The notes under the pieces: model-generated
What the model saw: the letters and a program-made list of their open reading frames with translations, nothing else
The model's database searches: none
Told to the model about the DNA's origin: nothing
NCBI RefSeq assembly: GCF_006345805.1
Contig: NC_043002.1
Span: 16,368,001 to 16,432,000 of the forward strand
DNA length: 64,000 nucleotides
DNA from: Octopus sinensis
Lineage: Eukaryota
Reading direction: 5' to 3'
In this document: one piece after another, positions 1 through 64,000 of the stretch
How the letters are laid out: each line of letters begins with the position of its first letter
Position numbering within the stretch: position 1 is the stretch's first letter
Position numbers and translations under genes: made by a program

Positions 1-121
1 AGAATTTATTGTTCGGCTGTTTAGCTTAAAGGTAGACTACTCTAACTGGATATTAGAGGGGTGCGATTTCGATCCTCATAGCTGGATTCCGACAAATTCT
101 GCTGCTCTTAAAGGATTTTAT

Positions 122-173
<52 letters not shown>

Positions 174-181
174 ATATATAA

Positions 182-445
182 TCGGGGACTGCGATGCATA
201 CGAGAATGGCCACTCCCTGTGCTAACCTAGTGATGGGATATCTAGAAATCAGTCTTTATCCCAAGTTACTAGAAAAATACGCAACCCATTCTCCCTCTAC
301 AGAGAAAATAACCAGAAGTGGTATCTCGATGACTGCTTCATTCTTTGGCATGAAAGTATAGAGAGATTAAAGAATTTCAAGCACTTATTAATGGACTTGC
401 CGTAAATATTCAATTTACGATGCAATATAGCCATCATCAACTCAT
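182..445 (+). mobile_element. Penelope-like element reverse transcriptase fragment (frameshifted)
   Basis: Manual translation gives SGTAMHTRMATPCANLVMGYLE (cf. PLE GTAMGTxMAPxYANLxMGYLE), then after a frameshift KWYLDDCFILW (YxDD motif). Confidence 0.75.
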
Positions 446-451
446 ATCCCT

Positions 452-541
452 CGACACCGGCACAACGTGCCTCTCAGTTGGACTGAGCTCGGAACCATGT
501 GGCTGGAAAGCAAGCTTGTTACCACACAGCCATGCCTGTGC
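452..541 (-). mobile_element. SINE family B, 5' head fragment
   Basis: Reverse complement matches the tRNA-like head of the copy at 61355 (tggctgtgtggtaa...caagcttgct...ccacatggttccg). Confidence 0.6.
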
Positions 542-699
542 CTACATATATGTGCACACAAACGCAAACACATACACATACACACACATATAGACAGATA
601 GAAAGATAAAGAGATATATAGATAGATAGATAGATAGATAAGGAGAGAGAGAGAGAGAAACAAATATCTTGAAAGGTAGTGTGATACATAAACAGCAAT

Positions 700-895
<196 letters not shown>

Positions 896-1344
896 TCACG
901 CACGCACACACACACACACTTATTTTGAGAGATGGAGAGTTTTACAGAAAGGCAGACAGAGAGGGAGAGAGAAGTACATATATCTTCCTGTACAGTTACA
1001 TTTAATTACTTCAGTATATAAGTGTGTGGTAGGCTGTGTTTTCTAAATGTACACTTTATATACAAAACGGACGTCTCCTTTGAAATTTAAGTTGCTTCTC
1101 TATACTGTTGCGAAATGATTTGTTGAAAATTGCAACTCAAAGAAGAAATATATTTTTCCGTCTTTTTGATGACTGTTTCCAGGGTTACAAACATGAACCT
1201 CCCGCCGAATTTCCCTTGCTGTCCGACTTCATCGATAGAAATAAGTATAATTTTTGTATCTGAATAACTCTTTAAATATGTTCCTGTCTCCAAAGTGGAA
1301 CCATACCATTATATATATACATATACATATATATGTGTGTGCTC

Positions 1345-1388
<44 letters not shown>

Positions 1389-2577
1389 GAGAATATACAA
1401 GCACACACGCACACGGGTCTATGTATATATAAATGCAAACAAAAGTATAGAGGGACCGAGTGTCGTCTGTATATGAGAACATAGAATCTATTTTGCAAAA
1501 TGTGAGTATTACAGCCTGTTCATTCTATCTACACTCGAATAAAGTAGTAAATCCATAGGTTATACACTCACTTTTTCTCCCTTTTTTTTTCTCCTTCTTT
1601 TCTCTTTTTCTCCTCTTTCTTCTTCACTCACTCATAATCCACTTCTGCCTATTGCGAAGTCTGGACAATTTACATTTAATCCAATGATTCAACATGAAAG
1701 CTTCATTCAAAATATTGACAAAATGCTGACTGGATTTTCCTGGGATTATACCTAACTGCCTATACCTTCATAGAAGTTCAGACCAACCTCCATATCCTCT
1801 CGAAAAAGATGAACTGTGAACTTTATTCTACTGTCTGTATTTTACTCTTTATTCTTCTATTTGAATATTCTTTTACACTTTATTCTTTATTCTTCTATTT
1901 TAATCCTTATTAACTACTAATTTCTCTGTCTGGCACTTCCATGCATAATCACCTTGTCTCTGATGACTGAATACCTAGTGCTCGGTCATGCTAGTCTATC
2001 ACTTTAGATACCCAGAAACAGTTATAAGACTTCAAATTCACTTTACCGTAAATTATTATAAATCAATTGACATTCTTCTCCGGCCTCGGTTTTGGTTGTT
2101 CTTTTCCTCCAATATATACGTACTAACACAGAAACCTAATACGGATCCCTAGTCTCAGCCTCAGCTGTGAGCTTGGAACCTAACGGTTGACCAATCATAT
2201 CACTTACTCAGCGTAACTATTCTCTTCAGTTATGTTGAACCAAGTGATACAGGAAATTGCAGCATTAACGACGAAATATTTGTGGAGTAAATGATGGTTT
2301 CATTCGGCTAAGTGGCATTTAATACGTCCGTTTGGAGGATTCCATGCCCTAACCTATCATGGAAAATTGGCAGTGGCGCGTATGTTATATTTGAATTCAC
2401 CGAAAAGCTGCCAGTTGATATGCTTGACTCTGAGGCGGTCAGCGCTGCATCTAACACAATCCATCGTTTTGTTGACTGCCAAATGAATGGAGCTGTAATG
2501 GAGATATTGTACGTAAATGTGTACATTCCTCAAATGGGCTAAATTGGTAGACGGCAACGGTGAAGTGAACAGCTGAA

Positions 2578-2636
2578 ATGTTGCGGAAAGCGAAGACATT
2601 GGATTGGTGGTGTGGCTCTGGAAGAGGAAACAAAAG
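2578..2636 (+). other. Candidate exon end (ATG at 2578, donor AAG|GTGAGT at 2637)
   Basis: Strong donor consensus at the end of a non-repetitive, higher-GC stretch. No homology recognised. Confidence 0.3.
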
Positions 2637-4049
2637 GTGAGTCTATGTAGTCACATGAGAATATGTAGTAATGAATTACTTAAAATATATGGCATAATGG
2701 CTTACCGCGTGATATGTATATAATTTGTCTGTATTTTAGTATATAGTGTAAATCAGCGAAATATAAGCAAATGAACAAAATAGAAGCCCCTGTGTAGAAC
2801 CGGTAATTTAACTGTAAAAGCCACAATAATTATGAGAGAGAGACAAACAATTATATATATATATATATAGTATAAATTTCTTAATGTAAGGGTATCTATG
2901 TAATTGTAAATAAATTGCAACCTTGCAACTACTACGAAAATTATTAACTGGTAATGGAACAGCTTATCAAGTTCACATACTGATCACGTTGTATTATTTA
3001 ACGAGAATTATTTCATAACATCAAAAACCAGAAAATCTAAAATACCTATTATTCTGAACTTGAATAGCAGTCTCCTGTCATTTACTTGATTTTTCCATCG
3101 TTTTAACTTTACACATTAGGTGCAGACAAAAAATATTTTCTCGGCAGTACTCATGCCGCGTGGGCAGAATACTTGGGTGAGTGTTGACACCACCGTTTTG
3201 GTGCATTTCTGAAAACATTCGCGCCGGATGCCGCATCAATTAGCGGTTCTTACGCCCAAAATACAGACATGTACCGAGCGCTCGTCACCTCCGATTGAAC
3301 GAATTTTGTTCACGTTGCATTAGATTTGTCAGGAAAATAATAAATTTGAATACTTTTTGAAAGCACTTCGTACATATGTCAATGCACAAAAACGATCTTT
3401 ATAAACACAAAGAATGGTGCCGTGCACAGAGAATGCCACAAGCGAAATGGGATATTTTCGATGTATGTTGTATTGCTTGAGTGCAAGCTAGTTCAAACTA
3501 TTGATTTAAACTTGCATTTTTAAACGAAGATATATGTCGACCTACATATTAATAAGCATTTTTCGTTAATAAAACAATTGGTAGAAATAATTTGATAAAG
3601 GTCGGAAGAACTGGTGCGAATCATTTCAACGTTTTTGCTCAGACTTTAAAACCTTTTATTGACATAATGGCAAGAATTTGAAATGAAATCATATATCATG
3701 GGAAGCCATAAATACGCTATAGAAGCTAAAAGTACTTTCAGTCATGTAGGTTATTGTAATTTCAAATTACCTAGGAAAAAATATTTAATTTACCTTTTGT
3801 AAATTAGATATTTAGAGAAAAAAAAATGTCCACCATTGACATATTTGGAGAATTTCATTTCTCTTTTCATTACTTGAACAATTTTTTTCTCCTTAATTAT
3901 GGAACGCAGCAACGTATTATTTACAATAAAATAAATTTACTTGCTAAATATATATGTGTATGCGTGTGTGTATGTGTGTATAGATTTTATTTATTTCAGA
4001 TACATTATAACATATATATATATATGTGTGTGGTGTGTGTGTGTGTATG

Positions 4050-4080
<31 letters not shown>

Positions 4081-4083
4081 ATG

Positions 4084-4114
<31 letters not shown>

Positions 4115-4142
4115 TTATATATTATATATATATATATATATA

Positions 4143-4184
<42 letters not shown>

Positions 4185-4877
4185 CATATTAATTTTTGTA
4201 GAAATTTCTATTTTCGCTTATATTCTTTGAATTGTGCTATAAAAAGTTTTTGAATGAAAATATAAATTTGTCAGAATTTACTGTAAATTGGCTTTAATAG
4301 TCAGTTTCTTATATTAAAATGCTTAAGAATAAACCTCCCGAGAAAAATATATTGTTGTATTTGGTGTGATTATTGCTTGGTCTTTGTATGAAATATGAAC
4401 TGATAAATTATCTATAATTTTCAGAAAGAGTGTATTTACGAATAAAAATTGAACGGATTTATAATTTCAAAAAGTAAAAAAGAAAAGACACGTATAATAA
4501 TCGTTCTAATGGGATGTGACTACATTATCAGTTATTGACAGAAAATAATAGAAAACGAAAGTGTGTTTCTATGTCTCTAAGGCCTACATTTTAAAATGAG
4601 TTATTAATATACTGACGAGGTGCCTGAATTGGTGAAACAATAAACAAAGGGAATATGAGTCTTGGACGCGTTATATGTCATGCACATATGTCCATATATG
4701 TGTGTGTATGTCTGTGTATGTCTACGAGTTTAAAGCTTTGATGTATATTTCTATCTGTTTCTGTATGCATCCATATACTTATTAATCTTTCTGTGAAGAG
4801 AGTAAGATAGAGACATACATACATACATACGTACATAGGCAGATATATAAATAGTTAGACAGGTGGAGAGATAAATG

Positions 4878-4937
<60 letters not shown>

Positions 4938-4938
<1 letters not shown>

Positions 4939-5152
4939 CGAGAAGCTTTATGAAAATAAACAAAAGACGAAGGCAGGTGGAATACAAACAAACAATTGTA
5001 TTAGTATGGCGCTCAGGAATATAAATAAAACAAGTCTTTTACGTTTCGAGCCTACGCTCTTCAACAGAAAGATACACAGAAAAGAAACACGGAGAGAAAC
5101 AAGGAGAGAAAAAAAAATGCGTGCAGAAGCTAGCGAATCAACATGGCGATCT
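4938..5152 (-). mobile_element. Penelope pseudo-LTR-like ~200 bp unit with hammerhead motif (subfamily 2)
   Basis: Flanked by (TA)n and homologous to 27321-27465 and 29291-29432. Minus strand 5036-5071 reads cttt-CTGTTGA-a-gagc-gtag-gctc-GAAAC-GTA-aaag. Confidence 0.7.
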
Positions 5153-5723
5153 TATATATATATACTTAGATAGATGATAGCTAGCTAGCTAGCTAGCTAG
5201 ATAGATAGATAGAGAGAGAGCGAGAGAGAGATAGAGAGAGATGATAGAGGGATAGATAGATAACAAGGATTTTTGAAGGCCAGATTTCCTAATTATTTTT
5301 TTTAACTAACTACTAAAAAACTTGTAGAATGTGTTTTGTTTTTCGAATATATATATGTCTGTTTGTGTGTGTCTGTGTGTGTGTATGTGTATGTTTACAT
5401 ATATCTGTTTGTTTGTATGCATCCACGTTTACTTTCGTATTTGTTTTGTTTTTTTTTTCCTGAAATATCACGTGTTCGTGCACTGGGGGTGGGGTAAGCA
5501 TGTATTAGTTAAACTTTCAGTTCATAAAAATATCGATCGACTATATATTTTTCACTTCTTAATTAGTGTATGTATATTAAATGTCACCGCCCGTACAGTG
5601 GTGATAAATGTCCCTGATACGACCGGTGAATTTTTTCATCTGAAGAAGATGCCTTGCCTAAACATGTATCTCTACTAAAATACAGTTACATAGATTTTCA
5701 TTTATCATTGCTTATCATTGTAG

Positions 5724-5826
5724 GTGCTCTGAAGAGAAAAAGGAGAATCGTGGTTTGACCATCGTTCAGGAATGTATGAAATGACAATTTAATGTGAAGA
5801 AAACAGGAATAGAGAGGAAAGAGTTT
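5724..5826 (+). other. Candidate non-coding or terminal exon (tgtag|...|gtgagt)
   Basis: Canonical acceptor and GTGAGT donor. Stop codons occur in all three frames. Confidence 0.3.
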
Positions 5827-7000
5827 GTGAGTTTTATTAGAAATTATTCTAAGAGCAATAGATCTCCAACATTAATATGTCTATTTTTCTATTTTTATTC
5901 TCCTGCTGATACAAAGAGACAGTATGTCCGATACCAATGAATATATACATAGTACAATCAGTTTATAACATCTGAGCTTATGAAATTCGAAAATTATTTC
6001 TTGCAGACATAAAAGTAGTTCAAGTTACTAGTGGTTTTGGAAGGAGGCGATGGTAGGTGATTTGTGATGAATTTGATAGCGAGATAACATCAGTCAAGTT
6101 GTATAAACAAGTTCATGTTTGCGATCATTTTCAAAAATCTATTTGCTCAGTTACATTATAAGTGATATTTTATAAAATTTACCATACGAAAATGAGTATG
6201 CATCTACAAATCTCAATTATTTTCATGCTAGCCTTCGCTACGATTTTTATATTCAAACGAATATATCGATAACTGATATCACTTTGAGTTATATATCTTC
6301 AGTAATATTATGTAAAATTCATCAGTTTAAACTACTTTGCAATCAATTTAATGGAGAGTTTGTTAAGTGCAAATGATATAGTTTGCTTTAATTCATATGT
6401 ATCGAATAATTCTCTTGCAGCCATGCTGACATCAAAGAATCACCAGCAATTTTACCCTTAGTTTTTAGACGTTAATATGAATTATGCACATAACTACATT
6501 AATTTCTGGAGAGTGTTTGGTAAGTGAATGGTTACTATATCAAACAGATTGCTTGTATATTGTTTTCTATTATTAATGGAATATATAGATTTTATTACTG
6601 AAATTATGGTTTAGCTTAGTGGTAATTTACAATATCGTGTCATCAATCATTAATTATAAAACTGCGTAATCGTCATGAAGTGGTATTAATTCTTGTTCGT
6701 GGATGATTTAGCAAATTAAGTTTATACAATTGAAGTTGGGAACGGATTGATTAAAACCTGAAGTTTAGCACTACTAGAAGTATTTAGGGCAATATATTTT
6801 ATGTTTTAAGTCTGAATATAAAGTGAGATAATTTGATAGAAGCATTGACGTGGATAAATTTATTTTGTAGAGATATATATTGCTTAGATTCCACAAGTAA
6901 TTTTTTTTCTATATATATTTTCACATGTGAAGTTTGTAATTTGTCTGGTTTGTTTTTTTGTTGTTTTTTGGGTTTTTTTTTTTTTCGAAACTGTTCTTAA

Positions 7001-7237
7001 CTGAAAGGCGGTGAGCTGGCAGAAACTTTAGCACGCCGGGCGGAATGCTTAGCAGTATTTCTTCTGCCGTTACGTTCTCAATTCCAATTCCGCCAAGGTC
7101 GACGTTGCCTTTCATCCTTTCGGGGTCGATAAATTAAGTACCAGTTAAGCACTGGGGTCAGTGTAATCGACTTAATCCCTTTGGCTGTCCTTGTTTGTCC
7201 CCTCTGTGTTTAGCCCCATGTGGGCAATAAAGAAATA
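7001..7237 (+). mobile_element. tRNA-derived SINE family A (tail type 1) with 15-bp TSD
   Basis: TSD cgaaactgttcttaa at 6986-7000 and 7238-7252. A/B-box-like head. Homologues at 12356, 38542 and 39852. Confidence 0.9.
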
Positions 7238-8951
7238 CGAAACTGTTCTTAAATATTCCGAAATATATATTGGTTTCAAATTAACGCACAATCCCAGCAC
7301 TTAGCGGAGAGGGACGAGGTCTATTCCATGGACCTCAGTGCTGAAGTGGTACTTATTTTATCGACCACGAAAAGTAAATCGGTGTAATTTGAAATTTAGA
7401 TGTAGAGACGAACGAAATGCTCGTGTAGTCATGACTCGTCCAGCTCGCTGCCTTATATATTATCTTGCATTGATAACTAAATTTCACGCCTCTGACACAT
7501 GAAACGTATTGCCTAAATGTACAAATTTTCTTGTTATTTTTATGGTTTTCTTTAAAGGTAATTAATTCTCCTAGACGTTTCTGAATCTTGAATCAACATA
7601 TTCTATATCAATATCATTGGAAGCCTACACCTCTTTTATACGTTTCTGTGTGGATTATGCCTTACCTCTTAACACTTAACATTGTACCGTATACCTCATT
7701 CTCATTGTCCCATTTTTAGTCCACTCTTTTTCTTTACTCCAAACCTCCACTTCGTAGAACTCACGCCAAACTACTACGTATAGCCTCCAACACTTCATAC
7801 ACATTCATGATTATACTCGAAATCTCGCAGCCAATCAAATTCAGCATTAATTTTCATATAGTCCTTGACAATAAAAGTATCCAATGGTAAATCACAAAAT
7901 TGAGAGCCACTTTAGGAAAGCTTCAGGGCTATCTACATTCCATTAAGCTTTACACCTGACATTTGCCAATTCATAATATATTTATACACATACAAATCGA
8001 TTGACTAAAAAGTAAACAGGTGTGTTTCTTACAAGAAACAGTGTACTCACAAATAATTGCATGTGCAACATCGTACTGCTTCCTCGGAAATTTCAACATG
8101 AAGCGTATGTTTAATTCAGAAAGAATTTACTACATATGAAAGCTTAACTTTCAGACATCTACATAAGAACTGCAATACGACTCGAGAAAAGTTACTCCCA
8201 GTAATAAGCAGATTTAGATAATCATATGTCTTAAAATAGGTGCGTAACAAGTATTCATATGCACCAATATAAATACACAGAGTGTATAGAAAAATGGCAA
8301 TATACACTTAATCACTTACATAGGAATAGAAAATAAATAAATGAATAAATAATCTAATGAATAAAAATACCACATGATGACTAGGCAGACCTAAAACTGG
8401 CAAAACCCAGGCAAATATAAGCAATGAAAAAAGAGAAAAGGAAAGTATCTAAAATGGGGAGAAAAGGTTATTTTCTACTCTTTATGTGGCTATAGATGAA
8501 GAGATGGGGTAGCTAAAATAGTAAACTAATACGAAACATCAACTTGCCCCTTGGCTTGCGATGCCCTTAGTAACACATTTCTGTTCTTCAAGGTGGAATT
8601 TTCTGAATGTAGTGTAAAGCTATAAATAAATAGGTTGCAGAAATTAGACGACACAGTAAATTACTAATAGCAAAATAGTAAAGTGTTCTATTAAGTGATA
8701 AATGAAAGTGAAAATAGCACGCGTTTCCAGTTTTTTTTGTGTAACTGTCAACAGAATTTCAAAGACGTATATATCGTAATGCATACCTGTATACCTGTGT
8801 ACTAACACATATTCCTCTGTGAATATGTTCCTGTGAATGCATTTATGATTGTACGCATGTACATGTATGTGTGCGTACATATGCATATATAATACAGATA
8901 CACATATATATGTGCAATTAAATATTTATTCACAGAAAAAACAGAGAGACA

Positions 8952-8957
<6 letters not shown>

Positions 8958-8990
<33 letters not shown>

Positions 8991-9013
8991 ATAGATAGAT
9001 AGATAGATAGATA

Positions 9014-9052
<39 letters not shown>

Positions 9053-9112
9053 AGACGGACGGACGGACGGACAGACATACATACATACATACAGACAGAT
9101 ATATAGATAGAT

Positions 9113-9156
<44 letters not shown>

Positions 9157-9183
9157 TATAGATATATATATATATATATATAT

Positions 9184-9226
<43 letters not shown>

Positions 9227-9227
9227 T

Positions 9228-9325
<98 letters not shown>

Positions 9326-9340
9326 TGATTGATAGTTAGA
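8958..9340. repeat. Compound microsatellite (TA)n/(GATA)n/(GATT)n/(GACG)n/(CATA)n
   Basis: Read directly from the sequence. Confidence 0.97.
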
Positions 9341-10125
9341 TAGATGGATAGAATGTAGTTATGAATGTAGTAATTATTTCGTTTGAAGTAACATAAAAAT
9401 AGTTTATATTATATATGAAATGATCGTATATGCATTTCATCATGAATATCATCTACAGATATGTTATATTTCATAGAACGGAAAACATATTTGTAATAAA
9501 GTTACTCTTGATCGTATGCTAATGAAGATGTACTGCGCCATGCAACAAAAAACTTTTGTGGTGTCACTTCTTCAAAAATGAACCACACCTCACTCAAAAA
9601 AAGCAATAAGTTATCTGGAAGGACAAGATTACAACGGCTGTAATGCTTGAACTTAAAAGAAAATTTCGTCAAACAACAACAGAAATATCATTTAAAGTAG
9701 GATGCAAATCACCTAGTATTTACGATAACAGATATGACATGCCTGCTCTGTTTAAGATAAAGTATCACTTCATAATAAATCAGATCCGTTTCGGACTTAG
9801 CTTTTGCTTACATATATCACTTGGCAATTACTTCGGTACATTTAAGAGTTACATTTTGCTTTGGTGTTAGGTTTCCTGAGCTAAGCAAACTAAAACAAAA
9901 TGCTAAATTTCTTTGAATTTTCTCATTAATGAAATTAGATTTCGTCCATTTCGTAAGGTTTTGTAACCAATGGTATGAAATTAAACAACAATCTATTTGT
10001 TCTAAAGAGCTCGTGCTACATATGATAACTGCAGTGCCTGTATTAATAGTGTTATATCGTACTATTTCAGTTTAATTATATATAATATATATAAAATATG
10101 TAAGTTATAATAAGATATACGAAAG

Positions 10126-11585
10126 TATAATGAACTACAAAAGAAACGTCACACTTTAAATTATTATTTGTTTTGCATACGATATTTATATTATATGGAT
10201 TTTATTTCATTTCAATATAATTTGAAATAGGGATGATGTCACTGACCCACACACCAATCTCTTTTGAAAACACAAGTTGCATAAAGTGTTCGAACTCGCT
10301 CACTTTTCGTGAACATGGTAATGCTCACGAACGAATCGTTATGATAAGCATAATGCATGTGCAAAACGTATTAAAGCCACCCAAATTTACCTGCCTGTCA
10401 TTCGTTTCCCAAACGCAGCAAACATGCCAAGACTGACACGAAATCAGAGGGAGCAAGCCATCGGACGTCTCCATGCTCGTCAACGTCCATACTGCGGTAT
10501 TCGGACAATTGAGTGGTTGAGAGAACAATACAATGCCACAAACAGGACGGGTTATTGTCCTCGCAGTGACCGACCAACGGCATGTCAAGAGCACCACCGG
10601 CATTGACAGCTCTTGCAGGGTCGATTCCGGAGGGCAACGGAATGAGACCATAGGGACTCACCACTGACCAATTTGTGCAGAGACAGTTCACAGCTGGTTG
10701 AGGTCTTTCAATATGTCTTGTTGACCTCCGGCTAGGACCCCATCCTCACAGATCATCATCGACCGGTACGTCTGCAGTGGGCTCAAAGTCTTCAGAACTG
10801 GTGATATCAGCAGTAGAGGATTATAGTCTTCTCTGACGAAAGTCGATATTGTATTTCTGTGGCCGATGGCAGAGCTAAGGATTGGAGAAGAAGGGGTGAA
10901 GAAGAGAGAGTAATGGGGAGGACAGAGCATCATTATAATGGGTGGGATTGCACTTAACTAGAAACTTGTACCGTTGGACTGGTGATCTTCCAAAACATCG
11001 ACCAAGGCCGAGGCAACAGAGTAACGTTAAGTCCTCACATTGTGTCATACTTTGCCCTTCATCAGAATCACGTTCCAACACAACACAGCCTCGTTCCCAT
11101 ACTACTACCAGATTGACAACAAGCTTCCTCCAACAACACAACATTCTGCTACTCCCATGGTCTGCCAAATGTCCGAACTTGAAACCCCATATAGCATCTG
11201 TAGGACGCAATCCAACGAAGGCTACATAACATCCGTCCAAGATCAACAACTGCGGCACAATTCACTGCATGTTTTAACATAGTATGGGCTGCTATGCCCA
11301 TGGCCTTCATCAATAGTTTTTGGTGCATTCAATGTATAGAAAATACCTGATGGTAATCAACGCCAACGGTGGTCATGCGAAATATTGAGTTCATCTCTTT
11401 CGATCCAGGACACTCCGTCATCACTTGACACCACATGATGTCAAACATATTTCAGGAAATGACGTTTTATGTTTAGGAAAGCATCGTTTCGTAACTAGCA
11501 CACTTCAATCAATGCTATGATAGTCTGTTATAAACTGGTTTCTATTTAGTATGTGTGCTACGTTTCCTTTCTGGTTCATTTTAGT
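10126..11585 (+). mobile_element. Degenerate Tc1-family DNA transposon
   Basis: MPRLTRNQREQAIGRLH (HTH N-terminus) and HTTTRLTTSFLQQHNILLLPWSAKCPNLKP (cf. WPxxSPDLNPIE). Imperfect ~30-bp terminal inverted repeats at 10126-10154 and 11553-11585. Confidence 0.8.
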
Positions 11586-12355
11586 TTGTGATTACATTAT
11601 GTTTCTGAAAATATAGCTGAATATTTTCCCAGCCAAGAGGGCACAATATTTCATGACACTGAGTAACGTCGGCGTATTTGAAGGCTTTCCCGATGTAATT
11701 AGCTGCATACTGTATGTGAAATAGCTTCAACCGGAGATTAAAATACGTTGAATTCGCATCTACAGCGGAAGTTAATAAATATCATTTTCTTCCATATATT
11801 AATTTATTGTAAGAAATAAAACGGAATGTAATACAATGGAATCAATTCCAATAGATTTCTTATGCATTTTAAATTACTGGATTGAAAGATAGGCAATGAT
11901 ATTTTAGTATCGCTCAGGAAGCAGTAAGTATAAAGCATCCATCTTCTGTAACATTTAAACGTCCTCGCAGTAGGCTCGTTTTCACATCAATTTCTTATAT
12001 TCGAGAAATATAACACCCGCAAAATTCATAAGTATTAATCATGATAAATTTAATAAAAGAATTTCAAAATTTTCATATGAATATGGAATCCCTTTCTTCA
12101 CTTTTCTCTACCGCTTCATATTATCGTTTATGTTACATATATTTCATTCGAAGACAAATGTTCTGACATGACTCGTAATTCATAAATTTTTATGTTCATA
12201 TGTGCAGAATTCTTTGCTATCCATGCAATATTACAGAAGTAAAACGTAATTGGAAAAATACAGGATAAAGTTTTATAGCTTGATAGGGTGTATCCTGTGT
12301 CAGGCAGTGAATGATAGCAAACGCCGTATCACGAAATGTGCCAATACCGCTCTAC

Positions 12356-12586
12356 TTATTTCTTTAATATCCACAAGGGGTTAAACACAGAGAGGAAAAA
12401 CAAGGACAGACAAACGGATGAAGTCGATTCTATCGACCACAGTGCGTAGCTGGTACTTATTTAATCGACCCCGAAAGGATGAAAGGCAAAGTCGACCTCA
12501 GCGGAATTTGAATTCAGAACGTAGCGGCAGACTAACACCGTAAGTATTTCCCCTTGTGTGCTAACGTTTCTGCCAGCTCGCCACCT
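12356..12586 (-). mobile_element. SINE family A (tail type 1) with 17-bp TSD
   Basis: TSD tgccaata(c/a)cgctctac at 12339-12355 and 12587-12603, one mismatch. Confidence 0.88.
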
Positions 12587-12614
12587 TGCCAATAACGCTC
12601 TACATTCAACGTTC

Positions 12615-12828
12615 GTGCTGGCAGAAACGTTAGCACGCCGGGTGAAATGCTTTCCGGTATTTCGTCCGTCTGTATCTTCTGTGTTCAAATTCTGCTGAGG
12701 TTGACTTTGCTTTTCATTCTTTCGGTGTCGATTAAGCAAGTACCAGTTACACACTGGAGTCGATATAATCGACTAGTCTCCTCCCCCAAATGTCAGGCCT
12801 TGCACCTTTAGTAGAAAGGATTATTGCC
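12615..12828 (+). mobile_element. SINE family A, tail type 2 (cccccaaat...ggcctt...agtagaaaggattatt)
   Basis: Head and body match family A but the 3' end differs. The same tail occurs at 40085-40255. Confidence 0.8.
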
Positions 12829-12829
12829 A

Positions 12830-13150
12830 TTATTATCATTTGATGAAAACTCACAACTTATTTTGCTGGGCATAATGGAAGTGTCAGCTGTCCACAGCCA
12901 GCAGACTATGGGGTCACATACTTGAAGAAACCTGCGAAGAATTATTTCAGTTCCAAGCAATGCTGATTTTTGTACGTGTTCAATCTTTACATTCGTACTA
13001 ATCTTTTTGAGCCATGCTGGTTATTGGGTGCTGATACATCCAAATGTGCCAAGTAGTATAGGTACCACGTTTACTCCCCTCATTGCCCACAAACTTCCAA
13101 ATTCCCATTTCAGACTTACTCACCTTCTACCTCCATTCCACATCTCTTAA
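12830..13150 (-). mobile_element. R4/Dong-clade (RLE-type) non-LTR retrotransposon, 3' fragment
   Basis: Manual translation LKWEFGSLWAMRGVNVVPILLGTFG...IEHVQKSALLGTEIILRRFLQ matches the R4/Dong C-terminal VVPIVIGALG...QKxALLGTxxILR pattern. Ends in a (TAA)n-like tail. Confidence 0.75.
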
Positions 13151-14377
13151 ACGCTCTGTATATTATAAAGCCACATAAACTGAAGTCTTATGTTAAAAAA
13201 CATGAGTGGCGTAATATTCAGTGCGTTAGTAAAAATTTCATATTAACAATTGTGTTTCTTATAAAACACAAAAATCTATAATCTGCACGGAACAGTGTAA
13301 ACATAAAATTATCATTTACTTCATCATCTTCAAAGGTGATTTTAAATGCAAGTGTGTATAACCTATTGATACCTACATCAAAGCGATATTCGAAAAGATT
13401 AGATTTTTTACTAGTTATATATCCTCGATATCAAATGATATAGATGTCTGTTTCAGTCCTGACCATCCTCTGTTTTAATATATCCTGATTTTGTATTATC
13501 TACCGTACACTTTCATTTCGAACACTATGTAATATGATCTTACAAAAATATTTCTGCTATTCCTAGTAGATTTCCTGATCTGGCAAACGTTTACCAGTTT
13601 TGAGTCGTGGGTATTTTTTTTAAATGTCTATATAACAGTAGGTAATATGTGCATATATACAATTTAAGACATAGATTAAACAAGTTTACTCGAAAAACCA
13701 GAATTCAGAAATAACGCACATGAAAGAATACTCTAAAACACATTTGAACCATTATTATTTCACTTTAAATCTATAAGCAATTTAAAGAGCATAAACGGTT
13801 TGTTACCTTGTTCCCTTAATCTATTTACCTGAGGAAACAGTACATAGAAATGAATTATATAAGAGATCTGGCAACTATCATCTGCCTAAGTATATAGTAT
13901 TTACTTAGAGATAACAAGGAGGCAAAATATGTTATTTACCCCGATTATGCATACTTAGTACCATCTGTCATGATACGTGATACCAAAAGTGTATACACAT
14001 GAAAAACACAGTGTCCATTCTACTCATAATTAACTTCGAAGAATTTATTTTTCCATGTATAAATATCTGTTCAGTAACCAGATTGCCACAAAACAATACA
14101 GAAGTTCGAAAAAAATTATAACTCTGCGCAATTAGAGAAGAAAAGAGAAATGCTTAAGAATTATTTGGTTTCTCACGAAAAAATAGTTTATTAAATTTTA
14201 TGTCGTTTAGAAAATTTCTATGGGAATAACAATTCTTTACAAGATTTCTTAGTTGTTATTGTGGAAGCCATTATTTCAACGTGTAATTATATTATTCATA
14301 AATCTGTATTGATTCTTTTTCTTTCCTAAATACTACATGCTTATATATTTTAGTTAAACTAAAATGTTATTCAAGAC

Positions 14378-14704
14378 TTTAAAGACTCCGCCGGTTACGA
14401 CGACGAGGGTCCCAGCTGATACGATCAACGGAACAGCTTGCTCGTGAAATTAACGTGCAAATGGCTGAGCATTCCACAGACACGTGTACCCTTAACGTAG
14501 TTCTCGGGGATAATCAGCGTGACACAGAGAGTGACAAGGCTGACCCTTTGAAATACAAGTACAACTCATTTTTGCCAGCTGAGTGGACTGGAGCAACGTG
14601 AAATAAAGTGTCTTGCTCAAGGACACAACGCGTCGCCGGGAATCGAACTCACAACCTTACGATCATGAGCCGAATGCCCTAACCACTAAGCCACGCGCCC
14701 TCAC
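14378..14704 (-). mobile_element. tRNA-derived CORE-type SINE family C with 11-bp TSD
   Basis: TSD ttattcaagac at 14367-14377 and 14705-14715. A box TGGCTTAGTGG, B box GAGTTCGATTCCC, CORE-like tgtgtccttgagcaagacactt. Confidence 0.92.
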
Positions 14705-14892
14705 TTATTCAAGACATATTATGGACAGCATTGTAGTAGTTTCAGCACTATATGTAGAGGCCTTAAACTTACATGCATGTTAGCAATTTATATCTCTTCT
14801 GCTGCTTCTAAGATATTGCATAGACATAGAAAATTTCTACGGAAACCGTAAAGTCATGGCGCAATTAAACAATGGATACATCAAAACATTTT

Positions 14893-15335
14893 ATAGTTCT
14901 ATATTTAAGAGATTAGGAATTATGTATGTTATTTACATTATTTACATTTGACGGATACTTGTCATCTTGTCCCCGGGCATATGCCGTTGTGGTTTAAGAG
15001 CGCGGGCTGCTAACCCCAAGATTCCAAGTTCAATTCCAAGCATTGACCTGAACAACAACAGCAACAACAACATCAACAACAACAGCAACAACAGCAACAA
15101 CAACAACAGCAACAAGATCAACAACAACAATAACAAGAACAACAACAACAGCAACAACAATAATAATAATAACAACAACAACAACATCGAAAAATACCTT
15201 AGAAATGAGAACCCAGGTACAAAATGTCCCCAATACACCCGAAGAAGTCTTGACGGTATATTATCCGAAAAATTGTGATAACAACAAACAAGATGAGGAC
15301 AAATATCCGTCAAAAATAAATAATGTTAATAAAAA
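14893..15335 (+). mobile_element. Composite element D: inverted 3'-end fragment, tRNA head, (AAC)n, degenerate hammerhead, 3' end
   Basis: Collinear with 60340-60600. Segment 14893-14970 is the reverse complement of the element's own 3' end. Degenerate hammerhead at 15235-15278. Confidence 0.75.
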
Positions 15336-15689
15336 CATGTTATGTTCAAATCTTAGAATCTCCAGTAAACATTCCATTCTTATATAAAATAAGTAATTGT
15401 TCGATGCATGCACGCATTTTATCCATACACTCCTTTTTTCAAAATATATGCTTTTCTATTCGAAAATATACAGCAGCTAACAGCAAATCACAATAAAGAG
15501 AGTAAAAATATGTTTCTTGTAGATATCTTGCTGATGATCTTTTTTTATATTATTCTCATTTCAATAAAATTATTTACTGAAACTACTGTATGTAGTTGAT
15601 ACAAAGAAATGCTTCCAGCTTTGCTAAGATTCAGAGAAGACACATGTCACCTCAGTATTATTTGTACTACAGTTATATTTCTTATAATA

Positions 15690-16242
15690 TTGGGTTGTCC
15701 GGAAAGTTCGTGCCGATATATAGTAGCATACCTTTCGACTTATTTTAGAACATGGTTGAGTCCATAAAATACGATTTGACTGCACCTCCATTTAGAGCAC
15801 AGTTTAAGCTATCTTTTCGTGGAAGAAGGTTTATTTTCCTATAACTTGTGTTAATTCTAAAGCCCTTTATAAGAAAGTTAATTTTGGCATCTGATGCTTT
15901 GGGAACCAGAATAAAATTGCTGCAGCTGGGCTGGGATGTGTTACCCACCCTCCATATTCACCAGATATTGATTCTTCGGATTTCCACTTATTCAGGTCTC
16001 TGCAGGAGAGTCTTAAAGCTAAACATTCATATTCCTTGGATGACGTAAAAAGATATCTTGATGAATTATTTTCCATGAAACCACCTCAATTCTGAAAAGA
16101 GGGTATTTTCAAGTTAAAGGAAAGATGAAGACACATTGTGTATCAACATGTTCCATATTTGGTTGATTTAAATGTAATGGCAAGTATTTATTGACCTTTT
16201 TCTTTCCTTTAAAAATCGGCACGAACTTTCTGGACAACCCAA
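15690..16242 (+). mobile_element. Internally deleted mariner transposon
   Basis: 28-bp TIRs (15690-15717 and 16215-16242, one mismatch) with TA on both sides. Internal WDVLPHPPYSPDIDSSDFHLFRSLQ mariner motif. Confidence 0.93.
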
Positions 16243-17340
16243 TATATGATTTTCACATTTTGTGTTCTTCAAAAGAAGTGTGCCCATTATCCTGCTTTGG
16301 ATATATTGAACAACGTATATATTTCGTGTCAATTTTTTCATAACTATATTTTGCTGTACGCAAAAAAGAAAAAAAAAGAAAATATTAAAGACTAATTTTT
16401 CGCTACTGACCTACTACAAATGAAAGGAGATGGCGATCAAAACCATGTCCCTGTTTTGCTATCTCAGGAGGTATATAACAATACCACCGAGCCATATTGT
16501 TATCGTTTCACAAACGTATATATTGTTAGTGATATTCCATATCCAGATTGTCGGAAACTGATCCTGTACGAAAGACTTAATAATATTGATAGATGTCCAT
16601 ATCTGTGTGTGTGTGTGTATGTGTGTATTTATATATATGTCTATGTGTGTGTGTGCTCATCTGCATGTATATAATTATATGTATACACACACATAAACAT
16701 ACATGTAGCAGCTGAATCCTCCTGCCATATGAGGTCGATATTGTGTACGCCACTACCAAATGTAGCTGTAGATGTAATGCTTGAAGGTTCTCGCATCGGA
16801 GTTACTAGTGAACATCGAAGAATCAACACCAAGAAGGAAGAAATATTGTTTACACATATTTATTCGTTTGCCCGACAAGTAGTTAAAGAAACAGTAGTAA
16901 TTGTAGTGACAATGACAAAAAATTGGCTCGCTGGTTAGTAGTAGAAGACGCTGTCTGTCTGCAGTGAGTGAAAGATTAACGAATGCACGGTGTTGACTAG
17001 AAAGGAAGAAAGGATAAAGGTGGCATCGACTTTCCTGCCGCCGAAAGCTTTTCTTCGTATGTTGAGCGAAGGCCGAAGTGATGTGTTGCTCTTGATCATG
17101 ACTCACGCAAAAGAGCTTGTTGCTATTTGGTCTGTCTGACATGAAAGTGAGAGGAAATGCTCTCTGTGGTGATCAGTAATCTAGGTCAAACCCTACACCC
17201 TAAACAAAAGACTGACCCCTTCCTTGGAAGTCAAGTGTTGCCCTATCAATCAACTGGTGTGGAGAGGTTTTGACAAACAACAAGCGAGTAGATTTGGTGT
17301 CAAATATCAGGCAGTACCAAACGAGATCCATACATACTCT

Positions 17341-17547
17341 TTTACTCTTTTACTTGTTTCAGTCATTTGACTGCGGCCATGCTGGAGCACCGCCTTTAGT
17401 CGAGCAAATCGACCCCATGACTTATTCTTTGTAAGCTTAGTACTTATTCTATCGATCTCTTTTGCCGAACCGCTAAGTGACGGGGACGTAAACACACCAG
17501 CATCGGTTGTCAAGCAATGCTAGAGGGACAAACACACACACACACAA

Positions 17548-17618
<71 letters not shown>

Positions 17619-17698
17619 TACGACAGGCTTCTTTCAGTTTCCGTCTACCAAATCCACTCACAAGGCTTTGGTCGGCCCGAGGCTACAGCAGAAGACAC
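17341..17698 (-). mobile_element. SINE family B (5'-truncated) with internal (TA)n(TG)n
   Basis: Reverse complement aligns to 61355-61768. Confidence 0.88.
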
Positions 17699-17721
17699 AT
17701 ATATTTTATATATATATGTAT

Positions 17722-19629
17722 GATTCTCGGTCAACTGTCCGACGAGTAATTAATTGCCCGACAGACAATTTCATTTAACCCTTATCATTCATTTCACTTT
17801 ATCTGTCATTTGGGCGAATCTTCCTGTACTCAAAAGTTGTATTTTCCTCAGTTTGCTGAAGTTAAAGACCACCCGGTTTCGAAAGGCCTAACAACTTTAA
17901 TAGTGTAGTCCGTGAAACTTCTTTGATCTTAATACACAATTGTTAGTACCCATGAATCTCGTTAAAACTGAACTTGGAGGTTTGAAGCTCTGCTATAATG
18001 GTTACGTCTACGTTAAGAACAAGGGCTTGTCATCTGGAGATAAGTTCCACGAATGTGAACGCTGCCGAAATAACAACTACAAGGCTTAAATTATAGTGTG
18101 TATAGAAGAAATAATTAGCCAGACACACGAGCACACTCACGCTGCATATGTTCTTCGTGAAGATCAAACTGTGCGTAAAGAAATGAAGGAGAAAGCTATT
18201 ATAAACCATCAATATTCACAACAAATTATAACGCAAAATTTACAGAATGTTTCGGAGAAAGCCTTTACTTGGCTACCAGCCATGAGCATTATTAGGAGTT
18301 CAATCAGAAGATAGAAGCAAGCTATACACGCTCTGCATGACATACCGAGAAACGTACGATAGAGGATCCAGCGTCAACCGTTTACTTTGGTTTTTTACTG
18401 AGAAAAGTGTGCGACTTCTACAATCTTTAAATGATAAGTTTTGCAATGCTATATTCAAAGTAGTACCAGAACTGTTTTACCAACTCTACTCCATTCACTG
18501 TTTAATCTCTAATAGGACGATTCGTTGTCATTGCATTATTGCCAAATAAACGTCAAGCCACCTATGAAGAACTTTCCAGCTAACTTCAGGCGATTACCTA
18601 CAGCCTCAACCCAACTACTATTTTTATCGATTAGGAACAAGCTGCCAAGAATGCAATTACCGAAAGTTCTCCAAATGCAATTATCAAAGTGTGATTTTTT
18701 CATCTCTCTCAAGCAGTTCATCGGAAGGAACAATCATAGGGATTATAATCAAGATATCAGAGCGATGCTGTTTTTGCTCTAAGCATTCAAATGATACCAG
18801 CTTTGGCTTTTGTGCCAGCAGACAATGTTGTGACAGCATTTGAGCAATTACAAGAAACTTTGTGCCATGAAAGAGATCCAATCATTGATTAATTTGAAGA
18901 TTCTTATATCGATAGAATACGACGGCGTATTTGTATATGGAATGTGAATGACTGCGTATGGTATGATTAATCACGAACAATTAATTCCTTGGAAGGATGG
19001 CATTTTCAGGCGAATATGACGTGAAATCATCCAAGTATCTGACGTTATCTTCAAGTATTGAAGACGGAACACGCGCTTAACGACATGATCATCAAACAAA
19101 TGTTGGCAGGACATCAGCCCTCACCCAAAAAGAAAACAAGTAACAAGATTTAATGGAAAGAATTGCAAATATTGAGGAGGATTATAAAATTCGAGAGGTC
19201 ATGGATTTTTTAAGAGGAACAGCTCATAAATAAAATTTTAATTCTTTTTATTTTTGTACTATTTTACAAATTATATTCTTGTTCATGATACAGATAAATA
19301 ATCTGGAAAGAAATTTTGTTTTTATAAAATCTATTTTCTTACCTCTGTTTCAACAATTAAAGCATAAATTGTACTTTTTTGTACTTTTATTTTACAACTA
19401 AAATGGTTTAATAAAAATTTCGTTTACACTTTTAGTCTTTTAATTATATCAGTCATTTGTCTGCAGCCATACTGGAGCACCACATTTAGTCAAATAAGTT
19501 GCCCATGGGGTTTATTCTTTGTAAGCCTATCACTTCTATCGGCCTCTTTTGCCGAACCACTAAATTTTGGGGAAGTGAAACAACAACATAAGTTGTCAAG
19601 CGATGGTGGTGGGAACAAACACACACACA

Positions 19630-19697
<68 letters not shown>

Positions 19698-19927
19698 GAC
19701 CGGTTTCTTTCAGTTTCCGTCTACCAAATCTCCTCACCATACATTGGTCGGCCTGGGCTATAACAGACGTCACTTGCCCAGGATGCTACGCAATGCACTG
19801 AACCCACAATCATGTGATTTGAAAGCAAGCTTGTTACCACACAGCCACGCTTAATATCTTAAATTTTTAGTTTCAACTTACTTAAAAATGATCGTGCTCT
19901 TGTCTGTTGGGCAGTTGTCCGGATACC
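17722..19927 (+). mobile_element. Degenerate MULE (Mutator-like) transposon with FLYWCH-like N-terminus
   Basis: Interrupted frames: KLCYNGYVYVKNK...HECER, FKVVPELFYQLYSIH, RTINSLEGWH, HPSI..YLQVLKTEH. Degenerate inverted ends at ~17722-17770 and ~19898-19927. Confidence 0.75.
19447..19850 (-). mobile_element. SINE family B nested in the MULE element
   Basis: Homologous to the other family B copies, with an internal CA/TA tract. Confidence 0.85.
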
Positions 19928-21453
19928 ATACATACATACATTCATATATATAAATATATATATATATATACTGAATATTTCCAACGCAAGACATATATAT
20001 ATAAGGTATAATAGTATGTAAAATTTAACGAAATAATAAATACGTATAATGATTGCGTCTTCCTATTCCCGGATCATTATGCTATATTTCTCCTTTCTCA
20101 TTGTTGAAAATGAGATTTTTTCTAAAGGCTGGCAAATATATATCCTTGTAATGAACGAGTAGAGAGTTAGGAGGAGGTAATAGGAACTAATCGATGAATA
20201 ATGCACCAAAGAAGAACCCTGATCGACAGATTTGTGCGCTATATTTCTTTAAAGTGTCTCTTAATATCAGAGTAGTGTCTTCAAGTGGTAATTACTTCAC
20301 AGTGATCATAAATTGGCTCCGAATTTATTATTCACGTGATAGTCTACAATTCTCTTTCTGTTTTATCTGCTACATGAACTAATTAAAAACGCAAATTCCA
20401 AAGAAAATAAAACGTTCGTGAAGATACTGTTGATGCTTTCCTTGTGCTGGAAGCATGATGTTGATGCTGGTGATAATGTCCACTACTTTGATGATGATTA
20501 TCAATGTGATATTACCGATAATGATGTTGGAGATGAAGATATTCATGAGCATGATGATGAATATGGTAGTGGAAGAAACGAAAGTCTTGTTATTATCTGT
20601 TCCAGTTGTTCAGGTCGGTTGGGTTAAATATTCTATTGTTAGTTTCATTCACAGAATATCAATTATCTAATGGATGCCATGAAGAAATTGAATTTTGTAT
20701 TGGGTGTAACAATAAAGAAAAATAATAAATGGGAAAAAAACATAGAAAGGGTGGAAGATGATAATTGCGTCTGATTAATTTAGGCCATATTCGTAATTGA
20801 TTTAACTAAAAATAGTTCTATGCTAGTCATTTTTTAAAGAAGAACGAATTAGTTAGAAGACAAAAGGGAACAAGGATGTTAAAATAATATGCACTCACAC
20901 ACAAATACAGATTCATACATTAATATATGATTACACACAGACAGCCATGAAGGGTTAGAAGCAAGCAGAAAGAGAGTACAAAAAAGCGTTGCTTTCTATA
21001 CAAAATGGAAAGTGAAACATACATAATATATTCAGTTAAAGCACCATAACTAGTTTCATAACTAGTAAAATAACCAAATGCTATGGAAGTCACAACCTCA
21101 TACACTTTGGGGCAAAGCCAGACACAATTTCCAAAGGATTGCGATATTCAGATTAGCATTAAGAGAAAAGGGTACACCGTATCATTGAATGGAGATATAT
21201 ATTAGGACACTCAAGATATTTCCTGTCGGAATTAATAGCAGTAAAATATATAATGAAAAGGATAAATGTAAATAAGAAATACACGAGTAATATATGAGAT
21301 ATATAAAGAATACCATTAAAGAAACACGAAACGTGTGTGACTGTGAAATATGTTTAAATTTCATTATGTCAGGGATAATTTTTTATAAATCTGATAAAGT
21401 GAATTTCCTGGATGCAATTTAACCACAGTATATCGAGATTGTAGGCGACAAGT

Positions 21454-22345
21454 TCAATACCGTGTATGTCCTCCCTGGCTGTTCAAAATGGTCATACACC
21501 GTTGGTACATGGATTGCATGAAGTAGTTGACAAAAGCTATTGGCACCTGTTCCCACGCCCTGAGAAAAGCTGCTTCCAGTTCCACACGATTTGTCAGCCT
21601 TGAGTCCACCTGGTTTAGCCGTCTCTGGATTTCACCCCACACATGTTCAATTCCTTCTGCCTGCACCAAAATTTTGGAACACATGGATCCCAGTGATGCT
21701 TTGGCCTCCCCATGCGTCTCTTTCCATGACTCATTTGTCTCTGTAGCATTCGCCCCTCGTACGCCACGCTCTCACTCTACCCTCCTAGATGGAAACGCAG
21801 TACAGGTTCTCTTCAGAGAAGACTATCGACCTCCATTGTTGATGTCACCAATGTCGGTGCTCTATCGCCCACTGTAGCCGTGCCTGACGGTGACGGGCAG
21901 TGAGGACAGGCCTACCTGGAGCACGACGGCAACGAAGTTTGTTGACGGACAGTCGCCGTCGTACCGCGTCGTCGCTGATTGGTCACTGTCCAGTGCCAAT
22001 GGTAACGCGAGCTGTCACGCTGGCCGGTCCAAAGCGATCACGAAGATGTTGCAGTTGGATAAAGCGGTCCTGCTTGGACGTCGTCACCCGGGGGCGCCCT
22101 CTGCGATCTGCAGTACTGCTGCTGATGTATCGCTGTTGCAGGCAATAGATGGTGCTGACATGGGCGTTGTAAGCTTTCGCATCAAACGGGGCACGCTGTC
22201 CTGCTTGCAGTCGACCGATAGCTTGTTCTCCTGACATTTGGGTCATACCTAATGCATTCAAATTACGAATGTCAGAAACGCAGTTCAAGTACATCTTTAA
22301 ACCCATAACCTCTACGACATGCACGTGCATTTCGGTTATCATGAC
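21454..22345 (-). mobile_element. Degenerate Tc1 transposase, related to the copy at 10126
   Basis: EQAIGRLQAG...GRPRVTTSKQDRFI (Tc1 HTH and GRPR motif) and IEHVWGEIQRRL...SMYQRCMTILNSQGGHTRY (Tc1 C-terminus). Confidence 0.85.
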
Positions 22346-23053
22346 AGTTGTTTGCGGCTACCACCTACGTAATTTTAGCGTCTTGTTTCAGGGTAAGTTG
22401 AAAGGTTACCTGTATTTAGGATCTCAGCCATAAAGCAGCATGTCTTGTATTGCAGAAATATATTTTTAAACTTTACCGTATAAAAATGGCATTTCAAAAC
22501 ATCGTGTTTCTTTTGCGGTTTTGTGTATTAAAAAATAAATCAGATACAAGTATGTATTGTATAATGTTATAATAATTAATATGGAAGTATGAACATCCAA
22601 CAAAGTACGTTTAAACTTGGATGCCAAAGAATGTGTTAAAAGTGGTTTTGAATCAGTTAGATATGTTGAGGTGGCGCTTTTACAAAGATACATCGTTGAC
22701 TATATTAAATAATTTGTATTTACATACCTGTTTGCAGGGGTAGGAGTATGGTCATTCATTTTTAGTTGTATGTATATTCACGTAGGCGACATTTTTCAAA
22801 GTTTGCTCAAATTCATTTTAGGTATTTGCGGATTATTCTATATCTCTCTTCAGCATTATATTACTTGCAGCGTTTATTCATATCTCAAATAGTTCTGCTT
22901 TGCTAGAGAATCTTTCATTTCATACAAACTTTGCATTCAATACTGATATTTTGAATGCAGTAAAATGTTATTTTCAAATTTCAGATGAAGTACAAAATTG
23001 TTCATAATCCTTTTATCTCCCTGTCACAAAGAAATGTACACTGAAGTGAAGTA

Positions 23054-23257
23054 CAGTAATGCCTCGACTATCACGGTCGTTACGTTCCAAAAACCTCAGC
23101 GAATTAGATATAGTACTGTACTCTATATTTTTTTATTATTTTTATAATTTGTATATCTTTATTTTCTTATAAATGCAAAAGAACACCACGGAGGATTTGA
23201 CGCAAGATTAAATAATAAACCGCGCTATATGAACCGCAATATGGCGGGGGATTACTG
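23054..23257. mobile_element. Tigger/pogo-type MITE
   Basis: TA|cagtaatgcctcgactatcacggt ... accgcaatatggcgggggattactg|TA: imperfect TIRs starting CAGTA with TA duplication. Confidence 0.7.
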
Positions 23258-24460
23258 TAATTTAAATTGTAATTTTTCAATCCATACATAGTTTTAACAC
23301 AAATTATTCACGGACAACATGATGGAGGAAACGTTTCATATATGATGGCGTCTTGACACATTAGAAATGAGAAATGCATCTAGTGTACATACGGTATGAT
23401 TTGGGAGGCTTGGAGGAGAACTGCAAACCCCTATAAGGTTATTTCTGATTAGCAAAACCTTGATGGAATATGTAGTAGGCATATGTTTATGCAGGAAATC
23501 AGATTTTTTTTTGCTGTTGGTTTTGTTAGGTTTTAGAGATATGTTACTGAATCTGTAAAGAAAATGGTTGCGAATCAGATAATGTTATGCCATTTTTACT
23601 GAGTATTAGATATCAAGGTTTTAATAATATTTGTTAATCTGTTTGCCATCAATTTCGACGCATTATTGTTTGAAGAGCGGCATTTCAGAGGTTTCTTTAT
23701 TTGGTATCCGAGTGCTGCTATCTCTAATATTAATCTTAATGTCTCAAATAAATATGATCGGCAAAATCCTATATTGATTTATATCAGTTTTCAGAGGTGT
23801 TTGCCATTTGTTTTAGGCATGTGTCTTGTTGAAGGATACATCAAGAGAACTTACAGTGCTAAAGTTAAGGCTTTCATGTTTCGGCATTTAGACGTTTTAC
23901 TATATCTGATATGCTATTTTGCATCATGAAGTAGGCGAACGATATAAAAGTGTCGATATGTATCATAGGAAATTTCCCATCTACAATATCCAAGAGAACA
24001 ACGTTTCACCTTGTACTACCTGTGTGTTTCTAAATGCAAGAGGACAGATATGATATCTTCTTCTACATTCGGCATATACATTGCTAGGTTGTAACAGGTT
24101 GTTGAAAAGTAGTTTCGACGTATATAAAAATGATTCTTCGATATGAAACTACTATTCCATAAGTAGATGATGTTGGACTGCAAAATTCAGAAAAACAATA
24201 TGTAATTTTCATAAATCTATAAATCACTCATTCTACATCACTTACGTTCACTGTCATTGTATCTGACTTTCAGTATTTCTCTGTCTCTCTCTCTCTCTCT
24301 TTCTCTCTCTCTCCCCACCATCTTGTTATAAGATGTAAAGCGTGACTGGAACATACAACCAGTGAACAAACCTATTATTATAGAGAGGTATATGCACATA
24401 AGCATCCCCCACACACACACAGATACACACGCACACTCCACCATATACGCACATATATGC

Positions 24461-24640
24461 ATCGCGTGTGTACCGTTGGCGATTTTTTCCCTCCGTCTTC
24501 CCTTCTTTGTTTCCGATGTTCTAACGAAGAGTTCCGCTCGAAACGTTAAACACTCCTTCTTTCCTTCTTTCCTGAGCATCCAATAATACTATACTTGTTC
24601 CACGGCCTCGCGTTGTTTTGTTTTCTCTTTATGTTTTCAT
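24461..24640 (+). mobile_element. Pseudo-LTR-like unit with mutated hammerhead (subfamily 1)
   Basis: Homologous to 42993-43186. Motif 24517-24551 has core CTAACGA (G5 to A). Confidence 0.72.
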
Positions 24641-24759
24641 ATTTATGTATAGGTAATCCAAAGATTACTTATGCATAAATATATCCGGATATGATTAATC
24701 TGAACAGCATTGACGAATCAAAATGTGAGCACACACTTTTATTATGGATGTAGTATACT

Positions 24760-24975
24760 ATAAGGAATTGGCTGAGGACCAACTGAAGGACACTACTTCT
24801 AATGTGAAATACCTTCAAATGTAGACCACCGCATCATGAAGAAAATCAACAACCTGGTTTCAAAACCCCAAAACTCACTTACCGATAATGAAAGAGACTG
24901 CCTCTTTAATTTCAAACCAAAACCCAGTTACTTCTACGACTAACTGAAAATACATAAATCAAAAGATATTCATTT
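24760..24975 (+). mobile_element. Penelope-like RT N-terminal fragment
   Basis: YKELAEDQLKD...KKINNLVSK...LTDNERDCLFNFKPKPSYFYD*LKIHKSKDI (cf. PLE FYGLPKIHK). Similar to 63563-64000. Confidence 0.6.
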
Positions 24976-25038
24976 TTAAAAAGATGTACTTGCATAGCAA
25001 TTGATTTGATCTGAGATCGTGTGCTGAAACGAAAACAA

Positions 25039-25301
25039 TTGCAGCGTGGAAGGTGTTTGTAAGCCATTCAAGGAACACACAAAAGCCGTTCGATTCACTT
25101 CAACATTTAAGCTTAAGTTGTCAAAATATTTGCGTCGCTTTAAGACCGCGACCTGTTCACTGACAAAAATCCGTTGTCAGTGAACAGGTCGCGGTCTTAA
25201 AGCGACGAAAATATTTTGACGAATTAAACTTAAATTTTGAAGTGAATCGAACGGCTTTTGTGTGTTTCTTAAATGGCTTACAAACACCTTCCACGCTGCA
25301 A
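25039..25301. repeat. Long hairpin / foldback MITE-like palindrome
   Basis: Arms 25039-25166 and 25174-25301 with a 7-nt loop. The inner 34 bp are perfectly complementary. Confidence 0.92.
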
Positions 25302-25553
25302 AAGATATTCAGCCTGCAGTAAAAGAACAAGAAAGTGAGTGCATAAAATTGCAGCATCCAAAAGATTTAAAACTAGACCTATTATAGCTGATCCATCATG
25401 CCCTACCCAGTGTCTATGAGATTTTATTGACATTGTGCTAGATTTATTTCACCCGCGTGTTTTGTTTTAATAAAAATGTATATTCATCAATTAGAATATT
25501 ATTGTAGATAGTAGATTGTCTTAATATTTTACATATGTAAAAGAGAACCAATT

Positions 25554-25961
25554 CTACTATATGGCCCAGAAACCTGGATGTTATCAAAGAAGCTTGAGAA
25601 GCGGTTGGATGGAACTTACACTCGCCTCCTCAAGAGAGCTCAAAATCTCTCGTGGAAGCATCATCCAACCAAAGTACAGATATATGGGAAACTACCACCT
25701 GTATCATATCTTGTGAAAGGTAGAAGAATCCAGTTTGATGGACATTGTTGTAGAGCTGAAAACGAGGTAGTTTCTACTCTTCTCTTCTGGAAGCCATCTA
25801 CTCGCGATACCAGAGGGTGCACACTCTCCTACCCTGATGTAATCTCCAGGGATACAGGCATCCAGCAACAGGACCTCCGTAATACTATGATGGACCGTGA
25901 AGTCTGGCGTAGCATAGTAAATTCCATTGTCTCTACCACGGTCGAACAATGATGATGATGA
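25554..25961 (+). mobile_element. RTE-clade LINE, 5'-truncated 3' end
   Basis: LLYGPETWMLSKKLEKRLDGTYTRLLKRAQNLSWKHH...DREVWRSIV is a typical RTE post-RT region. The stop codon runs into a (TGA)n tail. Confidence 0.85.
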
Positions 25962-27320
25962 TTTTACATATTTTACAAGCATTTTTCATATATATTTTAC
26001 TTATATTTCGTGAAGATTTTCTGTTTACATTCGTTGCAACGAAGGCCTTTCAGTCTAAACCCAGGCCAGGCTAGAATGAACAATTCTGTATTTTTATTGA
26101 AGATGTAGGACATACTTTAATGTGTTCTTAATTTTTAAATGTTAGAGCATAGTGTTAGGGAGATTTGGCTATTATTTCTAGCAAATTCAACAACCACTAC
26201 ATCATTGGCTCATTTGCTGATATGTATAAGTAAACAAAAACTAAATGTTAATCATTCCAATGTGTGATGAAATGAACTGGTTACACATTTAACTGGTACT
26301 TATTTTATCAATCCTCAAAGGATGAAAAGCTAAGTCAACCTAGATGGAATTTGAATTTGAAGACTGCCTTTCATCCTTTGGAGATTGATAAAATACGTAC
26401 CAGTTGAATGTGTAACCAGTTCAGTTGAACACACAACTGGAATGATCATCCTGGGATGATCGTCATTTGGTGTTTGTTTACTTATTCACATCAGCAAATG
26501 ATCCAATGGGGTAATGGTAGATCAATTTGCTAGAAATAGCAACCAAATCCCCCCCCCACACTATGCTCTACCATTTTTAAAATGAAGACCACATTAAAAA
26601 ATGTTCTACATCTTCAGTAAATATACAGAACGGCTCATTCTAAACTGACCTGGGTTTAAACTAAAAGCCATCCATTGCAACGAATGTAAACACAGAAAAA
26701 AAAAATTCACGAAATATATGTAAAATATATATGAAAAATATGTAAAATATGAAGACAATTTACGAAAAATGTCTACAATTGAATTCTTAATGATAAATAT
26801 GATTTTTTATTAAAACAAAACACGAGGGTGAAGTAAATCTAGCTCAACGTGCGAGTGAAGTGAAATAAAATACAAAGTGCGGTTGTCATGGTAATAAGCA
26901 GTTCCTGCCCCGTCTTCTCTTGACTGGTTGAAATTACCCACATTTTCCAAATAACATTAGATTCTTCAATTTACAAGAAAATGTAATTGCTTGAGTATAA
27001 TCAAAATTCAGAACCCAATTGATACATCAAAATTGAAAACAATCCGAACAAAATTAAATGGGGCTGACTAGATCCGAAGCCTATCGTGAGTGTCTATATA
27101 TATATATATATATGATAGAAATGGCAAGACAACAAAAGAATTAAAGAAACCTCGATATTATGTAAATAGACGAATTTATCTGTAAATACAATATGTGACA
27201 ATTATTCGGTAGCCATGATAAAACTCCGATTTCGGGATGTGTTTATGCCCACTTAACTAGCGGTTCGGCGGAAAGAATGAAAGAACCAATAGAATAAGTA
27301 CTAGACTTAGAAAGAATAAT

Positions 27321-27465
27321 GTACAAAACAAACAGATGTATTAGTATAACGCCCAGGAATAGAAAAAGTCTTTTTACGTTTTGAGCCTACGCTCTTCTAC
27401 AGAAAGAGACACAGAAAAAACAAGGAGAGAAAAATGTATATAGTGGCTAACGATCTATCATGGTG
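27321..27465 (-). mobile_element. Pseudo-LTR-like unit with hammerhead motif (subfamily 2)
   Basis: Motif 27370-27406 reads cttt-CTGTAGA-a-gagc-gtag-gctc-aAAAC-GTA (G12 mutated). Confidence 0.68.
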
Positions 27466-27538
<73 letters not shown>

Positions 27539-28424
27539 CAGTGAGTGTTCGTGGCGTGCGCCGTAATGGTGAAAGCGATATTAGCTATGGGAAAAAGGGA
27601 AGTAAAATTTGAAACCGGAAGAAAGAGCAAAACAATATGAAAAGAACTGTGAACACAACAGACGTAAGGAGGGAAAAAATGTATGAGTGGACGGGAACAA
27701 GTGCAGAAATAGTGCGATCTGAGAGGAAAAAATATCATCGGGTCGGCATGCGTTTGAATAGCAAAAGTATTCATAGCTACAGGGGTGCTGATTTGGAAGA
27801 ATGGTCAGTAATTCAAAGATTAGTTAGGAGTGGTAAGCAATTATAGTGAGAGAGGAAACGAAATGAAAAAATAAGGAAGAAGGAAAGGAAGAAATAGAGA
27901 AATGGAAATACGGTAAAATATCGAAAACTTATTAAAGAAGTAAGTTTAAATAGAATAAAAATATCAAATAAATATTGAAATTAAGGAAAATATTGAAAAA
28001 TATTTCATTTGCCACACTAATGGAAAATTGATAAAAATCTATAAAAATTCTAAAGCTTATACGAAATGTTAATTAAATGTAAAAACAAACAGCAAGAAAT
28101 AAAAGTTTGAATAAGCAGAAAAAAAAACTTGGCTATATTTCTTTATTATTTTATCCAAAATGAGGTTACCTAGCAGCATCGCTACCACGCCGAAAAAAAT
28201 GTGCTGCGATATTTCGTCCGTCTTTATATTCTGGTTTCATGGTAGACTTTACCCGTCATTGTTTTAGGGTCGATAAGATAATTAAACGTATTAGTTACGT
28301 ACTGGAATTGTTGAAATCTATTTCCCAACATCTCAAATTTGCTGCCCAAGAACCAAAAGGAAAAAAGGTTACTCTACCGAATTATGCTTTCAGTTTGCTC
28401 GTCAACCGTTACCATTTTTCTTCA

Positions 28425-28855
28425 GTACTCTTTTACTCTTACTTGTTTCAGTCATGTGACTGTAGCCATGCTGGAGCACCGCATTTAGTCGAGAAAATCG
28501 ACCCCAGGACTTATTCTTTGTAAGCCTAGTACTTATTCTATCGATGTCTTTTGCCGAACCGCTAAGTTACGGGGACGTAAACACACCAGCATCGGTTGCC
28601 AAGTGATGTTTGGGGGGGGGGAAACACATACACACAAACGTACACACACACACACACATACACACACATATATATATATATAAACATATATGCGAAGGGC
28701 TTCTTTCAGTTTCTGTCTACCAAATCCACTCACAAGGCTTTGGTCGGCGCGGGGCTAAAGTAGAAGACACTTGCCCAAGGTGCCATGCAGTGGGACTGAA
28801 CCCGGAATCATGTGATTCGTAAGCAAGCTACTTACCACACAGCCACTCCTACGCC
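28425..28855 (-). mobile_element. SINE family B, full length
   Basis: Head, CORE-like segment, internal microsatellite and (TAAAAGAG)n tail are all present. Confidence 0.9.
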
Positions 28856-29236
28856 TATATAATTATTCTGATACTTTTACATTCTTTACTAGTCTCACAT
28901 TTCACAGTCACCTCATAAAGATATCAACTCGCATATCTCGTAATTTTCTGGCCGAACTCACGATCCTTAATACAATATAGAAATATATATAAATGTGTGT
29001 GTATGTGTGTGTGTGTACGTGTGTGTGTGTACGTGTGTGTGTGTGTGTGTGTGTGTGTAACGATATAATCGACTGAGGAGGGAATCAGCTGCGGATATAC
29101 CGTGTAGCATGTTTTTGTTTAGTTCGTTAAGTTTTCGTGTTTTCGTCTAGTTTGCCGCTTGCTCTGCTTTCGTCTAATTCTTCCTCCTTGTTATGTTCTT
29201 TATACTCAAGCCTAGACCTCTCACCCTCTTTCTCTT

Positions 29237-29269
<33 letters not shown>

Positions 29270-29290
29270 GTATATATATATATATATATA

Positions 29291-29432
29291 CATTTTTCTG
29301 TGTCCCTTTCTGTAGAAGAGCGTTGGCTCGAAACGTAAAAGACATTTTTCTATTCTTGAGCGTTATACTAATACATCTGTTTGTTTTGCACACCACCTGT
29401 CTTCGCCTTTTGTTTGTTTTTCGTAAACTCTC
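29291..29432 (+). mobile_element. Pseudo-LTR-like unit with hammerhead motif (subfamily 2)
   Basis: Motif 29306-29341 reads cttt-CTGTAGA-a-gagc-gttg-gctc-GAAAC-GTA-aaag. Confidence 0.7.
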
Positions 29433-30599
29433 TCTATATATACATTTACCGGATTGGAATTATGGAATTTCAAAATATTTTCATTTTTATATTATCAGAA
29501 ACAATCAAATAACCACCACGAATAATCAAAGAAAGACAATATAAATGAAGCATGCGGCTAATCAGAACGTAGGAAATATAATTTGTATGAATTACAATAT
29601 AAAGAACGTTAAAATGCGTTTGGGATACACATATGTGTACGTGCACTCACTTTTCCACATATTCGTTGCATATATAGAATATATCATTTACCTATGTATG
29701 TATAGGGACATGTTCACGTTGGAGTGTATGTATATGTATGTTATTCCCATTTTTCTAATTATCTACATAGTTTTTCTTTCCTATACTACATAAACACGCT
29801 AAGCCTTTAAATATTCATGACTTGTCTAGAACCACTCCTTATCTTTTAGCCTGCCATCCTCGTTCCTCGACTCACCTTTCTATTTATTTATTTACCTGGT
29901 CAATCTCTCTGGGTCAGTCTATTGCCGCAGTATAATTATTTTCGAAACAATAGTATGTATTCTGCGAAGGCCTAAATTTTAAAAAAAATAGCAGTTGTGA
30001 AAAACATTAGATATATCTGAAAGTAAGTAGGTTGTAACAAGATAAAAGTACTTCATACACGAACAGTCCTACTTTACCTCTGAGTTTTGTAGTTATTAAT
30101 AATTTCAATTTCAACTGGTCAGACGTTTAATATGAAGTCATACACTTCAACGAATTCAAATATTTTCTCTGCTTAGTAACAAGACAATAATTAGATATGT
30201 TCACTTCCTTTAGTGTACGCAAATTTGATGTTAGAATATTTTCATACTCACAAGACTGGTTAGTTCTAACAAAGAGTTTCATTAAATCACAGATAAATAA
30301 AAATATATTCCTTCCTACTATAGGCACAAAAACTGAAATTTTAGGTGAGAGGGAGCAACTGGAATATCTCGACCTCAGTAGTTCTGAACTAGGGATCATT
30401 TTATCGACCCCGAAAAGCTAATTCAAAACGGCCTCTGTTGAACGAACAGATGAACCAAATGCCGTTAAGCATTTTGTCTGGCCTGGGGTAAGTAAAAAAC
30501 AGTACCATGTAAATGGCAATTACATCCACTCAAGGACGTTTAAACATGTATTTATATATATATTATTTTGCTATGCACATCAACACTATATATAAGCAT

Positions 30600-31000
30600 A
30601 TATAAACATCATTCAGCAGTTCTCATACAAAACCGAAACTTACGAGCAGATGAGTCCTGCCTATGTATCGAAGTCGGATGTAGAGGCTTTTTTGGACACA
30701 GTGTAAGACGACTGTTGTTATCGTTAGGCCTAACTCATCGTAAATCAATACCACCATGACCGATATCCAAACTACAGTGGAAAAGTCTAGCCACTTGATT
30801 TGGTTAAAAAGAGGCGATGAGCGATGGCTAGAAGAATATTAAGCTTTATTTGATAACCAGCTTATCTTGCAAGCGGGGCCTCATATCAGTGGGGGGGGGC
30901 GGTGCGCATTGATGCCATCGAGAGGTAGGCCTAGAAACGGTGCGCATTCTCCCATGATGACCCCATACACTTGCTGCTTTCCGGTATGCAGAGTTTTTGA
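30600..31000 (+). mobile_element. Hero/NeSL-type (RLE) non-LTR retrotransposon, 3' fragment
   Basis: CLCIEVGCRGFFGHSVRRLLLSLGL, then after a frameshift TTVEKSSHLIWLKRGDERW, matches the Hero-like EVGCRGF...AEKASRWLWLKR C-terminus. A GC-richer 3' UTR follows. Confidence 0.68.
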
Positions 31001-32279
31001 GTGGTAGCACTTGCATGTACAAGTTGTTTGCAAGACATCTATTACTTCTAAGTACCATAACAGGTACATCACATGGATTTTAATGAGCAATGATATACAA
31101 GTATATGGCATTTAAAATTTTCGAATGACCTCTATTACGTTACACTGTTTTATAGTAATCATTATTTTATATATACTGCATTCCCAATAGTTTTATATGC
31201 AGATATTCTAAAGATTTATCGTCATTTCCTACGTTGACCCTTGTTGTTTTGCATCGATAACTAAGTAAAGTAAATTTTTATTTTCAATACATCCATTCTC
31301 ATTTCATCGTCAAAACTATTGAATTCCCTCTCGTATCCCCATCCATTTTCTCTGTATTTCCTAACTTTGTACTATTCTAATTTCCACCATGAATATGAAC
31401 AGTGTTTTTGTTATGTATCAGTAAATTTTGATTTAATAAATCGACTAATTATTTCTCCTTATAAAAGTTACGCACGTATTTCGACTTCATTTTTAATTGC
31501 TTTTTCTGATTTCTTTGCATTCCAGCGCTCATATATAACCCCTACCATCTCACAGCAGTTTTAATATCAACATTTCTTGTTTTTATATCCGTATCAGGAA
31601 CAATAAAGGGGAAGTATCTGTACAAATGTGAATCAATTAAACATAATTTCGTACATAAAATACAATACAAATTTCATGATTTTCAGATAATATTTTTATG
31701 TGCCTAAATTAAACACAGATAGTTGGCTCATGTGCTGATATATGTAGATATTGAATAATAACCAGTTATCAGCGCTATCTGTTTTAACAAAAATAATAAT
31801 GGTTATTATTTTCCTCTCGCGTCATATGGCGTCAACGTCCACAAACTTGTATATTTCGTGAATTTTGATGAGTTTCCTCCGTTAATGTTCCTTGAAAACT
31901 GAAAAGAAAGAATAAAATATACCGTTTATAATCTATCAATAAATATTTTCCTCAAAGTAAGTTGCCGGATCATAATATGCCCCGGAATTCTGGAATATAT
32001 TTTGAAGAGAGTAGATTTTGATGTAGCAGGTTGAAAGACAATTTCATTTAACATGATGCCAAAATTTTACTCGTTCTAACAATCCAGACATCTGAGCTAA
32101 TAATGATGATAATAGCCAACAAGAGAGCATTTCTATGGATCTTTATAGAAACAGTTAACAAACCTACGTCAAATAGCACAAAACTGGTCGGGACATGAAC
32201 TATAAGTTAGATAATATTACTGTGTAGATATTCTTCTAGACAAACAAGTCAAGACTGACATGATTCTATCATAATTCAG

Positions 32280-32315
<36 letters not shown>

Positions 32316-32690
32316 GTACATGTGTACATTCTCCTACATAGACGCATGTATATTCAGTCAGTTGATGGGCTCCCCTACCTCAAATGTTCTTAAAATTTAA
32401 ATCCAAATCTTTGTCTATGTATCTACCTTCTCTAAAATGTTGCCACTTGATATGAAAATGTTTGTATTAATGGAAAACCTCTATAATTGGCTGATGAGTG
32501 CTCATCATTTTAAAACTGTTGTAATATTTAAAACATTTAATAAAATGATGTAGTACGAAACGATCGTACCAAATTACCGGAGTCATTCGTGTTGCTTATT
32601 TTGATTATAATCACCTCACGGATTTATATGGATAACACCATACAGAATTCTGGTGTATCTAAATTAAGTACCATATTCATTTGAATCTAA

Positions 32691-32726
<36 letters not shown>

Positions 32727-32894
32727 CAATTATTCTCGCCTCTCTTTATCTCAAGTTATGTATAAGTACTTAGGCATATGCGTGTCTATGTGTTTGCGTG
32801 TGTGTTTATGTACAAACACACATACACACAAATAAACACGCACACACTCATATATACAAATATATACATATATGTATATATATATATATACATG

Positions 32895-32964
<70 letters not shown>

Positions 32965-33053
32965 AATATATATGGATATATATACATATATAAAGAACGT
33001 AAATATGCCTGACACTCTCCCTGTCTCTCTTGTTTTCTCTCTCTCTCTCTATC

Positions 33054-33142
<89 letters not shown>

Positions 33143-33145
<3 letters not shown>

Positions 33146-33300
33146 ACGGGTTTCAATGAGTTTCCTTCAACGAGATCCACTCACCATCTCCGGTTGGCTT
33201 CAGGCCTTAGGATATAGTAGCAGGCACTCGCCCAAGGTACCGTGGCACAGAACACGGAACCATGCCATTTGGAAACAATCATGTTTCCAGACATCCACGT
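33143..33300 (-). mobile_element. Diverged SINE family B-like 5' half
   Basis: Contains gcactcgcccaaggtaccgtg...ggaaccatg, as in family B heads. Confidence 0.55.
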
Positions 33301-33327
33301 CTGCACATACACACACACACACACACA

Positions 33328-33407
<80 letters not shown>

Positions 33408-34190
33408 CTAATGTGCCGCCCACATTTTATAGTCAATTTCTCTCGCTCACACACTCACATACTCACACAAAAATCTACCTCAAGATATATAGAGCGAGTG
33501 TGAGTGAGAAACGTGGAAATTATGCTAGAGACATTTAGATATAACTGTGTTTCTGTGTGTGTGCGTGTGCATGTGAGCGTGGGGCTTTTCTCCTTAACGT
33601 TCATTTACCTGTATATTACATTTATATATATCTCCTTTTACATCACCTTGTTAACATTCACCTCTAAGTTTTGTGTCATATTACATTTCTTTGCTTTAAA
33701 GATCTACACATTTCCATTTCTCTTCCCCTTGCCATATCTCCCTTCACATGCCTCTTCCCCTTCTCTCTCGTCGCTAATTCTCAGTGCATTTCCTATTTCG
33801 AGTGTTGTCCAGTTCTTTTTCATGTTGTATATTGTTTTACAATCTATTATTTCTATTGTTTCAAAGTCCTTTGCTCACTTTCACTCGATTGATATTGAAT
33901 CTTTTCTTCTTTCAATTCTCGCCCTGCCACAGTGTACTATCACCTTCCTCTCTCTCATAGATCATGTTCGTATTCGTTTAACCCACGCAGCGACGAGATG
34001 TTCTTTTTGCGTATATTTTGTGCTTTTTTTTCAAGTCGCAAATCCTTCTGCCTACTTCAACAGGCCACTTATACCGTATCCCAGATTTATTACCAATGTC
34101 AAAAAGCCACGTATGCTAATATCGCTGTGTTCACTCTCTTTCGTACAAGCGTTTTGTCGCAAGAATGTTTCTTCTCCGCACTCTCTCTCC

Positions 34191-34226
<36 letters not shown>

Positions 34227-34240
34227 GGATATACATACAT

Positions 34241-34271
<31 letters not shown>

Positions 34272-34319
34272 GATATATAGATACATAGTTGGATAGATAG
34301 ATAAATAGATAGATATTAA

Positions 34320-34352
<33 letters not shown>

Positions 34353-35229
34353 CATACATACATATTACATATCACATACATACATACACACATATATACA
34401 TGTACAGACAGACAGTTATGCACCCATGCATGCTTACATATTTATACACTCATAGATAGATAAATATATTCATACACGCACATTCACGCGAACGCGTATA
34501 TTTCGCAAACCTTGTTTGAAATTGATCATTCCGGTCAAATGGCATTTTATATCTTTTGTTGGTATTGGTTTCAATATGTCATTTGAAACTCAGTTCACTC
34601 ATCTTTCATCGATTTTATAGCACTTTCTTCCATAACGTGGTAGCTGAATTACGTTGCGGGCTCCACTAAAGATTCAAGACTTATATACTTAAAGTTATCC
34701 TTTTTCAAAAGCTAAATAATGATATTTGGCATCCAAAGTTTCTTTGTTTTCACCACTGACGAATTTGAAAGGGATCTTCTGTTTATGGATATTAATCTCG
34801 TTCAACAAGGTGCATATTTTCTTTATCTTTCTATTTTTTGACTGTTGTGATTTTTGTTCGCTATAAAATGCAAAACAAATCAGTTTATGAAATTTTATAT
34901 ATTTGGTAATTCCTTTAGATATTTCTTGTGTATTGTTATGTCATGTCTCGCGATTTAGATGTTTGCTCTATTCTTTGCTGACTGAAGATGTTATTGTATT
35001 TCCTAAACTTGATATTCACCCGAGAATCCTGTAAGATTATTTTCGAATGATTGTAGATAATATTCAGAATATTTCTGAGATAGAGATTTGAAATAGATAA
35101 TGCTTTATTCTAAATTGCTTGGTAGATACTCCCATAAATATAGAAGTTGTTACAACCTCTCGCGTAAAAGTGCAAATAGTAAAGACCATATACGCTTTCA
35201 GCCATTAATGATTATGTGATTGCACCTCG

Positions 35230-35480
35230 AAATCCAGGCAAACTTATTTATGTAAGACCAGCAGTCATCCATGCAACCCAGTATCCCTTCTCCATGACGC
35301 CGATGTTATCAGAGGGTAAACATAAAGGCCTATACTGCTTGGTACATATGACGTTGCAACTCATTTCTAGAGCTGAGTGGATTGGATTAATATGAAATAA
35401 AGTGACTTGCTCAAGAACACAGCACATCGCACTCACTAACTCATGATTACAAAGCTCACGCTCTAAATGCTGAGCCATGT
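35230..35480 (-). mobile_element. Old CORE-type SINE related to family C
   Basis: gtgacttgctcaagaacacagcaca...ctaaatgctgagccatg resembles the family C head and CORE segment. Confidence 0.5.
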
Positions 35481-36253
35481 ACCTCTACTTTCTCTCACGT
35501 GAGTGTTAGTTTTATCGCGGGAAGTTATTCGATGATAATTTCTGAAAGACGATTACGAATATAATTTTATTTTATCTAATCTCAATTTGTTTTAATACAT
35601 AATTATTGCTGCGCAAATTAAGACACTAATTTTCACGAAATGTAACTTATTGAAGTATACATTCTCCAGCATTTTCGGAATGGTACGTATAAATTGTTGT
35701 ATTTGTAAAAATATGCAAAAGGTTATATCTAGAAGGCACCTGTACAGATTTTGAATATTTATTTTAATATCTAGGGGTTATATGGTTGTAGTCCGGAAAC
35801 ATTCTTTCAGGTATCACTTTCGGTTCTGATTTTAAATGAAGACAACGTCAGCTTTGTTTGGCATCACTCCAGAGTTGATAAGAAGAGCTGGCGGTCATTT
35901 ATTTGACGCATTTCTATCGGGCAATTCCCTACAAATTTTCGGGTTTTTGGCTTACGTTAATGGAAATATCATCACCATCATCATCACGACGACGACCTCT
36001 ACAACCACCACCACTTCAGTAGCTGCATCAACTAATAAGAAATGTTACCATCAAATGTATTTAAATTGTACAATCAATTTAATGCTAGTTTAGTACATCC
36101 AAATTCTCATCGCTACTCACACAATAGGGATGTCTACATACGTATATTCATTCATACACAAGGCGTATGAATGAATATATGAATAAGTGCTTGCATTTCT
36201 GGGTATATATGTGAATTCACATATGTATACAGGTATGTGTCTTGCGTGTGTGC

Positions 36254-36308
<55 letters not shown>

Positions 36309-38129
36309 CGTGCATGTGTGTGTGTTTGTGTGTGTTGTCATATGTCCCAGTGGCGATATTGTCCGAACCCTCGTCGCCACTGATATATCCCGTGATGACG
36401 ACGTACGTCGCCGTCTCTACGGGACTGGTCCGAACGGCGTACCTTCACCGACCGTGTTTCTTTTCTTTTATTTGGCCACATGGGCCCAACGAAGAGGTGA
36501 CAGACAATGACAGACAATAATAAAAAGTGGTGAGTTCTTATCGGATAGTTTACAATGGTGTGGATTTAAAAAAATTAAACATGATTAAAAAGATTTTGTG
36601 TGATGTCAAGACATCCAGACGAAGCCCGACAAAGTACAGTTTGTTTTCCGCTGGCACCACCTACTCGATCCAGTCACGTGCAGCATACTTTCTACAACAG
36701 ATTTCCATCTTTTTCTGTACATACTGTGTGACAGATGTCTCTTCTCGAATCTGAACTTGCTCTTCAGGTGGAAGCTAAAAAAGCTAGCAAACCCTTGGCC
36801 GGTGACGAAGATACCTGTCGTAATCCCTCTTGCACGCGTCTTCTACACTCTCTTTCAGTGTGGCTACTACGTAGAAAAAAAACATGCCTACCTCTCCCTG
36901 TTAAAGGCGTAAGGTGACACAATTTTATAATAGATTCAGCTGATAGTTGTACTCTTCCAATTGTCGACAACAGTTGCCCAGTAAAGGTTATCCCGTCACT
37001 TCCGTACACTGTACGAAGGCGTGCAGGACAGTTTCACTGCACTGCCTTGCCCACACCTCGGTCATATCGGTGGGACGGCATGAACCTGCCTCCATAATCT
37101 CTCTCGAACAGGTAAAGCTGATCGATAACATAACTAGGCCATAGATTTCTGGTAATTATCCAGATAGCCCGGTCCAACGGTTCTTCTAAACAGGTTGGTC
37201 AACTGACTTCCATCGACGGCAAGAGTCTTTTCATGGACATCGTCTCCCATAAATTCAACCAGCCCGCTATAGATATCCGCTGTGTAACTCCTGCTGCCGG
37301 TTTTGCACACCCGACACAGCAGCTTGTGTGTCTGTCGACACTCTCACTGCCACTCACCTTGCCTAGGTCTACGCTTGATCCATGTACTAATATTCGGTAG
37401 GGATGTCAATGGAGGGAAGAAAAACTCCACGTTCGGTGACCACACCTGCTCACTATTCAGGTAGAGAAAGATGTGCCTAAGCCTTAGCGCGAACTTGCGC
37501 ATCATCAGCTACAACACCCCTAGCCCACTTTTTAATAAGTTTTGGCAGCAGACAGAGCGCCTTACAAATAGTCCTCTTCCCTTCCACAAAAAGTAGAATA
37601 GGTGTCATTCCAGCTTCTTCACCATCAAATTGGGGCAAGGCACGACACTCAGGCGGTAGGTGATTACGGATGCTATAAACATCAGTGTCACTTCCGCCCT
37701 TCCTAGCAGGGATAACGCCCTTCCAGACCAGGTCTGAGTTAGAGCAGACACTCTGCCTGTAACGTCGCTCCAGTTCTTCTCTACCTGGAGGTCAGGACTG
37801 AACCAGACCCCTAGCATCTTAGTCGGACCTTCCGTCCAACGTCCTACGATGTTATTGGGTGGCATCGACTTGCCCTTCCAGGAGCCGAGCTGCAAGTCAA
37901 CTGACTAGCCTAGCCGCCTCGAGATTTTCGTAGCTGCCGCGAATCCTTTTGTTATGTTTGATACTTCCATCTCTTCGTGTGGTGCAACTTCGCTCTCAAA
38001 GAGTGGCATTTTTTCCTTGATGGTTTCTACCGACATAACAGAAAAGAAACAGCAATTTTCTCTTTCAGAGAGAACAAAGTTTTTTTTTATTTTATGTAGG
38101 TAATACTTCAAAATAGTTTCAAATCTTCT

Positions 38130-38470
38130 CCCGTCGGGGGAGGAACACAATTTTAAATTAAAACAGTTCACAAATGTCTAATTCGATGAAAATAAAATTT
38201 TGGAAAATAAAGTTTTCCTCGTTGGAGAGACACAAAAGTAAACAGTACAAATCCTCACCCCGTCGGGGGAGGAATGCAGTTTAATGAAAACAGTTCACAA
38301 ATGTGTAATTCTAAAGATAAATTTTCTCTCGTAAGAGAATCACAACAATAAACAGTTCAAGTCCCGTCTGGGGAAGGAACACAGTTCAATAAAAATTGTC
38401 CAAAACAGACCATAGTTCACGACTATAGTAAATATTACAATTTCCCCTCCTCCTTAGGGAGAAGGAACGC
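38130..38470 (-). repeat. Degenerate tandem monomers (~85-130 bp) in the putative Tx1 5' UTR
   Basis: cccgtcgggggaggaa recurs at 38130 and 38259, with variants at 38363 and ~38449, together with repeated aacagttcacaaatgt blocks. Confidence 0.75.
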
Positions 38471-38541
38471 AACTTCAAACACAGCACCTGCCAAGCAGGC
38501 TATTGTCTAACAAAATAATCAATTCAAACAACAACAATAAC

Positions 38542-38772
38542 TATTTCTTTACTACCCACAAGGGGTAAACACAGAGAGGACAAACAAGGACAGAAAAACG
38601 GATTAAGTCGATTATATCGACCACAGGGCGCAAATGCTACTTATTTAATCGACCCCGAAACGATGAAAGGCAAAGTCAAACTCTGCGGAATTTGAACTGA
38701 GAACGTAACGGCAGAAGAAATACGGCTACGCATTTCGCCCGGCGTGCTAACGTTTCTGCCAGCTCGCCGCCT
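38542..38772 (-). mobile_element. SINE family A (tail type 1) with degenerate 19-bp TSD
   Basis: ttcaaacaacaacaataac (38523-38541) versus ttcaaaaatcaacaatacc (38773-38791), 16/19 identical. Confidence 0.87.
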
Positions 38773-39851
38773 TTCAAAAATCAACAATACCTTTGAAAAG
38801 GAAAACCAGCAAAACACAACATCTCGTTCAAATGAACTTGCTGCTCGTACGACACTACTTTCTTTATTTTGGCACTACGGCCATAACATAGAGGAGACAG
38901 CACACGCAATACGTTGGTGTACATGAAAATACGTTTCGGATGAATTATGAATATAATTAAATGAGAATGAAACCGCTTTCCTGCCCACCAAAGTACGTAG
39001 TTCCATTTTACTGTTTTTTACAAATAACAGTTTTACTTTACAGTCATGTATTTTTTCCTTAACTCAAAATTAAAAACAAATACTGCATTATATCGTCAAA
39101 AATTACAAAAGCCGGCAAACTCGTCATTTCTATACTGAAATAGTGTTATTTCAACTCTTTCTTTCCCCAAAACACTCCCCTATTTCTCTCTCTAACAGAA
39201 AGAGAGGAGTGGTTAGCCTTCTCACCTTCATAGTTTGCCAATTCCACTCTCATATTTTTCATTTTTGTTACTCTCTTTTCAATTTCGACGCTTTTTTCAT
39301 ATACTATGAGGCTTCTTAAGTTTCTGCCTGTAAGTATCGTTCTCTGATATCCTTCACCACTCTCTTCGTACGTCACAAATAGCTCTGACTCTAATTCGCC
39401 GTCTCTTTCATTTCCTTCCTTCTTTCGTACTCCTTCTTCTTGCTAGTTGAAGGCGACGGTTCGTGCGTTCGTATTACACTTGATATTTCATTTAGCTTTC
39501 CATTTATTTTGCTTTACTTTCTTATTTTCCTCTTCTTTTGTTTTTCAAAATAAGCGAAATACGTTTACAAAATATGAATAGATCACACCATGTTATCGAT
39601 TCTCCTATATATTTATGTTGTTGATCGATTATAGCATAATCTTCCAAATCGCAGAATGTTTTGTGCGATTAGTTAAGTAATGTTTTCGTGATACAAATTG
39701 TAATATGTAACGGTCGGGCGATAGTGATTCAAGTGTTTGCAGATTACGCGGGCAATCATAGACTGACACTCAAACACAGTTCAACGTAAAGGTTGGTGGA
39801 TTTGTTGGCTTGAGCACTCTTACACCAAGGTATGTCAGAATATATGTGAAC

Positions 39852-40255
39852 TAAGGCGTCGGGCTAGCAGAAACGTTAGCACTCCGGGCGAAACGCTTAG
39901 CGGTATTTCGTCTGTCTTTATGTACTGAGTTCAAATTCCGCCGAGGTCGACTTTGCCTTTCATCCTTTCGTGGTCGATTAAATAAGTACCAGTTACGCAC
40001 TGGGGTCAGGCAATCGACTTAATCCGTTCGTCTGTCCTTGTTTGTCCCCTCTGTGTTTAGCCCCTTGTATGTTGTAAAGAAATAGGTATTTCGTCTGTCT
40101 TTACGTTCTCAGTTCAAATTCCAACGAGGTCGACTTTGCCGTTCATAGTTTCGGGGTCTATAAATTAAGTACCAGTAACGTACTGACGTCGATCTAATCG
40201 ACTAGCCCCTCCCCCAAAATTTCGGGCCTTTTGCCTGTAGTAGAAACGAATATAT
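39852..40255 (+). mobile_element. SINE family A tandem dimer (tail-1 unit followed by headless tail-2 unit)
   Basis: Unit 1 spans 39852-40084 and ends gtaaagaaata. Unit 2 spans 40085-40255 and restarts at ggtatttcgtctgtc. Confidence 0.85.
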
Positions 40256-41374
40256 TTGAGCTGTTATGATGTTCCCAGAGACGAGTATTCCATTTTAAAT
40301 ATCTAGTTGGCTATATTCTATTAATACCGGTGAAAATATTTATCTATATTTAGTGGCCGGAGACAAAATCTTAGCATGTGCTGAAAGATAGCTGATACAT
40401 ACATAAACTTAGAAAACCATCATTTTATTGTCACTTGTATCAGAAGGCATCACGTTTTAATAACCATAGTTTTCTAACAATTATTGTTTTCTCACTCCGG
40501 CTTACGTAAGCTAAATATCTCAGTTTATCTTGAAGCAAATTATTATAATACATTACAATTCAACTTTTTGTATTACAAAACTATTCTAAATTACAATTAT
40601 ATTATATAGCTTCACTCACCAAATAAATTGCCAATGGTGTATTCTTTTGTGGTGAATTGATTGCAATGCATATATTGTATTATTATAGAATATATATACA
40701 TATAAACATATGACCCGTTCCCTAGATGAATGGAATACTAAAACATTTTTAAAATCTGCCACTAAATATTTCTTTTCAATATTGACGTTCTTGCGAAGAA
40801 ATTTTTGTGAAATAGTGAATTATTTCAAAATTGAATACATTTTAATATGGACAATTATTGTCCAATATCTCTTGATATATTGAAACATAGAGACGATTCG
40901 ATATTTTAAATTTATGTTTTTAATTGATAAGCTTGTTTATTGGATAGTTAGTAATAAGGAACTAGAATGCATTATGATCGTTAAATATGAGTCGTTAGCG
41001 CGCAGTACAAAATGCTAAGGACTAATGCGTGTGCCACTACGTTCTAAGTTCAAATTCCGTCATGGCGGCTTCGCCTTTCATCCTTTGAGGTTCGATAAAA
41101 TAAGTACCTGTTGAGAATTGGAGTTGATGTAATCGACTCAACTCTTACCCCAAAACTGCTTCCCTCGTGGCAAAATCAGTACCCAATATTAACGTTAAAT
41201 ATGATTATCAATATATTGACAGAAAAGTGCATATTTACGGCTACTTATATTTCTCATCGTCGTCCAATTTTGAAGCATGTGATACGACTAATTTTGTGTT
41301 TATTAATTCTACTAATAATCTAATATATATTGACTGTAGTGTTTTTGTATATACATATATGTGTGTGTGTGTGT

Positions 41375-41680
41375 GTGGACGCACAATGATCCAGTGTTAA
41401 GGGCAGCGGACACGCGGTCGAGGATCGCGGTTTCCATTCCCAGACCGGGTGTTGTCACGTTTTGGCAAGGGCTGGTGGTGATCCATGTTGTACTCTTTCG
41501 CCCTAACTTCCTTTCACTCTTTCTTCCTGTCTCTTGAGTAACGCTGCGATGAACTGGCGTCCAGTCCTGCTGGAGGGAGCACATACGCCACAGAAACCGG
41601 GAAATCGGATCCATGAGCCTGGCCAGGCTTGAAAAGGGCGCATAAATAATTAAATGAATAAATAAATAAATAAATAAATA
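41375..41680 (+). mobile_element. tRNA-derived SINE family E with V-domain-like segment and (TAAA)n tail
   Basis: A/B-box-like aatgatccagtg and ggtttccattccc. ctgcgatgaactggcgtccagtcc resembles the V-SINE central domain. The head is shared with 48300-48556. Confidence 0.65.
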
Positions 41681-41698
41681 TATATATATATATATATA

Positions 41699-41902
41699 GT
41701 TAATCCAAATGAGAAAGCACAAAAAACACAACAACGCGAGGACGTGGAACAAATATAGTATTATTGGACGGTCAGGAAAGAGGGAGGGTCTAACGTTTCG
41801 AGCGGAGTTCTTCGTCGGAAACATAGGAGAAGGAAAGATCCAGAGAAGGGAAGACAGAGGAAAAAAAATCGCCAACGGTACACAGGCGGTCACATTTTGA
41901 AT
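41699..41902 (-). mobile_element. Pseudo-LTR-like unit with mutated hammerhead (subfamily 1)
   Basis: Inverted homologue of 42993-43186, flanked by (TA)n. Motif 41788-41822 has core CCGACGA. Confidence 0.78.
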
Positions 41903-42137
41903 ATATATATATATATATATATATATGTCCAGAAACACGCCTGACGCGGAGGAGGAGAGAAAAGAGTAATTCAGGGAAGCCTGGGCTGAGAGGGAATGAG
42001 AAAATGTAATAGCAATGAATGGAAAGAAGGTATGATAGAACGAAAGGGGATGAAAGTGTGAAAAGACTTTGTGCCTCTGTGTGCGTGTAAAGGGGAAGTA
42101 TGTGAATGTTTGTATGTGTGATTATTATGTACATTAT

Positions 42138-42192
42138 TCACATATAAAATACTACAATTAGCCGTCATCATTGACGGAACGTGGTCAGCTAG
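42138..42192 (+). mobile_element. Possible mini-Helitron
   Basis: TC...tataaaa start, hairpin ccgtc-atcatt-gacgg (42162-42177), then CTAG|T 11 nt downstream. Confidence 0.4.
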
Positions 42193-42992
42193 TTTAATAT
42201 AATGATTTACAGAATGGTAAACAACTTTTGAGTTTTCCAATTTTGTTCTTTTCATATCGGTATCAGCTGCGAATATGTCATTTGCAGTGTTTGTTGCCTG
42301 AGCTGAGTTGAATGAACTATCTCAATGTGCATTTTCTTTTTTTTTTTCTGTAACATGACACAATGGCTATTGTCGGTGGTTGCTTGACATGGAGTGGATA
42401 TGTCATAGTATTCTTTGTATTTGAAATCTTTCTGGCATCAGTAGAATTGGTAGTTGATTTCCTCCTCAAAATACATGCTTCCAGGACACCAATATGGAAT
42501 CACATCGCAGTTTTATTTCTACAGCTGGGATGCTTTATTTTTCTCTACAATACCTGAAATCGCCAACGTCCCTCTTTTGTTCAATTATATCCGACACAGG
42601 AACTGAAATTTCAGTGTGAAAACGTGTAAATTAAGTTTGACTTTTTTTTTTTTTTTTTTATTTTTTTTTTACAGGAGGAAAAGGATGCGATTTGAAATGC
42701 ATCTTTAATTTTCAAAAACAAGGTTCATCTTATTTATTTGTCTTTATAGTGATTCAGAAAAACAGTTCGTAAAAGAAAATCAATGTCGATGCTCTCAGTT
42801 GCACACTAAAAAATGTATTTCTTTGGTGTCTTTCTCTATTCATATGTTCAATTTTATATAGTATTTAAGATAAATACTAAACATATATGTACGTATATCG
42901 CTATATCTGTAGGGAAAAAATATATATGTAAATACATGTACCCAGCTATCTATCTATCAATCTATATGTATATATATATTTATATATATATA

Positions 42993-43186
42993 ATTCAAAA
43001 TGTGACCGCGTGTGTACCGTTGGGGATTTTTTTACTCCGTCTTCTCTTCTTTGGATTTTTCCTTTTCCTATGTTTCTGACGAAGAGCTCCGCTCGAAACG
43101 TTAAACCCTCCTTCTTTCCTGAGCGTCCAATAATACTATACTTGTTCCACGTCCTCGCTTTGTTGTGTTTTCATGTTTGGATTAAC
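42993..43186 (+). mobile_element. Pseudo-LTR-like unit with intact hammerhead (subfamily 1)
   Basis: Flanked by (TA)n. Two further homologues occur in the window. Confidence 0.8.
43072..43106 (+). ncRNA. Minimal type I hammerhead ribozyme
   Basis: gttt-CTGACGA-a-gagc-tcc-gctc-GAAAC-GTT-aaac: stem I gttt/aaac, stem II gagc/gctc, loopless palindromic stem III (aacgtt). Confidence 0.72.
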
Positions 43187-43210
43187 TATATATATATATA
43201 GATAGATAAG

Positions 43211-44743
43211 TTTCTTTATTGGCCACACAGGGCTGCACACAGATGGGACAAGTTACAAGGTAGAGCTTTTCTTTTGGGGGATGAAAAAAACAAAAACAAA
43301 AGAAACACAAAAAAAGGGGTGGCGTAGGTTTTCGATCAAGAGGGATCGTAAAAGAGAAGAAAAGAACAAAAAAAAAAAATAAAATAAAATAAAAAGAATA
43401 AAAAGAAAAAAAAGAAAAGGAACAAAAGAAAAGAGAAATGAAAAAAGAAGAAAAAAGGGGAAAAAAAGGAGAAGAGGAAAAAGAACGATCAATAGGGATC
43501 GTGTATCACAGTATTATGATATATGGTGTAAAGGGGAAAGCAAGTAAGGTTTATCCGTGGGAAGAAAAGCCTACGAAAAAGACCACGGTAACCTTGGTCA
43601 ATATTGTTATATGTTACCACATTTGTTTGCAAGTGGGTAACCCTCTGTTTTCAATTTCTGGGTTCATAGGATTATGCTCAAGGTGGCTTCGTCATTCATA
43701 CGTGCCATTCTTGCTACATTCACCCATCTTTTTTTAAAACATTCGCTAGACAAAACTTGCCTCTCTACTCTCACTTTCCTTTTTAAGTGGTACTTGAAGA
43801 AGTTGATGAGAGATTGACCAGAGAGGAAAGTGTTTGTCTCCAATCCTTTCAGACGCGTCCACCAGATACATTCTTTCGCCATATCCACAAGGTTGATGAA
43901 AATAGATCTTCCTTCCCGTTTGAAGGAAGGAGGCGTGACAATATTGACGATAGACTCAGCTGATAAACCGACTCGTCCCACACGTGACAGCAGTTGTTCG
44001 ACATAAGCCCACAGGTCGGAAATTGTTGGACACTGCACGAGTCCGTGCAGAACGGTTTCGTCGCTCTGACCGCATCTCGGGCAGGTCGGCCCCGTGTTCC
44101 TCGAGCCGTGTCTGTAGAGCTTATCCCGAACGGGTAGCGCTTCTCGGTAGCACTGCCAGGCCAGGGATCTCTGGAAGTTGTCCATGGGCCCTGGCCCGAA
44201 AGTCGTCCTGAACAGGCGGGTCAGGTACTCCTCGTCGACGTCCAGGTTCGCCCCGAGCTCGTCGTCGTACCTCCCCTCCACTAATCCCCTATAGAATGCT
44301 TTGGTTGTGTTGAAGTCACTCAAGGTCGATCCAGGACGGCAGAGTTGCTTGAGAGCAACGCGACACGCGCGGTGCCATTCGCCTTTCCTCGGCCTCTTTT
44401 TGATCCACGACTGCAGTTCGGTCATGGAGACGAGCTGCGGGAAAGCGTGCCTCACAAACGGCGACCACACCTGTTCACCGTCGTCTACGAAGGGCCTGAG
44501 ATGTCGCAGTCTCAGCGCGTGTCTGCGCATCATCAACCACGGCATGCCCAGTCCTCCTTTTAACGGATGTTGACAGCAAATGGATCGCCTGACCATCGGG
44601 ACGCATCATTTCCACAAGAACCGAAAGAGAATGCGTTGTAGTTTGGTGATGGTAGGGTCGGGACAAGGCACGACGGTCAGGCGGTAGTAGATGACGGACG
44701 CGATGTACGTGTTCGCCACCTCCGCCCGACCTTTTAGGGACAG
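43211..44743 (-). mobile_element. Tx1/L1-clade LINE, 5'-truncated
   Basis: ORF2 C-terminal region followed by a T-rich 3' UTR ending gccctgtgtggccaataaagaaa. (GATA)n lies on both sides. Confidence 0.92.
43664..44596 (-). pseudogene. Tx1 ORF2 C-terminal fragment (post-RT region and zf-RVT zinc finger), 310 aa
   Basis: HPLKGGLGMP, REALPVRDKL, CPRCGQSDETVLHGLVQC. An upstream in-frame TGA (FLWK*CVP) and the 5' truncation make it non-functional. Confidence 0.88.
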
Positions 44744-44825
44744 TAGATAGATAGATAGATAGATAGATAGATATTCCATCTCTCTCTCGCTCTGTATATA
44801 TAAATATATGTGTATATATATATCC

Positions 44826-44890
<65 letters not shown>

Positions 44891-45890
44891 GCACAGTAAC
44901 ACTATGCATACGAATTGTTTATATGCCAGCTTCCATAATAAAAGTATCTTGACCTTGAACTGAAGATTTACTGGGAAATTTTTAGTAGAGTACATGTCCA
45001 TTCAACTTTTATAAGAGGAAGGAAAGGGGAGAAGAAGAGCACTTGTGTATGTAACAGAAAGAGAGAGAGAGACAGAGAGACAGACAAACACATAAATACA
45101 GAGAGAAAAAAGAGAAATAGACAAATATAAATAATTACGTGCATGCAAATATACATTCTTATACATGTCTGTGAGTATGGGTAAATGTTAACTCAAAGTT
45201 GTCATTATAAATCCGATAGAGGGAGACACATTCAAAATCGTGATGGCGGAAGACTCTATACCAATGCAGAGTAAAGTGCATTAAGAAATCCATCTCACAA
45301 TTTATTCATCACTTTTAATAAGTACATAGACTACATCAATAAGCCATCAGGCGACACTTGACAATCTCTGTCCGTTCTGGGCGTGTGTCTGTGCGCGTGT
45401 GTATATGTATATATATGTAGGAGTGAGAATGTATATTCATATATGTTTCTATATCTGTGTATATGCATATGAAATATGTCGAAATAGAAACATTGTTTAT
45501 GTACGTAACAATCGGCGTATAAAAATGTAATTAGAATTATTATTCAACGAAACGCCAGCGAATCAGTTGTGTTCTGAATATCTATTGAAAATTATTTTCT
45601 TTCAATTCTTACAAATGTCTCATTTCCTTTACTTATTTTGAAACTTTCATTTCGTCCAATGAGACACACGCATGCCCAGACCATCTTCTTCAACGATTTG
45701 TATTAAGACATAATTGCATTCTTAAGACTGTGTTTATTTTAAGATAGACTGAGGAAGGTAGGATATCACTGAATGAGAGTTACGGTAGAGATACTAGCAG
45801 TAACTGCATCGTAGTTGTTGTTCCATATATATCAATGGCATGTGTGCATATCCACATGTGTGTGTACATGTGTGAATGTATAGGTATATA

Positions 45891-45927
<37 letters not shown>

Positions 45928-45979
45928 TATATAGATAAATAGATAGATAGAAAGATAGATTGATATATATAAATACTCT

Positions 45980-46375
45980 TTTATTTTTCTACTTGTTTCA
46001 CTCATTTGACTGTGGCCATGCTGGAGCACCGCCTTTAGTCGAGCAACTCGACCCCAGGACTTATTCTTTGGAAGCCTAGTACTTATTCTATCGGTCTCTA
46101 TTGCCAAACCGCTAAGTTACGGGGACGCAAACACACCAGCACCGGTTGTCTCAAGCGATGTTAGGGGGGGGAACCCAGACACACAATCATATACACACAC
46201 ATACATATATACATATACATATACACGGAGGGCTTCTTTCAGTTTCCGTCTACCAAATCTTTGGTCAGCCCGAGACTATAGTAGAAGACACTCGCCCAAG
46301 ATGCCACGCAGTGGGACTGAACCCGGAACGATGTGGTTCGTAAGCAAGCTACTTACCACATAGCCACTCCTACGC
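45980..46375 (-). mobile_element. SINE family B
   Basis: Homologous to the other family B copies. Confidence 0.88.
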
Positions 46376-47304
46376 ATATATATATATTTATACATATATG
46401 CATATATTAATATAGCCATTTATGTAAATATAAATATATATGTTTACATACGTACACACGTATATACATACGTAAATACATAGAAGTCTTTTTTCCCAAA
46501 AGTGCTCTTACAGCAATATATTATTTGTTAAGTTATCTCATACGTTTTGGCTGCGCGACGGATTTCCAAATTAGTTGCCAATCTTATATCGTTTACACGC
46601 TTAATGATATCCTGTAAACGTAGGTGGGACTCATACATACATACTTCAATCAAACATTTAACACTCGCATTGCCTTCTTTATATAGAAGCAGATCGAAAT
46701 TTTCACTTAACTCTACTTTCTCATTGTTATGTTTAGGAACCAGAGATATGATGGTCTTAAAAAAACGGAGCAATCAGGACAAACCCTTCCTCATCTGCTT
46801 ACTTCACTATACTTATAATATAACGTAGTAGTCGACCTACTGCATCAACAATGAGTAATACGTCATCATTTTATACAAAAAGAAAAACACCTGTATCGCT
46901 GTCAGATGATGTCATTTCGAAGCTACAGATGTTTCACACACATAATTGCATGTAAGAAGAATTTCTCAGTAGCAAAGCCCGGCAGGAAAGTTCCTTCCAA
47001 TTTTGAGTGAACAAGAGTGTTTTAGATATAATTGTACATACCTAGAAGTGTATCAAAACTCTATTTCGTGCGCCTCTGTTTACTTAATTCCAGATTAACA
47101 AAGCTCTTCACACATGAGCATATTAACTATTTGCTATGTAAATTTAAGAACGAATTCTTAGAATTCTTCCACGGACGGATTCACATTTTGTAACTGATGA
47201 ATCTTCTCGTCGAAAAAATTTATGACTTCGGCGGGCCAGTGACCTAATTCACAGCCCACTCATTGTTTATATCAATTACATTTCTCACGCGGCAATTTCT
47301 CCAG

Positions 47305-47340
47305 ATCCCAAGGTCTGGTACACAAGGTCTGGGTGCACAA
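47305..47340 (+). other. Candidate 36-nt micro-exon
   Basis: tttctccag|...|gtaagt. Length is a multiple of 3 and all three frames are open. Confidence 0.25.
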
Positions 47341-47408
47341 GTAAGTTTTAAATGAAATTGCAACCGGTTCTGTAAGAACACTTAAATCTCCTAACAATTT
47401 CACCAACG

Positions 47409-47450
<42 letters not shown>

Positions 47451-48299
47451 GGTAATTCAAAGCCATTTTCTTCGTAGTATTCCATTTTTTTAAATGAAAA
47501 ATCTAATTTTATATCTCTTTGCAACACAGTAATAATCATAAAGCGTCAATCGGTAGATACTAAAATTTCTAGTGGTTGTTGAGATACCATTTCCAGGAAT
47601 CAAGATCATAGAGAAACCATGAAATGCCAACAATGCGCTCAGTAAAATAATGTTACTTGTATTCTTACGAATAACATTGTAGATATTTAGTAATTTTTTA
47701 TTTCGTTGTTACATGTAGAGCTGGAGCATTTCAATGTAAATTATTTCGTGATCATGTAACCTTATTACGTGAAAGTGTAACTGAAGTTAATTCCACAAGA
47801 ATTTACTCAGGAATATTTTACGTTGAAAATGTTGCCGGAATACAAGGTGAATATCACTTCCTCAGATGCCTTCACATTATCGGATGTAGAAAATTATTTG
47901 ATGCTGTTTGATATGAACTACATAGAATTCATTTTATGTCGATTTTGGATGTATATAGTGTGTACATGTTTTAACCAATTTCTTTTATTTTTAAAGTTTT
48001 CTTGACTAATTCTTTAAACGAGTGCAATGGACAGCGTGCACCGGTTTATACATGTATCCAGAGCCATTTAAACAAACAACCGAAACTATCAGTCAAAATT
48101 TGCATCATGGTACTTAAATACCATTACATGTTTCTTAGCAATAAGGGAATATTGTATTTCACACCCTGTGTTACAGGTTATTCTAAGGTCATTATATAGC
48201 CATTAACAGACGTAACAGCATATTAACGTTTCAACAAATTCACCTTGCTCAAAGAACTACACACGTATTAACTTCATCCGTTCATAGTGTAACATATCA

Positions 48300-48556
48300 C
48301 CGGGATCAACGTGACCGACCAGCTACACATTACTTGTCACAATGCGCTTCGTATTGTTTCAGCCTTCAAATGACGCGACCCCGCTGGCTAAGTGAGCAGG
48401 TCTACAGCAGAAAGAGCGAAAGAGTACAGCCCCCACTCCTACCGGAGCCTCTTGGAGCTTTTGGTTTGTTCACTCAATAAACACTCACAACGCCCGGTCT
48501 GGGAATCGAAACCGCGATCCTACAACCACGAGTCCACTGGGTCATTGCGCTTCCAC
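48300..48556 (-). mobile_element. SINE sharing the family E head, with a different body
   Basis: Reverse complement starts gtggaagcgcaatgacccagtgg...gatcgcggtttcgattcccagaccgggcgttg. The lower boundary is approximate. Confidence 0.55.
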
Positions 48557-48774
48557 AGTGTAACATATAGAAATAGTTATATGAATATTGTCACCTGACG
48601 TGTAACAACTGAATTCCATTATTTAAATTTATATTATTCTTCACAAATTATACTCACTTATAGACGTTTAAATATATAAATTTCAATTTCACTAACAGTG
48701 AAATTGGAATTCATAGGATACTTTTCATAGGTAACTATAATTTATTAAATAGAAATATTATTATTTCTAAGTTT

Positions 48775-49265
48775 CTCTAAAGGAGCGGTACTGGATATTA
48801 ATAGTTATCGCTAAGCTAACATGGTAGTCTATAAATATAGGACGAAAGCTGCCATTGATTAGCTCCAAGAGACCATCGCCTCTAGCTAGCTATGTGACAC
48901 ACGAACTATTAATATCCAGTACTTCTGCCGTCTCCTTTAGAGTGACTTCGAAATAATGATATTAATAATATTCCACTGTATTCCACTGAATTTAGGTAAA
49001 TAATCCTTTGAACAGACGGTCAGTAGCGATGCCTGCTGGGTTCGGTTATTCTGCATTGATAAAGGGCAAATACCCTGAAACATGTCTGTAGATGCTTGAA
49101 CAGCAAGGGGAAGCGGTTGACCTCCCCTGTTCGAAGGTTATAATGGACACAGGTTCGTGTATCACATAGCTAGCTAGAGGCAATGCCCTCTTGGAGCTAA
49201 TCAAACGGCAGCTTTCGTCCTATATTTATGGACTGCCATGTTAGCTTGGCGATAACTATTAATAT
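48775..49265. repeat. Nested inverted-repeat structure enclosing a hammerhead motif
   Basis: ~112-bp arms at 48795-48906 and 49153-49265 (about 90% identical by eye), plus a second inverted pair at 48775-48806 and 48904-48942. Confidence 0.88.
49050..49092 (+). ncRNA. Minimal hammerhead ribozyme, U3-A8 core variant
   Basis: tctgca-TTGATAA-aggg-caaata-ccct-GAAAC-at-GTC-tgtaga: 6-bp stem I, 4-bp stem II, palindromic stem III (acatgt). Confidence 0.65.
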
Positions 49266-49673
49266 AATTTATTTGATGTGTATCAAATCGTGGCTTCGAA
49301 CACATATGTTTAGCTTAATATATAAGAAAACTACGTTCCGAATTCTTCTCAAACAAATTATCTTCAAACTTTATTGTGGTGCGTTTTTGACATATACATA
49401 TTTAGTACAATATATATAACATATGAACATTGTGTTACTTTTCTTATTTAGAATTAATATACTCAACGAGGCTAAGAAGAATGTTATGACATAAATTCAA
49501 GGCGTGCACAAACTCTTAACTGTAGTATTTGTTTCATTCCTATTTTGTGTAGCCATCATTAATTTTACATTTATCCCTGTTGCATATATATATTCAAACA
49601 AATGCGAAACGCGCTAAAGCATAACAAAATATATTTGCATTAAATCCACAACATATATGGAATCCGATATCCG

Positions 49674-50609
49674 ATAGTCACAAACACAATTATGAAAACT
49701 GAATGTCACGCTCCGTTAAAAGTCTGTATTTCAAAGCAGAATTGAGAATTTCCGAACTGTTTTGCTTTCAATCGAACGTCACAGATAGTAAGGCAAATTA
49801 TGTATGAGACGGAGATCCGACATTTCAGCAACATGCAATATGTTGGAGCGCTGCGAAATATTTGTTGAGTATAGGAATACTTACATCACAAAAGACTTGT
49901 GCATCTAGCAGTAAACTGTCACACAATGCTGGAAAAAATTAAAGAGTTTAAAGCAACGATAATATTAAATTAGTTGATAATTGTCGGTTGTACGAAACGT
50001 ATATAGATGTTGTTAGAAATTAGAGAAAGCGTACATTTGTTATTTCAATGCTACATAAAAGAGTTTGATATAATATAGCGCTAAATGCAAAGTTTATTAT
50101 GTGCCACATCTATGTATCTTTCTTATCATATTTGAATTATATCCTGTTTCGTTACCACTAGACGATGATCGAAATAATAAATATATTCTCAGTTAGAGTT
50201 GCTCACAAGATTAACGTAAATGTACCACGAACAAACAATTGGAATTCCATGTATTGATATGTATAAATATAAATAAAAAATGAAAATGTCGATTTCTTTT
50301 CCTTGTCGATTTACAAGCTTCCTTGATTGAAAAACATATTTATACGCAAATACTTAGTTAGATGCGTGTTGTTCATCAATTATCAAATCCATCGGAAGAG
50401 AAAATGGAAGAGAAAGAGAACAGAAAGAATATATTCCAACACCAATAGTTATTGATAACTACATAATACTGGCAAATTACATTCTGCACTAATATGATTA
50501 AACACACTTAGAAGTTTTGTACAATACAACATACTTATAGACCGCAGAGGCACACCAAAACAGACGCACTCATACGCACAAATGTGGGAGCCTTCGTTGT
50601 ACTTTTATA

Positions 50610-50702
<93 letters not shown>

Positions 50703-50882
50703 TATATATATATATATATACGCACATATATGTTTGTATGTATATATGTATGTATGTATGTATCTATGAATAAGGCTACCATGTTAATTATTTCTCCGGA
50801 TCTCTTTGAAAATTAAACATATATATAAACAAATATATAAACACACATATATACATAAGTATATACGTCTATACAAACATAG

Positions 50883-50946
<64 letters not shown>

Positions 50947-51026
50947 ATACATATAGTCACAAACAATTATGAAAACTGAATGTTACACTCCGTTAAAAGT
51001 CTGTATTTCAAAGAAGAATTGAGAAT
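49674..51026 (+). repeat. Local direct duplication of ~75 bp (49674-49749 and 50953-51026)
   Basis: atagtcacaaac(ac)aattatgaaaactgaatgt...attgagaat occurs twice with few differences. Confidence 0.85.
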
Positions 51027-52726
51027 ATATATTGTGAATATATATATTGTCCACTAAATATATAGTGTTAGGAGGAGTTTTGTTAGTGTCTAGCACAACT
51101 AGGCCCCAACGATAATAATCAAGGACGTTGCAGTGTGGGGAGTTGGGTGGTCAGATGTTAGGGGTGATGTGGTCGCAGAAATAATATCACGGCCATGACT
51201 AGGTACTTTTGTTGCGCAGATCACTTTACTGTTCTTCACTGAGATTTGGTTAGGTTGCTAGCTTACTATTTTTTCTTCTTATCTATGTGCCAGAACGAAA
51301 ACGTATAGTTTGCATAATTCTTTCAAGGTTACTTTCAACTAGTCAATATCTTTTTTTTTTTCCATCTTGTTAGTTGGCAGAATTGAGGTGAAGTGTGCTA
51401 TGAACACGACTTACTCCACCACGATTTCTCATGTCTACCTATATCTGCTTTTCTGTTTTAAATTTTGGAGTCGGTCCTTGTGCTGACTTATGAGTAATAT
51501 TTGTGCTTTTCACGCGCGCGAGGGCGACGTAACAGACATACAATGAAATTTTCTATACACCTATTGCTATCCAGGAAATTTTCAACTATAAATGCATGGA
51601 ATTTTCTGCTTAGATTGGTTTTAACATTCATGAACAAGGAGATCGGTGAACCGTAAAAGCATGATATAATCTTTAGTTAAATGTTATCATATAAAATAAA
51701 ATTGATGATTTATTTCTGATACCTTACTAATAAAGCACGTCATTTTCATAGCGATTGTTGTGTATATGGTAAATGAAAGACGGAAGATGGAATGTACAAG
51801 AATTTATTAATCACAATTGTTTCGACACATCTGGAATCATATCTCTCACTGGTGGGATATTCGGCAACTGGTTCAGGAGCATCCGGCAGTGCAGATGTAT
51901 CTTATCGGGTGATGAATATAAACAACTCGATAAAATAACAGATCCGCAATATAACTTCTTATTTTTAAAATGAAAAGCAGCCAGAGAGAGGAAGTATCTC
52001 CACGTACATAAAAGATAATAAATAAAATCACAGATGGAAAAAAAAGAAACGGACACGCAATACAGTGAGAAAATTATTTAAATCAACCGTTAACAAATAT
52101 AGATGTATAAACGCCCTTGGGCAAGCTACATGTCGCGTATACACTCGTTCATACAAGCATCCGCGAAAATGTGAGCATACGCATACGTGAGGATTGGTGC
52201 ATTCATGATCACAAAGCGAGTTAATTATCTACTTAGTATTTGTAAGAATGGGGGAGGCTAACAGTAACCTTAAGTCTTTCATACCTTAAATAAATTATGT
52301 TAACAGTTACTCAAAATTAATTTCCACCGCACGGTGCGTTTAGGTATTTCGAGAATGTTTCAGAAGTTCTATTAATGATCTTCACAGAATATACAGAGAT
52401 TCCTCGGAGCAGAGATGGTACGTCATGGAAATTGTATTGTGTGTTTCGTGTGCCGTACCAAGTTATGCTGTACTTCATTTTAATCCACTTCAGTTGCCAT
52501 ACAAAATAGACCAAAGATGTTGAATGTATCTTACTAATTGTCTTAAAGCTGGTGACATGGTTACGATAACGACTCTTAAATGAATCAGCTTCTGCGCTAC
52601 GTTGACATACAGCCCTCCCCTTCTGTGCAGAGTGCATTTATATACAATGTTGTTCTCATACAGAGATTGTTCGATGGACATTTTGATTTTTCCCTGCATG
52701 AACATTTATTGTATTTATTTGTATAT

Positions 52727-53062
52727 TTTTTTTTTTTAAAGACTCCGCCGGTTACGACGACGAGGGTCCCAGCTGATACGATCAACGGAACAGCTTGCTC
52801 GTGAAATTAACGTGCAAATGGCTGAGCATTCCACAGACACGTGTACCCTTAACGTAGTTCTCGGGGATAATCAGCGTGACACAGAGAGTGACAAGGCTGA
52901 CCCTTTGAAATACAAGTACAACTCATTTTTGCCAGCTGAGTGGACTGGAGCAACGTGAAAATAAAGTGTCTTGCTCAAGGACACAACGCGTCGCCGGGAA
53001 TCGAACTCACAACCTTACGATCATGAGCCGAATGCCCTAACCACTAAGCCACGCGCCCTCAC
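52727..53062 (-). mobile_element. SINE family C with poly(A) tail and 11-bp TSD
   Basis: TSD tatttgtatat at 52716-52726 and 53063-53073. Differs from the 14378 copy by a single 1-nt indel in the body. Confidence 0.93.
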
Positions 53063-53955
53063 TATTTGTATATAAGGAAGTTTCAACTCCATTAACCAAC
53101 GTTGTTATCGCGTTAGCTTATCATAATTATATCTACTATTAAAATTTTCCCTACCTCCCACTTCCCACACATGTTCCTTCCTTACATCCTTATCTAATCC
53201 TTCTAACCCTCCCCTATTCCTTGTATCTACTGATAGCTCTTCCCCCTCAAATAGCTTGACCACCATCTGGCACTCCTGCTTCCTCTTTCAATCCTTCCTT
53301 CTTTTTCCTCCCCTATTTCTTTTGACCGATACAGTTTCCCCCCTTCTAACATACATACATATTCTCTTCTCTCTATCTACTTCCCCCTACAAGTATATTC
53401 TCTCAAACTTTCACTATCAATAAAAGATCCGTTTGAATGAACAGCACATGGAATTTTTGTCTCCACACTCTCCCTCAGTAATAAAAAAAATATGAATTCC
53501 TATAGGAATTTACATAACATGAGGAAGAAACCTTTCTACCCATACTACATAGCACTTCACGTTGATAATGGAACTGCACCCGTAACAACCAACATATATT
53601 TTTTTTTTTATTCTCTTATTTCCCTTTACATTTCTTATATCTTTCACTTTCTAAAATAACTTCTTATATTGAACTCTAGTTCCTTCTGTTTAACTCTCTC
53701 ATCTCTCATATCTTCTTTGATGAAGGGATATCCCTTTTATCCCTGAAAAAACTCTAAGACTACATTTCTCTTTACAGATATCCTAGAAATTCAACACTGA
53801 CTTGGCTTTGTTGTCTCGTTATATATATATATATATATAATATATATATATACATACATGCTTAAATAAATATACACGTGTATGTACACTTGTGAACGTA
53901 TTTATATATGCATGTCTGTATTATGTATATATGTATGTATGGTTGTATAAATAGC

Positions 53956-53994
<39 letters not shown>

Positions 53995-56900
53995 ATGCAT
54001 CATGCATGTACAGATATAGATATACATGTATATATTTCTGTGTGTGTGTATGTGCGTGTGCGTATAAGGTGTATGTTCTTGCATACAACTATCCATATGG
54101 AAAGAAACATAGACATAAATAGATACATGCGTAAACACATACATTAATACATATACGCATACACATATATACATATATACGTTAATACATATACACATAC
54201 ACATACATACATACATACATACATACATACATACATACATACATACATACATACATACATACATACATACATACCTGCATACAAGTATGCATCCATACGT
54301 ATGCAGATCAGAGCATCCATACGTAATGGATTCACCTTCGGCAGTCTATTGTTTACCTACAAGAATTTCAGTTACTTTATTGCATGTAATATCAACAAAT
54401 ATAGAATTCCAGAAAATTGCATTCTCTACATAGAATGTCCATGCTAAATATTATTGTATGATTTATCGTGTGAGAAAATAGCATGTTTGAATATAGAGAT
54501 ACGGCTATGTAATAATCAAGAAACGGAAATTTCGATTTGGAAGGAATCTATAATCGTTAGTATTTAAAATATAAATACTCTAACGATGTTCGTAATATTC
54601 CATGCTTGCCATTTCTTTTCCTACCGACCACATAACAAGATGTTAATGAATATATATCCTCCTGACAACATAACTATTGATTTATTGAGTAATTTTCTGG
54701 CCATTTTAAGTTGTTAAATATGATATTTAGAACTAATTATATCATTAAACCTAACATTTCATCTCTCGAGCCTTATACATATTGATTTACAAACAATTGT
54801 CTTGTATTATATTATATATTTATTTGATAACTGATGATTTGTATTATATTATCATTTAATTTGCAACACTCTTATAAAAGTTTTCTTTATAGCAGCTCGT
54901 GTAGATATTATTTACGATTTTCGGCTATGATAACCTTTGTTTCCCCATTGTAATATATTGACGTCTTTGTTTCACCTCCTGCAAATTAATTGAAGTCTTA
55001 CGTATATAAACTCTATTAACTCATAGTTTACTTTCATTCCCTTTAATAGATTGGGGAATTGTTTACTTAAATTAAAGTTTGTTAGTATTCTGTTCCCTGT
55101 TGAACTGTATGAACTTGATGTGATATTTAATTTTGATGTGGCTTCGTAAAATTTACTTGCCATCTAGGAGACAGATAATCACCGCCTGTCGAAATACGTG
55201 CATTAGATATAGCGATGGAACTAATTTTTTGGTATTTTGTTATATATAAATTCAACTATATTTTCCGTAGTAAATTCTCCGTAGCAAACACCAGCATAAA
55301 GTTTACAATATATATCATGTTAATAATATATTTAAGTCCCAGTCTATGCATATGCGAGTGATATGAGTGTAGTAATTATTTTCAAACGTTTGCTAGAAGT
55401 CCACTGCATTTTATAATGGAAAATGAATGACTTATATGCCATGACTCTTAATTATAGGAATGTACCACCTGCTTTCGGTTGGAATGCTTGAATTCATACC
55501 AAAAATTTTCGAAATAAATGTTATTGCATTATTCATTTATTCTCTCTTGTCTGAAACACGATGCCGCTGCGTCTTAGCTTTGTGTTTCCGCCTTTAAAGA
55601 TAAGTTTTGAATCCATGAAATCAAATAAGTGTGTTGAACAGTGTAATACTGTCCAAGAACGATAAACTGAAATCGTTGCAGTTGTAAAATCATTCAGTAA
55701 TTTCGAAGTTTTAAACTAGATGAATCAGTAAAAGATGCCATACGCTACTCTGCGAGAAAAAAACGCAGCTTACTCGACATGTAATTTCTCTTTAAGGCAA
55801 ATAAACTTAACTAATCTTTCTTTACGTTTGCTATTCGGGTTGAATAACACGATGGGAAACGTGACTGCATTATACTAATGTTGAAAGTAGTTACCTGTTG
55901 ATGTACAGTTCTAACTATACACATACTAGCAGCAATAAATATTGATTAAACAGTATCGTGTACTCATTCATAATTTTTGTGAGTTAATATGTAGAGATAT
56001 CTTGAAGTATTTCAATATACAGCAGATGTTAACTGTTAAAAATAATGATTGTTTCCCTGTCAAATGTTTGCACCGCATAATAATAAAATCCCTTTTAATC
56101 GGTTTGCATGTCAATATTTTTAAACAGCTCGATAAAATTGAATTATTTCAAACAGAATTTCTTGTTTGTGCGTAATTGCATTAGTGGTTTAAACAAAATT
56201 CCTGAGATCAATTACTTTTCTCAAAATGTATTCCTGTTCATTAGGAGATTTTTAATAATGAAAACAGCACGGGTTTTTACATGGAGTGATTAACCTCTTT
56301 GAATTTCTCAACATAAATCCTATAAAGATGTTAGAAAGTAAACTGGACTAACAGAAATGAGAGAAATTAGACACTGACATAGTTTGAGATGTCTAAGTTT
56401 AACTGTGAAAGAAAAATCCTCTACAGAAACCTAAAATTGACTCACTGAAATTTCAAATGAGGACAACGCAATGGAAATTAGAAACGTTTTATAAAGAAGG
56501 ATATAATTTGCAGAACTAAGTTGAGAATATTGGTAGGAGCAACGAAAAATGGAAAATGAATAAGAGAAAATGCTTTTATTTCATTGGAACTTATCAATAT
56601 AATAATCATACAGGCTTTTAAAAAGACGTAATGGTTCATATAAAAAGAACAAATAATTACAAATTGCTTTTGTGAGCAGTGATAGGCGTGGAGAAAACAG
56701 AATATGTTATGGGTAATATGTGAGTAATACACATGAATTTTGAGATATATGTTTTAAGGGGATAAATTTACTTTCATAAAAAAAAATCGACGAAACATAG
56801 TCTCCAGACAAGGATTTCAGAACTATTTAAATTCTAATGTAAGAGATTGATTGCACTTGCAAGGCGACAGATACGGAAAATTTACCGTTTGATTAAACTG

Positions 56901-57000
56901 CATAGCAGTGCTAAATGAATACTGCTATGACAAATAGCCAAAAGGGATTTATGAGAATATTACACAGGTCATTATAGCAAATAATTGAATTATTTGTTAG

Positions 57001-57109
57001 GGAATGATAATAGATGCATCGAATAAGTTGAGAAGGAGTTCAGTAAATAGTTCATGGTCCTGTATTGTTGATATTCAGCAATGTCATAAGAAATTACGCA
57101 AAAATTTAT
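57001..57109 (+). other. Candidate coding exon, possibly spliced to 57617-57657
   Basis: tttgttag|...|gtaagt with open frame GMIIDASNKLRRSSVNSSWSCIVDIQQCHKKLRKNL. Phase-compatible with the tttcag| acceptor before 57617. No homology recognised. Confidence 0.22.
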
Positions 57110-59216
57110 GTAAGTTATTATACAGTCACATTGAGAAAAAAAGTCAATAAATGTAAATTACAGAATCACGAATGCATAGATCATCAAGTGTAAGTGCCAC
57201 TAGGCCTGAAAAATATATATTTACTCTTATCATTGTTTCGCTGCGAATAATTCCGATTATCATTATATTTTATAAAGCAAACGCACACACAAATATTAAA
57301 GTGTTCATAAAGAAACACCAAAATACTTATTTCTTTATTCAACGTTTTCCTTTTATACATATCCTCTGAGAAATTACAATGATATATTCTGAATTTTTCA
57401 GAAGAACAAATTAAATTATAATTGGAATTTAATGAACGGGTCTCTTGAATCGGCAAATTGATTAAAGAATGAGAATGCACTTAGTAATTAAACAAAGACG
57501 AAAACATCAAAATAAACCTAATATTCCATGATATGGAATTCAAAATCAAAACTCGTGCTCTAAACAATATCATTTGCTATAGATATTCAACAAAATCATT
57601 AATTATTTCGTTTCAGGTTACGAAAAATTAGAAAATAAACAAATAAAGTTAATATGAAGGAAATACGCATAATGCACTAAGAAATTTAAATATATTCAAA
57701 CCTAAGTTATCGAATATTTGTCATACTTCATAAACAATAGCGAGGTTTTTTTCTGTGATGAATCAAATTTAATTTAACAGGTCAAATTATTTTGACCCGC
57801 GAAGTTTAATAATGTATGCAATATTTTAATGATAAATGTTATGGGTCGATTGTCAGAAACAAATGTTAATTAGTACGTTTTGGTTTATTTTTTCTTTGAT
57901 GGTTGTTTTTACGTGTATTTTCGTGACTGAGAACAATAACTACAATATTTCTATGAGGTTTTCTACAGTTTTGTCGACAATGTGTGTTATTTGAAGGTTT
58001 GGTTTGCTTTTCTCACCCTGCTGATAAGATTGAATCAAGGTGAAATGCATTTTTCTGCTTTGGTGAGGGGTTCATATGACTCTGGATTACGTATACATGA
58101 CCTGTAAAATATCCGTGATATCCTTTTCGGCAAGTGAAAGTTTATTTAAAGCAACATTATGTAGAATAAATATTATTTTCATGTGTTTTTATTTTTATTT
58201 ATTTGTGCTTCATGGAGGTCGCCGTGCTCGTCTTTGAGACATTTGATATTTTATATTGATATAGTTTCGATTTGATATCATTAACATCAGTCACTCGTTG
58301 GGTGTTGTTAGAGACTTTGAACCATCAATGTCATAATTAACATCATCCCAAATTTTTGCTCCGTCGTTTATTTTCTCTTGTTTCTCCTCCTTCAAAAATT
58401 GTCAGAACAAAAGTAGCCCTTGGCTGCTCACAATATATTAACATTCGGAAAAATTACATGATGCCTCTAATTCCTTTCAAGTTTTAGAAATCGTGTTTGA
58501 TATAAGAGCGATATATTTATTCTAGACAACTTGTTACACATATATATCTGCTTATATGTATGAATAAGCCATCGTACGCAATCATTGTCAACATACTTTT
58601 TCTAAGAATAATAAATGCATAGTTTACAAATGTATACAGTAAACCACTATAAACATATAATTCATATTTATTATAACTGAACATAAAAATAAGTTAAATT
58701 ATGTATATATGTGTTTTTTGTGTGTGCATGCGTATACGCATGTGTATATGTATGTCTGTATATGAGTTTATATGCAAATGTGCATATATAAATAGATATG
58801 TATGTTCACTGCAACAAAACAAAAACTGTATATTTTCACTGAATTGAATTTCCTATGTTAATTAATTTGCTTTTATTGTTTACTCTTTATGTTATTATTT
58901 ATTATCAATTAACTCTAAGAATCTTTCCAATATAATGGCAATTCTCCTCTGTAAGCGTTTTGCTTACTGTTGTTTATAGCCCCATTGTTGTTTATAGATA
59001 TCTCCTCCGGCTGCCAGCAGTATCATCGTCTTCAATGGGTCCTCCACATTTAGGTGGCAAATATACTCCACGATTCCGTGCTGCAACTATTTACTTCTCG
59101 CTGTGAGATTTATTATTGATTCTTCCACATTTTTCGAGACCGGCGAGAGTTTGTCACTAGCAGAAACATATAGTATGTGCATTAGGAATGGGTTCTCATC
59201 TCTAGTTGGTGATTAT

Positions 59217-59261
59217 CACACACTGAAGACGGGTTATTACTCAGAAACCTGGGTCTGTATG
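59217..59261 (+). ncRNA. Minimal hammerhead motif upstream of Penelope RT
   Basis: cacaca-CTGAAGA-c-gggt-tatt-actc-a-GAAAC-ctgg-GTC-tgtatg. Stem I has 5 of 6 pairs. Confidence 0.5.
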
Positions 59262-59400
59262 TATCACGTAAGGCTAGAGATGGAAACGACGATTTCTCTT
59301 CGCAAATACTAATCAGACCCAGACAATGTATTCCATGTATAACTTTGTTATACAGAAAATAATTTGAGAATTTGGCTTAACGATCAACACCACTGAAACA

Positions 59401-60290
59401 ACACTATGGCTGAGATATTTTGAGGACACCTTTATATTCTGGCCCCACCAGGAAGATGACCAAGTGCTGTTCGATCATGTGAACTCAATAAAACCATCCA
59501 TACAGTTCACAACAGAAAATGTCAAAGACAATCAGCTAGCATTCCTCGACGTATTAATAACACGCACTAAGTATGGATTCAGGACATCTGTATACCGCAA
59601 GCCAACCTTCACTGGACGATACCTTCACTTCAATTCTCACCATCGATATAGTGTAAAGAAAGGGATTGCTCAGTGCCTAAAGCATCGAGCAAAGAATATA
59701 AGTAGCGATCGTGATACCGACCACGAAGAAATGATCAAGCTCAGTAACAATCCATTAAGCAACAACTACACCACAAAACATAGTATCTATTCCAATTATG
59801 AAGAAAAGTGAGAATGAAACCAATAAACTGTCTACAGCCTGTCTACTCTATGTCAAAGGCCTCTCAGAAAAGATACAAAAGATATGCGGCCCATATGACA
59901 TCAGGACAGTATTCAAGAGTAATACAACACTTCGCAAATATCTCATTCGAGTAAAACCACCAACAGAAGAGAATGTGACCAAAAGCTGCGTGTACTCTCC
60001 CCCATGCAGCTGTGGTAGGTTATACAAAGGCGAAAAATGCCGCCCCCTCAAAATAAGGGTAGACGTACATTGCAAAGCTTGACACGAGCAGATATTGATA
60101 AGTCAGGTATAGCTGATCATGTATGGGAAAATGGAGACCGCCTCCCTCTTTGTGATGAAGTTAAATTAATAGACAGAGAACACTACTGGAAAATACGAAA
60201 ACTAAAAGAAGCAGCACATATGCTAGGGCATAACAACTTCCTAACTAGACCAAGCCTAGTTAGGAATAGTATATAGGAACCGGTATTAAT
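59401..60290 (+). mobile_element. Penelope-like element (Poseidon-type), 5'-truncated RT plus GIY-YIG endonuclease, frameshifted
   Basis: WLRYFEDTFIFW (decayed YVDD), SIQFTTE, LAFLDV, TSVYRKPT, YLHFNSHH, CVYSPPCSCGRLYKGE (GIY-YIG), SGIADHVW, KLKEAAHM. Confidence 0.92.
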
Positions 60291-60339
60291 TAAGGATAAG
60301 AAAATATTAGATTTATAAACCCTACAATTCACTCCATAA

Positions 60340-60405
60340 TTGCCCACGGGTATATGGCGTAGAGGTTAAAAGCGCGGGTTACTAAACCCAAGATTACGAG
60401 TTCGA

Positions 60406-60440
<35 letters not shown>

Positions 60441-60600
60441 TAACAACAACAACTTCGAAAAGTAACCTAGGAATTTGAATCCAGGTTGAAAATTTCTCGA
60501 AGACACCTGACGAAGGCTGGAGAGTATATCAACCGAAACGTTTTAACAACAAAGAAGATGAGGACAAATATCCGTCAAATGTAAATAATGTAAATAATCT
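60340..60600 (+). mobile_element. Composite element D: tRNA head, (AAT)n, hammerhead motif, 3' end
   Basis: A box tggcgtagagg and B box gagttcga. Hammerhead acac-CTGACGA-a-ggctg...caacc-GAAAC-GTT at 60503-60542. Confidence 0.78.
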
Positions 60601-60747
60601 AAAAATGTTTATACATACATACACACACACACACACATACATATATATAAATATATATATATGTATGTATGTGTGTGTGTGTGTGTGTATGTGTGTGTGT
60701 ATGTATGTATGTATAAACATTTTTAGATTATTTACATTATTTACATT
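60578..60747. repeat. Palindrome including microsatellite arms
   Basis: aatgtaaataatgtaaataatctaaaaatgtttatac and its exact reverse complement enclose (CA)n/(TG)n tracts. Confidence 0.88.
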
Positions 60748-60750
60748 ATT

Positions 60751-60794
<44 letters not shown>

Positions 60795-61190
60795 AAGTAA
60801 GAAAATGGAGAAATACATCTAAATCAATTATCAACTACCAGAAAATACCCAATCACATAATTTAGTAAACCACTACATATGAACATTAAGGTCAAACATA
60901 TTAATATAGCACAAAACAGTGTACATGAAAGAGTAAAATGGTACAATAAGTACAGTATGTATATGAGAATATAAAAATATAAATATAAATATAAACTACA
61001 TCTTACAGCTGTTTCGGCCATGCAGATATGGGTGTCTCATTTTGCTCATATTAGCCATGTGTGATAGGTCAATATGTAGTTATAAATGAGTCATTTACAA
61101 AAATATCCCAAGGCCTCTTCGGAGATTATGAAATACAAACTAAATTAAATATGAATATCAGAGTAGGTATACCCATACAAGTGTGTGTAC

Positions 61191-61993
61191 ATACCCATAA
61201 TATATCATATACACATACATATGAGTGCATATACTCATACTCCTATACATATACATAATAATATAAATCAATATACAAATATATGTTCCATATTCAATGT
61301 TAAAGTTTTTCAACTTGATATTATGATATTACAATGTAGAAAACATACGCATATGCAGGAGTGGCTGTGTGGTAAGTAGCTTGTTTACCAACCACATGGT
61401 TCCGGGTTCAGTCCCACTGCGTAGCACCTTGGGTAAGTGTCTTCTACTATAGCCTCGGGCCGACCAAAGCCTTGTGAGTGGATTTGGTAGACGGAAACTG
61501 AAAGAAGCCCGTCGTATATATGTATATATATATATATATATGTGTGTGTGTTTGTGTGTCTGTGTTTGTCCCCCTAGCATTGCTTGACAACCGATGCTGA
61601 TGTGTTTATGTCCCCGTTACTTAGCGGTTCGGCAAAAGAGACCGATAGAATAAGTACTGGGCTTACAAAGAATAAGTCCCGGGCTCGAGTTGCTGGATTA
61701 AAGGCGGTGCTCCAGCATGGCCGCAGTCAAATGACTGAAACAAGTAAAAGAGTAAAAGAGTAAAGAGTATATTAATACTCAAACGCAGACATACATGTAT
61801 GTTTGCATTTGAGTATTAATATGTGTATGTTTTCTACATTGAATATCATAATATCAAGTTGAAAAACTTTAACATTGAATATGGAACATATATTTGTATA
61901 TTGATTTATATTATTATGTATATGTATATATATATGTATAGGAGTATGAGTATATGCACTCATATGTATGTGTATATGATATATTATGGGTAT
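61191..61993. repeat. Spacer-less palindrome (~190-bp arms) interrupted by a SINE B insertion
   Basis: 61191-61354 plus 61771-61795 is the reverse complement of 61796-61993. The centre is ca|tg at 61795/61796. Confidence 0.9.
61355..61768 (+). mobile_element. SINE family B, full length
   Basis: A box TGGCTGTGTGG, B box GGTTCAGTCCC, CORE-like ccttgggtaagtgtctt, internal (TA)n(TG)n, (TAAAAGAG)n tail. Confidence 0.92.
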
Positions 61994-62414
61994 TTGCAGG
62001 AATACACACTATTCCTGATCATTGTCGTAGAACTATCTTTCTACCACAGAGTATCTTGGAAAATATAGCTACTTTCATATATTACGCAATCTCATATAAT
62101 TTTGAATTGCTTATATATATATTTGTGTGTGTGCCTGTGTGAATTTGTGTGCATGTTTGTGTGTACGAATGTCTAAATATCTGTCTGTGTGTTATCTTTT
62201 GTGTTTATGTGTGTGTGTGTGCTTGTGTACATATCTATACACATGTATAATTATAGTGTCGTGTGTAACTACAACTTTGTCTTATGCTAATTTTGAAGAA
62301 GAATACCAATTTCTGAATTCGGCATAAATGTGTGTGAGGTGGTAGTGAAGTTTATGTGTATTTATGCTTATCGCTATGTGGGAATATATGCATATATATA
62401 TATATATATTATAT

Positions 62415-62450
<36 letters not shown>

Positions 62451-62796
62451 CATACACACATTCGCGCTCATATTCAGAAACAAACACGCACGGAAACTCA
62501 TACAGACTTATACTAGTTATATATTCAAATATACTTATATATGCGTGTGTTCATATGTATGCACTTATGTCAATGTCTTTCTTTGTTTAAATTAAGTGTA
62601 GATATATATGCCTTGCAATTATATAGAAAATTTACATTTCTGCAATGCAATGATGGAACAACATACAAAATAAAAGAGAATCATGGATCATCTGTTTTAG
62701 ACATATAATATATCGATGCCTAACGACGCTCAGAAAAAAATCTCTCTCTGAAAGTTATGTTTACTACTTCATTGATGTTCATCTCGCACTCATAAG

Positions 62797-63199
62797 TCAT
62801 ATATTTATATATAAAAGAGAGGTTGTGTGCAGTCTGTCTCCTACGATTTAGATTCCTAACTACTCCAATATTTTGCGGTGCAGTTTAACCAAAACCGGGT
62901 ATCTTATAGTCGTGATTCATATCGAGCCCTTCTGGGTATTAGCGCGCGTCTACGATGAGTCTACGATTTAAAAAAAATATTTACCATCAATTTTTCCCAT
63001 TTCTTAATGCATTTTTGGCATATATAAGGGAAGTAACTCTCTAAAAATGTATTAAATCTCAGAACGTAAAAAGCTACGGTAACACACCCCTCCCTTTGTG
63101 GTTAGCCATATTGAGATGGCTATTATACTTTACATCTCTAAAAATGCTTATATAGTTATTTCCCTTACAAACCCGAGCAACGCCGGGCGATACTGCTTG
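62797..63199 (+). mobile_element. Probable non-autonomous Helitron
   Basis: 5' TC...tatatataaaagagagg start. 3' hairpin cccg-agcaacgc-cggg followed by ...gcttg|t, an imperfect CTRR end. Confidence 0.55.
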
Positions 63200-63562
63200 T
63201 AGTGTATATTTGCATTTAACCTCTTTATAAAATCCCCTGCTACTCTTAAGTATGTTACATTGTTTCACGTATGAATTCATATTACAGACCCTGTATCCAT
63301 CTGAATGTGATTGCGTATTTCTTGTGTATAAGTGTGAGGGTGCTTGTAGTTTGGCATATATTAATGTACATAAATTTTATTAATTGTGTACGTGTAAACA
63401 TATCTTTCAGGATAAATTGAATTGTCATGCTTCAGTGTTAGTAAGGCTTCCTTCCCTCTTCATGAAAGGTTTGTTTGCATTTATGATACACACACACACA
63501 CACACCTACATATATATAGACATCGTGAATGCAAGTGAAGGCGCATGGCTTAGTGGTTAGAT

Positions 63563-64000
63563 AAGGGAGAGACGATAGTAATCATGGACAAATTCTAACA
63601 GACTAAATTTAATACAAGAAAGCACCAAGACAATCGAAAAAAATAGTATTCAATAAAATGAAAACGCTAATTAATGAATACTAACAATCCTTCACGGACA
63701 AAGAGAAAAAACATTTATGCAACTCTGGAATTAGAGAGCAATTTCTACAAACGACCCCAAATGCACAAACGCCCCAAAATACAGAAAGTTATAAATGAGC
63801 AGAAGAACGGATACATAAATACACTCAGACTTACTGACCTCAACCTTAGACCAATAATTGCTGGACCGCAATCACCAACACAGCTGAGTCATCCTTTGCA
63901 CTTACTCCTAAATTCTTTATGTCCATTAATACCCAGCTATATAACGGACGGCGTAGGTTTCCTCCAGCGCATTCCATCCACTGTCCCGAAGGTACTATAC
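63563..64000 (+). mobile_element. Penelope-like (Neptune-type) RT N-terminal fragment running off the window
   Basis: KGETIVIMDK...SNFYKRPQMHKRPKI...DLNLRPIIAGPQSPTQLSH...IPSYITDGVGFLQRIP (cf. FYGLPKIHK, RPIVAGP, PSYIKD). Preceded by a 30-bp SINE C head at ~63533-63561. Confidence 0.8.

What the first reader, a model, noticed from the sequence alone, without database searches (positions are those of the whole stretch)
7189..7235. SINE A carries the 3' tail of the resident Tx1-clade LINE, with a conserved stem-loop: a candidate SINE-Tx1 partnership
Seen: SINE tail ccttgt---ttgtcccctctgtgtttagccccatgtgggcaataaagaaa aligns with the Tx1 3' end (reverse complement of 43211-43260, ccttgtaacttgtcccatctgtgtgcagccctgtgtggccaataaagaaa) at 41/47 positions plus a 3-nt gap. 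Four tails keep a GC stem with a 5-6 nt loop just before AATAAA: gccc-catgt-gggc (SINE), gcc-ctgtgt-ggc (43.2 kb), ggcc-catgt-ggcc (36.5 kb) and ggc-cgtagt-gcc (38.9 kb). SINE A copies have 15-19 bp TSDs, which fits an L1-type APE endonuclease. Known: tail sharing is classic for CR1, L2 and RTE partners, whereas mammalian L1 recognises only poly(A), and tail-sharing partners are less often reported for L1/Tx1. Inference: this Tx1 lineage recognises a 3' stem-loop, and an abundant tRNA SINE has captured it.
Basis: partly seen in the sequence, partly recalled or inferred. Interest (0 to 1): 0.82.

Follow-up and report, generated by a model that had tools for sequence, protein, structure and literature searches.

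The report
Octopod SINE shares LINE 3' tail
A short, abundant mobile element in this octopus-like genome ends in the same ~50-base tail, with a small conserved hairpin, as a resident L1/Tx1-type LINE, so that LINE is probably what copies it; this is a classic kind of SINE-LINE partnership seen here in a rarely reported LINE group.

Summary
SINE A (7002-7237, 15-bp target-site duplication) ends in a tail that matches the 3' end of a 5'-truncated LINE (43211-44743, minus strand) at 41/47 positions plus a 3-nt gap (in-window blastn E 4e-8). Both elements end in AATAAAGAAA without poly(A).

The tail belongs to the LINE itself. It closes independent relatives, including full-length copies in Argonauta hians and in a JGI contig. 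At least three Argonauta SINE families carry it too, with 15-18 bp duplications.

The LINE has APE, RT and zf-RVT domains in ORF2. Its best named relative is Xenopus Tx1 (340 bits, against 175 for human L1 ORF2p). My tree leaves it in an unresolved group with Tx1, so "L1/Tx1 group" is safe and "Tx1 clade" is only probable.

The 4-bp GC hairpin shows compensatory changes across 13 tail lineages: 84.6% of cells paired against 71.5% in shuffles, with slid controls at most 50%. It is thermodynamically weak.

A tRNA origin for SINE A could not be shown. The 38.9 kb "LINE tail" is only a motif match.

Verdict: a real, probably stringent-type SINE-LINE pair. It is a new member of a known kind, of moderate interest.

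The parts
7002..7237 (+). SINE A, full-length copy (about 236 bp): head with A/B-box-like motifs, CORE-like centre, LINE-type tail
   Evidence: Flanked by a 15-bp TSD (cgaaactgttcttaa) at 6986-7000 and 7238-7252.
7189..7237 (+). SINE A 3' tail homologous to the LINE 3' end. It ends in AATAAAGAAATA with no poly(A).
   Evidence: 41/47 identities plus a 3-nt gap against 43260-43211; blastn E 4e-8.
7213..7225 (+). Apical hairpin of the SINE tail: gccc-catgt-gggc
   Evidence: Pair 2 is C-G where most lineages have G-C, a compensatory change.
12357..12587 (-). SINE A copy with the same tail
   Evidence: 83% identity to the 7002 copy. TSD (t/a)gtagagcg(t/g)tattggca, about 17 bp.
38542..38776 (-). SINE A copy with the same tail (stem accc/gggt)
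   Evidence: 86% identity. TSD of about 17 bp, tattgttg....
39853..40084 (+). SINE A copy with the same tail (hairpin decayed), directly followed by a 5'-truncated SINE B copy
   Evidence: 85% identity.
43211..44743 (-). 5'-truncated L1/Tx1-group LINE copy: C-terminal part of ORF2 plus a 3' UTR of about 450 nt
   Evidence: tblastn: 71% identity to residues 757-1103 of the full-length relative P0153. Intact 310-aa ORF at 43664-44596 with zf-RVT. Inserted in (TATC)n with a TSD of roughly tatctatcta.
43211..43260 (-). 3' tail of the LINE shared with SINE A; hairpin gcc-ctgtgt-ggc at 43233-43222
36461..37973 (-). Second, older and degenerate LINE copy of the same group. It ends ...ggcc-catgt-ggcc-aaataaaagaaaa, with the hairpin at 36486-36474.
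   Evidence: tblastn: 47% identity to P0153 residues 670-1097, with frameshifts. Tail.
38858..38900 (-). Tail-like motif (tctcctctatgttatggccgtagtgccaaaataaagaaag) of an unidentified, probably heavily truncated element
   Evidence: No LINE similarity upstream.

Best explanation
SINE A is a non-autonomous retroposon of an octopod genome. Its last ~50 nt were taken from the 3' end of a resident L1/Tx1-group LINE. That LINE has an ORF1 with a CCHC knuckle and an ORF2 with APE endonuclease, reverse transcriptase and a C-terminal zf-RVT zinc motif.

The LINE behaves like a 'stringent' LINE. Its ORF2 protein is proposed to bind the 3' tail of its own RNA. The tail is a small hairpin (4 G/C-rich pairs, loop C-U/A-U/A-G-U) followed by AAUAAAGAAAU, and possibly lies within a longer helix that pairs UCUnUGUU with AAUAaAGA. 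Target-primed reverse transcription would then start right at that end, without a poly(A) tail. SINE A transcripts that carry the same tail would be copied in trans, giving dispersed insertions with 15-18 bp target-site duplications.

Shown here:
- the tails are homologous
- the tail is the LINE's own end, across divergent LINE lineages and two genomes
- neither element has poly(A)
- the TSDs are as described
- the apical stem shows compensatory changes

Inferred:
- protein recognition of the hairpin
- trans-mobilisation
- direction of capture. LINE to SINE is likely, because the tail is shared by LINE lineages that are only 40-70% identical in protein, and so is older than the SINE families.
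For: - Tail match: 41/47 plus a gap, E 4e-8 in the window.
- Both segments are terminal, as defined by TSDs.
- The same tail ends full-length relatives. These are L002 (P0153: APE+RVT_1+zf-RVT) and the Argonauta hians LINE in L003/L004. It also ends the diverged 36.5 kb copy in the window.
- At least three Argonauta SINE families with different heads end in ...ggcccttgtggctaatagagaaatc with 15-18 bp TSDs. One of these heads gives sub-threshold Rfam tRNA hits.
- Hairpin covariation over 13 lineage-level tails: 84.6% of cells paired against 71.5% in shuffles (1/500). Covariation score is 0.404 against 0.200 (2/500). Slid controls reach at most 50%. Three of the 4 pairs have changes on both sides (11-sequence version).
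- LINE affinity: Xenopus Tx1 ORF2 at 340 bits and 30% identity over APE+RT, against 175 bits for human L1 ORF2p.
- Precedent for stringent L1-clade LINEs with hairpin tails shared with SINEs in plants: PMC3472496 and PMC3747384.
Against: - There are no functional data.
- The two LINE copies in the window are dead 5'-truncated fragments.
- The match is only ~50 nt at 82%. SINE A is just as similar (82%) to the Argonauta LINE tail, so the true source subfamily has not been sampled and no species-specific co-variation is seen.
- The stem is 4 bp. MFE z-scores range from +0.8 to -2.5, mostly not significant. RNAalifold gives only -2.4 kcal/mol, with no covariation bonus.
- Two LINE lineages (L006, L014) carry a U.C mismatch in the stem.
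- The compensatory changes amount to only about 4 independent events, and related sequences inflate the shuffle test.
- AATAAA could simply be a polyadenylation signal.
- Other LINE clades of the genome could not be screened for the same tail.
Confidence: 0.7

Rival explanations
1. Historical capture only. The SINE tail did come from this LINE group, but SINE A is (or was) amplified by another LINE or by relaxed recognition. The conserved hairpin and AAUAAA would then serve the LINE's own transcript processing rather than RT recognition.
For: - The tail identity to the sampled LINE copies is only 82%, and it is equal for LINEs of two species.
- AATAAA is a canonical poly(A) signal.
- Folding energies are not distinguishable from shuffles.
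- Octopus genomes hold active RTE, CR1 and Dong-R4 LINEs as well (PMC13282606; PMC9115989).
Against: - Several unrelated SINE heads in Argonauta have independently kept or acquired the same tail. This is expected if the tail is what gets them copied.
- Both SINEs and LINEs terminate at the same GAAAT(A/C) end without poly(A).
- The stem shows compensatory changes in SINE lineages too.
Confidence: 0.2
2. Artefact of nesting. The 'LINE tail' at 43.2 kb is a 5'-truncated SINE A fragment that landed at the end of the LINE, so the LINE does not really own the tail.
For: Only one clean LINE copy with this exact tail is present in the window. SINEs are very dense here.
Against: - The tail is contiguous with the 3' UTR in every independent relative examined (L002, L003 x4, L004 x2, window 36.5 kb).
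- The homologous 3' UTR of L013 runs up to the point just before the tail, where the contig ends.
- The TSD of the 43 kb copy brackets ORF, UTR and tail as one insertion.
Confidence: 0.02
3. The partner LINE is not a Tx1-clade element but a separate L1-superfamily lineage, either L1 proper or an unnamed sister clade. In that case the 'Tx1 partnership' label would be wrong, although the tail sharing would stand.
For: - The tree places the octopod clade (100/100) in an open polytomy (87/96) with Tx1 and several unnamed lineages.
- Only a few named references were available.
- SINE A insertions in the window show no target specificity, unlike classic Tx1 elements.
Against: - Tx1 is the best named hit, at twice the score of human L1.
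- Octopus repeat annotations list L1-Tx1 families (PMC13282606, PMC8967140).
- The Argonauta and ENA relatives form head-to-tail arrays joined by (ATT)n, which is reminiscent of microsatellite-targeting Tx1 elements (PMC4494074).
Confidence: 0.3

Closest known systems
ZmSINE2/ZmSINE3 with LINE1-1_ZM (maize and sorghum; L1 clade, stringent type; Ohshima 2012, PMC3472496; review PMC3747384)
   Same: An L1-superfamily LINE whose conserved 3' end forms a hairpin with compensatory changes and is shared with tRNA-type SINEs. Recognition does not depend on poly(A).
   Different: That pair is from plants and the L1 clade proper, and its elements end in (T)n. Here the host is an animal (octopod), the LINE lineage is Tx1-like, the end is AATAAAGAAAT (followed by (ATT)n in some LINE copies), and the stem is shorter at 4 bp.
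UnaL2/UnaSINE1 (eel) and ZfL2 (zebrafish), L2-clade stringent LINEs (Kajikawa and Okada 2002; PMC4176376)
   Same: This is the working model. ORF2 protein recognises a 3' stem-loop, and a SINE with the same tail is mobilised in trans.
   Different: The LINE clade differs (L2). Those systems are proven experimentally and have longer stems and a short terminal repeat. Nothing is tested here.
SINEU with Tx1-Mar LINEs in crocodilians (Kojima 2015, PMC4494074)
   Same: A SINE family is attributed to Tx1-type LINEs in an animal.
   Different: In crocodilians the link rests on shared target preference (Mariner-N4_AMi) and shared snRNA heads. Here it rests on a shared 3' tail, and the SINE insertions in the window are dispersed.
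Octopus SINEs OR1, OR2 and OK (Ohshima and Okada 1994), annotated today as tRNA-Core / tRNA-Deu SINEs (PMC8967140)
   Same: These are abundant octopus SINEs of about 230-300 bp with a conserved central domain. SINE A's centre (ggggtcgataaattaagtacc) looks CORE-like from memory.
   Different: I could not obtain the OR1/OR2/OK sequences, so identity with SINE A is untested. No partner LINE is listed for them in the 2013 compilation of 58 SINE/LINE pairs.

Membership tests
SINE/LINE pair of the stringent (shared 3' tail) type | The SINE's 3' end is homologous to the 3' end of an autonomous LINE of the same genome | tested here: met
   41/47 plus a gap, E 4e-8. Both segments are terminal. Replicated in Argonauta.
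SINE/LINE pair of the stringent (shared 3' tail) type | A conserved secondary structure in the shared tail | tested here: met
   The 4-bp hairpin is kept in 84.6% of cells over 13 lineages, with 3 of 4 pairs changing on both sides; shuffles 1-2/500; slid controls at most 50%. Thermodynamic support is weak.
SINE/LINE pair of the stringent (shared 3' tail) type | The tail is required for retrotransposition, and the SINE is mobilised in trans by the LINE protein | not testable with these tools
   This needs a cell-based retrotransposition assay.
Tx1 clade of non-LTR retrotransposons | ORF2 with an N-terminal APE endonuclease and an RT domain | tested here: met
   Pfam Exo_endo_phos, RVT_1 and zf-RVT in the full-length relatives P0153, P0157 and P0041. 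The window copies hold only the C-terminal part.
Tx1 clade of non-LTR retrotransposons | The RT domain groups with Tx1 references in a phylogeny (RTclass1 or Repbase references) | tested here: inconclusive
   Tx1 is the best named hit (340 bits against 175 for human L1), but the ML tree leaves an open polytomy and no curated reference set was available.
Tx1 clade of non-LTR retrotransposons | Target-sequence-specific insertion (frequent in the clade, not universal) | tested here: inconclusive
   - LINE relatives lie in head-to-tail arrays joined by (ATT)n.
- The window copy sits in (TATC)n.
- Argonauta SINE TSDs start with TAT or TGT in 7 of 7 cases.
- Window SINE A insertions show no common target.
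tRNA-derived CORE-SINE | The head is derived from a tRNA with internal pol III A and B boxes | tested here: inconclusive
   A B-box-like GAGTTCAAATTCC and an A-box-like motif are visible. ARAGORN and Rfam give no tRNA hit for any copy or for the consensus, even at E<=10. An Argonauta SINE with the same tail gives tRNA hits of 18-22 bits, below the gathering score of 29.
tRNA-derived CORE-SINE | A central CORE domain shared with MIR/OR-type SINEs | not tested
   The resemblance is recalled from memory only, and no reference CORE sequence was available. The centre is shared between SINE A, SINE B and an Argonauta SINE with a different head.
tRNA-derived CORE-SINE | Short, multicopy, dispersed, flanked by TSDs | tested here: met
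   Four full copies of 230-236 bp in 64 kb, at 83-86% identity, with TSDs of 15-18 bp.

The most novel reading that the evidence does not exclude
An animal L1/Tx1-group LINE lineage uses stringent, hairpin-based 3' end recognition rather than poly(A). Through modular tail capture it has driven the large SINE expansions of octopods. In this reading, SINE A carries the tail of one LINE sublineage. A sister SINE (SINE B, with the same head and centre) carries the tail of a second sublineage. Several unrelated SINE heads in Argonauta carry the same tail.
Probability: 0.45. Interest if true: 0.6.

Novelty: new member of a known kind. Interest (0 to 1): 0.45.

Why it matters
SINEs make up roughly a tenth or more of octopus genomes (11.6% in O. 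vulgaris, PMC13282606) and are discussed in connection with cephalopod genome and brain evolution. Yet I found no paper in the searchable library that names the LINE that copies them. The 2013 compilation of 58 SINE/LINE pairs lists no octopus pair and no animal L1/Tx1 pair.

Identifying an L1/Tx1-group LINE as the likely driver gives a concrete, testable partner. It would also add an animal case to the argument that stringent 3' end recognition is ancestral in the L1 superfamily and that the poly(A)-only mode of mammalian L1 is derived (PMC3472496). The kind of system itself, tail sharing between a SINE and a LINE, is textbook.

Tried and rejected
- **tRNA origin of SINE A.** ARAGORN on the window, and on a 4-copy consensus at lowered thresholds, found nothing. 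Rfam found no tRNA at gathering score or at E<=10.
- **Species-specific co-variation of SINE and LINE tails.** I first thought the Argonauta SINE and LINE shared variants that the window's pair lacked. The identity matrix shows SINE A is 82% identical to both the window LINE and the Argonauta LINE, so I dropped the claim.
- **Thermodynamic support.** MFE z-scores for 10 tails ranged from +0.8 to -2.5. RNAalifold found only the 4-bp stem, at -2.4 kcal/mol. The structure case therefore rests on pair counts only.
- **The 38.9 kb element.** There is no protein or DNA similarity to any LINE upstream of the motif.
- **Source genome and more loci from it.** An exact look-up of the window ORF found nothing on record, and the closest protein in the database is 80% identical. 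A same-genome consensus of SINE A and of the LINE could therefore not be built. The organisms behind the ENA and Logan contigs could not be named.
- **SINEBase supplements.** These hold the OR1/OR2/OK consensus sequences but are not available as text.
- **MAFFT alignment of whole tails.** It misplaces the 3' A-rich part, so the predicted outer helix could not be counted formally.

Full report
**What is at the site.** The window is AT-rich eukaryotic DNA (GC about 0.35, many TA/CA microsatellites). At 7002-7237 lies a 236-bp element flanked by a perfect 15-bp target-site duplication (TSD), cgaaactgttcttaa, at 6986-7000 and 7238-7252. blastn of this element against the window finds three more full-length copies: 38776-38542, 39853-40084 and 12587-12357, at 83-86% identity. 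It also finds several partial matches. The elements end in ...AATAAAGAAATA with no poly(A).

**The observation.** blastn gives E 4e-8 for this match in the window. The four quoted GC stems are all present at the stated places.

**What the 43 kb element is.**
- The segment 43211-44743 (minus strand) is a 5'-truncated LINE copy.
- It holds an intact 310-aa ORF (43664-44596) with a Pfam zf-RVT motif, followed by a T-rich 3' UTR of about 450 nt.
- The whole insertion is bracketed by (TATC)n sequence with a duplication of roughly tatctatcta. So 43211 is a true element end, and the tail belongs to the same insertion as the ORF.
- tblastn with full-length relatives shows this copy covers residues 757-1103 of P0153 at 71% identity.
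- A second, frameshifted copy at about 36461-37973 covers residues 670-1097 at 47% identity. It ends in ...ggcc-catgt-ggcc-aaataaaagaaaa.
- The only other LINE trace in the window is a CR1/Jockey-like fragment at 25548-25934, which has no similarity to the SINE tail.
- Nothing upstream of the 38.9 kb motif resembles a LINE. That 'tail' is only a motif match.

**Relatives elsewhere.** A profile-free search of 1.84 billion representatives found 638 relatives of the 313-aa piece. Cluster look-ups led to two key relatives:
- P0153, 1111 aa, from a JGI contig (locus L002).
- P0157, from Argonauta hians, an octopod (locus L003).

Both have Exo_endo_phos, RVT_1 and zf-RVT domains. The Argonauta element is a full LINE of about 6 kb, with an ORF1 carrying a weak CCHC knuckle and a 1160-aa ORF2.

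Their 3' ends read:
- L002: ...ggccctagtggccaataaatgaaatc(att)n
- L003...gtcccctctatgttttgcccttgtggctaataaaagaatta(att)n

Further copies and lineages with the same kind of end are in L004 (two), L006 and L014. The 3' UTR of L013 is homologous to that of the window copy up to the contig end. The tail is therefore the LINE's own, and it is older than the split of lineages that are only 47-70% identical in protein. This rules out the possibility that the 43 kb 'LINE tail' is a nested SINE fragment.

**SINEs with this tail in a second genome.** In the two Argonauta loci (44 kb) I found more than twenty short elements ending in ...tgttcggcccttgtggctaatagagaaatc. They fall into at least three families with different heads:
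- One has the same CORE-like centre as SINE A but another head.
- One is a 152-bp element whose head gives sub-threshold Rfam tRNA hits of 18-22 bits in three tandem copies.
- A third has a different body again.

Seven copies have clear 15-18 bp TSDs, and all seven start with TAT or TGT. Tail sharing between SINEs and this LINE group is thus a property of octopods, not of one locus. I first read this as species-specific co-variation of SINE and LINE tails. The identity matrix does not bear that out, because SINE A is 82% identical to the window LINE and also 82% identical to the Argonauta LINE tails. The actual source subfamily has probably not been sampled.

**Which LINE clade.**
- The best named relative of P0153 is the Xenopus laevis Tx1 ORF2 protein (E 7e-96, 340 bits; BLASTP 30% identity over 830 residues spanning APE and RT).
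- Human L1 ORF2p scores 175 bits and R2 proteins about 80 bits.
- An ML tree of 27 proteins puts the octopod LINEs and their ENA relatives in one clade (100/100).
- That clade sits inside a group (87/96) that also holds Tx1. The group is separate from a frog L1-like sequence and from CR1/Jockey-like outgroups, but its internal order is unresolved.
- Published octopus repeat annotations list L1-Tx1 families, thirteen of them recently active in O. vulgaris (PMC13282606; PMC8967140).

'L1/Tx1 group' is safe. 'Tx1 clade' is probable but not demonstrated.

**The stem-loop.** I took 13 lineage-level tails: nine LINE lineages, the 38.9 kb tail-like motif, SINE A, the Argonauta SINE consensus and SINE B. 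I counted the 4-bp stem on an ungapped MAFFT alignment.
- 84.6% of cells form standard pairs, against 71.5% in shuffles (1/500 as high).
- The covariation score is 0.404 against 0.200 (2/500).
- Three of the four pairs have changes on both sides.
- Sliding the 3' partner by 1-3 columns drops pairing to 17-50% (the 11-sequence version is similar).
- The stem variants are GGCC/GGCC, GCCC/GGGC (SINE A), GACC/GGUC (L004b), AGGC/GCCU (L012) and GGGC/GCCU (SINE B). The loop stays C-(U/A)-(U/A)-G-U.

Caveats:
- These amount to about four independent compensatory events.
- Two lineages (L006, L014) carry a U.C mismatch.
- Two tails (43 kb, 38.9 kb) pair in a shifted register with a 6-nt loop.
- MFE z-scores of the tails are mostly unremarkable, from +0.8 to -2.5.
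- RNAalifold assigns only -2.4 kcal/mol.

RNAfold repeatedly extends the hairpin by pairing UCUnUGUU upstream with AAUAaAGA downstream. L002 has UCA...UGA where the others have UCU...AGA, which would be compensatory. I could not count this outer helix formally because the A-rich side does not align cleanly.

**Mechanism proposed.** This follows the experimentally studied stringent LINEs (UnaL2, ZfL2; PMC4176376) and the plant L1 lineage with a hairpin tail shared with ZmSINE2/3 (PMC3472496, PMC3747384). The ORF2 protein of this LINE group is proposed to bind the terminal hairpin-plus-AAUAAAGAAAU module. Reverse transcription would then be primed at that end on nicked target DNA. SINE RNAs that carry the module would be copied in trans.
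- Shown: homology of the tails, their terminal position, absence of poly(A), the TSDs, and stem covariation.
- Inferred: protein recognition, trans-mobilisation, and the direction of capture (LINE to SINE, because the tail predates the SINE families).

**What is known.**
- The 2013 compilation of 58 SINE/LINE pairs lists L1-clade partners only for maize/sorghum and Chlamydomonas. It lists no octopus SINE and no animal L1/Tx1 pair.
- SINEU in crocodilians was assigned to Tx1-Mar LINEs by shared target preference, not by a shared tail.
- Papers on octopus repeats report abundant tRNA-Core/tRNA-Deu SINEs and L1-Tx1 LINEs but name no partner.
- I could not consult Repbase, Dfam or SINEBase sequences, so prior description there cannot be excluded.

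The finding is a new member of a well-known kind of system, in a LINE group where few cases are documented.

**Other things seen.**
- The window also holds a sister SINE (SINE B; 12617-12830, 40085-40262, 40995-41190). It has the same head and centre as SINE A but a different tail, ...cccctcccccaaaatttcgggccttttgcctgtagtagaaa.
- That tail resembles the 3' end of a second LINE sublineage, L012, which is about 40% identical in protein (27/32, E 0.002).
- LINE relatives lie in head-to-tail arrays joined by (ATT)n in Argonauta and in an ENA assembly.

These points suggest modular tail swapping and some target preference, but I only partly followed them up.

**Verdict.** The partnership reading is well supported at the level of sequence evidence, the stem-loop moderately so. 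'Tx1 clade' and 'tRNA SINE' are not established. Interest is moderate (0.45).

Noticed in passing
window 12617-12830 (+), 40085-40262 (+), 40995-41190 (+): A sister family, SINE B, has the same head and CORE-like centre as SINE A but a different 3' tail (...cccctcccccaaaatttcgggccttttgcctgtagtagaaa). This tail resembles the 3' end of a second LINE sublineage (L012:8096-8135, 27/32, E 0.002). It again contains a 4-bp hairpin (GGGC/GCCU) with a 5-nt loop (CUUUU in the 40086 copy, against CUUGU in L012). This suggests tail swapping between SINE families.
   Followed up: partly
L003:1657-19653 (Argonauta hians); L010/L011 (ENA ERZ21867824): LINE relatives lie in head-to-tail arrays. In Argonauta there is a 91-bp 3' fragment, a 4.2-kb truncated copy and two full 6-kb copies (99.7% identical), joined by (ATT)4-13. 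In the ENA contig, units of 6596 bp repeat at 99.9-100% identity. The cause could be repeated insertion into the element's own (ATT)n tail, as with microsatellite-targeting Tx1 elements, or tandem duplication.
   Followed up: partly
L003 and L004, SINE copies listed: In Argonauta, all seven SINE insertions with clear TSDs have duplications starting with TAT or TGT, and most copies have TAT right after ...GAAATC. This points to a nick-site preference or to microhomology priming with the RNA end. Three copies of one SINE sit in direct tandem at L004:4900-5357.
   Followed up: partly
window 43211-43245 and the equivalent tails in L003, L004 and window 36461-36500: RNAfold extends the apical hairpin into a longer helix in which UCUnUGUU pairs with AAUAaAGA, so the AAUAAA motif would be base-paired. 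L002 has UCA...UGA in place of UCU...AGA, a possible compensatory change.
   Followed up: partly
window 44744-44900 and 43170-43210: The 43 kb LINE copy is inserted in a (TATC)n/(TA)n microsatellite, which flanks it on both sides.
   Followed up: partly
window 25548-25934 (+): A fragment of a different LINE, with a C-terminal region similar to CR1/Jockey-type proteins P0235, P0239 and P0241 (24-28% identity). It is unrelated to the SINE tail.
   Followed up: no
protein P0133: A 1276-aa predicted host protein begins with 43 residues that are 88% identical to the LINE ORF2 zinc-motif region. This is either a LINE fragment exonised into a gene model or an annotation artefact.
   Followed up: no
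protein P0282: A 466-aa relative of this octopod LINE (61% identity) is deposited as a protein of a Herbaspirillum MAG. It is most likely host DNA mis-binned into a bacterial genome.
   Followed up: no
L003:19966-20173: Two SINE heads in inverted orientation form a long hairpin that gives sub-threshold hits to plant and animal miRNA precursor models in Rfam (MIR7723 55.8 bits against a gathering score of 200). This is a repeat artefact, not a miRNA.
   Followed up: no
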